Assembly (NCBI RefSeq): GCF_004010195.1
Contig: NC_057759.1
Location: 7,554,211-7,590,222 of the forward strand
Direction of reading: 5' to 3'
DNA length: 36,012 nt
Source: Chiloscyllium plagiosum
Lineage: Eukaryota
Position numbers and translations under genes: made by a program. Numbering within the stretch: position 1 is the stretch's first letter; each line of letters opens with the position of its first letter. Below are positions 1 to 36,012 of the stretch, one piece after another. Below the pieces are notes generated by a model. The model saw nothing but the letters and a program-made list of their open reading frames with translations. It had not been told where the DNA came from and did no database searches.

Positions 1-480
1 AGGTAACACACCATCCTGAATTCCCATTTGCGGCCACAGAATCCCACATCTTCCCCTAACTATCAAGTCTCCTATCACTAAGTTCTTGTTCACCTGTACA
101 CTTTCCTGCAGTGCCCCAGAACCAGTTATTGTGCCACTGACCTGGCTACTGCTGTCTTCCACTGATTGGTTATCATCCGCAACAGTATCCAAGACAGTAT
201 TCGTGTTTTCAAATAAAATGGCCAGAGGGGAACTCTGCACTTTGCCTATTCCCATTGCCTTTCATAGTGGTCACCCAGCTAATCTCTCGGCACCTTGGGT
301 GTTACCAGTTCACTAAAACTATTACGTTTGAAGAACTCAGTATTTTGGATGAGTTCATCCAGCTACTGAACACGGCATCGCAGGAGCTACACCTGGGTGC
401 ACGTCCCACAGGTATAGTCCTGGAAGGCAATGGAAGTATCTCTGATCACCTACTTTCATTATGAGAAACATATGACTGGC
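1..480 (-). mobile_element. Degraded CR1-type LINE ORF1 (esterase) / 5' region
   Basis: Minus strand reads VIGDLIVRG and, after a frameshift, FCGRKWEFRMVCY, matching the ORF1 esterase block at 18162-18359. Confidence 0.7.
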
Positions 481-489
481 CTAAAATAA

Positions 490-950
490 AAAAAGGAAAG
501 TTAAAAGTGTTTCACATGAGCTTCCCTGTACCGTTTGCTGAGCCATTACTCTTCAAAACCGCTTGAGCTGAAGCCTTAGCTGTTTGTTTTTATATTCTGA
601 TCTACTGCACTCTCACAACTTATTTTACCTTCCTTTTCAGTCTTTTTCAGGATTTCTGTGGACTTTTAATGTTTTCAAAATCCTCTAGTTTCCAACGAAT
701 CTCCGACAGTTTGTGTGCATTAAATTCAGTTTGGTAGCATTTTATATTTCCTTAGATATAAATGGCTAATCATTCATTTATCTTCAGTCTTTCATTTTCA
801 CTGGCATAAATTTGTGCTGCGCACTGTGACAAATCGCTTTTCATGTCCTCCACTGTTTCTCAGTTGTCCCAGCATATTGACTTTCCCCAGTATATCGCAG
901 CCATCTGCTCCCTCATCAAATTGTGGTATTCTTTGTTTCAGCGTGTTTTA
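490..950 (-). mobile_element. Highly decayed LINE-like sequence
   Basis: Weak resemblance to minus-strand CR1 internal sequence; no intact motif. Confidence 0.3.
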
Positions 951-952
951 GC

Positions 953-1280
953 AGTGCCGCATGGCGGCTCAGTGTTTGGCACAGCTGCCTCACAGCGCCA
1001 AGCACCCGGTTTTGATTCTAACCCCGGGCGACTGTCTGTGTGGAGTTTGCACATTCTCTCTGTATCTGCATAGTTTTACTCCGGATTGTCCAGTTTCCTC
1101 CCACAGTTCAAAGATGTTCAGATTAGGTTAATAGGCCATTCGAAATTCCCCATAGTGTTCAGAGATATGTAGGTTGGGTGCGTTAGTCAGGGGAATTGTA
1201 GAGTAATAGGTACATGGAGTGGGTCTGGGTGGGTTGCTCTTTGGAGATATGTTGTGGACCTGTTGGGCCAAATGACCTCT
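953..1280 (+). mobile_element. tRNA-derived V-SINE (HE1-type of cartilaginous fish)
   Basis: A box tggcggctcagtgtttgg, degenerate B box ggttttgattc, V-domain tgtgtggagtttgcacattctc...cagtttcctcccacag, CR1-like tail ttgggccaaatgacct. Confidence 0.85.
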
Positions 1281-1289
1281 TCCTTCTTA

Positions 1290-1910
1290 CTCTCCATCTG
1301 TATTTTAAATTCAACTAGGCTGTGATCACTCCTTCTGAGAGAATCTCGACGAGATCATTAAGTATTCCATCTCATTACACTGGACCAGATTTAGGATAAC
1401 TTACTCATATGTTCCATTGCATACTATTTGAGGAACATATATTCTACGAGCCCGTCCGCAAGGCTGCCTTGACCAACTTAGTTTGACTACTCTATATGCC
1501 GATTAAAATGTCGCATGACAGCTGCTGTACCATTTCTAAGCACATTTGTTATTTCTTTGCTTATTGCCCATCCTTGTGTGAAGTTGTTGCTGGTGGCCTA
1601 TGGACTACATCCATCAATGACTTTGTCTCCTTATAATTGTTAATTTCCAACCATATTTATTCAACCTTTTTCTCCATGGAACCTGTATCATGTCTCACTA
1701 CTCCCCTGAAGTCCATATGACATATCTGAGGTACACCAACTCCCTCGCTTTCCTGTCTGTCCTTCCAAATGGTCTGATGTCCCGGATATTTAACTTCTAG
1801 TCGTGTCCACCTGCAACCGTTTCTCTGTAATATTCACTAAATCATATCCATTCATAATAACGCTAACTAACTTTCCTTGGTTAAAATCCTACGAACATTC
1901 AGGTAAAATG
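1290..1910 (-). mobile_element. Degraded CR1-type LINE, AP-endonuclease region
   Basis: Reverse strand shows ILNLVQCN and SDH-like endonuclease motifs, similar to 8300-8880. Confidence 0.6.
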
Positions 1911-2111
1911 CCCTGATGCAGTTTTGCTTTATTCTTTCTTTTTGTACCCCAAAATATCAATCAGAAGAACCTCTATTTTTAAACATGCTCTTTTTTTTTC
2001 TGTCACGACAAGGTATCCACTCACTTCACTGGCATACTGTCCTGCTGCATTTTATTCAATCCCTCTACCACCCTGGCTAACTCAGAGCCTCAACTTGAAT
2101 TGCCTGCTAAA

Positions 2112-2440
2112 TTAAGAACACCCGACAGTGCTGTATTTTGGCCCCAAAAACTCTACACAGAACAGCAATTGATGCTTGATTAACGTTTTGTACAAGTTCA
2201 GCATAATCTCCCTGCCACTCTTTGCACAACAGAGACTAATGCACGATTTAATTGCTGCTCGCTCCAACAGTTCTGCCACCGTCAGTGAGCTGTGCTCATG
2301 TACACTGAGGAAGCTCTGATCGGGGACCTCCTTTAAAATTGATACCCTTTCAGTGGTCTTCATCTAAAGTACATCAGCTCACTTTTTGTTATACTGAACC
2401 GTATTTGCCAATCATTTGCCAAATCCATTAACTTTCCCCA
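2112..2440 (-). mobile_element. Degraded CR1-type LINE ORF2 C-terminal fragment
   Basis: ORF 2112-2363 EIMLNLYKTLIKHQLLFCVEFLGP resembles CR1 VMFQLYKTLVRPHLEYCVQF (35291-35494). Confidence 0.7.
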
Positions 2441-2685
2441 ACTCCGTCATCCTAATTTTTTTTTAAATAGAGTCACTAACCCTGAATCTTCATGTGTCCT
2501 ACGTTAATATAATTAAAACACGTTTTCCTTACACTGCTTGCCTTTCCTTTCAATCTTGTGGTAACTACCTCTGCTAGCGTTACTGTCGGAGGATTGTTCT
2601 TTTTCCCCAATTTCTAGCCCCCAAGATTAATATTCAGTTCAGAAACCAACTTTTCAAATATGAACTAAATCATAATCATCTGGCA

Positions 2686-3310
2686 TACTTTATGGACCAG
2701 GCCAACCCCCTCAAAACATTTCAAGAAAATACTCGAACCTTAATTTTTCTACTGGTTTTCGTCAGATGTAAAGTTCATATTCCAGGAGTGAATCTGCTGG
2801 TTAAACCACAAAACAGAATTCAATCAAAAGATTACCAAATGAAACAAAAACAAAAGAGAAGGGAATAACGAATAACTTAACCTATCTGATACCCCAGCAA
2901 ATCATCCTAACTTACTGATGTTCTTCCAAATAATTGCAACAACGCGCGTAATCACACCTTGACCCAAAAAGTAAAATCAAACACAGGGTCTTACAGCAGA
3001 GAAATCAGACTAGACATGCTTTCTTTATTTCCCGCAGCGTTTTCAACTGTTTTACTGCTTTCAGTGAATGTCCAGACTGCCAAAAACCAAATCAAACCAG
3101 AGGTAACCTGAGCTGGGAGAACTGGCCACTGCCCTTTCATTGTGCCAGTGTTTTATTTTAACTTGAAAGCCTTTTGCTTGAGGCACTCTTTGGTATAATC
3201 AAATAGGCCCTAAAATCCAAGCAAGCCCAGACTTTTCCTAATCTGCATTTTTATGACCTGATAACGCACAAGGACAACATTACCGTGTTAAACGATTAGC
3301 ATCATCACAC
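2686..3310 (-). mobile_element. LTR-like element (Gypsy-type solo LTR)
   Basis: Begins TGTGA on the minus strand. Shares motifs (gagctg...cccctttcat) with the LTR at 9894-10509, and its terminal ttttgagggg motif recurs near 10685 and 23372. Confidence 0.55.
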
Positions 3311-3329
3311 ATACCACTTGCTAATGTTG

Positions 3330-4095
3330 CGTTTTTAACTCTATGCTCTTCCTCATGAGTTTTCAGTACGTCAGGTACTGAACTGTAAAATTTAGCCAAT
3401 ATGCACTTTGAAGACTAGAATGTGTTGCATGTACTTTTAGTGCCCGTATCCACCTATCAAAGTTGGTGATTTTTTTAAAATTCTGTCAAATTTTACGCAT
3501 GTTTGTTGATTTCTCCTCCTTAGCTTCGTAAAACGGTGAATATAGGCTTCTCGCACTAATTCATGAGTAAATAAGTCTTTTTTCCAACACATCATATTCT
3601 CCAGATACTTCCTCTGGAAGAGACGCAAGGAACTCATTTATTCTACCTCCCAAGTTTATTTGAATCAAAAATACCCACATGGCCAGGGGCCATTTCATTT
3701 CTTCCATCACCTCCTCAATTAATATGAAGTAACGGCATCTGCAACCTTTCGTCAAACCTTTGTAACGCTTTGAGATATTTAAACAGATCCCCACAAGGTC
3801 TTTGACAAAGTTGGGACTGCTCTTGATCACTGACCACATCACTACTCCCAACTTTCACCACCATTTTAAATCGAATTTTACATTTCAGTAAGAACATCCA
3901 AAGTTCCAAAGTTCTTTATTTCTACCTGTCTTCTCTCTCTTTGCACTTTTTTCTGCTAGGGCTACTTGTACATCCTTTTTCCTCTTCTGATTTCAATAGC
4001 AATGTTGCGCCTGCAGCACAGCGCGTTTTATCTCTTTTATCTAATAAAGAAACTACGGGTTGACTCTTAATTATGATAAATGGCAGTTCCCATTT
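3330..4095 (-). mobile_element. Degraded Gypsy (Gmr1-like) gag with SCAN-like region
   Basis: Frameshifted ORFs EEMKWPLAMWVFLIQ...LPEEVSGEYD and ELVREAYIHRFTKLRR; related to the gag relic at 8885-9830. Confidence 0.7.
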
Positions 4096-4139
4096 ATTTT
4101 CAACAATTCATATTATAACAACAAAATATACTACCTGGT

Positions 4140-4861
4140 AGCAATTTACACCACATGACTAATCAAATATCTTGTACTTTGCCTTACCTCTAAATAATCA
4201 TATACCACCACACGGGATCTTAGCCTTGATCCAAGAGGTGATGACCATCTCGTCTTCATCTGATGGTGGTCGCAGGGGTGTCTTCTTTTTATGGACGCTC
4301 GTCTTGCGTTACCGCTCCTGAGGGTGGTGTTGCATTGAATCAAATACTTCGAAGGCCTGATGTCCTTTGGTAGTGTTTTTGGTATCTACCAGTAGATTAA
4401 TAAGGGTTCAATCACCCTGATCAATCCGACGAACAAGCCGTTGACATTCTGATGGTAGTGTGGTCCTTTGTTATTCATTCCTGGAGATGTTAGTGGCAAT
4501 TAGAGCAGGTAGCCCTTTCGAAATAAGGATGTGAGGCGCCCTTCGTCTGGGAAACAACTCAATGTTACCGTATGGCATTCAGATAAATTACCTTCATTTC
4601 AAATTCAAGTGCATATTGTATTGTCTGCAGCTGCTGAGTCGTTTGTATACTGTCTGCCTGTAGCTTCGGCCTATCTGGTTTCTACTGCGTGTTTATTTTG
4701 GTGTATTTGTGCACAGAAACCTATGGGGAAGCCTTGCTTCAATTTCCCAGCTAACCTTATTGGTTGTCCTTTTTTCATAACTCTGTCATTTGTGCACTTG
4801 TTCCAGTCACAGTCCTTCTGCATGATCGTGAACTTGAAGTGTGATGGATCACACGATCACA
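4140..4861 (-). mobile_element. Probable LTR upstream of the gag relic
   Basis: Starts TGTGA on the minus strand and lies directly 5' of the gag fragment; no second copy in the window. Confidence 0.3.
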
Positions 4862-5474
4862 GGCCTACTTTCGTTTGTTGACTATATAATCATCCAATCT
4901 CAAGCAAAAACATTTAAGTAACTTAACTCTTACAGATAGCATATTGGGGCATCACATATAATGATATTAAGAAAACATAATCACACTATGTCTAAATGGA
5001 ATATCAAAATTCAAACTTAATAGCGAATCAAACAAGCATGCTAGATGAAAAATAAATAAGGCGTTGGAGAAGAGAAAAAGAAGGACCGAAAAATCAAACA
5101 AACGTTATAAAAACGAAGCATTCAGTGATCAAGGGTTATTGTGTACCCATGGTCTAATAATCCGGACAGAATTTTATGCAAACAATAGGATGAACGATTA
5201 TTTATTAGGCTAAACAAATACTTAATATGTCCATACAGCTTTTAATAAGCTTGTAGAGACCGTGAGTTTTCTGAAACTATGTACAGTCTCTGAGATTTTT
5301 ACCTTCTTCACGTGGAAAATTTTACCTTGAGGATGTTGAGGAGTACCAGCGTAACCACGATTAACAACACAGACAGATGTGACACACAAGTCGGAACTAG
5401 GTATTGATTTGTATTTTGGAGGACCAATCCATCATTGACCTGCTTTACTACCTTCTACGGGCTGTGACCAATGG

Positions 5475-5805
5475 NNNNNNNNNNNNNNNNNNNNNNNNNN
5501 NNNNNNNNNNNNNNNNNNNNNNNNNNNNNNNNNNNNNNNNNNNNNNNNNNNNNNNNNNNNNNNNNNNNNNNNNNNNNNNNNNNNNNNNNNNNNNNNNNNN
5601 NNNNNNNNNNNNNNNNNNNNNNNNNNNNNNNNNNNNNNNNNNNNNNNNNNNNNNNNNNNNNNNNNNNNNNNNNNNNNNNNNNNNNNNNNNNNNNNNNNNN
5701 NNNNNNNNNNNNNNNNNNNNNNNNNNNNNNNNNNNNNNNNNNNNNNNNNNNNNNNNNNNNNNNNNNNNNNNNNNNNNNNNNNNNNNNNNNNNNNNNNNNN
5801 NNNNN
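5475..5805. other. Assembly gap
   Basis: Run of 331 N. Confidence 1.
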
Positions 5806-6019
5806 CAAAGTTAAAAATCACACAACACCAGGTTATAGTCCAACAGGTTGAATTGGAAGCACTAGCTGTCGGAGCGCCGCTCCTTCATCAGGTGGTTGTC
5901 AGGTGAAGGAGCAGCACTCCAAAAGCTAGTGCTTCCAATTCAACCTGTTGGACTATAACCTGGTGTTGTGTGATTTTTAACTTTGTACACACTAGTCCAA
6001 CACTGGCATCCCCAAATCA
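5806..6019. mobile_element. Palindromic Penelope-derived non-autonomous element
   Basis: Inverted arms of about 85 bp (caaagttaaaaatcacacaacaccagg... / ...cctggtgttgtgtgatttttaactttg, 5806-5985) with degenerate hammerhead cores. Confidence 0.8.
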
Positions 6020-6289
6020 AGAATTTTGTCTGTTATCTCAGGTGGTACTCTGATAATTTGGCGTGTTTCTTTCCGATAAATAAATGCTCCATATGTTCGT
6101 TGCTGATTCAGGATGGAAACAGTCTCTACCTAATCTGATCTAGATTTTCTCTCCACTGTTCTATCACGCATTGTTCATACATACTGCACTGGATCTGTTG
6201 CCCGCTGCCATCTTCCAATTCTCCTTTTATTACCTGGTTTACTGTTTAGGCAAGTTTTTCTCTCATGGGTACGCTAATCCCAAATAGCT

Positions 6290-8882
6290 TGAGAACAAGA
6301 ACAAAGGAGAAAGAAAATTCCAGAAGAGGAACAGGCCCTTCAGCCCTCCAAGACTGTCCACCAAGCCACAACCTGATTTCTAAACCTGTCGCTTATTTTC
6401 TAAAGGTCTGTATCCCTTTCCTCCCTACCCATTCATGTATCTGTTTAGATATATCTTAAATGATGCTGTCGTGTCTGCCTCTCCCACCTCCGCTGGCAAT
6501 GCATTCCAGGTATCCACGACACGCTGCGTAAAGAAAATTCCATGCATATCTACCCTGAACGTTGCCTCCTTCACTTTGAACTCATTACTCTTCGTCATTG
6601 AGTCTTCAGCTCTAGGAATAAGCTTCTTGCGACTCACTCTCTCTATACGTCTCCACTAGGTCCCGACTCAACCTTAGTATTTCTAATGAATATAATCCTA
6701 ATCTGCTCAACCTCTCTTCATAGCTAGCGCCCTCCGTACCTGGCAACATCCTAGTGAACAGCCTCTTCACACTCCCCAAACCGTCCCCACCTTCAGGGTA
6801 CAATGGACCTGAAAGCACAGATCTCTCTATTCATCAACTTTACCAAAGGATCTTCCGTTTACAGTACAGTTCTCTCTAGAATTAGACTTCCCAAAATGCA
6901 TCACTGCAAACTTGCCTGGATTGAACTCCACCTGTCATTTTTCTGCTCATCGCTCCAGTCTATCTATATCCTCCAGTATGCTTTGACAGTCTCCCATGCT
7001 TTTTGCTACTCCACCAATTTTCGTGTCATCTGCAAACTTACTGATCAGACCAACAATACCCTCTTACAGATCATTTATGTATAATACAAACAACAGCGAT
7101 CCCAGCACTGATTCCTGTGGAACACCACTAGTCACCTTTCTCCATTTCGAGAAACTCTCTTCAACTAATAATTTCTGTCTCCTGTTGCTCAACCAATTCT
7201 TTATCCCCCTTGTTAGAACACACTGCACACCAAGTGACTTCACTTTCTCTATTAGTTTACCATGGGAAACCTTATCAAACGCCTTAGTAAAGCCCTTGTG
7301 GATGACATCCATAGCGCTTCCTTCATCTATCAACTTCGTCACTTCCTCAATGAACTCTATTAAGTTGGTAAGGCACGATCTACCCTGCATAATAAAAAAA
7401 ATTGCATATCACTGATAAGACCATTCTTTTCCAGATAATAGTAGATTTTATCCCTCGTACCTTCTCCAGCAACATGATTACCACTGACGTCAGGCTCACT
7501 GGTTTGTAGTTAACTGGAATATCCCAACAGCCTTTCTTGTACAGGGGTACAACATGAGCAACCGTCCAGTCCTCCACCACCTCACCTGTGTTTAAGGATG
7601 CTGCAAAGACATCTGTCAGAGCCCTGACTATTTCCCCTCTCGCCTCCGTCAGCAACCTGGGATATATTCCATCCAGTCCAGGGCGTTTGTCCACCGTAAT
7701 ATCCTTTAGTCTACCCAACACTTCTTCCCTCCTTATGTCAATGTGATCCAGTGTAAAGAAAATTCTGCTTCTAATATCGACATTCATCATGTCCCTCTCC
7801 TGTGAACACTGATGCAAAGTAATCATTAAGAATCTCAGCAGTTTTCTCACGTTCGACACATAACCTTCATTCCTTATCCTTTAGTGGACCACACTTTCTC
7901 AGGTTATCCTTTTGCTTCTCATACATGAATAAAAGGCCTTGGGGTTCTTTTTAATTCTGCTCGCTAACATTATTTCTTGACCCCTTGTAACCCATTTGAT
8001 TCCTCACTTAAGGTTGGTCCTTCTCTCCTTATATTCCTCTAAGGCCCGTTCTGTTATTAGCTGCCTGGATATTATGTACGCTTCCCTTTGCCTGTTGTCT
8101 AGTCATACGATTTCTCTGGTCTTCTACAGTTCACGAATCATGCCATTCCAATCTCTTGTTTTCAAAGGGATATGAGAGCTGATCCAGTACCATCTTCAAC
8201 ATATCTTTGAAAGCCTCCAACATGTCAAATGTGGACTTGCTTTAAAATTGCTGCTCCCAACTCACATTTCCCAGCTCCTGCCTAATTCTGATATAATTGG
8301 CCTTGGCCCAGTTTAGTACTCTTCCCTTAATACCACTTCATCTTTGCCTACGAATATTCTACAACTTACAGAATTGTGGTCAGTATTCCCAAAGAAGTCC
8401 CCCATAGCAACGTCACGCTCATTCCCCAACACCAGGCCCAATATAGCCCCTTTTCTGTTCGGACTATAGACATCCTGCTCTAGCGAACTTTCCTGGACTC
8501 TCCTTACAAATTTTGCCACATCCAGACCTCTGAAACCTCATGTTTCCCAGGCAATGTTGGAAAAATGAATATCTCCCATCACCACCACCCTGTCCAGTCT
8601 ACATTTTTCCATAATCTGTGTAACTCTTTTCTCTTTACCTCACGCTCACTGTTGGAAGACATACAAAACAGCCCCACCAATGCAACTGCACCCTTCTTCT
8701 TTCTCAGTTCTACCCATAACGCCTCATTGCTCAAGCCCTCCAGAGTGTCATCCTTTTTCACAGCCGTGATATCATCCCTAACTAGCAATGCAACTCCTCC
8801 CCCCTTTTACTTCCCTCCTTATCCTGTCTGAAGCATTTATATCCTGGAACATTTACTTGCCAATCATGTCCTTCCTTCAACT
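6290..8882 (-). mobile_element. CR1/HER1-type LINE, 5'-truncated ORF2 (endonuclease plus RT), degraded
   Basis: GRSCLTNL, KAFDKVSH, SGVPQESVLGSLLFVLYINDL, ALWVELR, ILGLVLGN/TDHN; 3' tail near 6290; internal deletion near 6800. Confidence 0.92.
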
Positions 8883-8884
8883 TT

Positions 8885-9830
8885 TTTTATGGATCAGCTC
8901 ATAGTCATCAGCCACTTCAGCTGCTAACCTTGCTGTTTCAACTCTCTGCACTTCCACATGAGTTCGTCCTGCATCTGGCAGTGAATTCCTCCAAAATAAT
9001 CACCTCCTTTCGCGTATCATATGTTTGCTCGATTTTTAAAACTTTTATCCATCTATGGAAATTATTCTGTTTGTTTCTGTCAAACTCAATATAGGTTTGA
9101 CAAGCGATCTTCCATAGACTCAAGCTCATCTGCACTTAAAATGGCTTTTTCCAATTCCTCGTACTCCCCAGATACCTCCTTTGATAGGATGCCAATACCT
9201 CACTCGCTCTGCGTCGAAGTTTCGTTTGGATCAATGAAACACTCATTGCCACTGGCGACTGCATTTTTTTCACCACTTTTTTCAAATTAAATGAAAAATT
9301 CTTCCACATCGTTTTCTTCAAATTAGCCAATGCTTGAACTTACTTAAACAGTTTATCACGACGCTTCTGACTAACAGGGATTTACTCATCATCACTCTCT
9401 TCCTCATAAGCCTACACTGAAATTTCAACTCCAGTCTTTTAAGCTGAGTTTTCCTTTTAAGTGTCACTGTTTAAAGTATAAAACACTGTATTTTTCTTCT
9501 TCTGCTCTTTCTTTTCCCCTCTCTTCTGCTTCTATTCATAACTCAAACTGTTCCATTTCTGCTGCCCTTTCCTTATCTCTTCCCTCCAACTCAAATTGCT
9601 TCATTTGCAGTTGAATTTTTTTTTTGCCATCTCTATAGATTATGATGGTTTCGCCAGCAAGTTTAAATGCTGAGCTACTGCTGTAATGATCTCTCCTTTC
9701 CTCACAGACACTGGCAATTCCACTGTCAACTTCTATGCAAATTCTTGCAATTTAGTCTTTTTCACTTTTTGCAAAGCATCAAAAGTCACCGTACCCATGT
9801 CCAGAAAACGTTTGGCGACTGGAAGAGCCA
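8885..9830 (-). mobile_element. Gypsy (Gmr1-like) gag relic with SCAN-like domain
   Basis: Starts MALPVAKRFL. Fragments LIQTKL..RASEV and QTYIEFDRNKQNNFHRWIKVLKIEQTYDTRKEVIILEEF; interrupted at 8885 by the CR1. Confidence 0.78.
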
Positions 9831-9893
9831 TTACTATCCCAAGCTTTGTCTACCCAACCAATTAACTCTCGAAATAAAGACATTAGCACCAAC

Positions 9894-10509
9894 TGTTTTA
9901 AATCCCGCACTGAAACCATTCTTAAATAGACAGCCCCAGACCATAATTTCGCAATTTGTTTCGGTCACTGTACAGTGAAAATTACCCGGATTAGGTTAGC
10001 TAGGTTGACTACTAGATTTTAAGGCACACAACATAAAATTCACAAAATTACACAGTGAAACACGAGGAACAGCATAAAGAACCCCCACAGAACTCAGTCT
10101 ATCCAAACTAAACTTAATTGTGCTGTTTCAAATATACACAACAGTCGCAATAAGCAAATTTCCTTTAACAACTAGTATATTAGGAACACATGGTTACAGT
10201 TTCAAGTTGAAGGGCATAAAGAGAGGGAGAGATGGTTTCAACAGAGCTCACTGTTGAACTCCTCACATATTCAGGACTGAACTAAACTGCTCATCTCCAG
10301 AGCTGACCTCGCCCCTTTCATCCTACAGTTTATTTCTAAAACATGACCACTGTGGCCTGAAGTCTCTTCTGTTTACATATAAACAAAAGGCCTCTCGAAA
10401 TCCTTTTCATTTCTGTACCAAATCAGACTGATTGGAGCTCGGCCCAGTTTATTATCCCTCTGAAAAAAAAGGAACAGATTTTCAAAAAAAAAGGACTAGA
10501 TTCGTGACA
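9894..10509 (-). mobile_element. 5' LTR of the Gypsy element
   Basis: TGTCAC...TAAAACA termini on the minus strand, followed by a TGG-containing PBS-like stretch and the gag ATG. Confidence 0.65.
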
Positions 10510-10710
10510 AAATTCTTAAGTTATCTGTTTTCTTATGTTTGTGTTTCACTCGTTAATGTTGTAAATAAATTCAGCTTTGTTTAAAAATCCATGTTCTGAA
10601 AAACTGCAGCCCTCCTGCAGTATCCACAAAACACCAACTTAAAGAAAATAGCCAATTTATGATCCGTGCTACTGTCTTGAATGTTTTGAGGGCGTCTGTC
10701 CGAGATGAAA
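10510..10710 (+). mobile_element. 3' part of an older LTR
   Basis: aataaa-containing segment ending aatgttttgagggcgtctg, similar to the LTR ends near 2690-2720 (minus strand) and 23370-23400. Confidence 0.45.
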
Positions 10711-11868
10711 TGTCCTTTGCGGGGCCGGAGCTGCTATGAAGACAGAGTTGGTGTAACTATAGAATTGAGGGAGCCTGTTGCATTGGGCAAAAATGGAACA
10801 GACATATGAGCAACTGTGTATCACGGAGGGAGGCTTCACATTTGAAGGAGAGGATGATGGTCGACTTTGTTCCAGGAGTAGGTGGCGGTTTTGTGTTCAG
10901 GAACATACACAGTGGTGAAAAACTATTTTTTGACAATTCTTCTTCACAATAAGCAAAAGAAGATTTAAATCAGCTCGAAAGTTAAGAAATTTACAATTGC
11001 TGATAATTTCAGTACTGAAAGGGATTTCTCAACGGAAATGATTTCAACCTAACAAAACGTTGAGAATGACCTGAAGGCTTTGGGTGATGATTCAACTATG
11101 TACAGTCTCTGAGATTTTTACCTTCTTCACGTGGAAAATTTTACCTTGAGGATGTTGAGGAGTACCAGCGTAACCACGATTAACAACACAGACAGATGTG
11201 ACACACAAGTCGGAACTAGGTATTGATTTGTATTTTGGAGGACCAATCCATCATTGACCTGCTTTACTACCTTCTACGGGCTGTGACCAATGGCGTTCGA
11301 ATTTGTTGTAAGTCCTCCGCCAAGAGTTTGTGAGCAGGAGTTCATCATTTGTGTTAAATTACACCTTTCCCCTTTTCTCTATTATTTTTCATATGCATTA
11401 GGCCTACTCTGGTCGGTATATGTGACCTAATGAAAAAGGTACTGTTGGTGGCATTACATTGTTCCATCCCAAGCTGATAAGTGCGCAGTGAGGTTGTGAG
11501 GCAATATTCGCCTCTTCCTTGTAGACTACCTGGGTGATGTTATTGTCCATGTTGCAAGCCTTAATGTGACAATTCAGACCGTGTTTGGTTTGAAGCCACA
11601 CCATGCATGTTCATTTCAATAAATTGAGTATGAGAATGTTATTACTGTGCTAATTTTGACATTCGTCCAGACTAATGCCTGTGATGTTTCCTTCCTTCTC
11701 CTCTACGCATGGTAAGGTGCTGTTACGTCCTAACCATAGATACTCTTGATTTCTACTTGAAGCACACTGTGTCCAAATCGGTCGTCCATGATTAATGGAA
11801 GTTGTAATAAAATACCGAATTCTTCCCCAGAAGTTCCCTTCTAAATTCTTGCGAACAAGAATTTTGTC

Positions 11869-12080
11869 CAAAGTTAAAAATCACACAACACCAGGTTATA
11901 GTCCAACAGGTTGAATTGGAAGCACTAGCTGTCGGAGCGCCGCTCCTTCATCAGGTGGTTGTCAGGTGAAGGAGCGGCACTCCAAAAGCCAGTGCTTCCA
12001 ATTCAACCTGTTGGACTATAACCTGGTGTTGTGTGATTTTTAACTTTGTACACACTAATCCAACACTGGCATCCCCAAAT
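11869..12080. mobile_element. Palindromic Penelope-derived element (duplicate copy) with target-site duplication
   Basis: Same hairpin, flanked by the direct repeat caagaattttgtc (11856-11868 and 12081-12093). Confidence 0.82.
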
Positions 12081-12352
12081 CAAGAATTTTGTCTGTTATC
12101 TCAGGTGGTACTCTGATAATTTGGCGTGTTTCTTTCCGATAAATAAATGCTCCATATGTTCGTTGCTGATTCAGGATGGAAACAGTCTCTACCTAATCTG
12201 ATCGAGATTTTCTCTCCACTGTTCTATCACGCATTGTTCATACATACTGCACTGGATCTGTTGCCTGCTGCCATCTTCCAATTCTCCTTTTATTACCTGG
12301 TTTACTGTTTAGGCAAGTTTTTCTCTCATGGCTACGCTAATCCCAAATAGCT

Positions 12353-14987
12353 TGAGAACAAGAACAAAGGAGAAAGAAAATTCCAGAAGAGGAACAGGCC
12401 CTTCAGCCCTCCAAGACTGTCCACCAAGCCACAACCTGATTTCTAAACCTGTCGCTTATTTTCTAAAGGTCTGTATCCCTTTCCTCCCTACCCATTCATG
12501 TATCTGTTTAGATATATCTTAAATGATGCTGTCGTGTCTGCCTCTCCCACCTCCGCTGGCAACGCATTCCAGGTATCCACGACACGCTGCGCAAAGATAA
12601 TTCCATGCATATCGATCCTGAACGTTGCCTCCTTCACTTTGAACTCATTACTCTTCGTCATTGAGTCTTCAGCTCTAGGAATAAGCTTCTTGCGACTCGC
12701 TCTCTCTATACTTCTCTACCAGGTCCCGCCTCAACCTTAGTATTTCTAATGAATATAATCCTAATCTGCTCAGCCTCTCTTCATAGATAGCGCCCTCCAT
12801 ACCAGACAACATCCTAGTGAACAGCCTCTTCACACTCCCCAAACCGTCCCCAACTTCAGGGTACAATGGACCTGAAAGCACAGATCTCTCTATTCATCAA
12901 CTTTACCAAAGGCTCTTCCGTTTACAGTACAGTTCGCTCTAGAATTAGACTTCCCAAAATGCATCACCGCACATTTGCCTGGATTGAACTCCATCTGTCA
13001 TTTTTCTGCCCATCGCTCCAGTCTATCTATATCCTCCATGATGCTTTGACAGTCTCCCATGCTTTCTGCTATTCCACCAATTTTCGTATCATCTGCAAAC
13101 TTACTGATCAGACCAACAATGCCCTCTTACAGATCATTTATGTATAATGCAAACAACAGTGGTCCCAGCACTGATTCCTGTGGAACACCACTGATCACCT
13201 TTCTCCATTTCGAGAAACTCTCTTCAACTAATAATTTCTGTCTCCTGTTGCTCAACCAGTTCTTTATCCCCCTTGTTAGAACACACTGCACACAAAGTGA
13301 CTTCACTTTCTCTATTAGTTTACCATGGGAAATCTTCTCAAACGCCTTAGCAAAGCCCTTGTGGATGACATCCATAGCGTTTCCTTTATCTATCAACTTC
13401 GTCACTTCCTCAATGAACACTATTAAGTTGGTAAGGCACGATCTACCCGGCATAAAAAAAATTGCCTATCACTGATAAGCCCATTCTTTTCCAGATAAAA
13501 GTAGATCTTATCCCTCGTACCTTCTCCAGCAACATTCTTATCACTGACGTCAGGATCACTGGTTTGTAGTTAACTACAATATCCCAACTGCCTTTCTTGT
13601 TCAGGGGTACAACATGAGCAACCGTCCAGTCCTCCAGCACCTCACCTGTGTTTAAGGATGCTGCAAAGACATCTGTCAGAGCTCTGACCATTTCCCCTCT
13701 AGCCTCCGTCAGCAACCTGGGATATATTCCATCCAGTCCATGGCATTTGTCCACCGTAATATCCTTTAGCCTACCCAACACTTCTTCCCTTCTTATGTCA
13801 ATGTGATCTAGAGTAAATAAAATTCTGTTTCTAATCTCGACATTCATCATGTCCCTCTCCTGAATGAACAGGATGCAAAGTAATCATTAAGAATCTCAGC
13901 AATTTTCTCAGGTTCGACACATAACCTTCCTTCCTTATCCTTTAGTGGACCAACACTTTCTCAGGTTATCCTCTTGCTTCTCATAGATGAATAAAAGGCC
14001 TTGGGGTTCTCTTTAATTCTGCTCGCTGATGTTATTTCTTGACCCCTTGTAACCTGTTTGATTCCTCGCTTAAGTTTGGTCCTTCTCTCCTTATATTCCT
14101 CCAAGGCCCGTTCTGTTATTAGCTGCCTGGATATTATGTACGCTTCCCTTTGCTTGTTGTCTAGTCATACGATTTCTCCAGTCATCCACAGTTCACGAAT
14201 CATGCCATTCCTGTCTCTTGTTTTCAAAGGGATATGCTTATCCAGTACCATCTTCAACATATCTTTGAAAGCCTCCAACATATCAAATGTGGACTTCCCT
14301 TCAAATTGCTGCATCCAATCCACATTCCCAGATCCTGCCTAATTTTCATAAAATTGGCCTTGGGCCAGTTTAGCACTCTTCCCTTTGTACCACTTCATCT
14401 TTGCCTACGAATATTCTAAAACTTACAGAATTGTGGTCAGTATTCCCAAAGAAGTCCCCCACAGCAACGTCACGCTCATTCCCCAACACCAGGCCCAATA
14501 TAGCCCCTTTTCTGTTCGGACTATAGACATACTGCTCTAGCTAACTTTCCTGGACTCTCCTTACAAATTTTGCCACATCCAGACCTCTGAAACCTCATGT
14601 TTCCCAGGCAATGTTGGAAAAATGAATATCTCCCATCACCACCACCCTGTCCAGTCTACATTTTTCCATAATCTGTGTAACTCTTTTTTCTTTACCTCAC
14701 GCTCACTGTTGGAAGACATACAAAACAACTCTTTTTTCTTTACCTCACGCTCACTGTTGGAAGACATACAAAACAACCCCACCAATGCAACTGCACCCTT
14801 CTTCTTTCTCAGTTCTACCCATAACGCCTCATTGCTCAAGCCCTCCAGAGTGTTGTCCTTTGTCACAACCGTGATATTATCCCTAACTAGCAATGCAACT
14901 CCTCCCCCCTTTTACTTCCCTCCTTATCCTGTCTGAAGCATTTGTATCCTGGAACATTTACTTGCCAATCATGTCCTTCCTTCAACT
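12353..14987 (-). mobile_element. CR1-type LINE ORF2 relic (duplicate of 6290-8882)
   Basis: GRSCLTNL...[21 protein letters not shown]; same internal deletion as copy 1. Confidence 0.92.
14679..14774. repeat. 48-bp tandem duplication unique to copy 2
   Basis: aactcttttttctttacctcacgctcactgttggaagacatacaaaac occurs twice here but once in copy 1 (about 8621-8668). Confidence 0.9.
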
Positions 14988-14989
14988 TT

Positions 14990-15689
14990 TTTTATGGATC
15001 AGCTCATAGTCATCAGCCACTTCAGCTGCTAACCTTTCTGTTTCAACTCTCTGCACTTCCACATGAGTTCGTACTGCATCTGGCAGTGAATTCCTCCAAA
15101 ATAATCACCTCCTTAAGCGTATCATATGTTTGCTCGATTTTTAAAACTTTTATCCATCTATGGAAATTATTCTGTTTGTTTCTGTCAAACTCAATATAGG
15201 TTTGACAAGCGATCTTCCATAGGTTCAAGCTCATCTGCACATAAAATGGCTTTTTCCAACTCCTCATACTCCCCAGATACCTCCTTTGATAGGATTCCAA
15301 TTCCTCACTCGCTCTGCATAGAAGTTTCGTTTGGATCAATGAAACACTCATTGCCACTGGCGACTGCATTTTTTTCACCACTTTTTCAAATTAAATGAAA
15401 AAGGCTTCCACATCGTTTTCTTCAAATTAGCCAATGCTTGAAATTACTTAAACAGTTTATCACGACGCTTCTGACTAACAGGGATTAACTCATCATCACG
15501 CTCTTCCTCATAAGCCTACACTGAAATTTCAACTCCAGCCTTTTAAGCTGAGTTTTCCTTTTAAGTGTCACTGTTTAAAGTACAAACACTGTATTTTTCT
15601 TCTTCTGCTCTTTCTTTTCCCCTCTCTTCTGCTTCTATTCATAACTCAAACTGTTTCATTTCTGCTGCCCTTTCCTTATCTCTCCCCTC
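14990..15689 (-). mobile_element. Gypsy gag relic (duplicate)
   Basis: ORF 15043-15381 matches 8938-9330. Confidence 0.78.
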
Positions 15690-16189
15690 NNNNNNNNNNN
15701 NNNNNNNNNNNNNNNNNNNNNNNNNNNNNNNNNNNNNNNNNNNNNNNNNNNNNNNNNNNNNNNNNNNNNNNNNNNNNNNNNNNNNNNNNNNNNNNNNNNN
15801 NNNNNNNNNNNNNNNNNNNNNNNNNNNNNNNNNNNNNNNNNNNNNNNNNNNNNNNNNNNNNNNNNNNNNNNNNNNNNNNNNNNNNNNNNNNNNNNNNNNN
15901 NNNNNNNNNNNNNNNNNNNNNNNNNNNNNNNNNNNNNNNNNNNNNNNNNNNNNNNNNNNNNNNNNNNNNNNNNNNNNNNNNNNNNNNNNNNNNNNNNNNN
16001 NNNNNNNNNNNNNNNNNNNNNNNNNNNNNNNNNNNNNNNNNNNNNNNNNNNNNNNNNNNNNNNNNNNNNNNNNNNNNNNNNNNNNNNNNNNNNNNNNNNN
16101 NNNNNNNNNNNNNNNNNNNNNNNNNNNNNNNNNNNNNNNNNNNNNNNNNNNNNNNNNNNNNNNNNNNNNNNNNNNNNNNNNNNNNNNNN
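15690..16189. other. Assembly gap
   Basis: Run of 500 N. Confidence 1.
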
Positions 16190-16399
16190 GATTTAGAGAG
16201 ACAGCAATACGGTATTATTTTAGAAGATCTCCTAGTTGAAGTCATTTAGACAACATTAGTTCCACCATCCCATGACTAAACATCAGAATTAATCTTACAA
16301 ATGTTGGTAACCACCTGGATTTGATGTTGTGAAATGTGCAGCAGAGCAATACGATCTGATCGATTATTGAGTAGTACCAAAGGACTCAATTTAAGCTTA

Positions 16400-18780
16400 A
16401 AACATGGAAAGGTACAGCACAGAACAGGCCCTTCGGCCCACGGTGTTGTGCCGAGGTTTAATCCTAATCTAAAATAAAATAAAATAACCCAAAATACGCA
16501 CCCCTCAATTCACTGCTGTCCATGTGCATGCCCAGCAGTCACCTAAATGTCTCCAATGATTCTGCTTCGATCACCACAGCTGGCTACGCATTCCATGCAT
16601 TCACAACTCTCTGCATGAAGAACCTACCTCTGATGTCTCCTCTGCACCTTCCTCGAACACCTTAAAACTATGACCGCTCGTGCCAGTCAATCCTGCCCTG
16701 AGGAATGGTCTCTGACTATCGAATCTATCCATGCATCTCATTACCGTGTATACATCGATCAGGTCACCTCTCTCCCTCCTTCTCTCCAGAGAGGAATGTC
16801 CGAGCTTAGTCAGCCTCTCTTCGTACGACAATCCCACCAGTCCAGGCAGCATCCTGATAAAACGTCTTTGTACCCTTTCCAAACCCTGCATATCTCCCTT
16901 ATAAAAGGGCGATCAGAACTGGAAACAATATTACAAGTGTGGTCTCACCAGCGTTTTTTAGAGCTGCAGCAAAACTACGCAGCTATTAAACTTGATCACC
17001 CTGTCAATGAAAGCGAAAACACCATATGCTTTTCCCAACACCAGGTCCAAAATGGACTCTTCCATTCTTGGACTGTTGACAAACTGCTGGAGAAAAGTTT
17101 CCTGGACGCTCCTTACATATTCTGCCACATCCAGACCTCTGACACTAAGTGCTTCCCAGTCAATTTTGGGAAAATTAAAATCTCTCATCACCACCACCCT
17201 GTTAACCGACTTGTTCTTCTACCTCATGCTCCATGTTGGGAGGCTTGTATACAGCCCCACCAATGTAACTGCACATTTCTTATTTCTCAGCTCCACCCAT
17301 AATGTCTCCATCACCACCACCCTGTTAACCGATTTGTTCTTCTACCTCATGCTCCCTGTTGGGAGGCTTGTATACAGCCCCACAAATGTAACTGCACATT
17401 TCTTATTTCTCAGCTCCACCCATAATGTCTCACTGCTCAAGCCTTCCATAGTGTCTACCTTTAGCACAGCTGTGATGCCAATACCCAACTACCACTCCTC
17501 CTCCCTCCTATTATTTCCCTCCCTGTCCTGTCTGAAGCATCTATATCCTGGAACATTTAATTGTGAATCATGCTCTTCCTTCAAACCTGTCTCTGTGATC
17601 GCATTAACGTCATACTCCCACGCCCTATGTCCATCTGCCTTACTTTAATCCTTGCATTAAAGTATATGCACTCCAGGCCGCCACTTCTTTTGCGTTCATC
17701 TTTTCTATGCCTATTCTTCCCCTTGGTAATGCTAACTTCATGTTCCTTACAGTCTCCAGTTTCCACCTCACTGTTTAGTAGTGTTATATTCTGGTTCCCA
17801 GCCCATGCCACATTAGTTTAAAACCTCCCCAACAGCAATAGCAAAAACTCTCCCATGGTCATTAGTTCCAGTCTGGTTCAGGTATAGACCGTCCAGTTTG
17901 TAATATTTCCACCTTCCCAAATCTGGTTCCAATGTCCCACAAATCTGACCTCTCCCTCCTATTCCATCCCTCAAGCCAGGTGTTCATCCTGCCTATTCAG
18001 TCATTTTTATCCTGACTAGCATGTGGCACTGGTATCAATCCTGATATCATTACCTTTGAGTTCCTCCTCTTTAACCTATCTCCAAGCTCCCTGAATTCTG
18101 CTTTCAGAATATCATCTTGTTTTTTACTTATATCTTTGGTGCCTATATGCACCACGACAGGCTATTCACCCTTCCCTTTCAGAATGCTCTGCAGCCTATC
18201 GGTGACATTCCTGACCCGAGAAGCTGGCAGGAAACATACCATCGAGGAGTCCTGTTTTCGGCCACAGAACCGCCTATCTACTACCCTTACAATAGAATTC
18301 CCTATGAATATGGCCCTATGAGTCTTTCTCCCGACCTTCTGAACAGCAGTGCATTGCACGGTGACATGATCCTGACAACTGCTGCCCTACCCTTGTGAGC
18401 CATCTCCCCCAACGATATCCAAACTGTTACACCTGTTTTGGAGGAAGATGACCACAGGTGACACCTGAACGGCCTTCCTGCTGATTCCCTGCTTTTTTTT
18501 GTCACCCATTCACTGTCTCCCAAAGCAATTCTAACCTGCAGTGTTACCAGTTCAGTAAATGTGCTACCAACGACTCCTCACCATCGCGAATGCTCCACAG
18601 TGAGTCCATCCGCAGCTCCAGAGACATCATGCGGTCAAACAAGAGCTGCAGCTGGACACACTTCTTGCGAGTGTAAGGGTCAGGGGCGTCAGCCACATCC
18701 CTGAACTCCCACATCAGGCAAGAGGCACATGCCACAGGTCTGAGTTCACCTGCGATTGTAAGCCGTAGCTTTACATCAAC
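16400..18780 (-). mobile_element. Internally deleted CR1-type LINE retaining ORF1 (zinc-finger/leucine-zipper plus SGNH esterase), partial endonuclease and 3' end
   Basis: CASCLMWE...KKCVQLQLL; IFIGNSIVRVVDRRFCGRKQDSSMVCFLP; LECIYFNAR; DFNFPKIDW; LDLVLG fused directly to KAYG; ERVQRRFIRMLPGL. Confidence 0.9.
17186..17431. repeat. 123-bp tandem duplication inside the CR1 endonuclease region
   Basis: catcaccaccaccctgttaacc...cccataatgtctc at 17186-17308 and 17309-17431. Confidence 0.9.
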
Positions 18781-19129
18781 TGACTAAAACTAAATAACGC
18801 ACTTTAATATATAAAAGAAAATAAAGAAAAAATAAATCCCACTTTACAGTCCTTTTATCTGTTTGAAGAAGTGTGGGAAAGAGGGAGATAATATACATGT
18901 AGCATTTCGGGTTTAGACACTGCCCAAATTTATATGAAGTCTTTAAATCACGGCAACTTCCTTGTCTTCAACGTCACATCCGCTTTGGCTCCCGTTGCTC
19001 CCGTATAGGAAAAAGGCCATGGGCTTCGAAGGTAATAATTAATCCAAAGTCTTTACTTTTTTGGCAACCTCTTTGTCTCCACCGTCATCTCCACTCTGTC
19101 TCCCTGTGCTCCCAGAGAGGTAAAAAGCT

Positions 19130-19930
19130 TTCCTGGTTATATCAGTGGTGCAAATATGCACCACGACTTCTCGCTGATCACCCTCCCGCTTCAGAATCTG
19201 TAAACCCAACCAGCGACATTGCAGACCTTGGCTCTGGGGAGTCAACATACCTTCTGGGAGTCCCATACCAGGCTACAAAATCTCCTGTTAATCTATCTAA
19301 CTATTCATTCCCCTACCACTAGCGCTTCTCTATTCTACACCTTCTCTTCTGAGCATCACTGCCATGCTGAGTGCCAGAAACATAGCTACAATGGCTTTCC
19401 CCGGCAGGGAATCCCCACCAGCAGTATTGCTGGTGGGGATGGCCATGGGGGATCTTTGCTCTGTCCATCACTTCACATTCCTCCCCCTGACTGTACCCAG
19501 CTGTTCTCATCTTTTGTCTGACGGGTGACCACTCAATTTCCCTCTCAGACTCCCAGATGATCTACAGTTCATCCAGCTTCCGCAACAGTTCCCTAACTCG
19601 GTTTTCGAGGAGCTGGAGTTGGTGGCACTTCCTGCAGATGTGGCTGGCAGAAACATGTGTCGCCTCTCTCACCTGTCACATTCTGCAGGAGGAACATGCA
19701 ACTGCCCTAACAGCCATGCCTGAGTAATCTGAAAGTCCACACAGGACTAAACAAGGAAGATAAGAAAATAAAAGTAGTGAGAAAACATGAGAACTTACCG
19801 AGTTTACTTCTTCTCACCGCTCTGTTCAAAATGGAGACCCAACTCCAGAGGTAAATCTTTTTTTTTATTAACTGGGAAAAGTTGCCCTACCCGTCAGCCC
19901 TCGCTTCTGTTCGCCCTCTCTCCTCAGCAA
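19130..19930 (-). mobile_element. Second CR1-type ORF1 / 5' UTR relic
   Basis: ILKREGDQREVVVHICTTDI esterase block; Cys-rich N-terminal region near 19620-19710. Confidence 0.7.
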
Positions 19931-20499
19931 TCAGGTGGATTATTCACGACAACGAAGGCCTGTGTTACAGTTCGCCTGCTGGATGCAATCTTTTGTTACG
20001 CCATTTGCTGCTTTTACATGTTTGATTGTTACCGTAGGGCAGGGCGTTGGATGTGGCAGAGCCTATGAAGAATTGTAGACCCATGGTAAACTCTCTGTCC
20101 TTGTTAACTGTTCGGTTCCGAGAGTGGACCATGGCGTCATCCTGGCTCAGCTGTGCTTTTCAATTCTGCTTCTCGTTGCTAATGGACATCGTGCTTTGCT
20201 CACCTTAACAGGCAGTAATTTCCTAACTCACCTTATGAAAAATTATATTTATAAGGTACTGAAGTATAATGGTTATATCTGTGGTCAGGAAAAGTTTTCA
20301 AAGCATAAACGTGAAAACTAACACATGAAACCTTCTTACACTGCATTTTGCTGTTGTTATAATGACTGGTCACGGGACCGGAAACATCAACACTGCTTTA
20401 TCTCGACAGATGCTGAATATTCCCAGAAATATTTGTTGTTGTTACCAGCAGCTCCATTTATTTTATTCTCTCCCACTCTTAAACAAGATGGCACTGAAT

Positions 20500-20880
20500 G
20501 AGTGGTGGTGCACCTCTAACACCATCACTAGATTGGCAATCCCTCAGCCCAGACTAACATTCTTGCTTCGTGCTGCAATCGAGACCCAGGATCTGATGTT
20601 ATCTGACTTCAGTTAATAAACCCGGAATATAATAGCTAGCTCCGTAACTGTGAAGTTGCAATTGTTTTCTTAATCATGTAGACCCACATAGACCACAACT
20701 GTCATTCAGACAGGGTAACCTATTTTGCTCGTGCCTACGTGTGAGTCCAGAAGTACTGCGATGAATTTTGAATTGCAGTGGCCCGACTGAAACGGGTCTA
20801 TGGAACAACTGAGCTCAAAGACAATTAGGGATGCGGACAAATGTTGATTTGTCAGCATGCCGAAATGTTTTAAAAAGGGG
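20500..20880 (+). mobile_element. Degraded SINE (DeuSINE/SacSINE-like)
   Basis: ggaatataatagctag...cctacgtgtgagtccaga...caattagggatgcggacaaatg recalls a common chondrichthyan SINE (recognised from memory, not aligned). Confidence 0.5.
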
Positions 20881-21977
20881 GAAAATCATTACAATGATCC
20901 CACGTAGCACATAATCAAAGGATTGGAAAACACTAAAGATAAATGTTTTCTAAGTGGCTCGGTGGCTGGGAAAAGTGAAACAGTATGTCCTCCCAGTTAG
21001 TGAGTGAGGGACAAAGGTATGTGGCTAGCAATGTAACCCGGAGAGTTAAGAAGATCTGAATAATATATTACAAAGAAAGCAATCGTTTCTCATACAATTG
21101 TCATAAATCAGCATGGTCTCTCTGCAGTTCTATGTTACATTTGAAATTAACACACAAAATAATATTTGATATTTTAAAATTATTATAAAAACCACAAAAT
21201 GACCTTAAAAGCACTCTGTCTAATTCCCAGGAACGTTAACAAATTATCAGCGATGTTAAGTTAATATGACAACACAACTGGAAACTTTCCATCTCTCATT
21301 TTAAGATCTGACTGTAATCAGTAAAACTCTTCCAGATACTTTCCTTCAAATATCAAAAGAAAATATGTTTAGCAATGCATGCATTTATGCCTAATCTCTG
21401 TTAATGAATCAACAGTACACCAGAACATTGAGCACACATAGATGCAAGAGCAGAGACGTTATGTTGCACAGAAATCAAGTCCAATTACACGGTATTTAAT
21501 ATTTGACCAGATATAGACAGAGGCTGTGCTTATAGCAGTCCACTACATTGAATTTATAATCCACGATTTTCAGTAGTTGTTTTAAATGGGTTCGATAAAC
21601 TGAGTGCAGATTTTAAAAAAATCTTGAAGTACCAGTGGAATTAAACACACTCTTCAAATACGAAAACGAGGCTGAAATGGATGATGTGTGTTACGATGAA
21701 CTGAAGGAGGTTACTGAAAGTTCATCATCATTCATACAGGATTCGGCCAAAATTCCGGCCAGTGACGTCAGTATTGTTTTAAGTATCCCTATTGAAAATT
21801 GGAAGAATTCTGTTTCGGGGGCACGTTTAAACATGATTCCATGCTATGCAACATATTATCTAGATTTTGCATCTCTGTGCCCTTCTCTCTCATCCTATTT
21901 AATATATCGCATCAGTTATATGACAGTATGATCTTTTGCTATAAATTCTATCTTCTATTATCCTGTTCCACGAGCTA

Positions 21978-22098
21978 CTTGACGTCGGAGCAGCACTCTG
22001 AAAGCTTATACATCCAAATAAACCTGTTGGTATACAAACTGATGTTGTGTTATCAATAACTCTGTCCACTCCAGTCCAACACCGGTCCCTCTACATCA
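21978..22098 (+). mobile_element. Single degenerate arm of the palindromic Penelope-derived element
   Basis: ggagcagcactctgaaagct...aaacctgttgg...cagtccaacaccgg matches 5905-6019. Confidence 0.75.
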
Positions 22099-22641
22099 CC
22101 CTATTTCGTGCCAGTTTCTGATGGCATTTCTGTTCAGAACTTATATCTATTACACACTCTCTGATTCGTTAATTGGTGTATCTCGGCATAGGCAAACTCC
22201 GTTGTCGTACTAATAATGCGATTATCAGTCAAAGTCCTTAGATTCACATTGCACTTTTGATATTGAGATAAATAATTGCCAGTCACATAAGTAAGATCCC
22301 TCCTCGGCACGTTTTACGGATTCACAGCACCACTGGATCAAAAGGTAGGAATCATCCCTAAACAAATGCCTGCAATCTATACAGCCAGCAACTTCTGAGG
22401 TGACCTCTGCGATGTGTTGCAGTTTGTTCTGGCCGCTAACTCGGGAAGACTTGAAGTATTTGGAGAATATCCCAACTTTGATCATAATTTACTGATGTCC
22501 AACTGTCACAGATAGTAGTATATCCGAAAGGAGACATTTGGTTAAAATATTATGCATTCTATGACTTGGTTTAAAATATTAATCAAAACCATTGCTCAAA
22601 GATGTTAGCCTTACATTCAGTACTGGCTCATAATTTGACGT

Positions 22642-23400
22642 TGTGTTACCGTAGCTTCAGTATCTTCTCTGTAAAATACAATGAAGAAATTGAGGAAGCA
22701 GAAGTCCACAAGAAATAAAGTAAAATGGATAGTTAATAATGAGATTTCCGGAAGTAAATGGCAATACTTTGTGACAATGACATTGTGTTGAGAGGTTACT
22801 TTGTCCTTTTTTTGGGGAATAGAGATACAGTGAGACTTGATGAGCAGCCTGAGAGGGTAAACAGCTTGTGAGGCAATGGGTTTTATTTTCAAGTTGGATC
22901 AATGGAAGGTGCCTAAATGGCTGTGGCCAAACACTCACCCGCAGAACCAGGATCTTTAATTTAGCTTTCAGCAGTTGCTTTGATGTCTTAAAGAAATGGC
23001 AGCTATTCTTTCCCTCTCTCGGTGACAGCCAAACGCTTGGGGCTTTTTGCCTGCTATGGGAGTTGCCTGAAAGGCAGTCTGTTTTCTGAAGATGCCTTTT
23101 GCCAAAGGTGAGTTCATGAGATGATACTATATTGGAACAGTTAATTTATAACATTTACTATATCTACTGTTCTGTTACTTTTTCCAATGGAGTCATGCTA
23201 TTATAATCCCTTCTTTCTATTATTCTATTTTAACTATAGTGCATGTATAAAGTGCGTTTTTGCATTAAATACAATATGTTGATCAATCAAATTGCATTGG
23301 GTTCGGAAGACTTTATATTTGACCATAAATTAAGAAAAAAATGTTACAGTCTAAACTATCTTCTTATCATTTTGAGGGGACCGGGTTTGATTAAAAATGA
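22642..23400 (+). mobile_element. Degraded solo LTR
   Basis: TG start and terminal ttttgagggga motif shared with the other LTR relics. Confidence 0.5.
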
Positions 23401-24077
23401 TACCATGGTACTACTTGGCATTGTTTTCGCCTTGTGTGCTTTTAGTGCGATGAATGCCGTAGTTTCTTCTTGCATCAAACACCGTTTATTTGTGTAACAT
23501 AATAAGTAGCTTTCAAATACATGAAAAAGAGATTCTTTGAATGCAATTTTACTTGAGCTTGGGTGAGCTTTTGAACATCGAATGTCCTTGATCTTAAATG
23601 GAACGAAGGTGCCAAACAGTGGATCAACAGTATGTGACATTAAGTGTATAGCTGCCCCATTGTTATTAGCCAAAAGGATTTCGATAATTAATTGATGCAA
23701 AGTAAAGATGGTGGTGCTCAGCGAACATTCCTCATCTTTCATATTAACAAGTAGTGATTATCAGGTAGTCATTGCCAACAGTAGTCGTCATTGATGCTTC
23801 TCATCAGGCAGTCCTCTCCAGGTGGAAGAGAGACAAGCGGAAGAGGAGGCAGACCCAGGGATGGTACGCTAATACTTGGAGAGCTGGAGGTTGTCTTTGC
23901 AATGTTAAAAAGATTAACGTATCACTCTTAATTGTAACGGCTGTGCAAGTTATTTGTCGTAGCAAATGATATCTCACATCTAATCTGCTGCTTCTGAACA
24001 AATTCAGTAGACAATTGCAAAAAAAAGCTGCAAAACGTTGCTTGTCTATATGAGGTAACTGTGATCTTTAGTGGATA

Positions 24078-24290
24078 CAGAGTTGAGCTGGAGACAGCAC
24101 AACAGATCAAGTAACATCAGAGGAGGTGGGGAGTCGACATTTTATGTCTACACCTTTCATCAGAACTTGATCAAAAATTCCGATATGAAATGTCAAATTC
24201 CCTCCTCTTCTGATGCTGCTTGACCTGCTGTGGTGTCAACCGCTCAACTCTGTATTGACTCTTACTGTCCAGCATCTCCAGTTCTCAGTA
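24078..24290. mobile_element. Degenerate palindromic Penelope-derived element
   Basis: Inverted arms agagttgagc...catcagaggagg / cctcttctgatg...gctcaactct. Confidence 0.65.
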
Positions 24291-24477
24291 TCTCTAAACT
24301 GTGATCATGAAACCACTAAACATATAAAGTTGATAATACTGGGAGTCAGTGGGAGGTCGTTTAAATATCACACTTCAATCTTAACATGTGTAATATGTAT
24401 GTTAATATGAAGCTATACCACAGAAATCCAGAAAGAGCCTACAAGCATGGCAATAACTATATAAGTCTCTATACCTG

Positions 24478-24695
24478 TAGGAGAAAGTGAGGACTGCAGA
24501 TGCTGGAGATCAGAGTCGCGAGCTGGAAAAGCACAGCAGGTCACACAGCACCCGAGGAGCAGGAGAGTCGACGTTTTGTGTATAAGCCCTTCAAGACGAA
24601 TGACTGATGAAGCGATTATTCCTGAAAAGTCGATTCTTCTGCTCCTCGTATGCTGCCTCACTTGCTGTGCTTTTCCAGCACCACACTTTCGATTC
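24478..24695. mobile_element. Palindromic Penelope-derived element
   Basis: gctggaaaagcacagca...gaggagcagga / ttctgctcctc...tgctgtgcttttccagc; central ctgatga...gaaaagtc. Confidence 0.75.
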
Positions 24696-24834
24696 CGTGC
24701 CTACAGTACAGCCCCCGACAGTGGATAGAATGGATTTCCACGTTCACACTTCAGTAACATTATTTCTTCAACTCAACTGGCCAACGTTTTCTCCAGTGAT
24801 TTTTGAGAAGATTTGTAGCTCACGTTGATGTTAA

Positions 24835-25300
24835 GTAACTAAGTTAGCTCGCTGAGCTTGAAGACTTATTTTCAGACGCTTCGTCACCATGCCAAGCAAC
24901 ATCATCAGTGAGAGTGCCTGGTGAAGTGCTGGTGGTATGTCCCGCTTCTCTATTTATAGGTCTTGGTTTCTTAAGGTGGATGATGTCATTTCTGTTTTTT
25001 TTTCTTTCAAAGGAAGGTAGATAGTGTCCACGTCAATGTGTTTATCAATGGAGTTCTGTCTAAAATGCCATGCCTCTAAGATTTCTCATGTGGTCTTTGT
25101 TTTGCCTGCCCTAGGATGTGTATGTTGTCCCAATCAAATTGGTGCCCATTTTTATTTATGTACTTAGAAACTAGTGAATTGGAATCACTTTCGGTGGCCA
25201 GTTGGTGTTCATATGTCCTGATGGCCCGTTTCCTGCTAGTTTGTCGGATGTAATTTTTTTACATTTTTTTAATGTAATCTTGTGAATGACGTCATTTTGG
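24835..25300 (-). mobile_element. Penelope-like element 3' end (GIY-YIG endonuclease relic plus terminal repeat)
   Basis: Minus strand NYIRQTSRKRAIRTYEHQ (GIY-YIG YIGQT.R...R..EH), then FDWDNIHILG; downstream tcaCTGATGAt...GAAGcGTCtga degenerate hammerhead (about 24878-24911). Confidence 0.82.
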
Positions 25301-25996
25301 TGGTAGTATCTATTGTCTCTTTCTGTCTCACATATTGTTTCCCTTACAGTCTTATCCTACGAGCGTAATGACTGACCACTTCGTTACAGGGAACAATCTA
25401 GGCTTTCTCTTACTCCATCTTCGACATTCTTAACATGCCTCCAAGTGGAGGAGTTACGTATTTTTTGGATATTACCTTTTTTTGTATTTCAATGGATATG
25501 GTAATCATTGATGACTGTCAGAAATTGGGAACCAGTTAAGATGTCAGTTTTCCTTTCAGTTATGTATGCTTGGTGCTTATAATACAGGTCGACAATTTCA
25601 ATAGCAACAAGACTTGTGCAAATGCAGGCAGATCTCTAATATGTGTAAACAGAAAGTAGGATATAAACTCAGAACCCATAAAAACAATTAATGAGGCGCC
25701 AAACTACTCCATTATAAATGCACTGGTTTCTTACATAATATGAATGTAAACCAAACCTGACAACAGTTATCCTGGCGTGATGAGAAATTGCCAGTTATCT
25801 CTGGCTAAGAATATTTCGACATGGTGATTGACAAGACATGTGTTTTTTTTTAATTTCCATGAGGACATATGCAAATGCTTATCAGTGCAAAGCAACGGGT
25901 ACATACGAGTTCAGGGGGCCGAAACATCATCTTTTTTCAGGGATGAATGGGAATGTTTCTTCATAGGTTCTGGGAAGAACAAAGTTGTCTGCCATC

Positions 25997-27090
25997 TTAG
26001 AGTCATACAGCACGGAAACAGACTCTTCAGATCAATTCGGCAATGCCAACCAGGTTTTGTGAACTGAATTCGTCTCATTTGCCTGTGCTTGGTCCATATC
26101 CCTCTAAGCAACCTTGAATGCGAGGTGGGTTACTTCGCAACAAATATCCTGACATCATGATAACTCCCAACTATCATTAGTGGAGAGCATTTAGACAGGT
26201 GATTGACAGGACATTTCCTCTTCATGTACGTGTATAATTTTATTTCTTGTCGAGGTCATAACTGTGCCAGTGTATGCCACTTCTCTGGCAACTCATTCCA
26301 TGCCCACACCACCCTCTATGGAAAACGTCGTTCCTCTAGACCCTTTCAAAACTATCCTCTCTCATCTTAAACCTGTGCCCTCTAGTTTTAGACCTCCTGG
26401 CCCTTGCAAAAAGGCGTTGGCTATTCACCTTATCTATGCCACTCATGATTTGGTACACCTTATAAACTTCAGCCTCCGGCAATCCAGACTAAATCATTCC
26501 AGCCTTTCCTTAAAAGTCAACACCCAACTCCACCCCACCCCACCCCCACCATCCAGGTCCTGGCAACATCTGTCTAAATTCTTTTCTCTCTATACGCTTT
26601 TTTGTTGAAACAATTCCTTCCTATAACAGGAAGATTATAAGGCAGCATACTATAATTGCAACATGACATCCCAACTCATTTACTCAATGCACTTATCAAA
26701 TAAGATACGCATGCCAAATGCCTTTTTCACTATGGTGTCTACTTGCTAAACTGCTTTCAGTGAAATATGAACATGCACACCTCGGTCACCCTATCCTACA
26801 ACACTGCTCTGGATGCTGCCATGAGCTATCCAAGTCCTGCTCATATTTGTCCGCCCAAAATGGAGCACCTCAAATTTGTCTAAATTAAATTGCATGGTAT
26901 AAGTAACCAACAAACGCAGACCGAGACCTGATACTTGTGGCATACCACTGGTAATAGACCTCCACCGAATAACAACATTCCACAAATACCCTCTACATTC
27001 TACTGTCCAGCCAATTTTACAGTCAATGGCTATCTCTCCCTCTACCCCATGTGATCTAATCTGACTGACCAATCTACCGAATACCAACGA
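25997..27090 (-). mobile_element. Degraded CR1-type LINE 3' part
   Basis: SGMPQVSGLG, MQFNLDKFEVLHFG; 3' tail near 26000. Confidence 0.8.
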
Positions 27091-28387
27091 AACCTGTGAA
27101 GGCTATAATAAAGGATTGGAAGACATCTGGGACATAGGAGTGTGTCACCCACAATCTTTTCTTATGGAGAAGACTTTCAGGACCAGTGAAACATTGACAT
27201 CTGTAATGGATTGCATATGTGCTTTCATTATCTTAATTAACTGATACACAATATATGCACTTAGTCTTTTCAGTAACCTTCCAGAAAATTGATTCTCATT
27301 GTCCATTGTATATATGAGGTGACTATAATTAGGAATCCGCTAACATTAACTTCGGGTTAGCACTTATTCAAGCCTGAAATATTTTGTTTAAAAGGGAGCA
27401 GCAAATATGTTTCTGTTTTCCCATGGAATATCAAAAGAAAATTCATAAAGTGTGAACACACAGGTTAAGAAATTTGTTAAGATTTCTTTCAACTTACCGC
27501 ACTCCCTGCCTCGCCGTCGCCCCATATCCCAGACCAAAATGGTTCCGAGAGCATGAAACTTATCAGCCATCATTTGCTGTCATTTTGGCTCCGAATTCAA
27601 TGTAGTCGCAACAGTCTGCTAATGCACTTGGAATCAGCACAAGGCGCTAAGACATGCAAAGGGCATTGGCCAACTCCATTTCGTCAGCTCTGAGATCCTC
27701 TGAAGGGTTACAAGCAAAGGTCCTCTCTGTTCATATGGATTTTTAAAATTATTATTTCTGAGTTGCAATTGTTGGCTCTAATGGAAACGTGATGAGTGAA
27801 AATGGTGGCATCATTTCAATTTATTTCTCGCTATGTCTTAAAAGCACAACTTCGAAATAGTTTAGCAATTCGGTAACCAAAACTTTTTTCTGGAATTTAG
27901 CGAAAATCACATGCCATCTTGCATCTTTTTATGCAATCATGAAAGAAATTATGATAGAATGACCATTAAAAGAATTTCACGAAATTCAAACAACCCTATT
28001 TGTCTCTAATTAATTGGCCAAAATAATAATTTATGTTAAATCTTCACATGCCATACATGGAGGAATGGCAAACCTCTCGAGAATGAAGGAGGAAGTAAGA
28101 TATTGTGGAAACTTAATGGAAAACGTTGCTTTTCTGAAATCTATGCCTGTTGACAACTCATTTGTCCATTTTAATTCCCGCAGTCCTTTGTTACGTGTTA
28201 GTACAACAGATAAAAATTGATATTAGGGTTTTAGTTCATGCATTAAACTTTCTGATTTTTGTGGGATTTCTGTAAAATATACAACTTACAATCTTCTGTT
28301 GTAAACTGAGGCCCAGAAAACATCATGCACTCAGATTGCACAGATTTCGAATTATCAAGTCATTCAAACTGCCAGTATACGTCATAA

Positions 28388-28483
28388 GGGAGAGAGAGAG
28401 ACAGACAGACAGAAAGGAAGTAGTGGAGGAGAAGAAGGAAGAGAAAAACAGAGAGACAGAGAAAGAGAGAGCAAGAGACAGAC
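28388..28483. repeat. GA/GACA-rich polypurine low-complexity tract
   Basis: gagagagagacagacagacagaaaggaag...gagagagcaagagacagac. Confidence 0.8.
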
Positions 28484-28555
28484 AATTCCTTCACAACTCT
28501 TTTCTGAAACCTTCTGGGACAGTTAATTGGACTGGGATTTATTCATCATTGGAGG

Positions 28556-28640
28556 ATGGAGAAACAATTGCTCTTGATTTTTGTTGCATTGATGCTGGCA
28601 CAGCCTGTCACTACAAAGACCTGGGTCGGTGGAGTTTTCG
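28556..28640 (+). CDS. defb: Beta-defensin-like gene, coding exon 1 (signal peptide plus short N-terminal extension)
   Basis: ATG in strong Kozak context (AGGATGG: A at -3, G at +4). Reads MEKQLLLIFVALMLAQPVTTKTWVGGVF+G: charged N-terminus, hydrophobic core LLLIFVALMLA, plausible cleavage near VTT|K. Ends at phase-1 donor TCG|gtagag, matching exon 2; a weaker phase-1 alternative lies at 28628|gtggag. Symbol is family-level only. Confidence 0.75.
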
Positions 28641-28859
28641 GTAGAGTATTTTTATGAAATATTACCATGTCGCTGAAAAATATGATTTAAAACTGAACTT
28701 CCCTGTTTATCAATCACCACTTGAGTGTTCAGCTATTATGGATGCAATCAGATTTATGTTTTATTATTTTATGGGACGTTGGCTTGATTGGCTGCCTGTA
28801 TATACCCTTGAATTGAAAGGGTAGTTGGCACATTGCAGATTGCATTTAAGACGTATCCA

Positions 28860-28962
28860 TATCCGGGCTTCACTTGGAGGTCGCCACTGATGATGTTACC
28901 TAGCCAGGTAATGAAACGTCAGGATATCAAACCTACAGCTCAGCGAGCAAAGCTACACCCTA
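28860..28962 (+). mobile_element. Penelope-like element terminal-repeat fragment with minimal hammerhead ribozyme motif (28884-28923), inside the defensin intron
   Basis: CTGATGA (28887-28893), T, stem GTTACCT/AGGTAAT, GAAA (28913-28916), CGTC; downstream agctcagcgagc. Same motif as the 3' end of the GIY-YIG Penelope relic at 24835-25300. Confidence 0.7.
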
Positions 28963-29905
28963 AACGTGTCCATGTTTCTGTTCGTCTTAAATAACAACTG
29001 AGTGATAATACCGCGCATGAAGTGGACTTCTTACAGTAGGATATCAGACAGGGTTCATCTTTCCATTCACTTGGCAACCTTCTTAATGATGATCGGTTGG
29101 GTTCAATGTGTTAGGTTTCTGTGAACAGGAAGAGGCTTGAATACTCAAATGGAAAGCTGATGAATTCTCGGTATTTGAGTAACTATTATTTAGGATTTGA
29201 GGGAACAATCCTTTATTTGATGCCGAATATCAGGATATAACTGACTCTAAGAAATGCATTCCTTCTTCACAGAGCAGAGCATGTCCGTTGGCATTATTTG
29301 AGGAGGTGGGTGCAATTCGACTCCCTTCGGCTAAAAACATTCTTTCAAGCGTTGTCATAAGAACATTTGTATTCTGTTAATTCGAATATGCTTCCTGGAT
29401 CTTTCTTTGATCATTGTGTTCATTCGGTTACCTATAAAGCAGCGCCAGTACCTCCAAACGACATTTAAAATAAAGAAGTATGTACAAACATAAACAAACA
29501 AACAAAAAAAAACCAACAAACTGATACATAAGTAAGTAGTATCTGGTATTCTCCTTTTACGGAAGCAACATTTCTCTTTCATTTGCCTCTGAACTCAGAT
29601 GTAAGAGGAAAATGTTGTCTCGCCGTCAGGACAAAGACCGTTTTATCACTTACGCTAAGGGAAGACACTTGAGTTGACATTAAGAAAATGCAACAATCGC
29701 AACGTGCTGTTTGGGGTCAGTTTGAGCGACGTGGCGAAATCACCTTGCTGGTTTGTAACTTGCTCTCTTTCTCTCTTTCTCCAGAACTAGGTTTCAGAAT
29801 TGAAAATATGCGAGCCACTATGAGTGCAGCACCTCCTCTCTGAAAGAAATAGTTCTGTACTGACAATCTAAGATGAATGAACAGTAAAATTATTCTCCTT
29901 TCCAG

Positions 29906-30042
29906 GATACGTTGCCTGGTGCAGCTGGAGCACAACAAAGTGTCGTCGGAATGCTTGTGAGAAAGATGAGTCGCATTTTGCTCAACGCTGTCCATATGGA
30001 ATGATCTGCTGCAGGAAGATAGAGGAAAAGGTTCTCCGTTGA
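29906..30042 (+). CDS. defb: Beta-defensin-like gene, coding exon 2 (six-cysteine mature domain)
   Basis: Strong acceptor (attattctcctttccag|GA). Phase-1 reading (G)YVAWCSWSTTKCRRNACEKDESHFAQRCPYGMICCRKIEEKVLR* gives C-x6-C-x4-C-x10-C-x5-CC, the conserved C3-xxx-E, and basic residues after CC. TGA at 30040-30042. Symbol is family-level only. Confidence 0.88.
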
Positions 30043-30289
30043 CTCCGATGATAGAAGTCAGCATGGCGTAGCTCCAAGTTGCTTCTGGAATGCAGGATTC
30101 CCTTGACTGAAAACGTGACATAAAACCTGGCTATGTATTCTTCTTATTTGACATTGATCTGCACTTACATATAAAATTGAATGATTAATATAATTATCGT
30201 GTTTTCTTTATGATGCTAATGTTCATGCTTGAAACCAAAATGAGTCCAACAAAAAAGGGGAGGCGATTTGTATGAAATGGAATAGCAAA

Positions 30290-30295
30290 AATAAA
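30290..30295 (+). promoter_or_regulatory. Candidate polyadenylation signal of the defensin-like gene
   Basis: AATAAA about 250 bp after the stop codon; the context is AT-rich, so it is not diagnostic. Confidence 0.35.
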
Positions 30296-30464
30296 GAATA
30301 ATCTAATCCAAATGCACTCGGAGGCATTTACATTTCTAACGCAATTGGCACTGATTGCCGTTCAGACTGGTAATTCTGTGTTGCAATGTAATTCTGGGAA
30401 TCGCAATGTTTGGAAAGTTGGAAAAATGAATGATATACTTTTCATCAGACAAGTTAGATTCTGA

Positions 30465-30700
30465 AAGAAAGGAAAACGAAATTGCTGGTGAGCAACTTCT
30501 GGCAAGTCTGGCAGCATCTGTGAAGAGAAAACGGCGTTAATGTATCTAATACAATTAACTTTCTTCAGAACACGTCTTCTCAAAAAAAGATCACCAGTTT
30601 CGAAATGGTTTCTCGAAATTGTCTCAACTGATGTTATCAGCCCATCAGATTTGTTTTCTATCTACTACAGCCTTTTTGGATCAGATTTCGAAAGTCGACC
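30465..30700. mobile_element. Degenerate palindromic Penelope-derived element
   Basis: gaaattgctgg...ctggcagcatctgtgaagag with a decayed inverted partner. Confidence 0.5.
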
Positions 30701-30724
30701 GTTTATTGCTCAGTTGAATTGAGA

Positions 30725-31420
30725 TTCTGATACAGAGTCATCGAGTCCGACAGCTCGGAGACAGGCCCTTTCGCCCTAAATTTGTCCATGGCTAGCAAAA
30801 TGTCAATCCACGCGAACTCCATTTCCCTGCACTTATGGAAAATAAAGAGCATAAGGGCATGTAAAGGATTAAAGCATAAATACCACTGTTGGAATGTTCC
30901 AAGATTTTTACAAGTAGCCTACACCATTGTGGCAGGTTGAGATAACAAATAGCTATCAGTAAATATATCCGGGGCTAGAGACCATTGTGGCAGGGAGTGC
31001 ATTCACCCTATCTGTGACTGTCATGATCTCATATACTTCTATATGATTCCCCCTCAGTCTCCTGCTCTCCAAAAAAAAACGTCCGAGCTGATAAACCTCT
31101 CCCTATAATTCTGACTGTTGCGTCCTGGCAACGGACGTGTAATTTTCTTCTGCACTCCTTCCTGGTTAATAATATACTTCCTATAGCACGGTGATCAATA
31201 CAGAACACAATACACTCCCAAAATCCTGTACAACTACAACATAACTGCCAAACTTCTATACTCAGTGCCCTGACTGATGAAGGCCAGTGTGTCAAAAGCC
31301 CTGTCTACCTTGGAATCCACTTTCAGAGAAGCGAGCAATTCAACTCCCAGGTCTCTGTTCCCATACACTCCTTAAAGTCTGACCATGACCGTGATTTCTC
31401 TTTCTAATATCAAAGACCTC
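30725..31420 (-). mobile_element. Fragmented CR1-type LINE 3' end
   Basis: 3' tail at about 30730-30835; ORF2 C-terminal relic at 31030-31410. Confidence 0.65.
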
Positions 31421-31424
31421 ACAT

Positions 31425-33610
31425 TTAGAGTCGTAGAGTCATAGAGATGATACAGCACAGAAACAGGCCATTCGATCCAACTCATCAGTGCTGACCAGAT
31501 ATCGCAAAGCAATCTAGTCGCACCTGCCAGCACCGGGCCCATATGCCTCGAAACCGTTCCTATTTCTATACCCATCCAGATGCCTTTTAAATGTTGCAAT
31601 TTTACTAGCCTCTACCACTGCCTCTGGCAGTTCATCCCATACGTGTACCACCTACTGCATGAAAAATTTGCCCCTTAGGTCCCTTTTATATCTTTCCCCT
31701 CTCACACTAAACTGACGTCCTCTAGTACTGGACACCGCCATCGCAGGGAAAATACTTTGTTTCTTTATCCTACCCATATCCATCATGATTTTATAACTGC
31801 TGTAAGGTCACCTCATACCCTCCGATGCTCCAGCGAAACAGCCCTACACTATTCAACCTCTCCTTATAGCTCAAAACCTCCAACCTGACAGCATCCTTGT
31901 AGATCTTTTCTGAAACATTTTAGGTTTCACAACATCTTTCCGATAGGAAGGAGACGTGAATTGCACTCAATATTCCAACAGTGGCCTAACTAATATCCTG
32001 TACAGCCACAACATGACCTCCCAACTCCTGTGCTCAGTACTCTGACCAGCAAAGGAAAGCTTATCCATCGCCTTTTCACTATTCTATCTACCTGACTCCA
32101 CTTTCAACCCGCTATAAACTTGCACTTCAAGGTATCTTTGTTGAGCAATAAGCCATAAGACCTTAACGTTAAGTGTACTCGGTCCTGTTAAGATTTGCTT
32201 TCCCAAAATGAAGCACCTCACATTTATCGAAATTAAACTCCATCTACCACTTCTCAACCTATTGGCCCATCTGACCAAAAACCGTTGTAATCTGAGGCAA
32301 CTTTCGCTGCCCATGACACCTCTAATTTTAGTGTCATCAGCAAACTTACTAATTATACCTCTTATGCTGACACCCAAATCACATATATCAATGATGAAAC
32401 GTAGTGGACCCAGCAGAGATCCTTGTGGCACTCCACTGGGCACAGGCCTTCAGTCTGAAAAACAACCCTCCACCACCAACATCTGTCTTCTACCTTTGAG
32501 CCAGTTCTGTATCCAAGTGGCGAGTTCTCCTTGTATTCCATGAGACCTGACCTTGCTCACCAGTCTCCTATGTGGAATCGTGTCGAACGCCTTACTGAAA
32601 TCCACATAGATCACAACTAACGCTCTTCCCATCATCAATCCTCTTTGTTACTTCTTCAAATAAAACTCAATCAAGTTTGTGAGACATGATTTCCCACGCA
32701 TAAAACCATGTTGGCTATCCCTAATCAGTCCTTGCCTTTCCAAATATATATACATCTTGTTCCCGCCAACAACTTGCCCACCACTGACGTCAGGCTTACT
32801 GGTCTATAGTTCCCTGGCTTGTCCTTACCACCCTTCTTAAACAGTGGCACCACGTTAGCCAACCTTCAGTCTTCCAGCACCTCCCCCGTGACTATCTATG
32901 ATACAAATATCTCCGTAAGAGGCCCAGCAATCACTTCCCCAGCTTCCCACAGCGTTCCAGGGTACACCTGATCAGGTCCTGGGATTTCTCCACCTTTATA
33001 CGTGTCAAGACAGCCAGGACTTCCTCCTGTCTATTATGAACATTTTTCAAGATGTCACTATCTATTTCCCTACAGTCTCTATCTTCCATGTACGTTTCCA
33101 CAGTAAATGCTGATGCAAATACTCTTTTAGTATCTGCCCCATCTTCTGCAGCTCCACACAAAGGCTGTCTTGCTGATTTTTGAGGGACCTATTCTCTCCC
33201 CAGTTACTCTTTTGCTCTTGATATATTTGTAAAAACCTTTTGCATTCACCTTAACTCTATTTGCCAAAGCTACCTCATGTTCCCCCTTTTTCCCTCCTGA
33301 TTTGTCTCTTAAGTATATTCATATTGCCTTTACTCTTCTGAGGATTGACTCGATCTATCCTGTCTATACTTGACATGTGCTTCTTTTTTTGTTAATCAAA
33401 CCCTCAATTCCTTTAGTCATACACCATTCCAGGTATTTCTTTCACCCTAACAGGAATATACTTGTTCTGGACTCTCGTTATCTCATTTCTGAAGGCTTGC
33501 CATTTTCCAGCCGCCCTTTACCTGCGAACATCTGCGCCCAATCAGCTTTTGAAAGTTGTTGCTTAATACCGTGAAAATTGGCCATACTCCAATTTGGAAT
33601 TCCAACTTTT
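31425..33610 (-). mobile_element. CR1-type LINE, 5'-truncated RT
   Basis: VIYVDFSKAFDTIPH, SGVPQGSLLGP, SKFADDTK; tandem gagtcgta/gagtcata tail at about 31427. Confidence 0.93.
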
Positions 33611-33949
33611 ATTTATCGATATTAAACTCAATTTGTCATTTTTCGCTGCATTCCTCATCTGGTTGAGGTCCTGCTGCAAATTCTGGTAATTCTGATAACT
33701 ATATGCTTCACAGTTGAGGCACTTTCTCTTTCGAGTCATCATGGCTCAGCTAGACTCATGACTGGTGTCAAATACTTTCATTTTTCACCTTATTGACCGG
33801 CACGAACTTGATTACTGAGACTTTCAAATGTTTGTGTCCTTTACACTAAAGTGCTTGGAACTTAGAATATTATTGTTATTACAAAAAAAAAGATTCAATA
33901 TTTGGGAAAGAACAGACGGAGGGATAAAACTACACAGCTAACAGAAGAG

Positions 33950-34380
33950 AACAATAGTTTTATTCAAGCATGTATATTTACCAAAGCAAACAGTGAAACG
34001 TTTAATAAGTTGCCATACCACGGGACCCAAACGAGTATTAGAAGTCATAATAAAGAAGGAAAGAAAGAGTAAAAGTTAGGGCTAGTTCAATTTACAGCTC
34101 TTGCATTCAGTCGTGCTGGAAATGTTGGCCGAAACTGCAAGGCAGGGGCTGGCACAGATTGCTCTGCCCGGTCTAGGCATCCACTCTGGGCCGTTGGAAG
34201 ACCCGAAAGCTACCTCCAAAGCAAGAACAAGGCATCCAAAACAAGATTAGAGAACTGTGCAGGGACTAGATGTTCATTACAGGCTGCTGGAATATCCAGA
34301 AGCAGTTGATAAAGGTCTCCAGAATGGGACGAGACGTACACACTGGGACAAGAATGTTTTATCTGGCCAGGCCGCCCTTT
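33950..34380 (-). mobile_element. Probable non-autonomous retroposon with LINE-like 3' tail
   Basis: Minus strand ends ...tttcactgt...atacatgcttgaataaa after a GC-richer body; recognised by resemblance only. Confidence 0.35.
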
Positions 34381-34882
34381 ATTTACGAGACAGCGACACT
34401 GCAACATCGCCTTGCCAGGCGCCAAGCCTATACCACCACTTCAGGTCATTGGGATCCATCTCGTCACTGGGAATGACCTGGGAAAAGATGCTATTCAGGT
34501 GTTAAAAGAAGGCATGGTACCATAATAAGTATAAACAGTAAAACAACAAAGAAAAATGTTCGGTAAACGAGATGTAATACAATTTAATGATTTTGTTAGA
34601 TGGGTAGGAATTATTTCACGAATTTGAAAAAGACTTCAACAAAAGTATTAGACTAAAGTGGAGCTGGGAAGATTTGTTGTGAAGTGGAACATTTTCTCAC
34701 AGACATCGTTTGGAGTAGAACATTTGCCATCGTTAATTATACTGACAATAAACTTCCCTTCATAAAGATCCAAAGAGGCAATTATATCAAGTCAGTCATC
34801 GTTAGTTGTAGAAGCATTTTTTTTTTGTCCCAGCAGTAATACGTTTCTGGAAAATAGGGCTGAGATAGCTCCTTGGATCAAT

Positions 34883-36012
34883 TAGAACATAGAACATAGA
34901 AGACTACAACGCAGTACAGGCCCTTTGGCCCTCGATGTTGCGCCGATCCAAGCCCACCTAACCTACACTAGCCCACTATCCTCCATATGCCTATCCAATG
35001 CCCGCTTAAATGCCCGTAAAGAGGGAGAGTCCACCACTGCTACTGCAGGGCATTCCATGAACTCACGACTCTCTGAGTAAAGAACCTATCCCTAACATCT
35101 GTCCTATACCTACCACCCCTTAATTTAAAGCTATGCCCCCTCATAATAGCTGACTCCATACGTGGAAAAAGGTTCTCACGGTCAACCCTATCTAAACTCA
35201 TCTTGTACACCTCTATCAAGTCACCCCTAAACCTTCTTTTCTCCAATGAAAACAATCCCAAGTGCCTCAGCCTTTCCTCATACGATCTTCCTACCATACC
35301 AGGCAACATCCTGGTAAACCTCCTCTGCACCCGTTCCAGTGCCTCCACATCCTTCCTATAGTATGGCGGCCAAATTGCACACAATACTCCAGATGCGGTC
35401 GCACCAGAGTCTTATACAACTGGAACATGACCTCAGGACTCCGGAACTCAATTCCTCTACCAATAAAAGCCAGTACGCCATATGCCTTCTTCACAGCACT
35501 ATTTACCTGGGTGGCAACTTTCAGAGATCTGTGTACATGGACATCAAGATCCCTCTCTCATCCACACTACCAAGTATCCGACCATTAGCCCAGTACCCCA
35601 TCTTTTTGTTACTCTCACCAAAGTGAATCACCTCACACTTACATACATTGAACTCCATTTGCCACCTTTCTGCCCAGTTCTGCAGATTATCTATATCCCG
35701 CTGTAACCTGCCGCATCCTTCCTCACTGTCCAACTTTCGTATCATCCACAAACTTGCTCACCCAACCTTCTAGCCCCTCCTCCAGGTCATTTATAAAAAT
35801 GACAAACAGCAATGGTCCCAAAACAGATCCTTGCGGAACACCGCTAGTAACGGCACTCCAAGATGAACCCTTACCATCAACTACTACCCTCTGTCTTCTT
35901 CCAGCCAGCCAACTCCTAATCCAAACCTCCAACTAACCCTCAATGCCATACCTCCGTATTATTTGCAGTAGCCTACCATGGGGAACCTTATCAAAAGCCT
36001 TACTAAAATCCA
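34883..36012 (-). mobile_element. Relatively young CR1/HER1-type LINE (RT and 3' end; continues past the window)
   Basis: [61 protein letters not shown]; (tagaaca)n tail at 34883. Confidence 0.95.

Follow-up and report, generated by a model that had tools for sequence, protein, structure and literature searches.

A real-looking, divergent beta-defensin gene from an expanded and apparently unreported family in a cartilaginous fish genome

Beta-defensins are described as ranging "from teleosts to mammals" in part of PMC7203481, where a phase-1 intron ahead of the Cys module is given as common to beta- and big defensins. The original prediction for the locus described here took a signal-peptide exon, a phase-1 intron and one six-Cys exon to be the usual tetrapod layout. 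This holds for mammals, which have two exons, but not for birds and reptiles, which have three according to the relevant part of PMC8231796. Its statement that teleost beta-defensins usually have three exons agrees with the gene structures outlined in PMC11541337. Human beta-defensins are impaired by salt, as summarized in PMC6805989. Section 14 of PMC6795676 includes no defensin among the shark antimicrobial peptides it gives. No report of a cartilaginous fish defensin was found in the open-access literature among the matches listed, judged by titles and the starts of abstracts, with subscription journals outside this scope.

The window, the whole stretch of DNA that was analysed, is 36,012 nt long (C50:7554211-7590222), and paralog searches covered its 3.56-Gb assembly. 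A two-exon gene is located on the plus strand. Coding exon 1 (28556..28640, 85 nt) begins at ATG 28556, whose start context has A at -3 and G at +4, encodes a signal peptide of residues 1-20 (28556-28615, with a putative cleavage site at its end) followed by 8 codons, and ends in phase 1. The predicted phase-1 intron (28641..29905, 1,265 nt) has GT at 28641 and AG at 29904-29905, as read from the genomic sequence. Coding exon 2 (29906..30042, 137 nt) encodes the six-Cys beta-defensin module, with a Cys core at 29920-30012 and a C-terminal basic tail of 9 residues, and closes with TGA at 30040-30042. The first canonical polyadenylation hexamer 3' of the stop is at 30290..30295 on the same strand, giving a putative 3' UTR of approximately 250 nt. 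The spliced ORF is 222 nt (73 aa) with no internal stop. The start codon, signal-peptide exon and 1,265-nt GT-AG intron agree exactly with those originally predicted, and the undisrupted 222-nt frame was re-derived.

The Cys residues are at positions 34, 41, 46, 57, 63 and 64, a spacing of 6-4-10-5-0 with a closing CC, which reproduces the predicted C-x6-C-x4-C-x10-C-x5-CC. Glu is present four residues beyond Cys3. The predicted peptide from residue 21 contains 10 K/R, 5 D/E, 1 H and 3 W with a net charge of +5, and recalculation returned the same K/R, D/E and charge values as had been claimed. The predicted mature peptide of 53 residues has a mass of 6.2 kDa and a pI of 9.1. The hydrophobic core of the signal peptide (residues 5-15) has a mean Kyte-Doolittle value of 3.27. 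Thirteen residues with a mean hydropathy of 0.64 separate the putative cleavage site from Cys1, and the peptide has an aromatic N-terminal segment. As a chance control, 300 codon-block shuffles were searched: none contained the exact Cys spacing, which the real window holds once, and 4 contained a loose form of it. No second family exon was found elsewhere in the 36,012-nt window.

Searches with this gene alone returned little. Exon 2 matched no Pfam family at E<=10 and the same was true of its five closest paralogs. Exon 2 alone matched beta-defensin 104 only at E 0.94. No homologue of exon 2 of similar or greater length was found among 5.8 billion proteins using a word-index search, which is weak for a divergent 44-aa peptide. 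The sole match among 1.84 billion representatives was an unrelated repetitive precursor of 266 aa, with 22 residues aligned. The three matches shown by the ESM Atlas were beta-defensin clusters (0.78-0.79), which serve as a lead only. Exon 1 recovered only itself in the genome as a DNA and as a protein query.

The genome search with exon 2 gave 51 matches. Among these were L002 at C50:7604143, 20 kb downstream (57% identity, E 3.6e-9), and L003 on C47 (52%, E 3.1e-6). Fifty-three places were read, comprising 48 of the 51 exon-2 matches and five from a PF00711 search, with the window gene included. The identical 31-codon Cys frame was present without indels in 46 of the 53. The gene is thus a member of a large family and not an isolated oddity. 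The seven places lacking the Cys frame (L016, L018, L033, L036, L039, L044 and L049) were regarded as chance matches and left out of the 46. All six Cys are kept in 39 of the 46 copies, and 33 also lack a stop in the core. Thirteen are visibly broken by loss of a Cys or by a stop. A pyrimidine-rich phase-1 AG lies exactly four codons before Cys1 in 39 of the 46. Approximately seven subfamilies were distinguished by eye, with 24 to 55% identity to the window gene. When 11 representatives were aligned the only invariant residues were the six Cys and the Glu after Cys3, in line with the conservation of C3-xxx-E expected from the original prediction.

Further searches added 18 places at E<=0.007 (22 matches, 4 of them among the places already read) and 23 more at 91-97% DNA identity (40 matches, 17 already read; 40 of 108 candidates were scored). 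The total of approximately 87 places is a lower bound for the assembly, yet is inflated by haplotype duplicates on unplaced contigs. Searching with exon 1 of L019 returned 51 matches, 26 of them at E<=0.001, and 16 of the 51 were on C49 between 1.4 and 8.1 Mb. On this 10-Mb chromosome family exons 1 and 2 are scattered over approximately 1.4-8.1 Mb, some of them paired at 1.4-2.3 kb. Each of L019, L040 and L048 is preceded, 732-1,330 nt upstream, by a signal-peptide exon of its own; these exons span 30-31 codons and stop in phase 1, and L019 has a donor similar to that of the window gene at the matching place. A Pro at the fourth position ahead of the probable cleavage site is common to the window gene and two of these three, which supports both the exon 1 call and cleavage after residue 20. 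Exon 1 was not found in the flanks examined for L002, L003, subfamily B, subfamily C, L038 and L017, several of which contain N gaps. L002 (C50:7604137-7604268) has no recognisable exon 1 within the 19.9 kb from the window gene, a distance that includes a 1.7-kb N gap. Alternative splicing could supply it with the exon 1 of the window gene; otherwise the gap could hold an exon 1 belonging to L002.

A tree of 11 exon-2 peptides without an outgroup had long end branches, with two of eight inner branches starred; in it the window gene fell into a loose group (95/88) together with L002, L003, L004 and subfamily C. As there was no outgroup, no claim on origin was drawn from it. Subfamily C (L021-L032, L034, L043, L050-L060 and L008) consists of at least 40 near-identical exon-2 copies (91-97%) scattered over C7, C8, C11, C23, C32, C38, C39, C48 and unplaced contigs. 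The copies share at least 2.5 kb of common flank with LINE and satellite pieces. Exon identity is 95% compared to 91-95% for the flanks, and pN/pS is 0.65 with neutrality not rejected (p 0.17). Exon 1 was not found within 7.5 kb upstream in the three copies checked, two of which have N gaps. Subfamily C may be the passenger of a spreading segmental duplication or may represent misplaced pieces of one array. Carriage by a transposon is an idea suggested by the common flank, whose ends lie beyond the 2.5 kb.

The assignment to the beta-defensins came largely from relatives of the gene. L019, L020 and L017 scored 24.3, 24.3 and 24.1 bits against PF00711, above the cut-off of 21 bits, and four of the 11 representatives matched PF00711 at E<=1. 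The Pfam check proposed for the window gene gave no match with exon 2 itself; matches above the cut-off came from these relatives. The genome search with PF13841 gave no matches. None of five matches to PF14862 was above its cut-off in the genome, and exon 2 had no PF14862 match. Alignment of the window subfamily profile to the profile holding L019, L020 and L017 using hhalign covered 38 columns with a probability of 96.9 and an E-value of 1.8e-10, a result in which the shared Cys weigh heavily. In a first profile search of solved structures both matches were beta-defensins (106 and 104) with the Cys in register. With a second profile all five were beta-defensins, the best being beta-defensin 106 at E 0.00067. 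The solved beta-defensins returned included 106/hBD-6 (2lwl), 104/hBD-4 (5ki9), hBD-3 (1kj6) and avian spheniscin-2 (1ut3).

AlphaFold2 with a 6-row alignment predicted three strands (pLDDT 73, pTM 0.45), with two of five models above pLDDT 70. Using this alignment-based model, 42 of 47 Foldseek matches were defensins or defensin-like by title, with alpha-defensins on top and none at E<=0.001. Of 31 VIA matches 23 were defensins or defensin-like by title, none at Z>=5, and the top one was human beta-defensin 6 (Z 4.0, rmsd 2.4, 40 aligned). Every score in the fold lists was weak and alpha- and beta-defensins were not separated. No defensin was among the fold matches of a single-sequence model. 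Based on the paralog family, the relatives over the Pfam cut-off, profile matches to beta-defensins only and the phase-1 intron before the Cys module, the window gene almost certainly belongs to the beta-defensin family, and the predicted beta-defensin-like identity is supported. It is a real-looking, divergent beta-defensin gene, and the expanded family itself is apparently unreported.

The explanation we favour, with moderate confidence, is an intact beta-defensin gene within a strongly expanded, lineage-specific family of cartilaginous fish, acting as a secreted host-defence peptide. The exon layout, the open frame, family membership and constraint on the Cys frame are the part of this explanation read from the DNA. 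The dN/dS (Nei-Gojobori, 43 codons) was 0.38 against L002 and 0.51 against L003 at a dS of about 1, rough values from few codons. These values indicate past constraint, as expected for a real gene. Outside shared repeats the flanks of the window gene and its nearest paralogs no longer align. The pairs L004/L041, L038/L048 and L027/L031 gave dN/dS of 1.1-2.0, which fits either positive selection or decay. Judged on its sequence, the window copy is probably expressed and functional. The transcript would be spliced at 28640^29906 or at 28628^29906 and the precursor would enter the secretory pathway, with signal peptidase presumably cutting after residue 20. The 53-residue cationic peptide would fold into a three-stranded sheet with putative disulfides 1-5, 2-4 and 3-6, a pairing taken from the alignment. 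It would act at an epithelial surface or after release from granulocytes, where its basic residues and aromatic N-terminal segment may bind anionic microbial envelopes. It might also attract leukocytes, as other beta-defensins do. The antimicrobial role of the gene is putative, and host defence is on balance the likelier main role.

The gene may instead be a functional beta-defensin that serves mainly as a reproductive-tract peptide, in sperm coating, maturation or storage or in egg-case protection, rather than as a barrier antimicrobial. We consider this unlikely. Sharks have internal fertilisation and an epididymis, and a large, charge-diverse family would parallel the mammalian epididymal beta-defensins. 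The net charge of the exon-2 peptide ranged from -2 to +4 within the family and many members were neutral or acidic, so not every member resembles a cationic microbicide. The best sequence matches were to beta-defensins 106 and 104, which we take to be expressed in the epididymis, but the identity of a best match at such E-values says little on function. The family size is mammal-like, unlike the two genes of sea bass or up to seven of salmonids given in the portion of PMC8231796 on teleosts. The window copy itself, however, is cationic and its N-terminal segment is aromatic, features that a membrane-active peptide should show.

Slightly less probable still, and likewise unlikely, is the reading that the window copy belongs to a birth-and-death family but was silenced recently or is poorly spliced, so that it yields no useful peptide today and its intact frame is a relic of past selection. 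With 13 of 46 family copies broken, a recently silenced copy would look no different. A weak donor and a competing acceptor also speak for this reading. The donor at 28640|28641 has a low score of 1.9 bits against a consensus matrix and ranks 18th among 74 GT sites in 28560-29900. An alternative in-frame phase-1 donor at 28629..28634 on the plus strand, cutting at 28628|28629 and 12 nt upstream, scores 1.0 bit compared to 1.9, and its use would yield a product four residues shorter with the Cys module unchanged. A tandem pair of similar 12-nt units, with one phase-1 GT each, occupies 28626-28649, and a small duplication may have moved the exon 1 boundary. The acceptor at 29905|29906 is good, with 12 of 14 pyrimidines and rank 2 of 70 AG sites. 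It is outranked by a pyrimidine-rich competing acceptor (29765..29784, plus strand, 14 of 14 pyrimidines, rank 1 of 70) that cuts at 29784|29785, 121 nt upstream, from which a phase-1 reading reaches a stop ahead of the Cys exon. The splice signals are weaker than the original prediction had stated. Against silencing, the copy lacks none of the expected elements: it has a start context, a signal peptide, a donor and an acceptor, the six Cys, a stop codon and a polyadenylation hexamer, and the weak donor has its counterpart in L019.

Variation was read from two DNA runs, X1 and X2, of organism A from one study. Exon 1 showed two differences in X1 and X2, and both alter a residue (L5F and V18I), as silencing might allow; both changes are conservative, however, and the coding part of exon 2 had zero differences in either run. 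Over 27200-30700 both runs differ from the window at several fixed positions that they have in common, which suggests that organism A is another population or a close relative of the assembled animal. An inversion allele parting the exons, possibly present in X2, would also fit silencing. In one X2 contig, 29763 on the minus strand is connected to 28485 on the plus strand; these points coincide with the arms of a 31-nt GA/TC inverted repeat (81%; 28453-28483 upstream and 29751-29781 in the intron), and the contig also has two intron differences absent from X1. X1 is continuous through 29763, and the X2 joint was filtered out as probably false. The joint may stem from an assembly artefact, or it may mark one boundary of an inverted 28485-29762 segment in which exon 1 is reversed. 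The upstream arm of the repeat is part of a GA-rich tract 5' of exon 1 (28383..28484). Segments at 28263-28272, 28378-28385 and 28413-28424 resemble NF-kB, CRE and ETS/PU.1 sites, likenesses that may be due to chance. The intron also holds a fragment of a very high-copy repeat (28867..28965), where the summed depth exceeds 500,000 in X1 and X2 compared to 10-30 in unique parts. Two raw single-cell runs from one sample, of which approximately 2% and 6% were sampled, gave 65 and 0 reads, all from repeats, and this sampling does not amount to an expression test.

That there is no defensin gene here, and that exon 2 is a Cys-rich frame arisen by chance, belongs to some unrelated protein or comes from a repeat, is very improbable and largely refuted: the missing Pfam match and homologue, the sole match to an unrelated repetitive precursor and the travelling of one subfamily with satellite and LINE pieces would suit it, but the motif did not arise in any of the shuffles, its spacing, acceptor and stop positions are conserved across paralogs with diverged flanks, and there are paralogs above the PF00711 cut-off and paired signal exons.

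Outside the gene the window is made up of repeats, among them LINE fragments, and of a 3.8-kb duplication that surrounds two N gaps. This direct duplication (5806-9586 and 11869-15689, 94.5% identity) contains LINE pieces and has an N gap beside each copy. An exact 200-nt repeat is found at 5275-5474 and 11094-11293. Both are possibly assembly artefacts. Immune-receptor loci elsewhere in the assembly bear on the host. L079 (C11:91600937-91601260) has V and J in one frame in genomic DNA and was confirmed as a light-chain V-J by solved-structure matches. In L078 (C9:2022462-2022785), too, an immune-receptor V is joined in frame to a J in the genomic sequence. On C8, heavy-chain V genes occupy four sites 14-42 Mb apart, and L071 was identified as an antibody heavy V region by solved-structure matches. 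None of 20 V-set pieces looked like a new-antigen-receptor V domain. The named matches to a LINE protein were birds at approximately 55% only and thus uninformative about the host. The germline-joined light-chain V-J of L079 and the scattered heavy-chain V genes support the predicted cartilaginous fish host. The corresponding part of PMC6795676 restricts germline-joined VJ to the cartilaginous fish and gives multiple mini-clusters as the arrangement found in them. The repeats and V sequences suggest a shark rather than a ray.

The window gene by itself is an ordinary member of its family; the interest rests on a large family in a key vertebrate lineage, with roughly 90 copies compared to two to seven in the teleosts covered by PMC8231796. 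The broader reading, which we put forward tentatively as being rather less than an even chance, is that cartilaginous fishes hold an unreported, mammal-sized beta-defensin repertoire of approximately 100 copies in at least seven subfamilies, with the ancestral two-coding-exon layout and perhaps largely strung along small chromosomes such as C49. If true, vertebrate beta-defensins would date to the jawed-vertebrate ancestor, the three-exon gene and small repertoire of teleosts would be derived, and an expansion would have occurred independently in an internally fertilising lineage. In its boldest form this reading takes the long exon 1 and the aromatic N-terminal segment as the remnant of a shortened big-defensin N-terminal domain, which might aid function in salt- and urea-rich fluids. 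A two-exon phase-1 family in cartilaginous fish bridges the big defensins of amphioxus and the beta-defensins of bony vertebrates and makes the direction of exon-layout change testable. Whether barrier defence or internal fertilisation drives defensin expansion can be tested independently through the size of the family, and the family is a natural set of peptides that must function in high salt and urea.

Among known systems, the beta-defensin-fold peptides of venoms (platypus DLP and crotamine) and of anemones were low in the fold list (Z 2.1-3.9) and had no sequence-profile match, and they give no pointer to a venom role for the window gene. Teleost beta-defensins (types 1-5) are likewise secreted six-Cys peptides of similar size, as set out in part of PMC8231796. 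In those species the gene comprises three exons and its Cys are divided 4+2, according to the section of PMC11541337 on gene structure, whereas the window gene has all six Cys and the stop in one exon. Teleost copy number is two to seven per species in the account of PMC8231796, compared to dozens in the window family. Invertebrate big defensins (PF14862) share the phase-1 intron before the Cys module, as described in the same part of PMC7203481, and a short, partly hydrophobic segment ahead of Cys1. Their N-terminal domain is approximately 40 residues while the window gene has 13 residues only. The oyster BigDef1 C-domain (6qbk) aligned to the predicted model with a Z of 3.0 and an rmsd of 3.8 over 35 residues. 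Mammalian beta-defensins (PF00711 and PF13841) differ in several respects. The fixed 6-4-10-5-0 spacing of the window family is one or two residues longer than in hBD-6 and hBD-4, family exon 1 is 85-94 nt with 8-11 residues beyond the signal peptide, and the window subfamily scores below all Pfam beta-defensin models. The mammalian genes share with the window gene the signal exon, the phase-1 intron and six Cys in one exon, as far as described in PMC11541337 and PMC7203481. The Cys register and the Glu after Cys3 are also shared, and a three-stranded sheet is tentatively predicted for the window gene. Both sets of genes form multigene families in which some copies are broken and others arose by recent duplication.
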